A DNA stretch of 60,660 bases, filler included, from Basidiobolus ranarum (GCA_040143965.1; 7 parts of 7 records of this genome joined end to end with filler, not necessarily neighbours in it), one strand, 5' to 3'. Numbered from the whole stretch's first letter, positions 1-60,660 are shown. Made by a program: numbers and translations. Notes: generated from the sequence alone by a model not told the origin.

Positions 1-2007
1 CTAGGGGAGTTGATGGATGACTCCAATGACAGGATTGGCCTCTGGGTTTCCTCCCCCCCATCCTTTGGATGATATCTGCATATATAGCATTTTCTGAACC
101 GGAAAATTTGACACAAGCTCTGAAATCTGATGAAGTGACAGAATGGAGAAAAGCCACTAATGATGAAATTCACTCCCTAATCAAGAATATCACATGGATC
201 CTTGTGGATTTACCTACTGGAAGAAAAACTATTGGTAATAGATGGGTGCTGAAGCTGAAACCTAACTCAGATGGATCTATTAACTGGTACAAAGCAAGAT
301 TAGTAGTAAAAGGCTATGCTCAGAAACATGGTATTGACTATGATGAAACATTTTCTCCCATTGCTAAGTTTACCTCAATCAGAGTAATCCTAGCCATTGC
401 TACCCACCAAGGAATGCTGATTGAACAAATGGACATCAAGACAGCATTTCTTAAAGGAGAAATTGATGAAGATATATACATGGATCAACCAGAGGGATAT
501 ATTGCAAAAGGAAAAGAAAATCAAGTATGCAAACTACAGAGAAGTCTATATGGTCTGAAACAGGCTCCTCATGCATGGAATACCAAAATCAATCAGATCT
601 TCATGAAACATCTTTTCCACTGTAGCAAAGCTCATCACTGCATATACTTCAAGACTATCAAAGCCACTAAAGTGATAATTGCTCTCTATGTTGATGATAT
701 CATAATAGTTAGTAATTGCCCAAATCTGATGAATCAAACTAAGACCTGGTTATCTACCAAGTTTGAAATGCAAGATCTTGGATCACTAGCATAATGTCTT
801 GGAATGCAGATACATCAAAATTCCACTTTTGGAACACTCTGTATTACACAAGAAAAATATATTGGAGATGTTTTAAACAGATTCAATATGTCAGAATGTA
901 AAACTGCTTCAAATCCACTACATATGCTGAAACTCACTAACAATATGGAACTAAAGACCTCTGAAGATATTGAAATCATGAAACATATTCCTTATCATAG
1001 TGCAGTTGGAAGTCTCATATATGCAACAACTGGTACTAGGCCTGATATTGCTACAGCAGTAAGTATAGTAAGCTAATATATGGAAAATCCTGCAATGGAA
1101 CATTGGATAGCTGTGAAACAGATAATACACTATCTGAAAGGAACAATACATCATGGAATTCAATTTAGTAAGCAGTACAACATGTCACTTATTTTGGAAG
1201 GATATGCTGATGCAGATGGGGCTAACAATACAGCAGACTGTAAATCCAGAACTGGATATGTGTTTAAGCTGGCAGGTGGGCTAATATGCTGGATTAGCAA
1301 GAAACAACAAACTGTTACATTATCAATAACAGAAGCAGAATATATGGCAAGCTCTATGGCTGTTCAAGATGCTATATGGCTAAGGAGTCTTCTCAAGGAA
1401 CTAGGATATGATCAAGTTAATCCTACCCCAATATATCAAGATAATATTAGTTGTATTCAGATCACCAAGAATCCTGAGCATCACTCAAGGATGAAACATA
1501 TTGACAAAAGACATCATTTTATACAAGAGAGAGTTCAAGACAAAGAAGTGAGCTTTATTTATTGTAATACTGAAAACATACTTGCAGATATACTAACAAA
1601 ACCACTCAAAACTTTAAGCTTTGAGAAGTTAAGAGCAGGAATAGGCATTAGTGAATATAAGCACAATGCTGAATAAGAATTAAGGGAAGGTGTTGGATAA
1701 TTAATCTTTATTCAACATCATAGTTGACTTTGGTTATGACACATATATCAGAAACAGAAAACAATGTAACTATAGCCCCTATATTCTAAATAGGAATATC
1801 TCTATATCTATATAACAAGTATGTCTTATTACCCCCACTTATCTATTATATCTTATTACACAAACTCCTGAATATTTCAAACAATTGATTTACTTTTCTA
1901 CTATATAAGTCACCATATACTCTTGAAAATAAACTAACTAAAACACACTATCATAAGTTGCTTCTAATACCCAAAGTCTACCCCCATTATGTCAAGATCC
2001 TCCAACA
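1..2007 (+). mobile_element. Ty1/copia LTR retrotransposon, family A, 3' part (RT, RNase H, PPT, 3' LTR); decayed
   Basis: RT motifs [30 protein letters not shown] and LYVDDI (69-794); RNase H motifs YADAD and EAEYMA..ADILTKPL (1080-1676); in-frame stops; PPT TAAGGGAAGG at 1681-1690. Confidence 0.95.
1691..2007 (+). repeat. Family A 3' LTR
   Basis: Inverted termini TGTTGGA...TCCAACA directly after the PPT; near-identical copy at 26558-26873. Confidence 0.9.
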
Positions 2008-2029
2008 CAACCCATATTTTCTCAATAAC

Positions 2030-2541
2030 TATTAAAGTGTTTGGGAGCCTGTTGGAAGTGGTTTAGAGAATTAGAGGAATTGGTGGTTTTCACTCATTGA
2101 TTCAAGTAGAAATTTGACATTTATAGTCTTGTCAAGATGTAAACAAACAAACATGTAGAATTTTTTAAGGAAGGTCCCAGGAACATGTGTGCAAGGTTTG
2201 GGGCTTCTAGCACAAGTTTGAAAAATCTATATATCTGAGAACTTCTAAGTTGTTAAAATATTCTAAGTAAATTCCAATTAAGAATAATGGATAATATCTT
2301 AGTGAATTATGAGATACCTTAGTACTAAGCTATATATGGCTATATAGATGTTTAGGCAAAGCGAATTTCAACACTCTCCCTTAACTAAATGCTTTGGTCA
2401 ATATATTAGCAATCATGTCTTCCATAGAACAGTATGTTAAGTCAATAAACTTATACTCCAGAGTCTCTCTAATGAAGTGATGCTTAATATCTATATGTTT
2501 GCTTCTATTATCAAACATGGGATTTTTAGCTAATTTGATAC
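2030..2541 (-). mobile_element. Copia family B 3' end (RNase H tail, PPT, LTR 2030-2373), interrupted by another family B element
   Basis: Minus strand KHIDIKHHFIRE..MIANILTK, then GGGAGAG PPT, then TGTTGAAATT LTR start. Confidence 0.85.
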
Positions 2542-5500
2542 TGTTAAAGTATTTGGGAGCCTGTTGGAAGTGGTTTTGGAGAATTAAGGAATTGGTGGTT
2601 TTCACTTATTGATTTATTGAATAGAAAGTTGAAATTTATAGTTCTGTCAAGATATAAACAAACTAACTTGTAGAATATGATAAGGAAGGTCACAGGAGCA
2701 TGTGTACAAAGTTTGGGGCTTCAAGCACAAGTTTGAAAAATGGATTTATCTGAGAACTTCCAAGTTGGTAAAATATTTGAAGGAAATCCCAATTAAGAAT
2801 AATGGATAATATCTCAGTTAATTATAAGATAACTAGGTATTAAGCTATATATCACTATATAGGTGTTTAGGCAATGCTAATTTCAGCACTCTTTCTCAAC
2901 TAGATAGTCATACACACTAATCCTAAGAAAGGTCTAAATTTCTCAAATTTCTTTCTAATTAATGGTTTGGTTAATATATCAGCCATCAAGTCTTCTGTAG
3001 AACAATAAGTTAAGTCAATAAACTTATTCTCTATAGTGTCTCTAATGAAGTGATGCTTAATATCTATGTATTTGCTTCTATTGTGAAACATGGGATTTTA
3101 GCTAATTTGATACAACTTTGATTATGCTGAAATATTGTATTTGGTGAATTTTGAGAATAACCTAAATCGGTCAAGAGTTTCTTTTCCATGCTGCTTCTGT
3201 TGTAGTTTCACAGGCAGCCATATATTCAGCTTCTGTTGTTGAAAGTGCTATGGTAGGTTGTTTCTTTGAATTCCAAGAAATAGCTACATAACAGCAAAGA
3301 AATAAGTATCCTGTTGTAGATCTCCTGTCTTCAATATCTCTTTCCCCATTTGCATCTGAATATCCCATCATATTAAAGTTTGATCCCAAATATATGTATT
3401 TTAAGCATAGATCCACATTATCTTTCAAATATCTGAAAATCTGCTTAGCTACTATGATTTGATCAGATCCATAATTTTAAAGATATTGGCACATAACTCC
3501 CACAGAATAAGCAATATCTGGTCATGTTCCAACCATGATGTACATCAAACTACCAACCGTAGATTGATAAGGAAATTTCTGGCTTTGATTTGAATCCAAG
3601 AATGTCTGATTTAAGCCATTTTCAGTCATGTTAAGATTTGTCTCCATTGGGGTAGATACTGGATTACTTCCTTCTAATTTAAACTTCTTTGGTATATCTA
3701 GGATATACTTAGATGGGTTTAAAGTTAATGTTCTGGTAGTTCTATTTATCTTAATTTGGATTCCAAGATAGTATGTCAGTTCATCAACATCAGGCATTTT
3801 GAATTGGCAGATAGGCTGGATTTGTTTTTCTCCAAAGTCCTCAAGTCATTGGTTGCTATAATAAGGTCATCTACATATAAGGCTAATAATACTGGGTTTG
3901 TCTTATCTGGCCTGAAGTAGATACTATAGTCAGCATTACATGTTTGGAACTTGAGTGTTTCCAAAAAAGCATCTTGGTTGGGGGGTTGATTTGAATTCCA
4001 GAAATTAGGCAATTTTTGATGATTTTCCTCATATAATCAATTCCAATATGGCCAAATCTCTTATGCCATAATTGAATAGTTTCTTGATTGGATTAACTTA
4101 TATTTACACATAAACCTTTTGGATTATATGAAAGTTTGTATAAGTTCTGATCCTTTTTTCTCAAAGCTAAATAATTCTCATTTTGATCAGTGATGGTGTA
4201 TTCTGTCTTATCAAGATTGAATTTTAGCCCTTCTGAGGTGGCCTTGCATACAGATATTAAGTTCTTGGCAATATCTGGAACATGTAGTATGTCCTTAAAA
4301 GTATATGCTTTCTCTTTAAAAACTCCAGTTAAATTGACTTGAATTGTTCCCAATCCAATAGCATCCAATGTGTGGTCATCTCCCATGAAAATCTTTCTAA
4401 TTGGGATTTCTTCATATTCCACAAACCAATGTTTTTTATTTGTGAGATGTTGGGAGGCTCTAGAATCAATATGCCACATCTGAGAATCCTTGTTGGTATT
4501 CATAGATACAGCAGATATAAGCAAGTGATCTTCTGTTGTAATCACATTTCTGGATTCAGTATGTTTTTCTTCTTTCTCAATTCTTTTAAAGCAATCTTTG
4601 CTTGAATGGCCAGTTGTTTTGCTGTAATCACAGAATGTGCTACCTTTCTTCTTAAAGTGCTTTTGACCTTTGTATGAAGGTTTTCTATAGCCTCTTATAG
4701 TATTTTCTTGATTCTTTTTGATGGATCCTGATTTGCATAAATCTTCATCCAGAAGTCTGCCAAATACATAATTTAAGGTCATCTTTTCAGTTCTTGATTC
4801 AAGGGCCATTACTAGGCTCTGAAACTTGTGTGGCAGGCTATTCAGGACTGTAACTATGATATCTTGATCAGTAGTAGGTATTCCAATGTGCTCCACTTCA
4901 TCCATTAAAATAGAGACTCCATTAATTAGTGATTTAATGTCTTCTCCTGCCTTCATCTTTAAGTTGAAGAATTGTCTTCTTAGAAACATCTTGTTGGCAG
5001 CAGAACTTGTTTAGTAGGTGTCTTCCATTTCTGTCCATACCTTCTTGGCAGTTTTAGTTCTTGAACATTGAGTTAGCAATTTGTCTTTAATATTTAGGCA
5101 AATTGTGTTAAAGGCACTTTGTTCTTTTTAAACCGGAGTAAAACTTTGGTTTCAGATAGTTTTGCATTGTTTTCTTCTCCTACAACAGTGTCTCAAGGTC
5201 CTTTTTCTTGCAGCAGCATTTTCATTTTAATTTTCCAAACTTGATAATTGGTTGCATCCAATTTTTCAGAAGAGGGAAAAGTTCCATAGATTTGCAAAGT
5301 AGACAATACTGAGAGTGCAAGCTCTGGGCTCATAGCCTGTTAAAGTATTTGGGAGCCTGTTGGAAGTGGTTTTGGAGAATTAGAGTAATTGGTAGATTTC
5401 ACTTATTGATTTATTCAGTAGAAAGTTGACATTTATAGTTTTGTCAACATGTCAACAAACAAACATGTAGAATATGTTAAAAAAGGTCCCAGAAAAGTGT

Positions 5501-5686
5501 GTGCAAAGTTTGGGGCTTCTAGCACAAGTTTGAAAAATCTATATATCTGAGAACATCTAAGTTGGTAAGTATATTTTAATTAAACTCCAATTGATAATAA
5601 TGGATAATATCTTAGCAAATTTTAAGATAACTAAGTACTAAGTTATATATGACTATATATGTGTTTAGGCAAAGCCAATTTCAACA
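2542..5686 (-). mobile_element. Copia family B element with both LTRs (2542-2888, 5338-5686), internally deleted (gag-protease fused to partial RT-RNase H, no integrase core)
   Basis: Two similar ~347 bp LTRs; PBS at 5326-5337; gag, degenerate zinc knuckle and protease-like WHIDSRASQH (4093-4989); LYVDDL and YSDA..TEAEY; flanks GATAC/GAAAC. Confidence 0.9.
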
Positions 5687-6027
5687 GAAACTACAAAATT
5701 TAATACTAGATAAGCCACAGCTTTCTAAAGAGTTAAGATTTATCTGATTAAATTATTACTGGGCAAGTTAGAGTCAAACCTAAAACAAGCAATATCTCTA
5801 ATCTCAGCATGAAGAAGAACAGCCACCTATTTTTAAGAAAAATTGTGAATTAACAGTTTTACCTGGCAACATCCAAGTATCTAGCCATTGAGAGGAGCTG
5901 AATACATGCATATGCATTAATCATTAATCATTAAACTCTGCTGATAAATAGAAATTTCAATGTCACAGCAGATGTATTGCAACTACATCACTGAATCTTT
6001 ATTTCTGAGCCAGCTTTGACTAGTTAT

Positions 6028-6373
6028 TGTTAAAGTATTTGGGAGCCTGTTGGAAGTGGTTTGGAGAATTAGAGAAATTGTTAGTTGCACTTATTGATTA
6101 ATTGAGTGGAAAGTTGACATTTATAGTTTTGTCAAGATGTAAACAAACTAATGTGTAGAATGTGTTAAGGAGGTCTTTGGAACATGTGTGCAAGGTTTGG
6201 AGCTTCTAGCAAAAGTTTGAAAAATATATATATCTGAGAACCTCTAAGTTGGTTTCAATATTCCAAGTAAACTCCAATTGAGAATAATGGGTAATATCTT
6301 GGTGAGTTATAAGATAACTAAGTACTAAGCTATATATGAATATACAGGTGTTTAGGCAATGCTAATTTCAATA
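6028..6373 (-). repeat. Family B solo LTR
   Basis: Full LTR copy flanked by a perfect 5-bp target-site duplication GTTAT (6023-6027 and 6374-6378). Confidence 0.92.
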
Positions 6374-8611
6374 GTTATCATAGTCTATTTGATTGAGAGT
6401 GATTAAGCTTTCATATATATTGCTGATCTTCCTTTTTGGCTCAAGAGAACTTCTTCTCAACAAATTTTCCAACACTTTCCTCTTTAAACACTTCCCTTCC
6501 TTTAAAACCAAGATATTCTTCCAATCTGAACAGAAAGATTATAAAGTCTCATATTGCAACTTTATGATTGCTTTTGCAACTGTTAAAGTATTGCAATACT
6601 GAATCTCTTACAACTCTTTAGTGTTGGTAATTGAAAGAATTGTAGTGAAAGATTTTTGAATAAATATTTGGCAAACCTAATTGGAGGGGAAGATACACCT
6701 ATATAATCATGGACCATAGTGGCAAATAAACTAGGGTGGATTTTCAACAACACTATTAACTTCTTATTATATCAAATAGATTCTTGGTGCATAGCTTCTA
6801 TATTTTCACAATCGCATTTCCAACAACCTATTTTTAATTGTAAACTATAGAAAAGATCTAGGCAATTGTGGAAAGTGAGGATGCACAACAATCATAGTAA
6901 TGAAAGATGGTACTGATAGAATTGTGAGAGAAGATGACCCTAAGAGGAATCATAGTACCATTTAGCAACTCTGAATAATATCTACTTCTTGAGTCCTCGA
7001 TGAATACTTGTAAAAGTAGGTATGTTTATACATGAACGGGTTCTTTTGCCAACAACTCCAAAATTTGCTCAAATACTAGAGCCATTGGGTAGTCAAATTA
7101 TCTGGTGATCTACTAAGACTACGCTGGCAACAATCTCTTACAGAGATGTAGGAAAACATCTTAATTGGTTACATATATTCGAGATATGTAGGTTTAGGCT
7201 TCAGGATAATAGCAACCTTAATCGAACCTGTGTTAATTGCCTTTGGGGCTAGAAATAAAGACCCAAGAGATGGCCTCTTTCATGCAGAAATTCATGGTTT
7301 GACGGATATTTAGTCAAGGCTAACAAACAAAAGATCAGATAAGGTAGTGAACTGATTAATGAAACTTTAAATACAACAAAATACTCGAAATAAAAGTTTA
7401 CTCTATGATGCTAGTTGGTGTTCCTATTTTCATGCATGTCTTCATTTACCGAAAATCTCCCATCAAGAAAGTATAAATTGAGTGTTAGCGATTCATAGCA
7501 CACTACCCTTAACAGAAGCATAATGAACAAATACAACTGTACCAAATCCAACGGCCGTCCTGTACCAGGTCACAAGTGCCATACTCGCCGCCAGCTTTGG
7601 GTGACAGGAGCTAGTTGATTTCCAAACTGTTCCCCAAGATGGAGTTGGTCTTGGAGAGGTTCTCAGTGTTGTCATTCTCGATGGCAGACAGCATGAGATG
7701 TGCAGAAAGAAGCGCGTGCACAGCCTTCGGGCTATTCAAACGAAATAAATAATCACAGATAAATAGTCGAGAAACTGGTCTTGAACTAGATTATTGATAT
7801 TCTTATTGACACGATAATATCTTGAATATTTGGAAAATTGAGCCGAAAGTTGAGCCGAAAATCGAAACGCGGTGTATTTGACTTATTAAGCGGACGAATA
7901 CAACTTAACTATCTATCCTAGTAAGTTGACATAACCCAATATGACTGTAGTGTTTCATCTTGTTATCGTTAGATCGTGGCTGGCCAATGGTGAAGGAGCT
8001 TAATTATAAAGCCTAAAGTAAACTATATTTGAATTCTTAATTTTAAGTGGATCGGGCGGGTTTAGCCAATCCATAACCTTACTGCCACTCTAGATCATTC
8101 GAGGATCTCCATAAGCAGATGGAAAAGAGGGGTAGCATGCTGTTACGAAATCTCTAGAGATCATACCAGACACTCGGTCTCTTATTGAAGGAAATGTTTC
8201 ACTTTTGGACGAAGGAAGTATAATAAAATCCTATTTTTGTTGTTGCTTAAAACCAAAGCCACACTGGGCATGGCCGAAATTGGAGCTGAACCTTCCATAA
8301 TGTGAAAGATGTGCTCTATATGGGCCAGAGAAAACATCCAAATAGAGTTAAGAATATAAAGAGACTGGCCCGATTTCGATCTCCGACCATAACCTAGCCC
8401 AATTAGTTACCGAGACGGGTTGCATTTTTTATCCAAAATAGATCATTCGGGAATTCAAATACCAGGTCGTTCGGGTTCAGGAACAATTAAAAGTAACCGG
8501 TCGACCCACCTCAAGTCAAACAAATACAGCTTTTTCTAAGGCTTTAGAAAAACAAACCGTCTTCGGAACTCTATTCCTACAACTAGTAGCTTTACTCCAT
8601 AATGTCCGAGG

Positions 8612-8711
8612 NNNNNNNNNNNNNNNNNNNNNNNNNNNNNNNNNNNNNNNNNNNNTTAATTAATTAANNNNNNNNNNNNNNNNNNNNNNNNNNNNNNNNN
8701 NNNNNNNNNNN
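8612..8711. other. Artificial 100-bp contig linker (same linker at 17304-17403, 25992-26091, 34679-34778, 43356-43455, 52017-52116)
   Basis: N44-TTAATTAATTAA-N44, which places stop codons in all six frames. Confidence 0.98.
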
Positions 8712-8844
8712 ACTTGTCATTTTCACCGCCTTTAACATGGTGTGGTCATCTTAGCGGGGGGACTGGGGAAGGGTACTCTATGCTAGCATGATGGCATGGG
8801 GTAGTGATTTCAAGAATCACAAAAGAATTAATTTCTGAACGACG

Positions 8845-10054
8845 AGGTATGATAAGACACCTTCGTTCAAAAACGTTAGAATAGAACTTTCTGATGTGGA
8901 TAAACCGAGAAAAAGTACCGTTATCTAGAACAAACCATCTGGATTTGTATCCGCTAGCGTAATTAGTCCATTTTTGAAGGGTTCCAGATATTTTTGGAGC
9001 TTGACCGGCGACAGTAGGTTGCAGAGTACTGGGCACTATAACATAATTTCTGTCAGTCTTACTTGGCAATCAACCATTCGAACATAAACTCTGTGACCTT
9101 CTTTTAATAAACTTTTGATGCTCTCGTTAGTAGAGACATCTACTGGAAGTTTCCCCTTTTTATCTCGAGCAAAGACATCTGCACCCTTCTCCATCAACCA
9201 CTTAACCACTTCAGCATTACCTTGACGAGCTGCCTCGTGTAGAGCTGTTGAACCTGTAACGGGATCTTGAGAACTCAGATCTAGTAAATTTGTCACACGT
9301 TGACTTTTGAGAAGAGTAAGTAAAGCGGTAAGGTCGCCGCTGGCTACAGCCTCATTCAAATCCTTAGTTTTAGAGGCTATAAACGTCTGTCTCATATCTA
9401 AAGAATATATGTACTAGTTAAGTTTCTAAAAGCACCATTCAGATATGATATTTTAAGTTGGAGCAGTGTATTACCGTGGAGTAACTCGGCAGATTCCGTA
9501 TTTTTAGCAACATGGAGAGCCAGTTTTCCTTGGTGGTTACAGATGGTGTCATCAATATCCGGATGTTGCATTAACAGCCTAATGGCATCAACACGACCTG
9601 ACTTGGCAGCTAAATGTAAAGGGGAGTTTCCGTTTTGATCGGTTTGGTTGATATGAATTCCGGGTAAGGTCAAAACATATTGCAAAATTTCTTTGCTAGC
9701 ACAACCGATAGCAAGATGAAGTGGATATATCTTGTGCTCGGCTGGATTTTGTTTCCCAGCTGTCTCGATTAAAGATTTTAAAGTGGTTTTATCCCCTTAT
9801 GTTTAAAAGAAGAGGGTTTTATAAGTTTCATATTACCTGGCATAAAAATAATGGAACTTTTACCTGCACGCAAAGCTTCAAGAAGATTGAAGGTTTTGAT
9901 CGCATCGTCGAGATCTATAAAGAAAGGAACCTTAAGTTTTGAGGAACTGAGGACAAGATAAAAATTAACAATAAATACTGGTTTGCTTTTCAGGCAATGC
10001 ATCTATAGTTTCGGAGGGGACATTTATCTCTGGTTGATCAGAATCTGAACCCAT
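8845..10054 (-). CDS. Ankyrin-repeat plus PH-domain protein, N-terminus of an OSH1/SWH1-type oxysterol-binding protein; multi-exon, 3'-truncated
   Basis: ATG at 10054 (MGSDSDQPE); spliced exons FNLLEALRAGD, YPLHLA, GNSPLHLAAKSGR, GSTALHEAARQGN; PH start GTLQKWTNYASGYKSRWFVL; GT-AG introns. Confidence 0.85.
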
Positions 10055-10611
10055 GGTCTTTCAGGTAAATAATGAACTGTCTCAAGAGTACACGAGTTCT
10101 TTAAATAATGTTTAGAGTGTGCTTCTTGTCTATGAAAGATCGATTGATATTGAAGGTTAATCAAACTATAATAATCACGCCAAGCATCTGCGCCACATTC
10201 GACATCAAATCTCAGAATGCTATAACCAATCTTATTGACGTAAAATTGACTAATAAATCTATATTTACTGCCTGATTGTACCTTGGGGCCCAATAAACTG
10301 CCTCACTTATGCATCAATTAGATACGATCAACTATGCATCCTCTATAAGTGCAATGGACTTTTGACACCTGTGCTGAACTGAGAATAGTTTGAAATTAGA
10401 ATTTCTTTTAGCAGGATCCGATGAGTCTGGTAAAATACGTTCTGCACAATTCATTTTATTTGTTTGCGAAGACCATTTAGAAAACATGAAAACGTATTAT
10501 GGGATATGAACAAGTTCAGGCAAGTACTCTGCTTGAGAAACCACATTGCCGACCCCTCTTCTATTAAATATATATATCTACAAAATGCAAAGATAGGAAC
10601 TTTCAGAACTT

Positions 10612-11905
10612 TTAATCCACTACAATATCCTGCCGACTCTCTTCCTTGTCCTATGAAGATGAATTAGTATGGTAGTCTGTAGAAAGCGAATACTTGAAAC
10701 ATCCATTACTCTCTTTTTCTTTTTCTTTTTACGGTGTTCTCCATCATGACTCTCGTGGTCATGATCGTGTCTGTGTTTCTTTTTCTAAATTCAACGTATG
10801 AGAAACGATGTGTCAACAATACTAATGATACATGAATACCAACCTTCTTTTTGTGCTTTCTTTCGCCATCCTTGTCTTTATCCTTATCTCTATCCTTCTC
10901 ACGATCTTTACGCTTAGCTCTTTCCCTATCACGGTCTTTGTCTTTATCTCTGTCTCTTTCTCTGTCCCTATCCCGGTCTCTGTCACGCTCTCTGTCTCGA
11001 TCACCGTCACGTTCTCGGGGCCGCTCACGAGGCCGTTCAGTATCTCGTTCCTTGTCGCGTTCGCGACTTTTATCATGCTCTTTAACTCTATCTCTAGAGG
11101 GAACTGAATTGGTTTTTTTAAAAAAAAGGGTAAGTTAAAACAAAACAAAACTCGGACACTCCAACTGTCAATCTCGTGAAAAATAAAATCACCTGAAGTT
11201 GAAGAAGGAACAGGTACAGAAGATTCTGGTTTAGGCACGGTTGGTTTGATATTACGTTTACGAATGTCCCGTTCAGAACCAAGTCTTGATACATCAAACT
11301 ATTGGGGAAAAATAACAAAAAAACCTAATAAGATAAAGAGATATTGTCGTATATTAGAAATAAATATATATACTCCGGGTACAGTTCCAGGTCTTAAAGA
11401 AAAGGCATCTTTAAGTGTGTCTACATCAAAAGGAGAAATGTTTCCTGCTGCTTTAGGGGGAGCCATGATCAAGTCTCTCAAATATGTGGAAGGAGTAAAA
11501 TCCGTCTTCCCTAGAAAATAAAAATGAAAATACAACCAGAGTTGAGTAAACACACGTAAAATAAAAAGGTAACACGTTGACTATTGTTCATACCAGGTAA
11601 CTCTTTCACATATCCCTCATAGGTCTCTTCCATCTGAGGTGCTCTCTCAGCTTTCAGATAAGGCCGTACAAAAGCGTTGTACGTGGAAGCCAAATTAAAT
11701 TCGGTAATAAAATCTTGACTACCAGAGTACCTTGGAGGCCGTTCTTTATTATTTAAAATTGACCCATGTTTTTAGACGAATCACTTGGTTTCAGTTAAAA
11801 AAACAAGAAGTGTAAATGATCGCTACCTCGTGGTGTATATTGTGTTGGTAGATAGAAATCATTATTTGTTTCAACCGATTCCATTGTAAAATCCATCGGC
11901 TCCAT
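10612..11905 (-). CDS. MED19: Mediator subunit Med19 (Rox3-like), multi-exon, with RD/RE-repeat and Lys-rich tail
   Basis: Spliced protein FYLP..YSGSQDFITEFNLASTYNAFVRP..YVKELPGK..LRDLIMAPPK..FSLRPG resembles the Med19 core; C-terminal KKKHRH..KKKKKKR; ATG 11905, TAA 10612-10614. Confidence 0.8.
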
Positions 11906-12457
11906 TGTTGAATACGGCAAAGCGAAGACAACTGGAGATGAGTAAAAGCCTACGAAAGCCAGCTCTAAATTTAAAATAACTCCTATTTTTATTGATGTAT
12001 TTTGAATTGTGAGGGGTTATTTCATAAATTACGAAACTCAAAGTCACTGGATTAATCGAAATCAATGCTCAATTTACTAGGGGCAAAACTCAATACAGGG
12101 ATGTCACTAAATGCCAAAAGTAGGAAACTTCTTAATAAATATCTGTAACCGAGTAGTTACTTCCAAATGACGATAATTTAAGACTCAATAAATATCTACA
12201 TTTTAAATTCGATTCTTTTAATCTTCATTTTATTGGATGAATTGAGAAATTTGGGAAACCATTTCTGATATTGGGGATTTTTTTTCTTCTTTCCTTGACC
12301 AATGAAAATGAATTTCTCACATGGATCCTCGAACAATGAAAAAGGTGAAAGTATTTAAGCATGGCTTCATCTCTTTGTGTTCCTTACTTCTCCGCTCCAT
12401 TAAGCGTGTTCTTAAGGTATTTAATCAATGTTTGATTTACTTCTATCTTCAATCTCT

Positions 12458-12532
12458 TCAAATGATGATCCAAACTCAGACCTGTTCTGAACACACATGT
12501 GGACAACATACATTGCCTTTTATTCTGATTTC
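12458..12532 (+). ncRNA. Box C/D snoRNA, snR56/U25 (SNORD25) type, copy 1
   Basis: C box ATGATGA 12462; guide CAGACCTGTT antisense to 18S AACAGGUCUG; D' CTGA 12487; C'-like ATGTGGA; D CTGA 12525. Confidence 0.88.
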
Positions 12533-12668
12533 TATCCAGTTTTTAACCATCATATTGTTATCGAACCGTTTCTGACTCTTTCAAATTCCTAGACCTTGTA
12601 TATTACTCATCCTTATGGAATACGTTTGTGTAAATAATGTAAGTTATATTCCTAGTTGCATATTCAAA

Positions 12669-12750
12669 ATTCTCAGTGATGATCAACATTTCAGACCTGT
12701 TCTGAGTCCATAATGCGGATAACCTATATTGCCTTTTATCTGACGAGAAT
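12669..12750 (+). ncRNA. Box C/D snoRNA, snR56/U25 type, copy 2
   Basis: C box GTGATGA 12676; CAGACCTGTT followed by D' CTGA 12702; D CTGA 12740; terminal stem ATTCTC/GAGAAT. Confidence 0.88.
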
Positions 12751-12887
12751 CTATTGAATATCATTTTATATTCTTATGAACCAACTCTAATCAATTTCTC
12801 TTTCAAAGATATGAAACTCTTATGACGTATTGACTAGAAGTGCTCGATTAACTCGTTGCTGATTAGGTAAATATCATTTTGTTATAT

Positions 12888-12977
12888 AGTGCCTTAATGA
12901 TGATTCAAAACTCAGACCTGTTCCAAGTAAGCAAATGCGGACAAACAAGTTATTGCCTAATGTTTCTGAAAAGCACT
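12888..12977 (+). ncRNA. Box C/D snoRNA, snR56/U25 type, copy 3 (degenerate D')
   Basis: C box ATGATGA 12897; CAGACCTGTT followed by CCAA; D CTGA 12966; terminal stem AGTGC/GCACT. Confidence 0.82.
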
Positions 12978-13110
12978 TTATTTAATTGCAAATACATTAG
13001 AGTCTATTCTAACTGTTTATTAGTAATTTCAGACATGTTATGAAAAGTCCTTGTATAATAATAGCACCGCAACGATGAGCACAATGTAAGTTGAAATTTA
13101 TGTTTATAGT

Positions 13111-13198
13111 TAACTATTGAAGTGATGATACAAATCTCAGACCTGTTCTGAATACACATGTGGACAACATATATTGCCAAATACCTGATTAATAGTTA
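13111..13198 (+). ncRNA. Box C/D snoRNA, snR56/U25 type, copy 4
   Basis: C box GTGATGA 13122; CAGACCTGTT followed by D' CTGA 13148; D CTGA 13185; terminal stem TAACTATT/AATAGTTA. Confidence 0.88.
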
Positions 13199-13366
13199 TA
13201 CCCTAATCTATGAATATTCTTCGTGGCAACGTACTAATATATTTCATTTCTAACAGGGATATCGAAATATGCTCCGATTCTGTATAAAATGATCCAAATA
13301 AAATATTATAATTCTACATTTTGTTCTTTTTAATTTATTCTGAAAAATCAATACAATTATATAATG

Positions 13367-14462
13367 TTACGAGGTTAGTATTTGTGGGTTCGGGGAGTAG
13401 TAGCCAGCGGCTAATTGAAATATTAATAAATTTCTGGCTTGTAATGCATTTAGTTCTTCATAACCATTTTCAAAGATAAAATTTCTTCCTGTATACCTAG
13501 CCTTGCTTTCCCGATAATATTGATCATCAAAATTATGACCTGAAAAGCATCTTGAGACAATGACAATGGGTATTTGGTTGGTCCATGTTGGAGAGAGTTT
13601 CTCGATGAGTGAATCTGAAATGGAGCCAGTGCTTGGCGTTGCTAAAATTAATCCATCCACGTTTTCTAAAAGTTGTTCGGGTATAAAGGTAGACATCGTT
13701 ACGGTCCATATGACAACGCGCTTCTTGGACAATGCCTCTTGATTCACATGAAGAAACGAGGGATCATGAATCGAAGGGAGCAGGTAAGATATAGAATGGT
13801 GATAACGAGGAGTTCCTCGGTGTATTTGTCCTACAGGTCCGGTGGGCACCGACTTGAAGGAGACCTGGGAATCGCCTTTGGTAATATACAGAGCAGAATG
13901 AATATCATTATTGATACAGACCAACACACCTGTAGCTTTAGACCACTTCTCCAAAGCAATCTGGAAAAGGACAAAGATACCAGTCGTCAGTGAATATTAG
14001 CATTAGTTTAAAAAAACTCCATTCTAGAAAGTATACCTGAATGGCCCCTTTGATAGTGGAAAAGCCTTCATATCCTAAAATATCAGCTGGTTTCATCGAA
14101 CCAGTGATAACCAAGGATACTTTCTTTTCAACTAACCAATTTCTTAGATATAAGTCCAGACAAAAAGCAGCCTCTTCTATAATATCAGTTCCTACAACCA
14201 AGACAACCGAATAGATATTTGATGATTGTGAATTTTCAAGAATAGCATCTTTAACTTTGGAAATGGTTTCAAAGGTGAGCTCCGTTCCACTTGAACATCC
14301 TAAATCAACTACTATCGGATTTATACAACCTCTTATACGAGAGCTTAAGGATATCAAAAGCTCTAAGGTGTTTACAGATAAGTGCATCTCCCCATTCCCA
14401 GTGGTGTTTTGTCGGATGGCCTCACCAGTAACTATGACTAGTAGGTTTGAAGGGTCAGTCAT
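13367..14462 (-). CDS. Bacterial-type L-asparaginase/glutaminase-like protein, two exons
   Basis: Motifs VIVTGEAI, VVGTDIIEEAAFCL, VITGSMKP, GVLVCINNDIHSA..TK, PIVIVSRC and LNALQARNLL; intron CAG/GTATAC...TTCCAG joins the two ORFs in frame. Confidence 0.8.
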
Positions 14463-16939
14463 ATTCTAAAGGAAAAGTGTTGGATTAATTAGAACCTGCG
14501 TACCACTATCAGATATGCGTTGCCATAGCATTTGAATTTAATTATCAGGAATATTAATTTATTGAGATTTTATCTACCCAATCTCTCGGAATATACATAA
14601 ATAAAAATATTGCCTTTAACTACTTCCGCATTCAATAAGTATCTGTATAGTTGGTTGCTTGGAAGTAGAAATAGTATAATATGTAAGCATCACCTGATAA
14701 TGTAGAATGCTTTTGCCCGAATATTGAAATCATTTAACCTTAACAAAGCCGGACTAATCATGAGATCCATATTCAGCCTGCTTTCTTGGTTATCGGTATT
14801 CTAATTATGATTCTGATTGTTCTTGACAAGAATTCGAAATAGGAACATTCCCTGTGTTTCAGTGTGTTTCGGATATATCAGGTTCCCTCCTCAGATACAT
14901 CACTTGAGTTTTCCATCTGTCTTAATTAGCGTATAATCCTAGATAGTCAATCTCTATAGAATCTAACACCCTAAAAATGACCAAGTCATGTCCCATTGGC
15001 CTATATTTATAGAATTGAAAAGAGTCGATGATTTATCGATGTTTAGGATAATATTCAAGACGGATAATTCCTTTTCTCAAATATCCGTAAATTTAACTTG
15101 GCAAAACCCCTTGCTACCAATTTAAGATGACAGATAACGTTCAGTTACTTCCATACACAACCATGTGATGAGATGAGAGGCGACTTTCTAACCCTTGGAT
15201 CAGAACATAGTTACCGAGGAATCATCGCCAGTACTCGATTTTAGATAGCCAGATAGCAACACTGGTCAAATTGATCTTGAAACAAGCACAGCAACGTCAA
15301 TATCATACCAAATGAACGAAACCCCACAGAGTCGGTTTTAATTCTTGAGATATGGTAATCGTATGTAACACTCAGACTAAAGTGCCGGTGTACCTGCCTC
15401 GATGTTCACATTCCGAAGCATCTTCACATATACCCCTGGTCTAGATGATGTTCCACAACATTTGAAATAGCCTAATACTGATTAGTGAAGAAAGGTGCAT
15501 TGCAGTATATTAAAGTTTAAGAAAGTAACAATCGTACGAGTTTCGTTGACAAAGTTGATGCTAGAGCAAGTATCCATTAAACGAACATTACCTCCACCAG
15601 TACCATTCCTATCCAACGATCAAATACATTCTTGATCTTCTGCAATGTAGTATGCACTTTACTCGATTCATCTCGCATCAGCAACATACAAGAATTGCCT
15701 TGCAAATGAAAAAAACTATTGAACCGTCTCTCACCCTCACCCACCACCAATATGTGAGGATATCCAACGATCTTCATACGCAAGGGCAAACGGGGGGGGT
15801 TAAGGGCGTCTATTGCTTATTTAAGGAAGGCCAATTAACGTTCATCATAGCGGTTGATTTCGAAGAATCAATCAGAGCACTGTAAAGACACAACCTATCA
15901 TTTCCTTTTCTTCCGATATTATCCGTTTCAGGTAAAGTAATATGTTTCTTGGTTCTGATCAACAGGATGGTGCCACGAACTAATTAAATATGGCCAGTTC
16001 AACAACCACACTGTCATATACCTATTTATGGCCCTAGTTTCGCTCATAATGACCCGTTCCCACGTTGATTTATTTACAAGCTTTTGCTTTGACCAATAAG
16101 GTATACCTAGGGAAATGAATTCCACCCTGTCGTTACTTGTTCGGTTTAACAAACAGAGGAGATCATGTGAGGGAGGAAAGTATCGATGACAAAAATAGTG
16201 AAGGAAGCTAAATCCGTCAAGTAGAACACTCTAACTAAGATATCGTTTACATGCCCCAAACCTCTACCATTTCCAAGTCAGTTTAGGGAATTTTACTAAT
16301 TTGTAGAATTATACCATTTCGCGCATTTCTATGCAAACATCGAATATTTCTACCGTTGATTTGATGTGGATTTAACATGGAATTCCATCGATGCCCAGAA
16401 TTGTACAATCAAATCAAAGAACCAATAGCGATATCATGGTAATCTAGTGGCCAATGGTGCTGGTGGAATTTACACAAATGTGCTATGTTGGGTCTATCGA
16501 AATCTGCTTGGTAGCACACTTTGGCTTAACTCTGAATCATGTACTTCGACGATCTTTGCTTCATTCTTGAGGTGAGTTGGAGAATTCCATGACTAATCGA
16601 TATTTGTTATCATCATGATCGTTCCTCAACATATTTACAAATGGGACGAAACGGAGCGTGAAACTGCGGATTTAAGGAATTCCCATTCCCACATCCGTTA
16701 CCATATGAAGTAAGAGTAATTTAAGTTGTCCCACATTGTACCAAGGTAATGGTGAAGAATGAATTGGTCGTTTCTATTGGATTAAAAAACCATGGTCAGA
16801 ATCACAAATGTTACATATTAAAACAGAAAGATACAAAAAGGGTTCACATGCATGAACGTGTGTACATAAGAAGTGTAAAATAAAGCCTAGTATTCTTCTT
16901 CAAGAAGGTATTATAAAATTCATTAAAATGGGTTTCCCA

Positions 16940-17303
16940 TTAGGAGGTTTGCTTAATGGTGTTCACAAAGGGGAACCGATTCGCATCACCATTATAACGC
17001 GGTTGTAAATGTTCTCCATTTGCCTGATGCACTTGATCAATGTAGCCCTCGGTCTCACTTTCCGGCGGGCTGAGTGTCCCAAAAATTAACCCTAGCGATT
17101 CCTGCCCCATGGGTACTGGCGTAGGGATTCCGTTGGCGGCGATCGGTTTCGTCTGATGTTCTAAACGTTGGTTGTAGGGATCAACATATCCCGAGTGCGA
17201 GTTAGAATCGTAACGTAAAACTTTCGGACGTTTATTGACAGGTGACATGTCATGCTGTATTTGAGTCATGGATGGTGAGGGAAGAGAGCATGGTGAGAGC
17301 GTG
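16940..17303 (-). CDS. C-terminal Ser/Pro-rich part of an unknown protein, cut by the contig end
   Basis: Frame is open from the gap to the stop at 16940; CpG-normal, coding-like composition; basic patch NKRPK. Confidence 0.45.
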
Positions 17304-17403
17304 NNNNNNNNNNNNNNNNNNNNNNNNNNNNNNNNNNNNNNNNNNNNTTAATTAATTAANNNNNNNNNNNNNNNNNNNNNNNNNNNNNNNNNNNNNNNNN
17401 NNN

Positions 17404-17720
17404 GGTGCTTTTCATCCCCCCTAAACCTAAACCAAAACCCTAACCCCGAACCCTAACCCAAAATTCCCATTATTCCAGGTTTTTGTCCTATTGTCCATCT
17501 GGTTTGTACTGAGTACCTTCCTTTCTGCTTACCACCTTTGCCCCTTATCACTATATTTACATCATCTGAACTTGATTACATTGGTCATCAAGTTAAGTAT
17601 GGATATGATCCAGTATTGTCACAATATCTCAAAAGATTGATATCTTGATTGTCACTTTATTTAGATTAGTATTTAAGCTAAATAAAGTCCACACCATCTG
17701 GTGCTTTTCATCCCCCCTAA
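17404..17720. repeat. Degenerate (CCCTAA)n tract inside a segment bracketed by a 21-bp direct repeat
   Basis: GGTGCTTTTCATCCCCCCTAA at 17404-17424 and 17700-17720; CCCTAA-like hexamers at 17419-17462. Confidence 0.7.
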
Positions 17721-19191
17721 GTATTGTTCTTAGAAACAATAGCAAGAATGGCATTTTCAAGGTAAACATTCTAACACTGAGCTAGTTAGTGAGTGAATAA
17801 TGTGTGACTCTGAGGATTCTTTAAGTGGTTCAGTTAATGATCGCGTTGGTGAGAACATTCTTTTCGCTTCTCATCATCTTGCCATTGTATCAGAAATGCA
17901 AAGACTGGATAGCCAAAATCGATTATAATAAGTTATTTGTTTATGTAAATATTTATTTCTGAAGGCATCCACTAGTTCCAAGTCCAGAAACCCATTTTTC
18001 CTCTAAAACTTCCAAGTAACTTTCTTACTACACGACCTCATGATCTGTAGCTATTACTACACATTTACAGTGCGAGAATATCGGTTTTGACGTATCATAT
18101 TATTTCGCCGAATCAATTACCTCTTGTTATAACGAATTTCAACAGGGGCCAAGAGTATTGAATTGAATCAACCACATTCTTTCCATTCTACACACTAATT
18201 TCCATCCAATCCGGGATGCATCAAGTCAACAAACGAGCCAAGAATCTGTGAGACCAGAGTGGACGAGAAACATCAATTAAATGTCACATACGCCTTGAAA
18301 TTGCTCTAATAGGACAAGAATGGATTCTGGTATATTTCTCGGGTGGCATAATATGTTCCATCAAATCCCTGCCTAGGCCTGTGCTGAAACATCACTGAAT
18401 GCATAAAAGCCTAACCCTATGACTTCATACGAAGTAGATTCTTACTCCCAAAATAGGCAAACTGATTCAAATTATTGAGCTAAATCTGAAACAAGCCCAC
18501 TGATGCTTTTTTTGCAACGAGGGCACGTCTGTAGTAGCATTCAGTATTGGGTATGGAAACAATGACAACCCAAATCCCTGATAAGAAATAGATTTACAAA
18601 TATTACAGCCAATCGTTTCTAGGAAATTAAGCTGGCCGACACTCGTGACCGCATGTATCCAATGCTTCGGGGAATAGGGATGTCTATTATTGAGTGCCAG
18701 GTTCTTACTCATCAATAAGCTTGTCACTACGGAGAAGAATTGCTGTTTCGCCCCATATTGCTCCAATTGGGGTTTACAAACTATCTCCAGAAGCCAATCA
18801 GAAAATGCCATTGGAAAATAGCCTTGAGTTGGTTCTAACATTAGGATATTTTCTTGGCTCCACTTCCAATTATACCTCTTGGTATTGTTTGTAGCCTTTT
18901 ATTAGTATTCTTGGGCATCGGAGCGGTCTTTTCATATACATCAGGCTTGACTCATCAGATGATTGGTGCATTCTTAGTGACAAGGTTCTCCTGAATACGC
19001 GACGTTAGATCGAAGCTCTTATAAAATACCGAGCAGAACAATGATCTCAGTCTTGTTTAACTGGTAAAATCTTCTACAGTCTTCATACCTTTTAGTGTTG
19101 GCGTTTTAATTGCGTAATTATCCTTCTGGCTATATCAAATTGGATCATACTCGATTAGCAAAGTATCTGACTAGCTTTGATTTATTGACTA

Positions 19192-19833
19192 ATGGCTCTG
19201 GTATCGAAATCCCCTATATCAATGTTCCAGCTTGCATTCCTGTCCCGGATCTATATTTGGAGGGACAGAGCTGGTGGCAGAGGAATAAGTCCGCCTGCTT
19301 CTCTAAGCTCATGTTCGCAGCTTCTTACTCCTGAGCATTTCAACCTTACATTGACCGAGGCGAAGCAGGTAGGTGGATGTCAAGCTAGTTTTCTCCAAAT
19401 TTGAGATTTCTCATATTTTCTTACTCAATAGATGTCGCTTCATCCAAATTCCAGGACTAGTGATCAAATACCTTTATCTCGTACCGTAGTGAATTGTGGC
19501 AATAACATAACGCCACTATGCAAGGAGAATCTTTATGCTAACACTCAACAGAACATTCGCGGATATAATGCAACCTCGAGGAAACGGCATTGGGATTCAT
19601 ACCTGTCCCCTCATCGATCACATCTGCCAACCGTTAAGAGAGTTACTCCATCACACAATGAATCCATGAATTTGAACCTACCCGGTTTGGTCGAATCAAA
19701 TCAATCTTTCACCTCCGACTCAGAAGCCAGTCTAGATTCCATGAGTGACCGGGAATTTGATTTTAATATATCTAGACATGTACATATTCTTGATGTAGCT
19801 AAAACATTGATAGAACTAAAGAATTCCGTGTAA
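19192..19833 (+). CDS. Hypothetical two-exon low-complexity protein
   Basis: Phase-0 intron 19369-19431 (CAG/GTAGGT...CAATAG) joins two ORFs; TATAAAA near 19020; amphipathic C-terminus DVAKTLIELK. Confidence 0.45.
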
Positions 19834-20535
19834 AATCCATGTAATAACTGACTGTAACTAATGAATGACAATATAAATGATCGTCAAGCCTTGGAATATA
19901 TAAATAAATCTCAATAGTTGTGACTTACACAGCACCCTACATATTATTTGTATTTTTGTCGTTTCAGGCCAGGAAGGTATCACATAATCTTAGACCTGAT
20001 CAACGGCCCTTTAATGTGTTACGATTCCTTGTGGACAGAATATAGTCACTTCATTTGAGACGGCACTACTAAATAATCCATCATGTAGGTTATAGGCACA
20101 TATATTATCAAGTGCAGTGCTAATATGTTTGACGGCTCTTCTATGATAGCGCAGCAGGTCCACCCACAACAGAACCAAATAGTAAGATTAAGATGCATTT
20201 GGTATCTATATTCAAATTGGGTCACTTCTTTTGTGTTGTCTATTCTGCAGGCCCCACCTTCCTCTTTACCTGTTCTTTCAACGAGAAAGAAATCCTAGTC
20301 GTAGACATGCTTAAACTTTGGGATGAAAATTTGAAACTCAAAATGGCGGATAAATTTGGCTTTATTGAAGAACACTAGCAAAACTGAGAACAAACAGAAG
20401 GATTCCTCTTTTTAATAGTCAATCGTTTTATAATAAAAAGAAATGCGTGAATACCCTTGAATCTTAAAAGAAATGGGTATTTATGGCCAAGAACATAGTA
20501 GGCAGCAAGAATACAATAGATCCTAAGGTATCGAT

Positions 20536-20898
20536 CTATTTTTTACAAAGCGCGCCAATTCTACCAGCACATGCCCCAGGGGGGTGATCTACTTTTCCAT
20601 TTGGAAAGATCGCCAAGCAACTATAGGGATATTCATTTCGATCAATAATATCTACATAAACAGGTCCTTGGATTTTGCTGACGAACAAGGAGGTTTGGCT
20701 CTGCTCGATGGAGGCCAATACGCCACCACAATCCTTGCATGCTTCTACCGCCTTGGGATAGCTTCTTGTTTGAACCACTTCGAAGTATTCACCAATAGGA
20801 GTTGAAATGGATCCGGATGGACAAGGAAATTGCTCCTTTGCGGAGATATATCCAAAGGATAAGCAAGAAAGTAGAAAGATGCCAGTGAAAGATCTCAT
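20536..20898 (-). CDS. Small secreted cysteine-rich C-type-lectin-like protein
   Basis: Hydrophobic signal peptide; SYPKAVEACKDCGGVLASI matches the CTLD helix-1 pattern; C-terminal CLAI...C......LC. Confidence 0.65.
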   Translation of the reverse strand: MRSFTGIFLLSCLSFGYISAKEQFPCPSGSISTPIGEYFEVVQTRSYPKAVEACKDCGGVLASIEQSQTSLFVSKIQGPVYVDIIDRNEYPYSCLAIFPNGKVDHPPGACAGRIGALCKK

Positions 20899-22990
20899 AG
20901 CTTCAAGTATAGGATTTTGATATACTGGATACTCTTATATCATCTCTCTTTTATAGAAACTTAGCATCCCGTCGAACTAGCTAAATGACGTAACATCTAC
21001 GCCATATCCTTCCATTGCTTCTAAACACTATGAGTAACCGAACAAGTGCCAAGTATATGAAATCCACGACGTAAGTATTAAATTTGGCTACCAAGTCGAA
21101 ATTACAGGTACTACTTGATCTGCGAGAATAAGCTTAAAATCACCAGTACACACTACCACCAACTGGACTGGTCAATGCCTCTAAGGAAGATCATACATAT
21201 GTATAATATGAAACATGATATCCTTTCCTAAATGGTATGGCTAAAAATAGACATTTCTGATTCAAAGGAGTCTCAACACTGTATACCAGGAATGGAGGCT
21301 TGCATGAGAATGAATAAGAGGTATATTCGCAGGACCTCAGTTACTTAATACAAGGAAGGATACTGTGATCTTATATACACATCCTAGCGCTGAACGACTA
21401 CTATGGCTTTGTAAAGACGATGACTGAAACTCCTAGAGAACTTAAGCCTGCACTCAATCAAGAATATATGACAAATACTGACCAGAAGGTATGCACGCAT
21501 GTTCTTGCAGGTCTTTCAATATATTCTGCTGTACGTAGAATTAAACTTGCTCGCACAATCACCAATAAAAATCCCCATATAACAAATAACGGATAACTAC
21601 ATCTAACGCATCTGTGTAACTTCGATAGAACCCTGGTTGAAATCTCGAGAGTTTGGTCCGTTGAGCAATAGGAAAACGTAATTAGAACATTAACTGGTGA
21701 TCAAATATATATATAGAAAATTAGCTTGGCTTGCATTCACAAATGAGTGTGGTACTTCAAATTCGTTGATTCTGCTTCAACTTTGAGATTTCTCAACTAA
21801 CACTCACAGGCACTGTCATTAGTTAACCTAAATCAGGAGCAGTTGATTATACTACAGTGTAACATTGCGGACGATGTGCTGCTTGGTGAATGAAACTATT
21901 ACTATAAGCAAGGTGACATATACATTCGTCAGCCTCAAATAGAAATAAGAATCACCATCAACACCACAACCAGAGTACCTACCGGAAATGCTAGGCATTC
22001 TTTACACTTCAATGTTATATTATATTCAAGTTTAATGAGTTAGGTATTATTATTGTAGCAATCAAAAGTGTTTGTTTTAATCATTCTGGAACTGTGGTTT
22101 GGTTTTAATATATAAGGGGACACAGAAATCTTCACTGACACCTTAAGTATGTTATAAATACAAAGAAAAGCACATTGGTTAATTATTGGTTTGAAGTTGT
22201 GAATGCATGAACGAAATTAGCAACTATATTTAAACAATTCCAATTGGCCATCGAGTAACTGATCCTCTGAATCTCGATGTTTTTGATACCGAAATCAAAT
22301 TATTATTAATCATATCTACTCAGATAACTACACTTATCGTTGATAACAAGATCAAGGATCTATTGGTATTGGAGCCAAATTGGGACAAAACGATGTATAT
22401 AGCCGTTCCTATATGCTGTTACCTAGCACCACCTCCACGGGGTAACTCTACATTGAACCTGACTGGTGTTCACACAAAGCAACCGGCAACCATTTCTCCA
22501 ACACCCGACTCAATGAACCCTGAACAAGCATCCACCCTATTCCGTATAACACAGCGCTGGTAGTTCAAATATCAATCAAATTCACACTATGTAGAGCACT
22601 GGTGCGCACCTTATTAATGGATGAGTACGATTTCGATATTGGTTCGTGTAGATTTTCATATGTAACAGCACCGCCTCTGAATTTCGAAATCTTTTTTTGG
22701 CTTTTTTCTTTTGAGCGACTCTAGATCTCGTATCATTGGTCCAAGCCCCTCCCACGGATCTCTTATTGATTAATCTCCACTTGATAAAGTGTTATCAATG
22801 AGATAAAGATGTTATCATCAATCAATGAAATCATCTATTCAGTACTAAACAGGTTTCGGCACCTGGAAAGCGCTGGAAGAAACCTAAATCCATTAGTGCT
22901 ACTGGAAAAGCCATTCGATTGTACGCGCTCGTAAACTCCACAATAGGAACATTGGGTTACTACCCAAGTTGACAATCGCGTGGATAGCAC

Positions 22991-23503
22991 TGACTCATCC
23001 GTCCGAGATATCCAATTAAAATTAACCATGATGGCTAGTAACCACGCGAACAGATTTATGATTGGGTTCACATTGCCAGTTGTGATGGCCAGGGGCTCTT
23101 ACTGCATTAACTACGCTCTAGCTTTTCAATATAGTGCACTTATGAAGCTCAAAGAAGCCACTGAGCATAGTAGAGATTGCACTCAATTCTTGACAAAGTT
23201 TGTTGCTTTTACAGAGAGCTCAATTAACACTGCCCGCTTGAAACTCAACCTTCATCAAGTGATTTGATGGGTCAATGAAAGTTGATTTGATGTCTATTTG
23301 TGAGATTTAAGAGGAGTCTTGTTGACTCAAATTTTAGATTCTCACTTATTGGGGTGGACTAATATGTTCTTTTCGGTACCGCAGTTTCGTATTTGGTATG
23401 TTCAAAAATTGATACCCTGATCCGAGTCACTCGGTCTCGACTATATATTCTTCACCTGTTATACAGTCTTCGTTATCCCATCCTTCCTCATCTACTTGAG
23501 TCA
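22991..23503. promoter_or_regulatory. Cluster of TGACTC(A) motifs upstream of SHMT
   Basis: TGACTCA at 22991 and 23323, GAGTCA at 23424 (inside inverted repeat CCGAGTcACTCGG), TGAGTCA at 23497. Confidence 0.4.
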
Positions 23504-23514
23504 GCACCTTCACA

Positions 23515-24986
23515 ATGGTCTACAACACTAAGCCCGCCGACAGCTGGGTATGTTGAAATGAGTCTATGCATGATTTACAGAGTTGCTGTTTATTAATTAT
23601 ATTTCGTTTTGCTTCAAATAGAATACTTGTTTAAATACTACATTGGAACAAGAGGATAAGGAGATCTATGACCTTATTGAACAGGAAAAATACAGACAAT
23701 TCTCTGGTTTGGAGTTGATTGCTTCCGAGAATTTCACCTCTCAAGCTGTTATGGAGGCCAACGGTTCCTGCCTTACTAACAAGTACTCCGAAGGTCTCCC
23801 TGGCGCCCGTTACTACGGTGGTAATGAATACATTGATGAAGTTGAGAATATCTGTCGCCAGCGTGCTCTCAAGGCATTTAATTTAAATCCCGAGGAATGG
23901 GGAGTTAACGTTCAACCTTACTCAGGTAGTACTGCCAACTTTGCCGCTTTTACTGCTCTCATTCAACCCCATGATCGTATCATGGGTCTTGACTTGCCTT
24001 CAGGTGGTCATTTGACTCACGGTTACCAAACCTCAAAGAAGAAGATTTCTTCTTCTTCCATTTACTTCGAATCCATGCCCTACCAAGTCGATAATGCTAC
24101 CGGTGTTATTGATTATGATAGATTGGAGCAAAATGCTGCTCTTTTCAGACCCAAGTTGGTCATTTGTGGTGCCTCCGCTTATGCCAGAGAATGGGATTAC
24201 CCCAGATTCAGAAAAATTGCTGATCAACATGGAGCTTACCTCATGTGTGACATGGCTCATATTTCTGGTCTAGTTGCTGCTCAAGAAGCAAGTAATCCCT
24301 TCGAATACTGTGACATTGTTACCACTACTACTCATAAAACCCTCAGAGGTCCACGTGCTGGTATCATCTTCTTCCGTAAGAAGAACGATATTGAATCCCG
24401 TGTTAACCAAGCCGTCTTTCCTTCTTGCCAAGGTGGGCCTCACAACAACACCATTGCTGGTATTGCAGTCGCTCTTAAGCAAGCTGGCTCTCCTGAATTC
24501 AAGCAATATGCTAAACAAGTTCGTGCCAATGCCAGTAAATTGGCCGAAACACTTACCAACTATGGATACAAGATTGTAACCAATGGTACCGACAATCACT
24601 TGGTACTCTGGGATCTCAGACCTCAGAAATTGACTGGCTCTAAGTTAGAGAAACTTTGTGACCTTTGCCACATTACTTTGAACAAAAATGCCGTTCATGG
24701 AGATGTTTCTGCTGTCACACCTGGTGGTGTACGTATTGGTGCTTCTGCTTTGACTTCTAGAAGTTTCAAGGAGGATGATTTCGTGAAGGTTGGAGAATTC
24801 TTACACCGTGCTGTTCAAATTGCTCTTGCCGCTCAAGAGAAGGCCGGAAGTAAATTGATTAAAGACTTTGTTGTTGCCTTGGAAGGTAACGATGATTTGA
24901 AGGCTCTCCACAAGGAGGTTCAAGAATTTGCCAAATCCTTCCCCATGCCTGGTTTCGATATTGAAACCATTAAAACCGAATTCTAA
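23515..24986 (+). CDS. SHM2: Serine hydroxymethyltransferase, cytosolic; intron 23548-23621
   Basis: [30 protein letters not shown] and PLP lysine motif [11 protein letters not shown]; short first exon [11 protein letters not shown] with no mitochondrial presequence; strong codon bias. Confidence 0.97.
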
Positions 24987-26099
24987 ATTTCTTTTAAAAG
25001 AATTATCTCATCATTTCCCTCAGACAAACAATTTTTCACGGACTTTTAAAACCATACATGTCCCCAACACGACATGAAATACCTATACATGAACACCCAC
25101 CATTTTACAACTGATCAATCACATAATAAATATTCTACGCATTTTCCATACCGAAATATCTACCCCCGCGGTATATTCAACTCTCCTATGCTTTAAGGGT
25201 TTACCGAAGACACGAAGTTAATACATCAAGCTATATACTACACTAATGCTGAAGAGCGAGTGTTGAGCACGTGAAACCCCCCAAGTGCTAAATTTCTGAC
25301 AGGAGATATGGCATAGTAACTTAGGAAATTCTACTAAAAGAATTTCTAAATTCCCTCTTGTGCTCTTCAATTACAAGCTAAAAGTCCTGCGCTTGTAGTG
25401 AATAGTTCTCTCCATCCTAGATTGATTCTTTTGATGGATTTATCATGCTGTCGAATATCGTAATTGGTCAGATTAACAAGAAGGGTTGGACAGAAGATTT
25501 AAACAGTAAATTAACCAATTTAGCTTGATCAAAAATGATTTCTAGTTTAAAACTTTGATATCACAGATCCCACTCGTAGAAACTTAAGCGAAAAAAAAAG
25601 CTCTAGATTTTTTCGATGAGAGATCCTTATAGGAGAGAGCGATGCCGACTCCTTCTTTCCTCCCTCACATTTCTGCTTGGTCTTAAACCATGGTACGTTA
25701 TTTATCATACTTGTTTTAATAGAATTCACTGTCATTGTATTTGTATCAATCCCCTGGGTCAACACTCTCAAGGAATGATATGGATGCAAATATAATGGAA
25801 ATGGATGGAATACAGACGGATATGGATTCCCACTGCCGATGAAAGTCAATGAATGTTATATCTCACAAGAATTTTTTCATTTTACTAGCCTACTACCCTT
25901 CACAAGAACAGAAAGAAGCGCGGACACGTTTCAGCCGGTCACGGTCGTGTCGGTAAGCACAGAAAACATCCAGGAGGTCGTGGTTTGGCTGNNNNNNNNN
26001 NNNNNNNNNNNNNNNNNNNNNNNNNNNNNNNNNNNTTAATTAATTAANNNNNNNNNNNNNNNNNNNNNNNNNNNNNNNNNNNNNNNNNNNNGCATACAA

Positions 26100-26172
26100 G
26101 GACTGGTAGCTCAGTGGTTAGAGCACCTTGCTAGAGTGAAGGAGGCCCCAGGTTCAAATCCTGGCCAGACCA
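26100..26172 (+). pseudogene. tRNA-like sequence (pseudo-tRNA or tRNA-derived repeat), nominal anticodon AGA on a short-variable-loop body
   Basis: A box TAGCTCAGTGG, B box GGTTCAAATCC, 73-nt cloverleaf; A.A mismatch in the acceptor stem and G.G in the anticodon stem; no CpG; no T4+ terminator. Confidence 0.75.
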
Positions 26173-26269
26173 ATATTTCTCCCTAAATAATTTCAACAGT
26201 TAACATTACTTAGACAAATATCACTTAACTGAAAATCAGAACATATATTATATATACATGTGAAAAATG

Positions 26270-26500
26270 TGAGAATTAGCAATTCCATATTGGAAATTTC
26301 CAATTTGTCCAAATTGCCCCAATGATAGCTCATTTAACTCCCACAGATGTTCTGAACACAACCCCAGTGTTAGTTTTCTGTATTTCAACCAAAATGTATA
26401 AATGCTTTATTTCTGGAAAATAAATAATTTTCTCACAAAGCTATTCACAACTCCACTTTTCTAAAGTCCCTCCAAACAGCCCATATTCTCCCAATAGCAT
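26270..26500. repeat. Fragment of another LTR-like repeat, also present at about 45335-45560
   Basis: Shared ACAACCCCAGTGTTAGTTTTCTGTATTTC and AAATGCTTTATTTCTGGA blocks. Confidence 0.7.
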
Positions 26501-26557
26501 ATACTAAGATTATGTACATTGAAATATCAGATATAAACAAATATCTGCATAAGTTTT

Positions 26558-26873
26558 TGTTGCATAATTAGTCTTTATTCAACATCATAGTTAACTTTAG
26601 TTATGATACATATATCAGAAACAGAAAGCAATGTATCTATAGCCCCTATATCTAAATAGGAATATCTCTATATCTATATAACAAGTATGGCTTATTACCC
26701 CCACTTATCTATTATATCTTATTACACAAACTCCTGAATATCTCAAACAATGGATTTACTTTTCTACTATATAAGTCACCATATACTCTTAAGAATAAAG
26801 TAACTAAAACACACTATCATAAGTTGCTTCTAATACTCAAAGTCTACCCCCATTATGTCAAGATCCTCCAACA
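26558..26873 (+). repeat. Family A solo LTR
   Basis: Near-identical to 1691-2007; TGTTG...CAACA termini; flanks GTTTT/GTTAT. Confidence 0.9.
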
Positions 26874-28115
26874 GTTATGGTATCATTATGAAAATGGAAC
26901 ATATTTAGATCAGGCATTATGAAAATTTTATATAGGATAGATATCAGAATTACAGACTATGTTAGTCTCAATATGATGTAATAACTCTAATCTTACTCCA
27001 GAATGTTGACACACCACCAAGTTGCAAAAGAAAGGTAATCATCAGAATGCACTTGAAAACACTAGCCATTATATTTGAGCATTTTACTTGACAAACTTTG
27101 AAGGGTGAAAAGCAAATAGCATTTTGGAACCATCCTTGCAACATACTAAGAAGTGCTAAGATGATATTTTCATTGCAGCACACATTGAACTAAAAGGTTC
27201 AGTTAGCTTTATTTATACTTTTTCATAGCAAAGTGGCTTAGTCAGCACCAAGATAATACATGACTAATTCTGATAAAAGAGAAATATGATTAGATAGATA
27301 TATAGATAGATAAGTGAGTCATGAATCAGCTGAAGTCTTTGCAGTGGAAGATCATTGGTTATGATTTTTGTGACTCATATTGACTTGTGTCTGGGTAGAT
27401 GACTCAGGGGCTAACACTGATTGCATAATGGTCACATGATAAATTATATGATTTATTAGAAGGGATAAGACAATTGGGATATAGTCAGGTGACTTGTTAA
27501 CAATAGTGACTAACTAAATAGGTACTAGATAAGTTGATTAGAGATAGTGTAAGTAGGTTAGGCCACTTTCAGTGTTGGGGCACAATAGCAGAAGCATGTG
27601 ACTCTTCAAGAAATCTATGCCATAAGAAGCCTTGAATTGAAGTAAATCAGATATACATTGTATTATGGTTGAAGAGCTAAGAAAAAATAGACTTGTATGG
27701 GGTTTGAATTGTAGCCAAGAAATGTAGCTATATTCAAGCTATGGCAAAAAAACCAGGCCTTTAAGCACCTTTATGGCATTCAGATGAAGTTACTCTAGTC
27801 TATGAGTATACACTGATGTATTGGGCAATAGACTACATGCTTCAGTTTTTAGGTCAGTAATCAGTTTAGTTGGTTTGTGTTATAGCGAAGCAGTTGGAAA
27901 AGAAACATTAACCCATCACAATTTTATCAAAGGACATGACAATTTCACTGTATACAGAAAAGATTAAGAAAGCTAATAAATAGATCGAGTACATTGAAAA
28001 AGATGTTGAACATATTCTTGAAGTTGCAGCTTTCGTAATAGATGTTATTTCGAATGTTTAAGTGGCATGAAAGATGCCCAGGTTGCTATAATAAGTACCC
28101 TTAATTATAATGGAG

Positions 28116-29605
28116 TTAACTCTCAGAAAAAGTCAAAGAGATCTCAGGTCGATCAATTTCCGCATGATGATTGATATAACGAAGAAATTTCAAGGTGCCT
28201 TCATCCCTTAGTACTAAAGAAAGTGTATTCGATTTAGGCCATAGAGTTAAGAGATTCTCCTCTTCAGCAACATAATGAGTTGCACCTCCCCATTCTTCCT
28301 TCCATTCACTGTTGATGAAGGAAAGTACAACATCCAGGCCTTCTTTTTCTATGGTTTCATCATTGCATAATGTGTAATGACCTTTGGAGAAATTCCGGGT
28401 CTCACACTTAACTTGACGAAGATCAAGATTCGTTAGTTTCTCTAAGAATGTTCCAAATTCTTGCGATTGAAGGAAGTTTTCTAGTGATTGTAGAATAGTT
28501 GCTTTGGGAGTTCCATCGTAATCGATCCGTCTATAACGACGTGCATGAGCAGGACCGACTGGATGCGACCACGACGCCTCGGCTAAAGTCTGAAGAATTT
28601 CATCGTACACATCAGGACGTAAGAATCTTTGAAGCTCAACGCTTGATTGTTCCAAAAAGATGTTAGCTATTTGATGGCGAGCCCCTTCGTTAAGATAATC
28701 GGGATTGATCCATTGCTCAATAGACTGCTGAACTGGAGATAGGAGCTTATAATCACTGGAAATGATTTCGGATGGGGTGTCTGCAGAACCATAAAACCAA
28801 CCAGTGATAGAAATTCGATCTTTGGATGCGGTGAGAACCTCAGTGACTTCATGAAAAGATGAAGTTCCAACTTGGAAGAATGCAATAGAGTTCCACTTGG
28901 GAACAATAGAGTGTATAACTTCAGCTGGTTGATCTTTTAGATCGCTAATATTCAAAAGAAATTAACTGTCATATTAAAGGCACTTGTATATCTAGATCAA
29001 GATACATACGTAGAGTATAAGCTGAGTAACCCACCGTCCTCTTTGCACCAGTCTTCAGGGACCAAGTAAATGATGAACGCGATACGTCGACCTTCTCTCT
29101 CGTTCTGAATATCGTCATCGTGACACAACAAAAAACAATTGTCACTGTAGCGTTGTCCAGCGAGATCTACGGTTGAATTGAGGTTGAGTCCGGTGAGTTT
29201 CGCCATCAGACCAACAAATTCCGGACTGTATATAGCCTCCCGTAGGGCCGATAAATAAGGTTTCTTAGTAAGTTTCAAATCTTCGGACTGGAAGAATTCG
29301 TACAAGTCGTTGGATTTATGGTAAAATACATCACTCAATAGTTCTTTCTTTACTTCCTTTAGGAATTCCGGATCAAACACATCACTTAAAGTGCCAGCTC
29401 GAAAAGGGTAGCCGAGTGTATAGGCTTGAGATTTAGTCGGAGTATCATTGAAAGGAATTCGCTTTGTAAAACCACGATTGAAATCCCTTACGAAATCTTC
29501 CTCATGATAACGAGAGTTGAAAGCGTTTTTGATAGCTTTGGCTCTCTTGCTCAACCCTTGATCACTCGATAATGAACGTTTCTCAGAGGTGTTTGATAAG
29601 GTCAT
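28116..29605 (-). CDS. OGFOD1: 2OG-Fe(II) ribosomal prolyl hydroxylase OGFOD1/Tpa1-like; intron 28945-29009
   Basis: KSNDLYEFFQSEDL, HxD motif LLCHDD, RRIAFIIYLVP..W..EDGG, SFHEVTEV, RISITGWF; second degenerate double-stranded beta-helix domain. Confidence 0.92.
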
Positions 29606-30012
29606 ATATTTCAACTAAACTTAAGATTGTTGTTGTAAGCTGCTGCAAAACCTAACCCTATATTACTACTATAGCTAAAAGAAAATTTGACATGAATTCG
29701 GGAACATCGTGAGGATTCAAATTTATTCGTGAATAATTCCTGAAATGGTCTACAAACAATCCTAAACCAGGATCAAGAATTGTTACAGAATTCCCCGCTG
29801 CGGCAATGTTGGGTGCAAGGAAAGATGACATGAATGTTGACTGACATCGGGCATTAGTGATCAAAATTAGAATGACAGGATGGCATAGCAACATATATTC
29901 ATCAATTTTGTTAAGAAATATGGAACCGATGTGAATGAATGCTATTTGGTCAAGTGAATTAACTGAAGTATTAAAGGGTAAATTATAATAGCAATATACG
30001 AGTCTATAAAAT

Positions 30013-33000
30013 CTACTCTTCTTCCGATGTACTGCTCTCATAAGGATCGTCTGCTTGATCAACAAGTATGTCTATAATTTTCAACGTTAGAACAGATCTG
30101 CTTAGATAGACACTGAAAACATCACTTTACCATGCCACTGATTGCTCCTAAAGGTATTCAGGAAATCGTCTGCTTGAGCAACATCCATATCATTCAGACT
30201 TGCAACACTTACGTTATCATCACTCTCGTCACTATACCCCCTAAGAAAAACCAAATCAGACAGCTGACTTTGTAACTAGAATTGATACCAGAAACTTACG
30301 GGTATGGGGAGTAACACGGTGATACATCGTTGGAAGCAGTTACGGATCTTTTTCCTGGGCTTGAGCTCGGATTCTGCTGTCGTGATAAGTAAGAGGAGCC
30401 TTCATCTTCGATTATAATTTCAGGTCCAGTTACGATCGGAGTGTCTACAAGGTACGAAGTGTAAGTTCGAATGAAAGCGTGCCGCTACAAAAAAAACTGG
30501 ATTTTACCCGATGACTCCCGTGATGTTACAACACCAGTTGTCAGGTTTTGATGGCGTATTTCACGTATACGTTTCTTTTGTAAAGCGATACGTAAAAATC
30601 CCCTAAGAGTGTCCATTCGAACCTTATCAACTATCTGATCGACGCGTTCTTTGCGTTTAATATAGTCAGTAGGCCTGAAGTATATGTAAGTGTTAGTATT
30701 CGACAAAAGTCACCGTAAGAGTAGTATCTACATACAAGAAACTTTTCACAGGGTCTGTTAGTTTGTAAATGGATAATAGCAAAAGCATCTTGGTGAAGCC
30801 AATCTTTCGACCATTCGCACCTAAGTCCATAGCCTCCTATCAATAGTTAAAATAATGTTTAGGGCTTTAAGCCGTGATTGAACCGCCTTTACAACAGATC
30901 ATGTCCAACCTGATACACCAAGTTATATATTTGCTTTCTTTGACGTATTTCTGCTGGGTTCATGTTTGTCAAGCGAATATTTAATGCAGTCAAATCAGGC
31001 ATTTTAGATTGCAGTCGTTGATCCGTCAACTCGAAAACATTCTTTGATGAGCTGTTACGCAATTGTTGAGAGATCAGGTCAGACCTTTGTTGAATTCGGC
31101 AGTCACGCAGTAGTGCGGGTACTGAATATTCCTCTGGATACACTTTCACATCAAATGGCGTTGACAATTTCTAGAACATTCATTCGTTACCATCAGTTTC
31201 CAAAAAATACCAACATGAAAGGATTTACCGAAAGAAATTTGACCACGTCTTTTTGATAAATGTAGCCATTCCCGTAGATGTCGACTTCACTCCATGCCTT
31301 TTTGAAAGTAAACAAGTGTTAAGAATATAACGAGAAATGAAATCGCCTGGCAATTGAGATCATGAATTGAAAGGATATTTTCTGATGTCATCTCTCTTCA
31401 TCAACGAGTACGACGAGGCGATTTGGTAGCAATAGGAAAATCCATCCATTACCACAACAACGAAAAGATTGGCAAAAATATACATTGATATAATGTTGAA
31501 AGATATGAACAAGAAATAAGCCCAAGTTGGACTTCCACAGTCAGTCTCTAGATAGAACTTGGCAGAGCCGACGCATTGCGGAGGTTGCGTCACGAAGTCA
31601 TGCATAAAGTCATTCCATCCCTCACCAGTAGACATTCCTGAAAGGTTTAATATAGAGTTGGCGAAGTTACGGAAATTAGCATGAGCTCCTCCCTGCTCTC
31701 CCATCTTAGCTAAACTAAAGATCTCCATGAAAGCAATGGCATAAATCACGAATATGAGAAACCAAACGGCCAAAAGGTTGATTATTGTTCGCAAACTGAC
31801 TCTATTGTGGCATAATGTGTGTCAAACAAATGGTTAAAGTAATAGACTGTATGTGAAGGAGCTTACAACATGGTCCTTAAAAGTTGATGTAGGCTGTCTA
31901 CCTTTTGTACTACTTTAAATAATACAAGAGTGACAAATATCCTCAATGCAAGGCGAGAACCGTTTGGCGTGTTGAAAACAAATTTTTCAAAAAGCTGTGA
32001 GACGGTAGATATAGCCAGGCCAAAGGTAATCACAATATCAAATACATTCCATGTGTTCATCAATACCTGTACAGGAGTCGATGAGTTAATCGATGTCTAT
32101 ATATCAAATGACTACTAAACCATTTACCATTCTCACGCCTAGCCCCAAACACTTGACTCCAATCTCAATCATGTAGCCCAAGAAAACTAAACCAAATAGG
32201 ATATCTTCACGAGATATGTTAGAGCATGATAGTAACTCTTGAATATGATAAGCAGCGTATACCTTTTGCAGTATTTACAGCTTCAGGTTGTCCGTGGTAT
32301 TGAGTAACTAGTAATAAAGCATCAAATATCGTGATGCCAACTACAAATCTGGATAAAAATCCATCTTTTTCGATGGCCTTTTCGTAACACCATTTTCGAA
32401 TAGTATCACTTGGAGGAATGGTTGGACGAATAGAGGGCTTAATTTGTTTCAACTGGTTTTTCATATCAATCCATCTTCTCTGTTCAGCGGTAAGAAAGGC
32501 GGTTCCATTACGAGTGTTGAAATTCTCAATAATTACAGCCACGAACAGAGTCAGCACAAATACAGCTCCTACCATATTATATAGCATGAAGAATATGGCG
32601 TTATACCAGGAGTAGTGGCTCTCAGGCTGAATGTTGAATCCTTTAATCTTCATTGTTGTAAGCATCACATTAACCCAGCCCTCGTTAGAAAGAATCTCAA
32701 ATAAAATCAATAATGAAGACCGGAAACTATCGAAATTGAAGTTATTTGGATTGGACCATACACGCGGCTTCCATATGTTCATATTTGAGTCTAAAAACAT
32801 TCCCTTACAGTCAGCTTGCGTCAAGATGTTCTGACCGGTATCATTACAGCTATACATAAGTCCAGCGAAGATGTTTAAGCCATATATAGAGAAGGGTAAA
32901 ACGAAGCAAAGAGAAAGCAGCGCTGCATTGACAATCCGAGGAAATCCGGAGTACAGTGTTCCATAGAACACTTCTCTAACAGTGGTAAAGTAACTAGCGA

Positions 33001-34678
33001 TTCTAAGAGCCCTAAATCCTTTAGCTGCTCTTAATGTCCTTGGTATCCCTGTAGGCTCCTTTGGGTTAATAACCAGAGTGATGTACAGAGTGATCAGAAC
33101 TGAGAAATCAACTCGGTTCCATACACTTTGACAATAGGCTCTAGGTGTAAACAGAAATCCATCGGCTATAACTCGAATCAAGAACTCAATAGTAAATATT
33201 ACCGTTATGATAATATCCACAATAAGGAACATATCAATATCTCGGTGAGTGAGTGGAATAACCTCTAGTGATCCAAACTTCTTGAGTAGCCTCTCACGCT
33301 GTGCAAACGGAGTATTTATTGCTGCAAATACGACACTCACGATAACACACACAAGAATAAATCCATTGAATAAATGGCTCAACTTGAAATGAGTAAAAGA
33401 GAAGTCTTCGATCGAAGGATCCGAATCACCCACTAGCATCTTGCAGAATCTTCGAATTGGATTATTTCTCTTGAATATGAATAGTGATGTATCGTAAGTA
33501 GGATGTGCTGTCATGAAGTCATTAAGGATCGCTTCACGTTCGTTAAATTGCTCGTCATTGATATCCTTATTGTAATTAGACCACTCCAAATTCGTATCCT
33601 CTCTAATCTCAGTTCCAAAAGTACCATTCCTAGCATCTCTATCCACGGATTCTTTATCTTCCAGTTTAAAGAATCTACGGATGCGTGAGACAAATCCTTT
33701 AGGCTTAGGTTTCCTGGAAGGATTTTTGCTCGCCTACAAATCATCAGTTATTTATACCTCGAAATGCTACCAGAATATAAAGATCTTTTACTTTTGTGTT
33801 AGATTCCTGCAAGAATTCACGAGCGGTTCGTTTTTGAACAGGCAGAATAAGATTTGAAGGGATATTAGGTACCTCAAGTGCCTTAGGACTTGGCTTGAGA
33901 TAGCGATAGGGATTCCATTTGCTAGGGATATTGGTAAATAATTGTGATAAGAGAATTCCATTCCTCTTGATTTACCTGATATCTGTTTGATTTTCCAGTT
34001 GTCTTGTTTCAATTCCTTTGATAGTTTCTTCAAGTTGAAGCCTCCGCTTTTCCTCTTCATCCATCTCAAAATTCTCCACCATAACAGCTACTAGCATGTT
34101 GAGTAGAATGACTGCAAGCGGAAAAGTACATATTAGAGAACACTCGAATAAACACAGTATGGAGATAGCTTACAGTTGGAGAAACAGAAAAAGAGTAAGA
34201 TGAAAATCGACGAGAAGACTGCCATATCATACTCTCGTTGAAGTCCAGTTAAACCAAATAAGATATCGGTCCAGTTATCACCAGAAAATATCTTATGTTC
34301 AAAACATGTGATCAGATCAATGATGAAGTAATGGCATCGAGTGCAGAGAAGTAAATACCTGGAAGAGAGCCAGAAAACTTGCAGCAAAGTTATCAAAGCT
34401 CATGTCCATATTATCACTAGATTTTATTTGCCCGCCAAAAAGTTGCATTGCCTGGTGTATTTTGAAGTAATTAGCAACAACCTGTAATCTCTACTAGAAG
34501 ATGTAACACTCACCACAGTAGCACTAACTCCGATACACATTAAAATAAAGAGGAACAGATTCACCATACCAACGACACTACCAACTGTACGACTCTAATT
34601 AGAAGTAAATGGTTATTGTAGATCAGTGGGCCATATAGTTCCAAGTATACACACAATTAATTTTCGAAGACGAGGTAT
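30013..34678 (-). CDS. CCH1: High-affinity Ca2+ channel Cch1 (four-repeat voltage-gated channel family), repeats II-IV and C-terminus; 5' part beyond the contig end
   Basis: Pore loops FSGDNW, LSNEGWV and STGEGWN; S4 RTLRAAKGFRALR; III-IV linker GTAFLTAEQRRWID; many GT-AG introns; stop after DPYESSTSEEE. Confidence 0.92.
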
Positions 34679-34778
34679 NNNNNNNNNNNNNNNNNNNNNN
34701 NNNNNNNNNNNNNNNNNNNNNNTTAATTAATTAANNNNNNNNNNNNNNNNNNNNNNNNNNNNNNNNNNNNNNNNNNNN

Positions 34779-34894
34779 TCTATCAATTAGAGCAATAAAC
34801 ACATGTTTTTGAATAACAGAATTGAGTGCTAAATAATCAGAAGATGAATAAACTAACTACTAAATAATGAGTTGCTATTTACCTAATTTCAACA
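34779..34894 (-). repeat. Copia family C LTR, 5' part, at contig start
   Basis: Reverse complement of TGTTGAAATTAGGTAAATAGCAACTC, matching the LTRs at 35206 and 41224. Confidence 0.85.
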
Positions 34895-35561
34895 GTCAAT
34901 TCATGGTTGGTAGTTTAATGTATACAATGGTTGGAACACATCCAGACATTGCTGGGGCAGTACAATCTATCAGCCAAAATCCTATTAGCTAAAAGCCATA
35001 CATTTTATTCAAGAACAAAACACATAGGAAGCTGGCATCATTTTGTTAGAGAAGCATTAGAGAATGAAATAGTTGAGCTTCTCTACTACTCTACTGAAGA
35101 AACCATTGCAGACATCTTAACTAAGCTTTTAGCTAAAACACAATTTAAATTATTAAGCTATAAGTTAGGTTTGAGAGAAATATGAAATAATGATTTGAGT
35201 GGGAATGTTGAAACTAGGCTAATAGCACCTCATTATTTAGTACTTAGTTTATTCATATTCTGATTGTTTGGCACTCAATTCTACCATTCAAAGACATGTG
35301 TTTAAAGCACTAATTGATAGAGATATCAATTAGATCACTCTTACTAATTTTCACTACTTTCTAAAAACTTCTCCAAACCATCTCAAATTTTCACCCGTTC
35401 TTAACAGGCATCTTTGTTACAATTTAAGCATATGCAATAGCCCTATTCCATAGTAAACTATAGATAGGACATATTCAATTCAATACAACTGAAGTGTCTG
35501 GTTCACAAATTTGAATCTTGTCTAATATACTCCCTAATCCCCTAACTACTATTTATCAGTA
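34895..35561 (+). mobile_element. Heavily deleted family C 3' end (RT/RNase H fragments, PPT, LTR 35206-35561)
   Basis: RTKHI..HHFVRE..IADILTK; TTGAGTGGGAA then TGTTGAAA. Confidence 0.85.
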
Positions 35562-37149
35562 ATCAGCACAAAGAATAAGAGTAGCAAGGGGTGCAAATGG
35601 TGGAAAATACTGCTCCACACACTCTGCCAATCTATGTCCAGAATATGTTATCCAGCAACAAACTACAGTACTCTATACTTCACAGCAAAATGGAGGCGCA
35701 GAACATGCTAATAGGACTATAGTACAAATGGCATGATCGATGTTATGTGATAAAAAGTTTGATTACCAATATTGGGCTTATTTTGTCTCCTCTGCAGTCA
35801 GTATCAAATATAGAGACCCAAAAAACTGCTTCGGACCATACTCCATTTGACAGCCTATATGGATCAAACCCAGGTGTGTATGATATCACAAGCTTTGGTT
35901 GCACAGCCTGTGTCTTAATTAAAGCTCTAAAATGCACTAATTTGCAACCCAAAAGCAGAAAATGAATATCTCTTGGTCACTGGGAATGTTCTAAAGTCTA
36001 AAGACTGCTTTATACCAAAGATCACAATTTAAACAGGTGCAGAGAAGTGATTTTTGAGCATAAGCAAATTTTTCACCTCAAATCATAGTTGTTGATCCAG
36101 TAATCACAATCAGCACTATTCAGGAAGTGTCTGACAGAAATCCAGCAGTATCTGAGCCCAATTAAACCATAATTCCAGCCCCAATTTAACCAGAGATTGA
36201 TTGAGGACTTATAAGATTATACAGAGGGAGAAAAAAACAAAAAACTATTGAAACACTTTCAATGACAATATCTATGCTTATGTGGCACTCTATGACTGGA
36301 AACAGACTCTACATCAAGCTTTGGAGTGTTAGAGTTAAAGTTATGGGAAAAAGCATTTTCTAAAATACGTTTTCTTCACTTTAGGACCATCATACATGGG
36401 TTTTAAGTGCTCTTCCATCAAGATGAGTGCCAATTAGTTGCAACTGGGCTTAAGGAGTCAGAAAATGGGCTAATGAAACTACAGAATGGTACAAAGCAGA
36501 ATTAGTGATCTCTATGGAGCTGCTAGAGGGATTTGGTGACTCAAAACACACTGTTAGGTCTGTAAAATGCAAATATTGTATACAGACTCAAGTAAGCACC
36601 CAGGCCATGCTTCAACAAGTTATATAACTATTTAGAATCACTGGAACTCTGCAAATGGACATCAGACCACAGCATTCACATCAAAACAACCTGGAATAGG
36701 ATCCTTAACATGGCACTTCATGTGTATAACTAGATAATAGCCACAAGTGCTTAAGAGCATTTTAGCAGACAAAAAGAAGCTGATCAAACCAATTTTACAT
36801 GACTAATATGGGTTGATTAAGTTATATGCTTGGAATCCAAATCATCTAGTATAAACCCACTCCAAAAATCATCCTGAATTGGTTTGCATACATGTTAGAC
36901 ATTCTAAAACACTTCAATCTGGAGAAAAACAAGCTTGTATTAACACTAATGGATTCCATTGTGAACCTAATTAAATTTCATCTGATGTGGTCCAAAATAA
37001 GTTGAATCAAATCCTGGAGTTCTCTTATGGTGGAAGTTTAATGTATAGAATAGGTGGAACACATCCAGGCATTCCTGTAGCAGTGAGTACTGTCATCTAA
37101 TATCTCAAAATTGCAGGATCTGACAACAAAACAGCAGTAAATCAATATT

Positions 37150-40100
37150 AGTTGAGTTTAGGTAAATAGCAACTCATTATTTAGGAGTTAGTTTGTTTAT
37201 ATACAGATTTTTTAGCACTCAACTCTGCAAGTAAAAAATGTATTTTAACTGCTCTAGTTAATAGAAATATCAATTAGACTACATTTATTACTTTTCACAG
37301 TTTTCTCAAAACTCCTCCAAAATATCTCAAATTTTGATCCATGCTTAACAGGCATTTTTGTTATCATCTAAGCACATCTAATAGTCCTATTTCATAGTAA
37401 AGTATTAAAAAGACACATTTAATCCAACAAAACTTCAGTGTCTAATTCATAAATCCAAATGTTGTTCAAAACACTTCCAGGTCCCCTAATTATGTATATC
37501 AGGTTATGAGCCCCATGCTAACTGCTTAAGGAAAGTCTACCAGTATTATTAACAATGTTTTGCAGCCACAGAGAAGTTTGATGGTGAAGACTTTTACCTT
37601 CTGAAGTTCAAGATGCAAATGGTGCTAGAAGAAAAGGACCTTTAGTGCTCTGATACAGGAGAAGAAATAGAGCCTTAGCAACGACCAGAAGCTATCCTTG
37701 CCTTTCAGAAGAAGCAGAGGGAAGCACTCTCTACACTTTGTCTACATCTCAGTGACTTTCAAATGATGCACATACAATCAGCCAAAAACATCAAAAATGC
37801 TTGGGAAACACTTGAGGGACTATATGAGACTAAAAGTTGGGCTAATAGGTTATATCTTAGGTGAAGGTTATTCTCAATTCAGATAAATTCTGGTAATTCC
37901 ATACTTAATCATTTAAATTGGCCAAAGAATATGGCTGAGCAACTTTCATCCATTGAAGCACCTTAAACAAAGATGACTTGGTCACAACACTATTTGGGAG
38001 CATGCAAGACAAGCTTGGGAAACTCATATTGCCCTACAATTAAGATCAGTGCCATCAACAATGGAATATATTGGTGGTGGGCCTGTAAATGTTGATTTAA
38101 GGATGTCTAATACTCAGCAAAATAACGCAGAGCAGGCATTTTTAGGAGCTGTAAAGCATTCAACAGGCTTCAATAACATGCCCTTAATGGGAAACTGAAT
38201 ATCTGCAAGTATTGCAAGAAACCAGGCCATTCAATCAGAGATTACAGAAAATGGATGTTTGCCATAAAGCTAAAATTGAAACAAGCAAATTGGGTAAGCA
38301 CTGATAGGGATCATAGATTTGTGTCTACCCTATCAGCAGCCACTAAAGAAGTCACAAATTATGGTACATTGGTTCAGAGGCAACCCTACATATGTCAAGC
38401 AAGCAAGATTGGTTTTTGATCTTACCACCCATCCAAACAAGCAAAGTCTACTTTGGTGATAACTATGTACTGAACCCAGCTGGTAAGGGTGCAGGTGTGC
38501 TCAATTTAGAGCACAATTTAGCTACACCATCTGTAAAATTGGATGATGTATTCTATGTACCAAGCATAGCAAAGAATCTACTCTCAGTAGGCCAAGAAAC
38601 AATTCCAGGACTAAATTTTGTGTTCAACAAGGCTGGCTGCACTATCACAGATCAGAATAACATTAAAAGAGCTACTGGGATCAAAAGGCTGAACTATTAT
38701 GAGCTAGAAATCAACAAATTGCATACTGGGCATTCAAACTTTTCCAAAACTGGTGCAAGACTTTGCTAGTTTTTGTTCCAAGCATGAAATTAAGCAATAA
38801 ACTGCCCTATGTTATACTCCACCACAAAATGGAGTTGCAGGACATGCTAATAGGACCACAGTGGGGATGGCAAGATCAATGTCACATGATCAAAAGCTAG
38901 ATTACCAATACTGGGCTGAATCTGTTTTCACTGCAGTCTATATCAAAAACAGATACCCAACAAGACTATTACAAAACATTACTGCATTTGAAGCCCTATA
39001 TGTATCAAAACCAAATGTGGATGAAGTCAGGGTCTTTGGTTGACAGCATATTGTCTACCTCCAGCTAAAAAAAGCTCTAAATTGGAACCCAAATGCAGCA
39101 AATGCATATTTCTTGCTTACTGTGATGAATCCAAGGCCTACTGACTGTTTGATACCAAAAATCAGTAAGTAATTAAGTGCAGAGATGTTATTTTTATGAT
39201 GAAGTAAAATTTTCACCTTAAATCATAGTTTTTGATCTAGAAAACACAATCAGCACTATTCAGCAAGTGTTTGACCAAATTTCAGCTGTATCTGATCCCT
39301 ATTTAAACAAAATTACCATTCCAATTACATCTGAGCACAGTTCAGGACCCAGAAGCTCATCTAGAAGGGGACATAAGCCATGAAATGGGTGAAACACTTC
39401 CAATGCTGATGTATATGCTTATGCAGCATTCTGGGACAAGCCTAAGGCTCTAGATAAAGCTCTGGAGTGTTAAGAATCAAAATTATGGCAAAGAGCTTTG
39501 TATGATGAGATTTATTGACTTCAGGACAATAAAAAGGAACTAGCCAAAGGCTCTAGATCAAGCTCTGGAGCGTTAAGAATCAAAATCATGGCAAAGAGCT
39601 TTCTCTGATGAGGTTTATTGACTTCAGAACAATACAAAGGGCCAAGCCAAAAACTCTAGATCAGCATCTGGAGTGTTATGAATCAAAATTATTGCTAAAA
39701 GTATGGTCTGATGACATTTATCCACTCCAGTACAATAAAAGTTGTGCTTCAATTCCTGTACCATCAGGGAGAAAGCCAATCGGTTGCAAATAGGTCTACA
39801 AAGTCATAAACCAAGTTGATGTTACCACAGAAAGGTACCAAGCAAGATTAGTTGCAAAAGGTTATTGCCAGACACCAAAAGTTGATTTTAATGAAATATT
39901 TGCTTCTGTAGCCAAGTTAAGCTCCATGATATCAATCCTGCACTCTTAGCAATCCATAACATTGATTTACATCAAATTGATATAAAAACAGCCTTTCTGA
40001 ATTGAAATCTAGAAGAAGGATCTATATGGAGCATCCAAATGGACTTGTTAATCCAAAATACCCTGATATGGGCTGTAAACTGCAAACATCACTATATGGA

Positions 40101-41574
40101 CTCAAGCAAGCACCCAGGGCTTGGTACGACAAGACAGATACCTATTTGGAATCACTGAAATTCCAAAAATGTACAGCAGACCACAATTTTATGTCAAAAC
40201 AACTGGAAACAGGATTCTCATGTTGGTACAATATACAGATGACTTAATATTAGCCACAATTGATCTAGAAGCACTCAATAAGACAAAAAGCAGTTATCAC
40301 ACCAATTTCAGGTGACTGATATGGGTTAATTAAGATATTTTCTTGGTATCCAAATCAAGAGAGATAAACCCTAGCAGAGAATCATGCTGTATCAGTCTAG
40401 ATAGATCCTAGATATTCTAAAATGCTTCAACATTGAGAATAGCAAGCCTGTAGCAACACCAATGGGTCACACTTTGAAATTAGGCAAAGTTTCATATGAT
40501 GTGGCTCAAAGTGAACTAAATCAAGGCCAGGAGCTGCTTTATCAATCCCTGGAGGATAGTTTAATGTATAAAATGGTTGGAACATATCTAGACATTCCTG
40601 TGACAGCAGAAACTGTCAGCAAATAACTCAAAAATTTGGGATCTGAGCACAAAACTGCGGTAAATGAATATTCAGGTACTGGAGAAGAACTGTAGATCTA
40701 TTTCTGGAATACTCTGGCAATCCTGATGCACAAAATGTTGATGGCTACAGTGATGCAGACTGGGGAAGAAACCTTGATGATTAAAGTGCACTAACTGGGT
40801 ACACTTTTCTACATAGTAATGGAGCCATTGCCTAAAATAGTACAAAGCAACCAACAATAACACTTTCCACTACAGAAGCAGAGTATATGGTGGCCTCTGC
40901 TACTACACAAGATGGTAGGTGGTTAAGGAAGTTATGTACCTACCTATGATCACTGCAAAAATGTGCTATAATTGTATTTAGAGATAATCAAAGTTGTATT
41001 TCCTTAGCTAAAAACCCTACAGTTCATGCAAGAACAAAACATATAAGTATTAGGCATTATTTTGTTTGAAATACAATAGAGAATGATAAAATTGCACTTG
41101 TCTATTGCCCTACTGAAGAATGTTAACTGACATCTCAACTTAACCTTTGGCTGAAGCACAATCTGAATTATTAAGATACCAGTCAAGTTCAAGAGAAATA
41201 TCAAACAATTAGTTGAGTGGGAATGTTGAAATTAGATTAATAGCAACTCTTTATTTAGTAGTTATTTTATTCATATTTTGATTGTTTAATATTAAATTCT
41301 TCCATTCAAAAATTGGTGGTTATTGCTCTAATTCATAGTAATATCAATTAGATGACTTTTACTAATATTCACTATTTTCTCAAAACTTCTCCAAAACACC
41401 ACACATTTTCACCCATGCCTAACTGGCATGTCTTAATGATCTAAACATACCCAATAGTATAATTTTGTGGTAAGCTATAAATAGGACATATTCAAATCAA
41501 TAAAACTGTGTCTAATTGACAAATCCAAATCTTGTCCAAAACTCTTCCAAGTCCCCTGAGCACTGTTATCAACA
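37150..41574 (+). mobile_element. Nested family C copia element with both LTRs (about 37150-37501 and 41224-41574); pseudogenised gag-pol
   Basis: PBS GGTTATGAGCCC at 37502; gag EKFDGEDFYLLKFKMQ; CKYCKKPGH knuckle; [36 protein letters not shown]. Confidence 0.88.
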
Positions 41575-42377
41575 TTCTGGTATTTGCAAAGAACTCAAGA
41601 AGTAGTTCTAGAATACTATGACACTCCTGATGCACAAAATGTTAAAGGCTGAATTGATGCAGATTAGTGAAGAAACCTTAGTGATGGATGATCTACAAAT
41701 AGGTACACTTTTCTTTATGGTAATGGAGCCACAACTTGTCATAGAAGGAAGCAAGCAACAATTACATTCTCTACTACAGAAGCAGGGTATATGACTGCTT
41801 CTGCTACTACACCAGAAGCGGTGTGGTTAACAAAGTTATTTACACATCAAGATTACAGGCAAAACCATGCCATAGCTGTTTTAGAAGATAATCAAAATGG
41901 TGTTTCCTTAACTAAAAACCCTACATTTTGTCATAGAGCAATATATATATATATTAGGAACTGTTTTGTCTGAGAAGCAATGGAGAATGATACAGTTGAG
42001 CATATCAATGGCCCTACGGAAGAGGTGATTGCTGACATCTTAACCAAATCTTTAGATAAAGCACAATGTGATTTATTAAGATAAAAATAAGGTTTCAGGG
42101 AAACACAAAATATTTATTGTAGTGGGACTGTTTAAATTAGGCAAATAGATACTTATTATTTGGTGGTTAGCTTGTTTTATTCCAATTATTCAGCACTCAA
42201 TTCTGTCATTCAAAAATGTGTGTATGGCTATTGTTGATAGAAATTTTAACCAGATCACTTTTAACAATTTTTACTGTTTTCTGAAAATATTCTAAATCAT
42301 CTCCAATATCTACCCATGCTTTACAGGCATGTTTTTTATGATCAAAGTAAATCCAATAGCCCTGTTTCATAGTAAAC

Positions 42378-42561
42378 TGGACTTGTTCCACTGTGCCAGG
42401 TTTTATTGGAGTTTGAATCATTTTATTGGAATAAAAGTTATTGATATTGATTGTGCAAGTGGGTGCTGCATAGTGTCAAAGTGTGCCACATAAATTTTAG
42501 AGTACATTATCCAATATGATATATACAGCACAATCCGGCACTATCACAGGGAACAAGTCTA
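42378..42561. mobile_element. MITE-like insertion (184 bp) inside a family C LTR
   Basis: Terminal inverted repeats TGGACTTGTTCC / GGAACAAGTCTA; LTR sequence stops at TAGTAAAC and resumes with TATAAATAGGACATATTC. Confidence 0.7.
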
Positions 42562-42649
42562 TTATAAATAGGACATATTCAACTGCTTAGCACTTCTCAA
42601 ATCCAAATCAGACCTATGACACATCCAAAATGCCAAACACCTTTATCTA

Positions 42650-43355
42650 TAAGCTAGAGCCAGTACTTCCCATTAGGCACTTTGTACTTACTATTCAACA
42701 ACATTTCAATAATACCTACTCAGCTATATATTGGAAGCTTCAATCTGAATGAGCCATTGAAGATAGGATCAGAGATTGAATCAATTGGGAAAATGCTTGA
42801 AAACATCAAGATTTCAGCATATTTCACCAGGACTCCCATCAATATCCACTCATTTAGGCATTTATTCAAATGCAAAGACTGAAAGTATTTGATTGGTGTA
42901 TATTCAAGTGGAATTTTGAAAATATTTCTGACTGGTAAGTATTGAAACTGAGGAAGATGTTTGCGGATTACATCAGTATATTCTTACACCATCAACTCAC
43001 ATTAGCAGATCTCAGGGAAATACAGCAACTGTGCAAAGATTGTGTGCTTTGATATGAAAAACTTCATTACAACTTTAAAGAGGACAGACTTAATTTACGC
43101 CAGTTTTCAATACATTCCCTGTTGTTTCTTTCACAATGCTTAGAGAATATAGGTCCTTGCTATTCATCAGGGAGTTCCCAATTGAGTGCACCTGTGTTAA
43201 AATGTTGCTCTGTTTGAAATCATCAGAAATATCATATGCCAAGCTGATTGAAAACATAACAGCAAAATCAGTGAAGGATGTAATGCAATGGGTTAAAGAG
43301 ACTCCAGAGTATATTAACCTGCCAACAAAGGGCTCTTTTCAATGTGCTCATGGGT
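42650..43355 (+). mobile_element. CACTA/EnSpm-type (Transposase_21-like) transposase relic
   Basis: FPLGTLYLLFNNI segment, collinear with the copies at ~48300-48600 and ~53070-53420. Confidence 0.65.
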
Positions 43356-43455
43356 NNNNNNNNNNNNNNNNNNNNNNNNNNNNNNNNNNNNNNNNNNNNT
43401 TAATTAATTAANNNNNNNNNNNNNNNNNNNNNNNNNNNNNNNNNNNNNNNNNNNN

Positions 43456-43664
43456 ATTAGAGCAATAAACACACGTTTTTGAATAACAGAATTGAGAGCT
43501 AAATAATCAGAATATGAATAAACTAACTACTAAATAATGAGTTGCTATTTACCTAATTTCAACAATAAACACATGTCTTTGAATGGCAGAACTGAGAGCT
43601 AAATAATCAGAATATAAATAAACTAACTACTAAATAATGAGTTGCTATTTACCTAGTTTCAACA
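43456..43664 (-). repeat. Two abutting family C LTR 5' ends (probable LTR-into-LTR insertion)
   Basis: ~100-bp unit ending TTTCAACA at both 43564 and 43664. Confidence 0.8.
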
Positions 43665-44794
43665 CAATCTTCCTTGCCCTGCTGTCTCAGATCATGTCAC
43701 TTTGCTTAAAGACATCCATAAACAACTAATATCCAAGCTGAAGCATGCTCAATTCAACACAAGAACTTTCCCAATAAGAAAAGAAAGCATAGCCCTGATT
43801 TCCAGACAGGTGATTATGTTGGGCTAAAATGTAACAATATTAAGATCACTAGACCATGTGAAAAACTTGATCATTAAAGATTAGAGCCTTTTGAGATTAT
43901 TAGGCAAATCAAATCAGTGGCCTTTGGCCTTGAACTTGCAGACCATTTCAAAGTCCACTACATATTCCATGAGTCTCACCTAGAGCCACATCCAGAAATA
44001 CCTTTAGGGCCAATCTATTGACCCATTGCCAGCAATCCAAGTTGCAGAACACCCTGAATATGAAGTTAGCATAATTCTGGATTCCAGAATTTTTCAAGGT
44101 AAATTGCAATATTTAGTGGACTGGAAGAGATATTCAACAAATGAACAATCATGGGGGCCAGCAACAAATCTTTCCAATTCTAAGGAACTTTGCCAAGAGT
44201 TTCATGAAGCCTACCCAGAAAAATCTGGTCCTATGACGTCAGGAAGCCATCACTAAAGGAGGGGATAATGACATGATTCTGCTCTCAGCATACTCATCCA
44301 CTGCAAATAGAACTCTTCTATTATTATAATATGACATCATATCTGATAGGCCATCATTTCTTGGCAATCTTGTGTTAGTTCATCAAGGTTACCTTATATG
44401 GAAGTCATGTTCTTTGGAACATTGCATGAAACCTGATCAATCATTTCATCCCACACAAGGTGAATCTCCACAAGGTCACCTATTGATCCTTACATCATCC
44501 TTACATCATCCCTCTTTGCATTGGTCCTTTTAGTCCCCAACATTCCAACACTTGAACTTGCCACAGTATATTACCTATTCAGTATCTTATGTCTGACCCT
44601 GCAAAATCCATATAAGCTCCATGTATTTCTTGATCAGACAGAGGTCTGATCAGTGCCTGTAATCAATAAAGAATCTTGCCAAAGTATGTTCCCTGTTCAG
44701 TCTTGTCTTGTCTTGTAGTCTTCACCCAAGTGCTCTCCTGCCTTCTAGCCTCTTGTTATTGTTTCCAGTCTTTATCCAGTTCCTTATTGTGATA
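43665..44794 (+). mobile_element. Ty3/gypsy chromovirus 3' end: integrase GPY/F region, chromodomain, PPT, LTR (about 44269-44794)
   Basis: KLDH..LEPFEII..VH..FH.SHLEP; YEVSIILDSR..LQYLVDWKRYS..SW; AAAGGAGGGGATAA then TGACA. Confidence 0.88.
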
Positions 44795-45939
44795 CTTATC
44801 AAAATACTCTTGAAGCACTTGTACTATTTTTAGACATTCTTCAGTGTGACACTACTCAGTGTGCTTTGTAGTGTTTGAGCAGCTTTTGGCCTGCCTTTAA
44901 GTTTCAGGCCAATCTTTAAACTGTGTAATGTTGTGAAGAATTTGTTAAGTGGGACAGTAGTGCCTAAGCATGCTGGCTTGTTCGCTTTTTCCTATGGCTC
45001 ACTAAGCATGTGCATCTTTTGTACATCTGCAGCTGCTTTTCTTTCTTTTCAAAATCAATCATGGCCTACATTTTTGAAATGTTTCATGAATAGACCTGTA
45101 CTAGCCCAAATACATTCCATGCTGCATCTTTCATAATGCTTTCATAATTCAAGAACCCACAAAATAGTTGCACATGATTGGCTATAAAAAGATCAACTCA
45201 AGTGTGAATAATATAACCCATTTTGAATGTTACATTGGGGTTTATTGTCTTCATCATATTTGTTATCTTTCTCAGGATAAACCAAATTAACCCATATATC
45301 ACACTTATGATTGTTAGCATTGTATGTCAATCATTTGAAAATTAGTAAATCTATACTGTAAGTTCCAAACTCCTCCCAATTGCCCCAAAAAGGACTATCT
45401 TACTCCCACATATGATCTGGAAACAACCCCAGTGTTAGTTTTCTGTATTTCCACCACAATATACAAATGCTTTATTTCTGGATGCTGAACTACTATTTCA
45501 CAAGTTAATCACATCTCCACTGTTCCAAAGTTTCTCCAAGCAGCCCATATTTTGACAATATGTTTACCACTTGAATCCTAATTTGTCACCTACTATATTC
45601 CTAGTTTCTTGAATATATCCTCTTGAATACTATTGTAAAGTATTTAATACCCAAAGTTTAGCTCATATCTAAAACAAGTATATATCAGTAACTCCATCAT
45701 AGCCCACCATTGTCTAAATTTTGCTTGATCAACATCCTTCCATCTAGCTTGCAGATACTGAGCAACATTGAGCCACATGGGATTTTGCTCTTCCCAGATA
45801 TCTGCATAGTCAACACCAGACTGAATGTCTAGTTGAAAATTCTTCTTCTGAAGCCACTTGCTGCATATTTGTACTGAGGTTTTCCCTTCATATTGCTGGC
45901 ATATCCTTCAACCACTTTACAAATTTTGTATATTCTTGT

Positions 45940-46410
45940 AGTGTGACACTACTCATTGTGCTTTATGATGTTTGGGTGGCTTTTTGCTTGCCTTTAAGTT
46001 TCAGGCCAATCTTTACACTTTGAAAGGTACCAGCTGAGGATGGAGACCTGCAGATTCTATTTGCTGTTGTTTTAGCTTGTCAACAGGTGCCAGATATTGG
46101 ACAAACTCCCAATTGTAACACTCTTTCAACTGGTGTACTTGGTTACATGGTAAAATGAAGGCTTTTTGCAGGTACATCTGCAGGTTTATCTAACTCTTGA
46201 AATATGGATCTTTGTCATGTTGTGAAGATATTGGTCAGTGGGATGGTTGGGCCAACTATCACTAGTCCCTTTTCTTTTCCTTTTTGCTTACTAACTTTCT
46301 GCCTCTGGAGTACAGCTTCAGCTACTTTTCTCTCGTTTTTAAGTCAATAATTGTGCACATTTATGAGATATCTCATGAGTTAACCTAAACTAGCCCAATT
46401 GCCATTTGTA
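45940..46410. repeat. Unclassified decayed repeat, with copies at about 44843-44925 and 50265-50575
   Basis: Shared TGCCTTTAAGTTTCAGGCCAATCTTTA with 44890; shared AACACTCTT..AAGTCAATAATT..CATGAGTT..CTAGCCCAA with 50290-50570. Confidence 0.65.
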
Positions 46411-47539
46411 TGCCAATACCCAGGATGTGCCACATGAAATTAGTCAAGAAACATCTGCATAATGCTGGGACTTTGGTTTTCCACAATTGGATCAAATCAT
46501 GGTGATGTTGGGCAGATACAATACAGCTTTGAAAACGTTAAACCATTTATCAGCAGAGCAAGTGACAGCAGCTCTGACATTTAGAGTCTTTTGGTCTACT
46601 GGTTTTTGTATTATATTTCTACATTCATGTGCTAAGCAAATCAGTGTTATTATGTATGCTAAATAGTTCAACACTTATTCCGCTCTGTTAGACTTTCATA
46701 GTGATATTGATTTGTATGGTGTGGATTGATTAAATCTGGTGTGAGAATGGATGGAGGGACCACCATGCTGCTGTGGCTCAAGTACAACATTCTGAAGATC
46801 TTGCTGCATTGCTGAGTGACTCTCTAATGGATAACTAATTGCTTTGGAATGCAGCATTAGTGGCAATATTGCTACATTATAGTCTGTCATAATGTGTATA
46901 GCAACTTCATAGTCTTTATTTCTGCTCTCATGCAGCTCATTACTGTTTTCTATCAGAGATTTCCTTGTTGTAATGCTTCCTTCCAAATTGTCCAGGGAGG
47001 GATGTGCAATAGCTGTAGTAGGCATTTTCAAAGTTAATATTCTTGATGGCATTTCTATTAAACTTTGCCCAGTTGTAGTTTTAACATGTATTTGAGGGAC
47101 TTAAGTCTCTCATTTGCACAATTACTTTAAAAGAGTACCACTGGTAATTCAAGAAATGCATTGTTGCAACTTTAGTTAGTTCTTGGCTTGTCAAAGCCTT
47201 CAACAGTGGATACTGGATTCCTAGACCTCTCATCATTTCCGTCTTCCATTCTTGCCCAAATTTTTTCCTTCCTGCCAGATGGTTTTATTTAGAAGCCTTG
47301 TTTGCTCAGATTGTAGATATTTTGTTAACAGCATTGGAATATTCAGATGGTGAATGTGATGTAACAAAACAATTTGGTAATGCTGCCTCTGACAATAATA
47401 AGATTGAATTGATCCAAATTGGATCCATGTGTCTGGAGCACAATAGCATCAGAAGACCATCACAATATTGGTGGCTTGCATTCTGTCAGAGATTTTGCTG
47501 GTGGGACCACAGCTTCTTGATGGTAGTACTATGGTAATC

Positions 47540-49110
47540 ATGCAAGGTGACATATTGATCCTCATATTTGGCTTCCATTATCTAACTTCCAGCAAATATC
47601 TGAAAAAATCAATTTTTGAATGGCATATCACTGTATTTACTGTTATCAGAACTCAAATTAATATGCAGGCCTTTATTTTGGTATTTTAGGGTTTGTATTC
47701 CAGCCATAATGAGAGTCAAAAAAAATAGGAATCCATTACATTTAGTCTATACATATTACATAGCATACTTATCAGATAAAACTCAACAGCATCAACATTC
47801 CTTACTAGCAGGCAAGAGGTGCAAACATTGCTAAACATCTGAAATTTAGAGTTGAACTGACACTTAGCAAATAGCTGACTGTTGGTAAGACTTACAACAA
47901 GAACAAGTTCTTGGATTTTGCCAAATTTCCATAAAGAATTCCACCAAAACATCCCTAACTGGCTGTCAACAAATGTTCTGCCACCAGTAAATCTGTCATT
48001 GCTAGAATAGATTACCTCCTGATTCAAGCAATGAAACTATGTTTCTCAATCTCTCTCACCAAGGAGTCTGTCTTGATATATCCTAGAAATACTGTCAGAT
48101 TATCACAAGAATAAAATAGTCCAAATTAGAGTGGTACTTACTCTGTGTCCATTGATTGGGTTTTGTTATTGTTATTGTGATAAAATAAAAAATAAAGTTT
48201 GTCATATTTAACTACCAACTATTGGCACAGTTGCTATATCAGCATGAGATCTGCCAATGTAAGTTGCTGCCATAAAAATACATTGACAAACTTCACTATT
48301 AGTTCTTATATTGCCATTAGCTATGAGGCAGAGTTCTTTTTGAGACTTCACTTAAATATATACAAATCCAATGCTTCCAGTCTTTGCATTTAAATAAATG
48401 CCTAGATGAGTGGATATTGATGGGTATCATGGTACAATATGATGGTATCTTGATATTTCCAAGCATTTTATTCATCTATTGAAACTTTGATCCCATCTTG
48501 TATGGCTTGCTCAGATGGCAATTTTCCCTATACAGCTGAGTAAGCGGTATTTGAATGTAGTTGAATAGTAAGTGCATAGTGCTTGATGGAAAGCTCTGGC
48601 TCCAGCGGATATTCTTTGGCAATACACTCCTAGGCTTATGGTTAATCCCAAGTTTGACATTAGACTGACTATTTGGTGAATTGATATTGGTGAGCATGTT
48701 GAAATCCAACTGAGCTCTTGACAGTACACTCATGTAGGTGAATGGTGCTCTTGGGTAGTAGTAATGCATGTACCTGGTAGAGTAAACTCAATTGATCCAA
48801 CAGATTCGGCAGCAAGATAGTGCATTGTGCCTGCAAAAACCTCCAAGTTTACTGATGGTTGGAATATCACAATGAATACAAGAATATTAGCTTCAAAAAT
48901 ATATTCACCCATCTGCACCCCTTTAGATAACTTATTAAATTCCACAACTAGGTGCTCTCAGAGGCTATCAGTAAGCACCACAGAATTAGGTCCAGATATA
49001 AGGAAAGTTTCAAGCTATTATCACTCTTACACCATACAGATGGAGGAAAATTTTAGTGAAAAAAAATTATTGGACAGCAAGCCTTCCTAATGATATATTT
49101 GTTTAGTGGG
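47540..49110 (-). mobile_element. CACTA/EnSpm-type transposase relic (left boundary approximate)
   Basis: Minus strand DIPTISKLGGFCRHNALSCCRIC..HYYYP..SFPSSTMHLLFN resembles the GDxPA..K..G..GH...CR.C and D.MH..F.N motifs. Confidence 0.75.
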
Positions 49111-50575
49111 AAACCATTCAGAGCCAATGTTAATGAATCTTCATATGTATATTCAAAGTAACCTTGTAAAAAGAAAAAAAAACATTGACTTTCTAGATTC
49201 TGGTAGTGATAGCCAACAAGGATATTGGTAATAAAAACAGAAAAACACAAGCAATGAAACCATCATCTTCTTCTGATATACTGCCATCAGTACTGGAAAA
49301 GCTTTCTGGACTTACTAGTATGAACAAACTTGCACTTCTCCCTACATCATTTTGGCCATATAGCTGTGCTAACTCCATGTTATTTTGGTTTTAAGTAGTA
49401 ATACCAAAACTGAAACATGAAGCACAGCCAATGAACTCAGTGGGCAAAACTAAAATTACTTTTTTGCACATATTATTATTCATACTCCCAAGGCTTTGTG
49501 CAGTTAGTGGTTTTGTCTTCTCCGTGGATTATCTTTTCTATGAAAACTTTGGTTTACATAGCACAAGAATTTGTGACACAAGGCTTTGTTAATGTTAGTT
49601 TTGTGGCAAGAGAAGGATATTTTAGAAAAAAGAACCCTCACTACATTAAAGTAGTACTCTAAGTATATCCCATCATTATCATCAGCTGATTCTGTGATGG
49701 TGTCACAGCACAGTCAACAGATAACTTACATGATATTTCTGGTAATTGATGGCAATTTATTGTTGATGATAAGTTGTTTCTGAGCAATTGCATTGCACCC
49801 AGTTTGCCATCTAAATATTTTAATGCCATTAAAAGAGCATTCAAAACCAAAACCAAAATTGCCTTCCAAGCTAAAACCTGCTGGCAGGAAAGGAAAGAAA
49901 ACCAGCAAGAACAGGAGACTTAATTGATGAGCCACCTAGTGCACCACTATTTACTTTGGAAGGCATTAAGATGCTGGCAGCTAACTCATGTAATAATGAA
50001 GCATTATTCCATACATCAGATATATTCCTTTCCAGCAAATGGATAAGTGAAGAGATTATCATCCCCCAAAAGTAGAGTAATTCAAATGTTCAGCAAAGTT
50101 GCGCAGAAACACCATCAAGACTATCATATTCTAAAATGCCTATTGGGCCAACTGTTGAACATCTTTCTATAGACAATTTGGATAGAATCATTACAATAAG
50201 GAAACATTAGGAAGAATGATGTGTGAGTTTTATTTGCTGATACTTTATCTTGTTAGGAGGTGCCCAGTTGGGAAAAAGCACTAACTTCAACACTCTTCCA
50301 ACTTGTGTACTCTGTTTCATGGTAATATCAATCCTATTGCCAGTATATCTGCTGGAATATCTGACTCTGGAAATATCAATCTTTGTAATGGTGTCAAGTA
50401 TTTCTTAAGAGGGACAATAAAGCCTAAAATCACTGGCTCTTTTGCTTTTCTCTTGTCTTGCTAACTTTATGCTCCTTGAGTACATCTTTAGCTGCTTCAC
50501 TTTATTTTCCAAGTCAATAATTGAGTACACTTATAAGATCTTTCATGAGTTGACCAATGCTAGCCCAAATGCTGT

Positions 50576-50891
50576 TTCTGATACAAGTGTTCATGGATTT
50601 GGAGGTGTTTTGGAGAAGAATTGGATAAGTGACTTAGACACTTAAGCTTTATTGAATTGAATACTTTGTATTTATAGTTAACTTTAAAATTGGACTATTG
50701 GACATGCTTAGATCATGAAAAACATGCCTGCTAAGCATGGGTGAAAATTGGAGGTGATTTGGAGAAGTTTTGAGAAAAATGGTGAAAGTTGGTAAAAGTG
50801 ATAGAATTAATATTTCTATCAATTAGAGCAATGAACACACATTTTTCAACAACACAATTGAGTGCTAAATAATCAGAGTATGAATAAACTG
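50576..50891 (-). repeat. Family C LTR, partial
   Basis: AAGCATGGGTGAAAA..TCTATCAATTAGAGCAAT..TGAGTGCTAAATAATCAGA matches the other family C LTRs. Confidence 0.85.
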
Positions 50892-51429
50892 TAGTTCAGG
50901 TATAAAATTTGAGTTAAATGGCTTTCACAAGTGTTGATCCATGGGCTTCTGAGATTGTGCCAATCATGTTCAACTACTTAGTGAGATCTTGAAATTTCAC
51001 TGCTAAAACTGAAAAACTTGATTAAATTTAAATCTAACTTGACAAACTTATGATGGTTGTAAACCATATATCCAAAATGGATTTAAATTGTAATGGCTTT
51101 CATAGCATAACAATCCCCACATTTCTGTTAGGATATTGCTGAAAGTGATGATATCATGGAGGTATCACAGTATATGACCAGAATGATGCAGGTAGAAGTT
51201 CAAGTTTGGTTGAGCCAGTAAATCTAGAAATTTAATGGCATGCTGATAGATGCTGACTTTGGTTATCCTAGAGCTGATTGCACTATGTTGAAAGAAGATG
51301 ATGGTTTTGTTGTGGATTCTTTATTTTTTGCAAGCATTGGTCCATTTGATACACTTACACTAAAGAAAGTAGCTTTGATTATGTAGGAGTGGAGAGTTCA
51401 ATCCAATCTTAGCAACCAGATCTTATTGG

Positions 51430-52016
51430 TTTCCCTACACTTTTGCCACAGTTGATTGGCAACTGTTGCTTGCCACAGACCTGGTACAAGTGGAAAACAC
51501 TTGTCACTGACATGACTTATTCTCCTTCATTAATTAAACTACTTTTATGTCCAAAAGGTTGTTTGGATTTCACCAGTGATCTGAGAGACCTGAAGTCATG
51601 TGCTGTATGCACACAATTGGCAATCACTGAATCAGATAAAATTTGTGCATATTAGGCTTAAAAACCATTGTTTCCACAACTTAAAGTTTTGATGGAATCA
51701 CCCAAATATAGATCATTGATCCAATAACAAAGTACTCACCATAAAGCTGATAGTATTACTGCAATACTTGAAGGATATCACTACCAGAATTTGAAAAGTC
51801 AAGGTTTCTTTCAGGACTTGTATGATCCTGCATTTGCATTGGATCTGGATGGTTCCTTACTAAGCAAATATACTGTTGGAAAGGCTTGCTGGCCAATAAT
51901 TTTACTTAACTGAAATCTTCCTCCTTCTGAATGGTATAAGAGTCATAATATTTTGATGCTATCCATCATATCTGGACCTAAATCACCAGTGCTTATAGAT
52001 AGCTTCTTGGAGCCTT
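51430..52016 (+). mobile_element. CACTA-type transposase relic, N-terminal part
   Basis: CPKGCLDFTSDLRDLKSCAVC Cys cluster; NLPPSEWY..GPKSP..DSFLEP. Confidence 0.7.
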
Positions 52017-52116
52017 NNNNNNNNNNNNNNNNNNNNNNNNNNNNNNNNNNNNNNNNNNNNTTAATTAATTAANNNNNNNNNNNNNNNNNNNNNNNNNNNN
52101 NNNNNNNNNNNNNNNN

Positions 52117-52498
52117 AGGATTAGTTTAAATGACTATTTAGTTGAGGGAGAGTGTTGAAATTAGCATTGCCTAAACACCTATATAGTCATATATAACTTA
52201 GTACTTAGTTATCTTATAACTCACTAACATATTATCAATTATTCTCAATTGGAATTTTCTTTGAATATTTTTACCAACTTAAAAGTTCTCAGATATATAG
52301 ATTTTTCAAGCTTGTGCTAGAAGCCCCAAACTTTGCACACATGTTCCTAGGAGCTTCCTTAACATATTCTACATGTTAGTTTGTTACATCTTGACAAAAC
52401 TATTAATGTCAACTTTCTACTCAATAAATCAATAAGTGAAAACACCAATTCCTCTAATTCTCCAAATCACTTCCAATAGGCTCCCAAATACTTTAACA
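52117..52498 (+). mobile_element. Family B 3' end: PPT and 3' LTR (52153-52498)
   Basis: GTTGAGGGAGAG then TGTTGAAATTAGC...CTTTAACA; reverse complement of the LTRs at 2542 and 5338. Confidence 0.9.
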
Positions 52499-52499
52499 G

Positions 52500-53600
52500 A
52501 ATGCAAGCCACCAATATTGTGACAGTTCTCTGAAGGTTTTGCTATTTTGGAGGGTGCATCTGTTCCAGATCAAATTGATTTTATTTTTGTTAGGGATATA
52601 TTAATTAACTGAAATCTTCCTCCTTCTGAATGGTACAGGAGTCATATTAATTGGATACTATCCATCGTATCTGAGCCTAAATCATTAGTGCTCATAGATA
52701 TTTTCTTGGAGCCTTTGATTGCAAATCTTGAACACTAATCCAATAGGGCTCAGATTGGTGAAAAGTTTTTAAAACTAATCATGTTTTTTTTTTGGTGACA
52801 CTCTCACCATTATTAAACTAGGTGGTTTTTGTGAGCAAAATGCACTGTCTGGCTGTAGATTCTGTCAGATCAAGAAAGTTTACTTCACCAGTCATACATA
52901 TTACTACTACTCTAATACAACACTATATACCATGATTTTATCATAAATAGCCTGGTTGGATTTCAACATGTGTATTGATATCAATTCACATAAAAGTCAG
53001 TCTTGTATCAAACTTTTGATTAGTCATAAGCCTAAGATTGCATTGCTGAAGGCAATCAGCAAGAGCCAGAGCTTCCCATTAGGCACTATGCACTTACTAC
53101 TCAATAATATTCCAACACTACTTACTTGGCTGTATAGTGAAAATTTAATCTAAATGAGCCACACAAAATAGGATCCAAGTTTGAATTGATTGGTAAAATG
53201 CTGGAAGATGCCAAGATGTGATTATATCTTACTAGGACTCCCATCAATATCAACTCATCTAGGTGTTTATACAAATGCAAGGATGGGAAGTATTAGTTTT
53301 GTTTATACTCAAGCAAAATCTTAAAAAGATTTCTGCCTGATAAGTGCTGGTAAAACTGAGAGTGGTTTGTGGATTTTATTAATATATTCATATAGTATCA
53401 ACTCACACTGGCAGATTTCAGGTAGATATAGTGACTCTGAAAAGATTTTGCAATTGGATTTTAATAACTTTATTAGAGGCTAAAAGAAGATTGACTGAAT
53501 ATCTGTTGGTATTGAATATATTCCCTGCTGGATCTTTCATTTTGCTTAGAGATTGTTGGCTCTTGGTATACATTCTGGGAGTCCCCAATAGAGCCCTACC
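52500..53600 (+). mobile_element. CACTA-type transposase relic, core region
   Basis: NLPPSEWY..FLEPLI; GDTLTIIKLGGFCEQNALSGCRFCQIK..YYYY; SFPLGTMHLLLNNI. Confidence 0.78.
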
Positions 53601-53896
53601 TGTAGTCAAATGATGTTCTGTGTGAAATTGTATCTTTTGATTCTCATTATGGCTGGTATATAAAGCCTAAAATATCCAAATAAACAAACCCATATTAATT
53701 CAAATTTCTATAGCAGTAAACCCAGTAATTTGCCATTTGAAAATTTTGGAAATTAAATTATGCATGCCAAATGGGAGGATCAATATTTCACCATATATGG
53801 TTGCCTTCATAATACCATTAAGAAGCTGCCATTTAACCATCAAATCTCTGGCAGAATGCAAGCCACTGATATTGTGATTAAGAGAAGTTGATGGAT

Positions 53897-54163
53897 TGTT
53901 AATCATCCTACATCATAGTTTACTTTGATTATATAGATATATCGAAAGCAAGAAAGCCCGGAATCTATAGCCTCTATATCTAGATTTGGAATATCTCGGT
54001 ATCTTATCTTTTCTTACACAAACTCTGGATTGTCTTTAGCAATTGATTTACTTCTCTACTATATAAGTCACCATATTCAGTTAAGAATATAGCAATTAAA
54101 ACAGTATCACAAGTTGTCTTTAAATAATGAAATTTATTCTCATTATAACCAGATCTTTCAATA
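53897..54163 (+). repeat. Diverged family A-like LTR just 3' of YVC1
   Basis: Shared CATCATAGTT, GGAATATCTC, TTACACAAACTC and ATTGATTTACTT.TCTACTATATAAGTCACCATAT blocks. Confidence 0.8.
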
Positions 54164-54314
54164 GTTATGGTAACAATGAAGCGTAAAACATACTTAGAAT
54201 CTTTATTGAGTTTGAGTAGAAGGAATTATTTCCAATCATTCAATCAAGAAAAGTTAGTAATCGAATCTAACATTGATCAAGCTAGAGTAGGAGGAAATTA
54301 TTCCAAGAGTAGTT

Positions 54315-56673
54315 TTACTTGGTTAACTTCGCTTCAATATTAGTAAGTTTCAATTGATATTCCTTCAAAGTATTGGTAAGATTAAGTTGATTTTCTTGTA
54401 TAGATTTCAAGATATCATCAAAATTAGCAGGTATTGATTTTCCTTTAGAATATTCGGAATCATCTTGATGAATTGAAATGCATTTCTTATGTGACATTCT
54501 CTTTCGATATTCTTGATATGTTTCCATACGAGTTTCCCCATTTTCAAGTTCAGTATTTAATGCGATAAATCCACGAGTCATTTCTTGGGATTTCACTTCA
54601 ATAGCATCCGATTTAAGTTGTTCATGTAAGACAGCATCCAGTGCTTGAAATGCGGGTGGAATTAGATGTTGAGATTCATGATGGGCAATGAATATCAATG
54701 GTATCCATAATAATCCACTAAGTACGATATGATTCAATTTCGCATAATTTTCGGTGGTGAGTACCAGTGATGTTGGAATAATCAAAAATACTTCAATCAG
54801 ATTAAATGGCGCGGGGAATGGGAATTGATCCGGTGACTTTAGATAGGTGAACACTTTGAAGGTGAATAGGGCGATGTATTCTCTTTCCGCTTCATCGGTG
54901 ATACGGACGTAAGAGGAGTTGAAGAGTGCTACGAGGATGTTAAGAAGTAATACCACGGTAAAGAAAAGATAGAGACCAAAGAGTAATCCACCATAAATGG
55001 AATGATAAGATATGGCTAAATCGAAATTAGCGTCCCTAAGAATATGCAATGTGAGAAGAAGTACTTCGAAACCACCCCCACTCCCCATCAATCAACAATC
55101 ACTCACGATAAAAATGCTCGACTCAATAGACTGAATGCTGTTATCGCCTCAAACCCGGTTTCCTCAGGACCTCGGCCAAGTGCATAGAAACTTTGAAAGA
55201 ACCCAATAAATCCCCATGGAAGCAGTAAGAAGAACATCATACTGTCTTTGATCATAGCTTGCAAAACGATAATCATATTTCCAAAGAATTTCCAACTATC
55301 CAGCAATGACACCGCTTTCACCCACAAAAAGACAGCCATTACAGATAGCAAATCGTAAGCTATATCGTTATAAGACTCCATCTTCCTCTGACTGACAGCA
55401 AACAGGGCAGCAACACGGAATGCAAATGAGAGGAAGAACAAAGAATACATCATGATGTTTATCCAATGCCATATACTGTACAGATAGAACATTCCTCCTT
55501 CGTAGATCTACTCATAAGAATTAGTGGATGTGAGGTGCATTAAAGTTGGGATTTCATTACTGTACCAAGCGAAATTCTTCAAAGATGTATCCCAATATCC
55601 AGATATACACTAGCCATTCCAAAGGCTCTGGTTTGATTGTTCGGTTGTTTACGACGTAAGTATAGAGTCCGAGGAAGCATAAAAACAAGAAGACACGAAG
55701 CCCGTCTTGGTATCTGATGGAATGAGATTAGTTCCGCAGTGACAAGTAAAGCGTAGCCTAATGAGAAGTTACCTTGGGACGTTGAGACGCTCAGGATTGA
55801 TGTGTTTCCATAGTGAGGTTGATTCGTTCGGTTCATATTTGATAAAGTAAGTGTTTCCATTGACGTCTTCATTTTGTAAGATTTCTCCATTCCATATGGC
55901 CTAATGATTGAAATGGTTCATATTTGTTGGTAGGCAGCAATGCATCAAGTCAACCTACATGAATACACTTTTGAGCCTCATAATCCGCCAAGAATAGAGT
56001 GGCATGGATATCAATGGCCAATTCGATCACTGACGAAATATTTATGAATCTTATCCTGTTTAAAAATTCAATTTATAGGCCAAATACCGCTACAGGCACT
56101 AGCAATACGCTCTCCTTCGGCATAATATTTACGCAGGAGGACCTCAAAATTCAAAGTAAGTCGGTTATGGAATGAATGTAGCCTGTGAGAATGATAAAGT
56201 AAAGAATCAGTTCGCTGTCAAGGAGTCAGGTTTCTATGATAGAGTACTAACAGGTTTTTCGCCAATACTTGAGCGGCCAAAGCTCTTTGCTGCATTAAAG
56301 TTGTCCAACTGGCATCTTTTTCGGCTTCCTTTTGATAGGCACTGACACACCTTAAAGTGCAATAAATAACATGGAACGGTTCCACTTTCTCTCCTTTTTG
56401 GCCTCCAGCTAGTTGAGCAACCTGTAGGGCATATGAAATGGTTTCTTTGGTGATGATGGTGGAATCGCACCGGGTTATATCCTCTGTTTCCACAGGTTCC
56501 GGTACTACATTGTTAATAAGCGAAAATATTCCTGTAATGGTTTTACGAACTCGTTTAGCCATTTCGGTTTCGTTCTCATTCTCGGTACCTATAACGGTGC
56601 TTTGTCTCGAAGTTAAGAGTGGTTGTCTTTCCTCCTCCCCCGTTGCTCTGGAGCGACTTGGAGTATTGGACAT
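54315..56673 (-). CDS. YVC1: Vacuolar TRP-family cation channel Yvc1/TRPY1-like, multi-exon
   Basis: EERQPLL sorting-type motif; transmembrane segments YDLLS..AVFLW, FGNMIIVLQAMIKDS and VLLLNILVALFNSSY; PAPFNLIE; coiled-coil C-terminus. Confidence 0.9.
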
Positions 56674-57067
56674 ATTGGTTTGTTCGGTTTTTCTCTCCTT
56701 GCTACTTTAACTCAGCAATAAAGTAGGTGATAGCTGAGTAAATTCAAATTATTCTAATCTTTACCTTACCTTACCTGGTCTCTCCTCGCCTCACCTCACC
56801 CCATCTCAAACCCATGTTATCTAGTCGAGATTAGGTCACACTCACGCTTGACTCAACGTTACACTCCAATATAATTATCTGGTCTGGTGTATACGTGTTC
56901 CTTAAATAATCTCAAAGCTATATGAATCAGTGAATTAAGCCATGAAAAGAACTAATACCTAGTTCGATGACTAATTAAAATTTTGAAAATGTATGAAATA
57001 TCCAAGAAATTGATTTATTTACTTAAATCTATATTTTACAGTATGCATCACCTAGTAGGATGATTCA

Positions 57068-58218
57068 TTAGGCCCATATACCAATCACCGCCATAACTGC
57101 ACCACCACACCATAAGCCTAGGAAACAGGCAGTCTTTAATGGTACACTAGAATTCATAAAAGTGGGATTGTTTTGATAGTCGGTACTCATAAGCTCCACA
57201 AACGCCATATACAGTAGAATTCCAGTAGAGATGGAATCAAATACTCCGTTGACAATTAATGCGGTAGGTCCATTGGGATTATATGAACTATGAATTCCAA
57301 CCCCAATCGCTACTCCAGTAGGAGTGATAATCGCATATAAAAGAGAGGAACCATAGGAGAACATTCGATTTTGAAGGTTCAAATCTTCTACACGTGCACC
57401 CAATGCTAATCCTTCAAAGAATTGATGAAATACTACCGCTACGAGTAATGAGGTAAATTCACTACCAGCTGCTACTCCTACTGAAACTCCAATGAGTACC
57501 GAATGAAGAGCGATTCCAAATTCTAGTAGACAGGTGGATATGGTACGATCCATATTTCCTCCTTCTAAAATGCCACCATGATGATGATGACACCCACCAC
57601 TCATGTCTAGGGATGGGTTCTTTTCGAGATCCGTGGAATGCTCTTCTCCAAAGGGATAGCTTTCATGTGCAGAAGTAGTGGACGTTTTCAATTGGTAATT
57701 TTGGTATACAACACTAGCGGCATACTCAATCATCAGTAGTACTAAAGCTGCTAACATGGCAAACAGACCAGCCCATGCCCCGTAGAGCTCAGCAAATTCG
57801 CCGATACATGGATTCGTTAAACTTCTCATAGCTCCAGGAAACATATGAATGAAGCCGGTGGCGAGAATGACTCCCGTACCGAAATGTCGACCTACTGTGA
57901 TAATATCTTTTCCTAGTTTGAATTTGGGAAACGCTTTTATCAACATGGAAAAGCATGAGCCTAGCGCACTGGTGGCCATGATAATAAATATGGCACCAAT
58001 ATGTAAGCCTTGCTTATAATTCACAGATGTCTCACTCTCGCAAGAGCCTTCATCTAGTACAACTCAAGTTAATACAAATCTCTAAATAGTGACGTATGGA
58101 TGGGATATTGATACATACCTCGCTTCTCTAATTTAGCGGCTTTTGTGAATGAAATGGCCAACACCAACAGTAGAGTGATGGTAAAGAATGACCTGGAAAT
58201 ATACCCAAGGATTGCCAT
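57068..58218 (-). CDS. ZIP-family zinc/iron transporter (Zrt1/Zrt2-like); intron 58054-58118
   Basis: HFGTGVILATGFIHM, His-rich loop CHHHHG, LEFGIALHSVLIG, FHQFFEGLALG, terminal GIWA; signal-peptide-like first exon from ATG 58218. Confidence 0.95.
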
Positions 58219-59714
58219 GGTGTATGAAATCGAAAGAACAATTGGTGTATTCTTTCAACCATTCACCATCACCTTTTTATTAACAACCTCTGGTAAGGTA
58301 CCCCCCTAGTACCAAAACTTAAGAAATCCAAATTGGAAAATGATTGCTGATTTTAGAAATCCCTTTTTGTCCTTATTTGTATGCGTATAAAGCATCACCC
58401 CTTGTTTAAAACATTGTTGAATAGACAGTGTTGCGGTAATGCATTGACTGGTGAGCCTCGGTATCTAGCCTAAATCAAATGACACCTTGTAAGATCACTG
58501 TTATGTCACTCGCGCAAGTTGAAGCATGATATGGCCGCTCCTAAGTGATTCTTTACTGGACACTTAGGGTACCCCATCGGTCATCACATCCAATTGCAAG
58601 TATTTTTATATTTTTCGACTATTTTAGGTATATCTAAGCGTGTTGATTAAACTGGATAAGGCTGGAATGAACAGTTGAATCTTCCATATGCTAAAAATGT
58701 CCATCTATACGCTGTATAAAATTCGTTCTCAACTCGATGGGGGAATATTTCTTCGGATCACTCATCCACATGGTCTCGATGTACCTTAACAGTTCCGAAA
58801 TCTTCCATTCAAGGTTATCTGGAAGTAACGTTGATGTGCTTCTTAATGCTTACAAATATCTCTTTATCGTAGGATCGAATTCTCCGGTCTAGACTTTATT
58901 TTGAAGTTTACCTTGAATACCCTTTAATTTATATCCATCCAAAATGGAAAATCGAAATCAAAAAATATTCATCAGATAGTCAAGTACGCCCATATCGAAA
59001 CAATTAATCTTATCATAATTGGTTCCTATTTATTACATTAAACTTATGGATCTAATTTGGCCATCTCGCATGTGTACTTATGCGATCAATCATTTCAGCT
59101 AATTTTATTTGTTTCGATTAATCTACCACGGATGTGAGTATATGAAGAAATTTTTGCACGCTTCAAATATTCCTATATAACTGATATTGATAAACCTACT
59201 AACAATCTACACTGAATATTCTTTTTTCTCGACGCGATTCATTCAAACAAAGACAAGAAACTCTTCATGATTGGCAGTAGTACAGAGGTATTCATCATCA
59301 TGTTCATGCAAAGAAATCTTACAAGAATAACAAATAAATCCCGTACCTAATGAGTTTTGCTGGTAGGAGACATCGATCAATGCTTACTGATACCGGTTTT
59401 CCACTTGAAGACATTACAATAACTATGATTTCAAATCACCTTTTGACGACAAAGCATATACTCTTCAACTCAACCACCCAGGAGGCCTCCATTTTGAGAC
59501 ATTCGTTTCAAGATCGTAATAAGCATACCGCTAGTACAGTTTGCAAGGTATTTAGAGTGGAATTTCTCCTTAACTCTATAGTGTTAGTTAGATGCTACTA
59601 TATATCTATTGCAAGAAAAGTGTTGACAACTGCAGATCAAATTCTATGCTACCTGCAACCACTGAGTTTACCCCACCTGTTACCACAGTAGTATGACAGA
59701 TTGAACTTCTACAC

Positions 59715-60060
59715 ATTGATGCATTTTGTAGGTTTGTTGGAAGCGGTTTGGTGGACTAGAACTTTTGGTGGTTTTCATTTATTACTTTCTTGAGTGGAAA
59801 GTTGTCATCTATGGTTTTGTCAAAGAATTAATAAATAAATCTGTGAAATGTGTTAAGTAACATTTCAGGAACATGTGTATCAGGTTAGGGGTCTCTTGAA
59901 TAGGTTTGAAAAATCTCAATATCTGAGAATTTCTACATTGGTAAAAAAATTTTAAGTAAGTTCTAATGAGAACAGACAGTGATATCTAGGTCAAATATGG
60001 AATAAATAAATATTAAGCTATATATCACTATATAGATACTAGGCTATGCTAATTTCACCT
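59715..60060 (-). repeat. Diverged family B LTR (further degenerate B-like sequence continues to ~60300)
   Basis: TGTTGGAAG..GGTGGTTTTCA..GGAACATGTGT..TTTGAAAAATCT..AAGCTATATATCACTATA..GCTAATTTCA. Confidence 0.8.
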
Positions 60061-60304
60061 CATGATAAATTAGTTATGAGTTGATATAACACTTCTGTCC
60101 AGAAGTGGACAAATCAACAGGTAGAATATGTTCACAAGGGTTTCTGAAACATCTGTGCCAGCCTTAGGATCTCTCAGACAAGTTTAAGAATGTAATATAA
60201 CCACAGAACTTCCATATTTGTTAAATTATTTAAGATATATTTCTCATCAAGATATTGGCTAATTACGCAGTTAAAGATAGGTAGGTAACTTTGCAACTAT
60301 ATAG

Positions 60305-60660
60305 TGTTGAAACTAGCATGGCCTAAACACCTATAGAGTCATATATAGCTTAGTATTTAGTTATCTTATATTTCACTAGATATTTTCCCATTATGTTCAG
60401 TTGAAAATTACTTGGAATATTGACAATTGGTTCCATCCAATTTTTCAGAAGAGGGAAAAGTTCCATAAATTTGAGAAGTAGACATTACAGAGAGTGCAAG
60501 CTCGGGGCTCATAACCTGTCAAAGTATTTGGGAGCCTGTTGGAAGTGGTAAGGAGAATTGGAGTAACTGGAGGTTTTCACTTATGGATATATTGACTAGA
60601 AAGTTGACAATATTGGTTTTGTCAGGAGGAAAGCAAAATAGCTTGTAGAATGTGTTAAGC
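60305..60660. mobile_element. Family B fragments: partial LTR on + (60305-~60424) abutting gag start, PBS (60505-60516) and 5' LTR (60517-end) on the minus strand
   Basis: 60425-60660 aligns to 5248-5480; 60305 begins TGTTGAAACTAGCA, like 52153. Confidence 0.85.

Follow-up and report, generated by a model that had tools for sequence, protein, structure and literature searches.

A compact array of four box C/D snoRNA-like units occupies positions 12417 to 13256 on the plus strand of the Basidiobolus ranarum DNA analyzed here (the window, a stretch of 60,660 nucleotides, filler included, in which seven parts of the assembly GCA_040143965.1 are joined end to end). The units are spaced 214 to 225 bp apart, and their C boxes start at 12462, 12676, 12897, and 13122 (intervals of 214, 221, and 225 nt). 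These positions and those of the shared motif bear out the preliminary description of a ∼220-bp unit present four times. In silico, each unit amounts to one snoRNA in one predicted intron, bounded by a donor, a branch point, and an acceptor, and the array as a whole lies between two genes on the opposite strand, a divergent MED19 gene and an asparaginase-like gene that is tail-to-tail with the host of the array (Table 1).

Table 1. Features of the four-unit locus and its neighbors (positions counted from the first letter of the window; a slash marks an exon-intron boundary)
Feature	Position	Strand	Evidence and remarks
MED19 coding exons, divergent neighbor	10615..11905	-	ATG at 11905; protein search and tblastn
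Intergenic/promoter region shared with MED19, plus exon 1	11906..12416	+	First donor AAG/GTATTT at 12417; start site inferred
Pyrimidine run in upstream region	about 12279-12297	+	Sequence reading
Putative intron 1, 176 nt	12417..12592	+	Donor AAG/GTATTT; branch TCTGAC, A 17 nt from AG; donor to C box, 45 nt; box D end to branch A, 47 nt
snoRNA copy 1, snR56 type	12458..12530	+	RF01188, 55.3 bits; guide CAGACCTGTT at 12477-12486; ATTGCCT at 12512-12518
Putative exon 2, 46 nt	12593..12638	+	Between acceptor 12591-12592 and donor GTAAGT at 12639
Putative intron 2, 170 nt	12639..12808	+	Donor AAT/GTAAGT; branch TCTAAT, 18 nt from AG; donor to C box, 37 nt; box D end to branch A, 47 nt
snoRNA copy 2	12672..12745	+	RF01188, 55.0 bits; cognate terminal stem, -7.7 kcal/mol
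Putative exon 3, 58 nt	12809..12866	+	Stops in all three frames
Putative intron 3, 166 nt	12867..13032	+	Donor TAG/GTAAAT; branch TCTAAC, 20 nt from AG; donor to C box, 30 nt; box D end to branch A, 43 nt
snoRNA copy 3, most divergent	12893..12971	+	RF01188, 45.9 bits; D' CCAA; longest second antisense element GTTATTGCCT; stem, -7.6 kcal/mol
Isolated guide-like 18-mer ATTTCAGACATGTTATGA	13026..13043	+	Spans intron 3 acceptor and start of exon 4
Putative exon 4, 53 nt	13033..13085	+	Between intron 3 acceptor and intron 4 donor
Putative intron 4, 171 nt	13086..13256	+	Donor AAT/GTAAGT; branch ACTAAT, 19 nt from AG; donor to C box, 36 nt; box D end to branch A, 49 nt
snoRNA copy 4	13118..13190	+	RF01188, 52.9 bits; snoU25 (RF01298), 30.4 bits; stem, -8.6 kcal/mol
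Putative last exon	13257..13320	+	AATAAA motif at 13297; polyA-like hexamers at 13283 and 13297
Asparaginase-like gene, tail-to-tail with host gene	13367..14462	-	Asparaginase (PF00710) and Asparaginase_C (PF17763) on two ORFs

The head-to-head arrangement with MED19, which had been proposed from the sequence, was upheld by a protein search that led to Pfam Med19 (PF10278) and placed the start codon of this minus-strand gene about 500 nt from the first host donor. The exon at 11374 to 11508 (minus strand, 45 aa) matches, with 100% identity, an NCBI protein of Basidiobolus ranarum (281 aa) that has the Med19 domain and bears a UniRef name beginning “Mediator of RNA polymerase II t...”, and tblastn with the 281-aa protein follows the gene from 11905 down to 10615. 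Pfam searches with single exon ORFs gave no Med19 match even at an E value of 10, and an ESM Atlas look-up of the 45-aa exon returned only scores of 0.80 or lower.

The host of the array has little room for a protein. A spliced model joined from positions 12230 to 12416, 12593 to 12638, 12809 to 12866, 13033 to 13085, and 13257 to 13366 contains no ATG-initiated ORF longer than 46 aa (start at 12321), and its exon 3 is closed in every frame; searches with five ORFs of the unspliced region gave no Pfam match at an E value of ≤1. These results agree with the earlier view of the host gene as noncoding and missed by ORF calling.

The sequence that defines the array most sharply is the exact 12-mer TCAGACCTGTTC, which occurs four times in the 60.6-kb window when both strands are considered, always on the plus strand (at 12476, 12691, 12912, and 13137), compared with a chance expectation of 0.25; none of 100 shuffles contained four or more copies. 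Every unit follows the same order, i.e., C box, a spacer of 8 to 9 nt, TCAGACCTGTTC, D' box, a short spacer, C' box, a further spacer, ATTGCC, 6 to 8 variable bases, and D box. All four copies have a C box (RTGATGA) near the 5' end, a terminal D box (CTGA) near the 3' end, a C' box of the form ATG(T/C)GGA(C/T)AA, and ATTGCC. The full box set ascribed to every unit in the preliminary description therefore stands for the C box, guide, C' box, ATTGCC, and D box. The D' box, directly after the guide, reads CTGA in three of the four copies and CCAA in copy 3. Environmental homologues have CTGA, CCGA, or CTGT at this position (variants read by eye), and CCAA is found in none of the 30 homologues listed.

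A covariance model search assigned all four copies to snR56 (RF01188) end to end, across model positions 1 to 84. Against the gathering score of 54 bits, copies 1 and 2 pass and copies 4 and 3 fall below (Table 1); the latter two have window-wide E values of 0.00022 and 0.0041, respectively, and snR56 is the best family for both. Copies 3 and 4 are best-hit relatives just under the curated cutoff. Runner-up families scored much lower (≤36 bits for snR61 and ≤30.4 bits for snoU25), and the placement of the guide in the snR56/U25 family, suggested previously, thus holds for every copy, with two of them under the gathering score. Rfam identified no further C/D snoRNAs in the window at an E value of ≤0.05. 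A generic scan of the whole window that combined C and D boxes with a terminal stem recovered copies 2 to 4 and nothing else, and shuffled windows gave 0 to 1 matches.

The splice signals attributed to each unit, a GT donor, a branch point, and an AG, were found where claimed in four of four cases. Expressed as a pattern (donor, 24 to 39 nt, C box, 55 to 70 nt, D box, 38 to 46 nt, branch, 12 to 18 nt, AG), the full arrangement matches the window on either strand only at 12417, 12639, 12867, and 13086, although any estimate of chance occurrence is post hoc because the ranges of the pattern were fitted to the four observed units. The branch-point A lies 17 to 20 nt from the AG and 43 to 49 nt after box D in all four introns. 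For human box C/D snoRNAs, a preferred position 50 nt upstream of the branch point is described, as is an snoRNP assembly that is generally splicing dependent unless long external stems are present (PMC5519232). A comparison with other introns comes from an ion-channel gene in the window, whose introns were delimited with a Basidiobolus meristosporus protein to which the ion-channel ORF is 86% identical. Its five native introns are about 55 to 65 nt long (lengths by eye) and have GTA donors and CTAAC, TTAAC, or CTGAT branches. Because native introns are this short and carry matching signals, the host intervals have the appearance of native introns made larger by the presence of one snoRNA.

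The guide points to a single rRNA position. In all four copies, the sequence before D', CAGACCTGTT, is the antisense of AACAGGTCTG, which lies inside the fungal 18S primer site NS7 (given as GAGGCAATAACAGGTCTGTGATGC in a table in PMC3395698). In the antisense of NS7, CAGACCTGTT is followed directly by ATTGCCT, the target stretch being that of a general fungal primer rather than the organism's own 18S. A second element, located 25 to 30 nt beyond the guide, reads ATTGCCT, TATTGCCT, GTTATTGCCT, and TATTGCC in copies 1 to 4, respectively, and in every copy it continues the antisense directly after the guide. Since guide and second element abut in the 18S antisense, each snoRNA comprises 16 to 20 nt of antisense to one contiguous 18S stretch, split by the D'/C' module. 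Judging by the guide and NS7, the corresponding stretch in this fungus is expected to be GGCAAUAACAGGUCUG.

The fifth base upstream of D' is a C, and it pairs with the first G of AACAGGUCUG. This G, the equivalent of yeast 18S Gm1428, is supported as the predicted methylation site, as had been derived earlier from the D'+5 rule, both by the antisense match to NS7 and by a Neurospora crassa table in which 18S-Gm1423 is equated with the site of snR56 of Schizosaccharomyces pombe and yeast, plant snoR19, and human U25 (PMC2780460). In yeast, 11 snoRNAs, snR56 among them, are listed by Van Nues and colleagues as having complementarity on the flanks of the methylation site, and such extra base-pairing is reported to have been stimulatory, two- to fivefold, for other snoRNAs (PMC3116282). 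The ATTGCC element, to which the preliminary description had given no role, fits this “extra base-pairing.”

The cores of the four copies (C box to D box) are 73 to 85% identical (z of 8.5 to 13), with the boxes, the guide, and ATTGCC as the invariant columns and with differing internal spacers. The 5' and 3' intron flanks and the exons are at background (z of ≤2.6). None of 10 local-alignment comparisons among the five inter-core segments was significant (lowest shuffle fraction, 0.087), and Tandem Repeats Finder returned zero rows for the locus, divergence between the units beyond their cores being too great. Duplication in blocks of two units, with exon 2 resembling exon 4 and exon 1 resembling exon 3, was considered on account of short repeats about 435 to 480 nt apart and was discarded, as none of the inter-core comparisons was significant.

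Terminal stems are a further retained feature of three of the copies. The stem energies of copies 2, 3, and 4 (Table 1) were reached by only 0.4%, 0.8%, and 0.2% of shuffles, respectively, and the stem sequences are unrelated, each pairing with its own partner only (non-cognate energies of −4.5 to +1.3 kcal/mol). Cognate pairing kept despite unrelated sequence is, at the sequence level, what compensatory maintenance would leave behind. For copy 1, no terminal stem reached significance over 14-nt flanks (+1.2 kcal/mol). An external stem for copy 1 over wide flanks was also rejected, its energy of −6.4 kcal/mol comparing with a shuffle mean of −5.8 and being equaled by 35% of shuffles.

The earlier claim that spacers and terminal stems have diverged while boxes and guide were kept is therefore sound, and such a pattern favors old duplications with purifying selection on function over recent duplication or blanket gene conversion. 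Since the neutral surroundings are saturated whereas boxes, guide, second element, and cognate stems have been kept, at least three copies appear to be under purifying selection, which would most simply be for the dosage of one guide. Duplication of whole exon-intron units and insertion of snoRNAs into existing introns may each be compatible with the locus; the two routes are indistinguishable because exons and intron flanks keep no detectable similarity.

One further trace of the guide lies outside the four units. The 18-mer ATTTCAGACATGTTATGA matches the guide-plus-D' stretch of copy 2 at 16 of 18 bases, with 0.01 such matches expected in the window, and is possibly the relic of a lost copy. 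A full but decayed fifth copy in exon 4 was rejected, the similarity being limited to 18 to 20 nt (z of 5.3 to copy 2) with neither side aligning.

Comparison with known snoRNAs places the individual units within a conserved family. The box order C, guide, D', C', AUUGCC, D is common to the array, snR56 of Saccharomyces cerevisiae and S. pombe, CD19 and CD41 of N. crassa, plant snoR19, and human U25 (SNORD25). The guide core CAGACCUGU and the 18S target G are likewise shared with the snR56/snoR19/U25 family, as is the second rRNA-complementary element next to the target with snR56, although the yeast snR56 consensus guide reaches further 5', whereas that of the array pairs over 10 nt only. Differences are greater in gene number. 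Yeasts have one snR56 gene each, compared with four adjacent paralogs in the array. N. crassa is described as having two dispersed genes of the snR56 type, both intronic (PMC2780460), in contrast to four paralogs side by side. A fungal snoRNAome paper states that a family is often represented by several paralogs within a single species and assigns snR56 to clan CD_19; the main text of this survey makes no mention of Basidiobolus, Zoopagomycota, or Entomophthoromycotina, and a literature search for Basidiobolus snoRNAs found no paper.

As a host gene, the locus resembles the published UHG-like fungal hosts (N. crassa clusters I to V and S. pombe clusters I to VII) and mammalian UHG and GAS5, which likewise are described with short noncoding exons and one snoRNA per intron, arranged head-to-tail on one strand. 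Those UHG-like hosts carry different snoRNAs with different targets, whereas the host of the array carries one guide four times. The statement in the preliminary description that multi-snoRNA hosts mostly carry different guides applies to these UHG-like hosts but suggests a greater rarity than the array has, as repeats of the same snoRNA across the introns of one host are well known in animals. In Drosophila, Uhg1 has several copies of U27, U29, and U31 in one host. In vertebrates, it is reported to be common for a host to carry paralogs of one snoRNA, each in an intron of its own (“cis-duplication”; PMC2653536), and SNORD115 and SNORD116 are described as large tandem arrays of a single snoRNA (PMC12429941). 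In both, as in the array, successive introns of a host carry repeats of one box C/D snoRNA. SNORD115 and SNORD116, however, are imprinted orphans that number in the tens, whereas what the array repeats, four times and with saturated flanks, is a deeply conserved, canonical rRNA guide of an early-diverging fungus. The copy number thus appears unusual for a fungus and the gene organization of a known kind; what stands out is mainly copy number and lineage, and the locus does not represent a new kind of system.

Environmental sequences provide a wider context. A metagenome scan with a pattern of boxes, guide, and ATTGCC returned at least 118 loci, and 43 matches with the full architecture were among those listed; the pattern required ATTGCC, and the presence of this element in the environmental matches is therefore by construction. 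No close relative of the array was found among the matches listed, the best alignment score being 35 for cores of ∼67 nt. Donor and branch signals on the sense strand accompanied 15 of the 38 listed environmental matches with full flanks, compared with 1 of 38 in the antisense control, several of the matches being near-duplicates, and the distance from box D to branch was 36 to 52 nt in 11 of the 15 with intron signals among the matches listed.

The closest parallel in organization is a metagenome locus (L034) with two snR56 copies (62.4 and 60.2 bits) on the same strand, 320 nt apart, the only such locus among the matches listed. As in the array, the two copies occupy separate intron-like intervals (GT..CTAAC..AG), and a pyrimidine-rich first exon precedes them. 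It differs in that an apparently different C/D snoRNA follows, and its sequence is GC-richer and not closely related. The two copies are nearly identical, which points to a recent duplication. A candidate for a second two-copy locus (L092) was rejected, its other match being on the opposite strand with a guide mismatch. The metagenome matches suggest that an intronic location is usual for the family, that duplication within a host has occurred elsewhere, and that a four-copy array is rare in the sample.

What is established at this locus is the covariance-model family of the copies, the conservation of boxes and guide, the geometry of the splice signals, the absence of coding capacity, and the identity of the neighbors. 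On this basis, the locus is probably a small noncoding host of the UHG/GAS5 type that has four introns and, in each of them, one box C/D snoRNA of the snR56/U25 type.

That the locus is transcribed, spliced, and processed and directs methylation is inferred, as is any reason for its having four copies, and the following pathway is modelled on the established route for intronic box C/D snoRNAs. The host gene would extend from 12300 to 13320 on the plus strand of the window and would probably be transcribed by RNA polymerase II from a ∼400-bp region shared divergently with MED19. Core proteins would assemble on the C/D motif during splicing, and the position of box D, 43 to 49 nt before the branch point, would favor this assembly. 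Debranching of the lariat and exonucleolytic trimming would then leave a protected RNA of ∼70 to 80 nt. The 10-nt guide CAGACCUGUU beside D' would anneal the mature RNA to 18S rRNA, with further pairing by (U)AUUGCC(U), whose match in the rRNA adjoins the guide target on its 5' side; by the fifth-nucleotide rule, the RNA would direct 2'-O-methylation to the first G of AACAGGUCUG. The four copies would be old paralogs. It may further be that all four are expressed, that selection has preserved each of them since a duplication so old that similarity at every neutral site has been erased, and that whole exon-intron units of a dedicated single-target host were multiplied to raise guide dose, with the relic reflecting unit turnover; we advance this extended proposal tentatively, as one that may well not hold in full.

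The most serious competitor of the main reading, a host with four functional copies, is an array that is only partly functional. One or two copies would then be active (copies 2 and 4 are the likeliest, their boxes and stems being complete), and copy 3 and/or copy 1 would be decaying pseudogenes that act as intron filler. Copy 3 has the lowest Rfam score (45.9 bits) and the CCAA D' box absent from the 30 homologues listed, copy 1 is without a significant terminal stem, and the relic at 13026 to 13043 suggests that copies can decay at this locus. However, copy 3 still has boxes C and D, its guide is exact, its stem of 8 bp is cognate, and its second antisense element is the longest of the four; copy 1 has the top Rfam score of all, and degenerate D' boxes are reported to be often active (PMC3116282). 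Moreover, with flanks this saturated, loss of the boxes would be expected in any copy free of constraint. We consider partial function rather unlikely.

The remaining alternatives question the host gene itself. The copies could be released from an unspliced polycistronic precursor by endonuclease cutting and trimming, as in yeast and plant clusters, with the GT..AG signals incidental; such snoRNA clusters are known in fungi, and the terminal stems of copies 2 to 4 belong to a class that can make assembly independent of splicing (PMC5519232). This reading is very improbable given that donor, branch, and acceptor lie at near-fixed distances in four of four units, an arrangement found nowhere else in the window, that these signals match the native introns of the ion-channel gene, and that an intron context accompanies 15 of the 38 listed environmental homologues, compared with 1 of 38 in the control. 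Even less credible is a silent relic, or a gene whose short exons encode a small protein and whose snoRNA-like sequences are secondary. The 46-aa ATG ORF from 12321 in the spliced model could be read in its favor, but boxes, guide, and compensating stems are selectively conserved against saturated flanks, exon 3 is closed in all frames, and the ORFs of the region have no Pfam match.

If the extended proposal of a dedicated single-target host with four expressed copies is true, the rule of one snoRNA per intron and the coupling of assembly to splicing would have forced multiplication of exon-intron units as the means of increasing the dosage of an 18S guide, and the relic ATTTCAGACATGTTATGA would be the guide of a dead copy (..UUUCAG/AC..) reused as a 3' splice site. 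The locus offers a compact example of intron-encoded snoRNA biology outside Dikarya. The match of its box D-to-branch distances (43 to 49 nt) to the mammalian position rule is a hint that splicing-coupled snoRNP assembly is ancient. For annotation, a gene of this kind is missed by ORF-based callers. Four diverged paralogs in one transcript would also constitute a test bed for the contributions of the terminal stem, D' quality, and the length of extra pairing to snoRNA accumulation.

The sequence ATTTCAGACATGTTATGA at positions 13026-13043 (+) of the window is identical at 16 of 18 bases to the guide-plus-D' stretch of copy 2, the snR56/U25-type snoRNA in intron 2 of the putative non-coding host gene, a match for which the chance expectation in the window is 0.01. 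It spans the putative acceptor of intron 3 (TTTCAG|AC), and comparison of the flanking sequence revealed no similarity to copy 2 beyond the 18-mer. Possibly, the 18-mer is what remains of a snoRNA copy that has been lost, with its guide now used as a 3' splice site.

Three further features were annotated in the window. The ORF with copia-type domains is a fragment of an LTR retrotransposon. The C-terminal exon of MED19, the gene arranged head-to-head with the host gene, gives rise to spurious Ser/Leu-rich ORFs on the other strand. The tRNA gene lacks a long variable arm and its stems contain nonstandard pairs (marked by Rfam), features that are unusual among serine tRNAs of eukaryotes; the gene could be degenerate or have been repurposed.

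Additional features of the window
Feature	Position	Strand	Evidence or description
tRNA, 73 nt	26100-26172	+	Rfam, 58.6 bits; ARAGORN, tRNA-Ser, anticodon AGA
MED19 C-terminal exon	10832-11113	-	Codes for a long tail of low complexity, with abundant Arg-Asp and Lys-Asp
ORF	4093-4989	-	Pfam domains: copia-type gag (PF14223), Pol beta-barrel (PF22936)

A pyrimidine run (12279-12297, +) lies upstream of the first donor of the host gene, and the putative first exon of L034, a metagenome contig locus with two snR56 copies, is strongly pyrimidine-rich (2950-3018). Vertebrate snoRNA host genes have 5'-terminal oligopyrimidine tracts, of which both sequences appear reminiscent.

At L034 positions 3596-3625 (+), GTAAAG and another C box (ATGATGA) come immediately after the AG acceptor of the second snR56 intron, an arrangement that looks like two introns back to back, without an intervening exon. 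In S. pombe, snR57/snR55 are organized in this same way according to a figure legend (PMC4138321).
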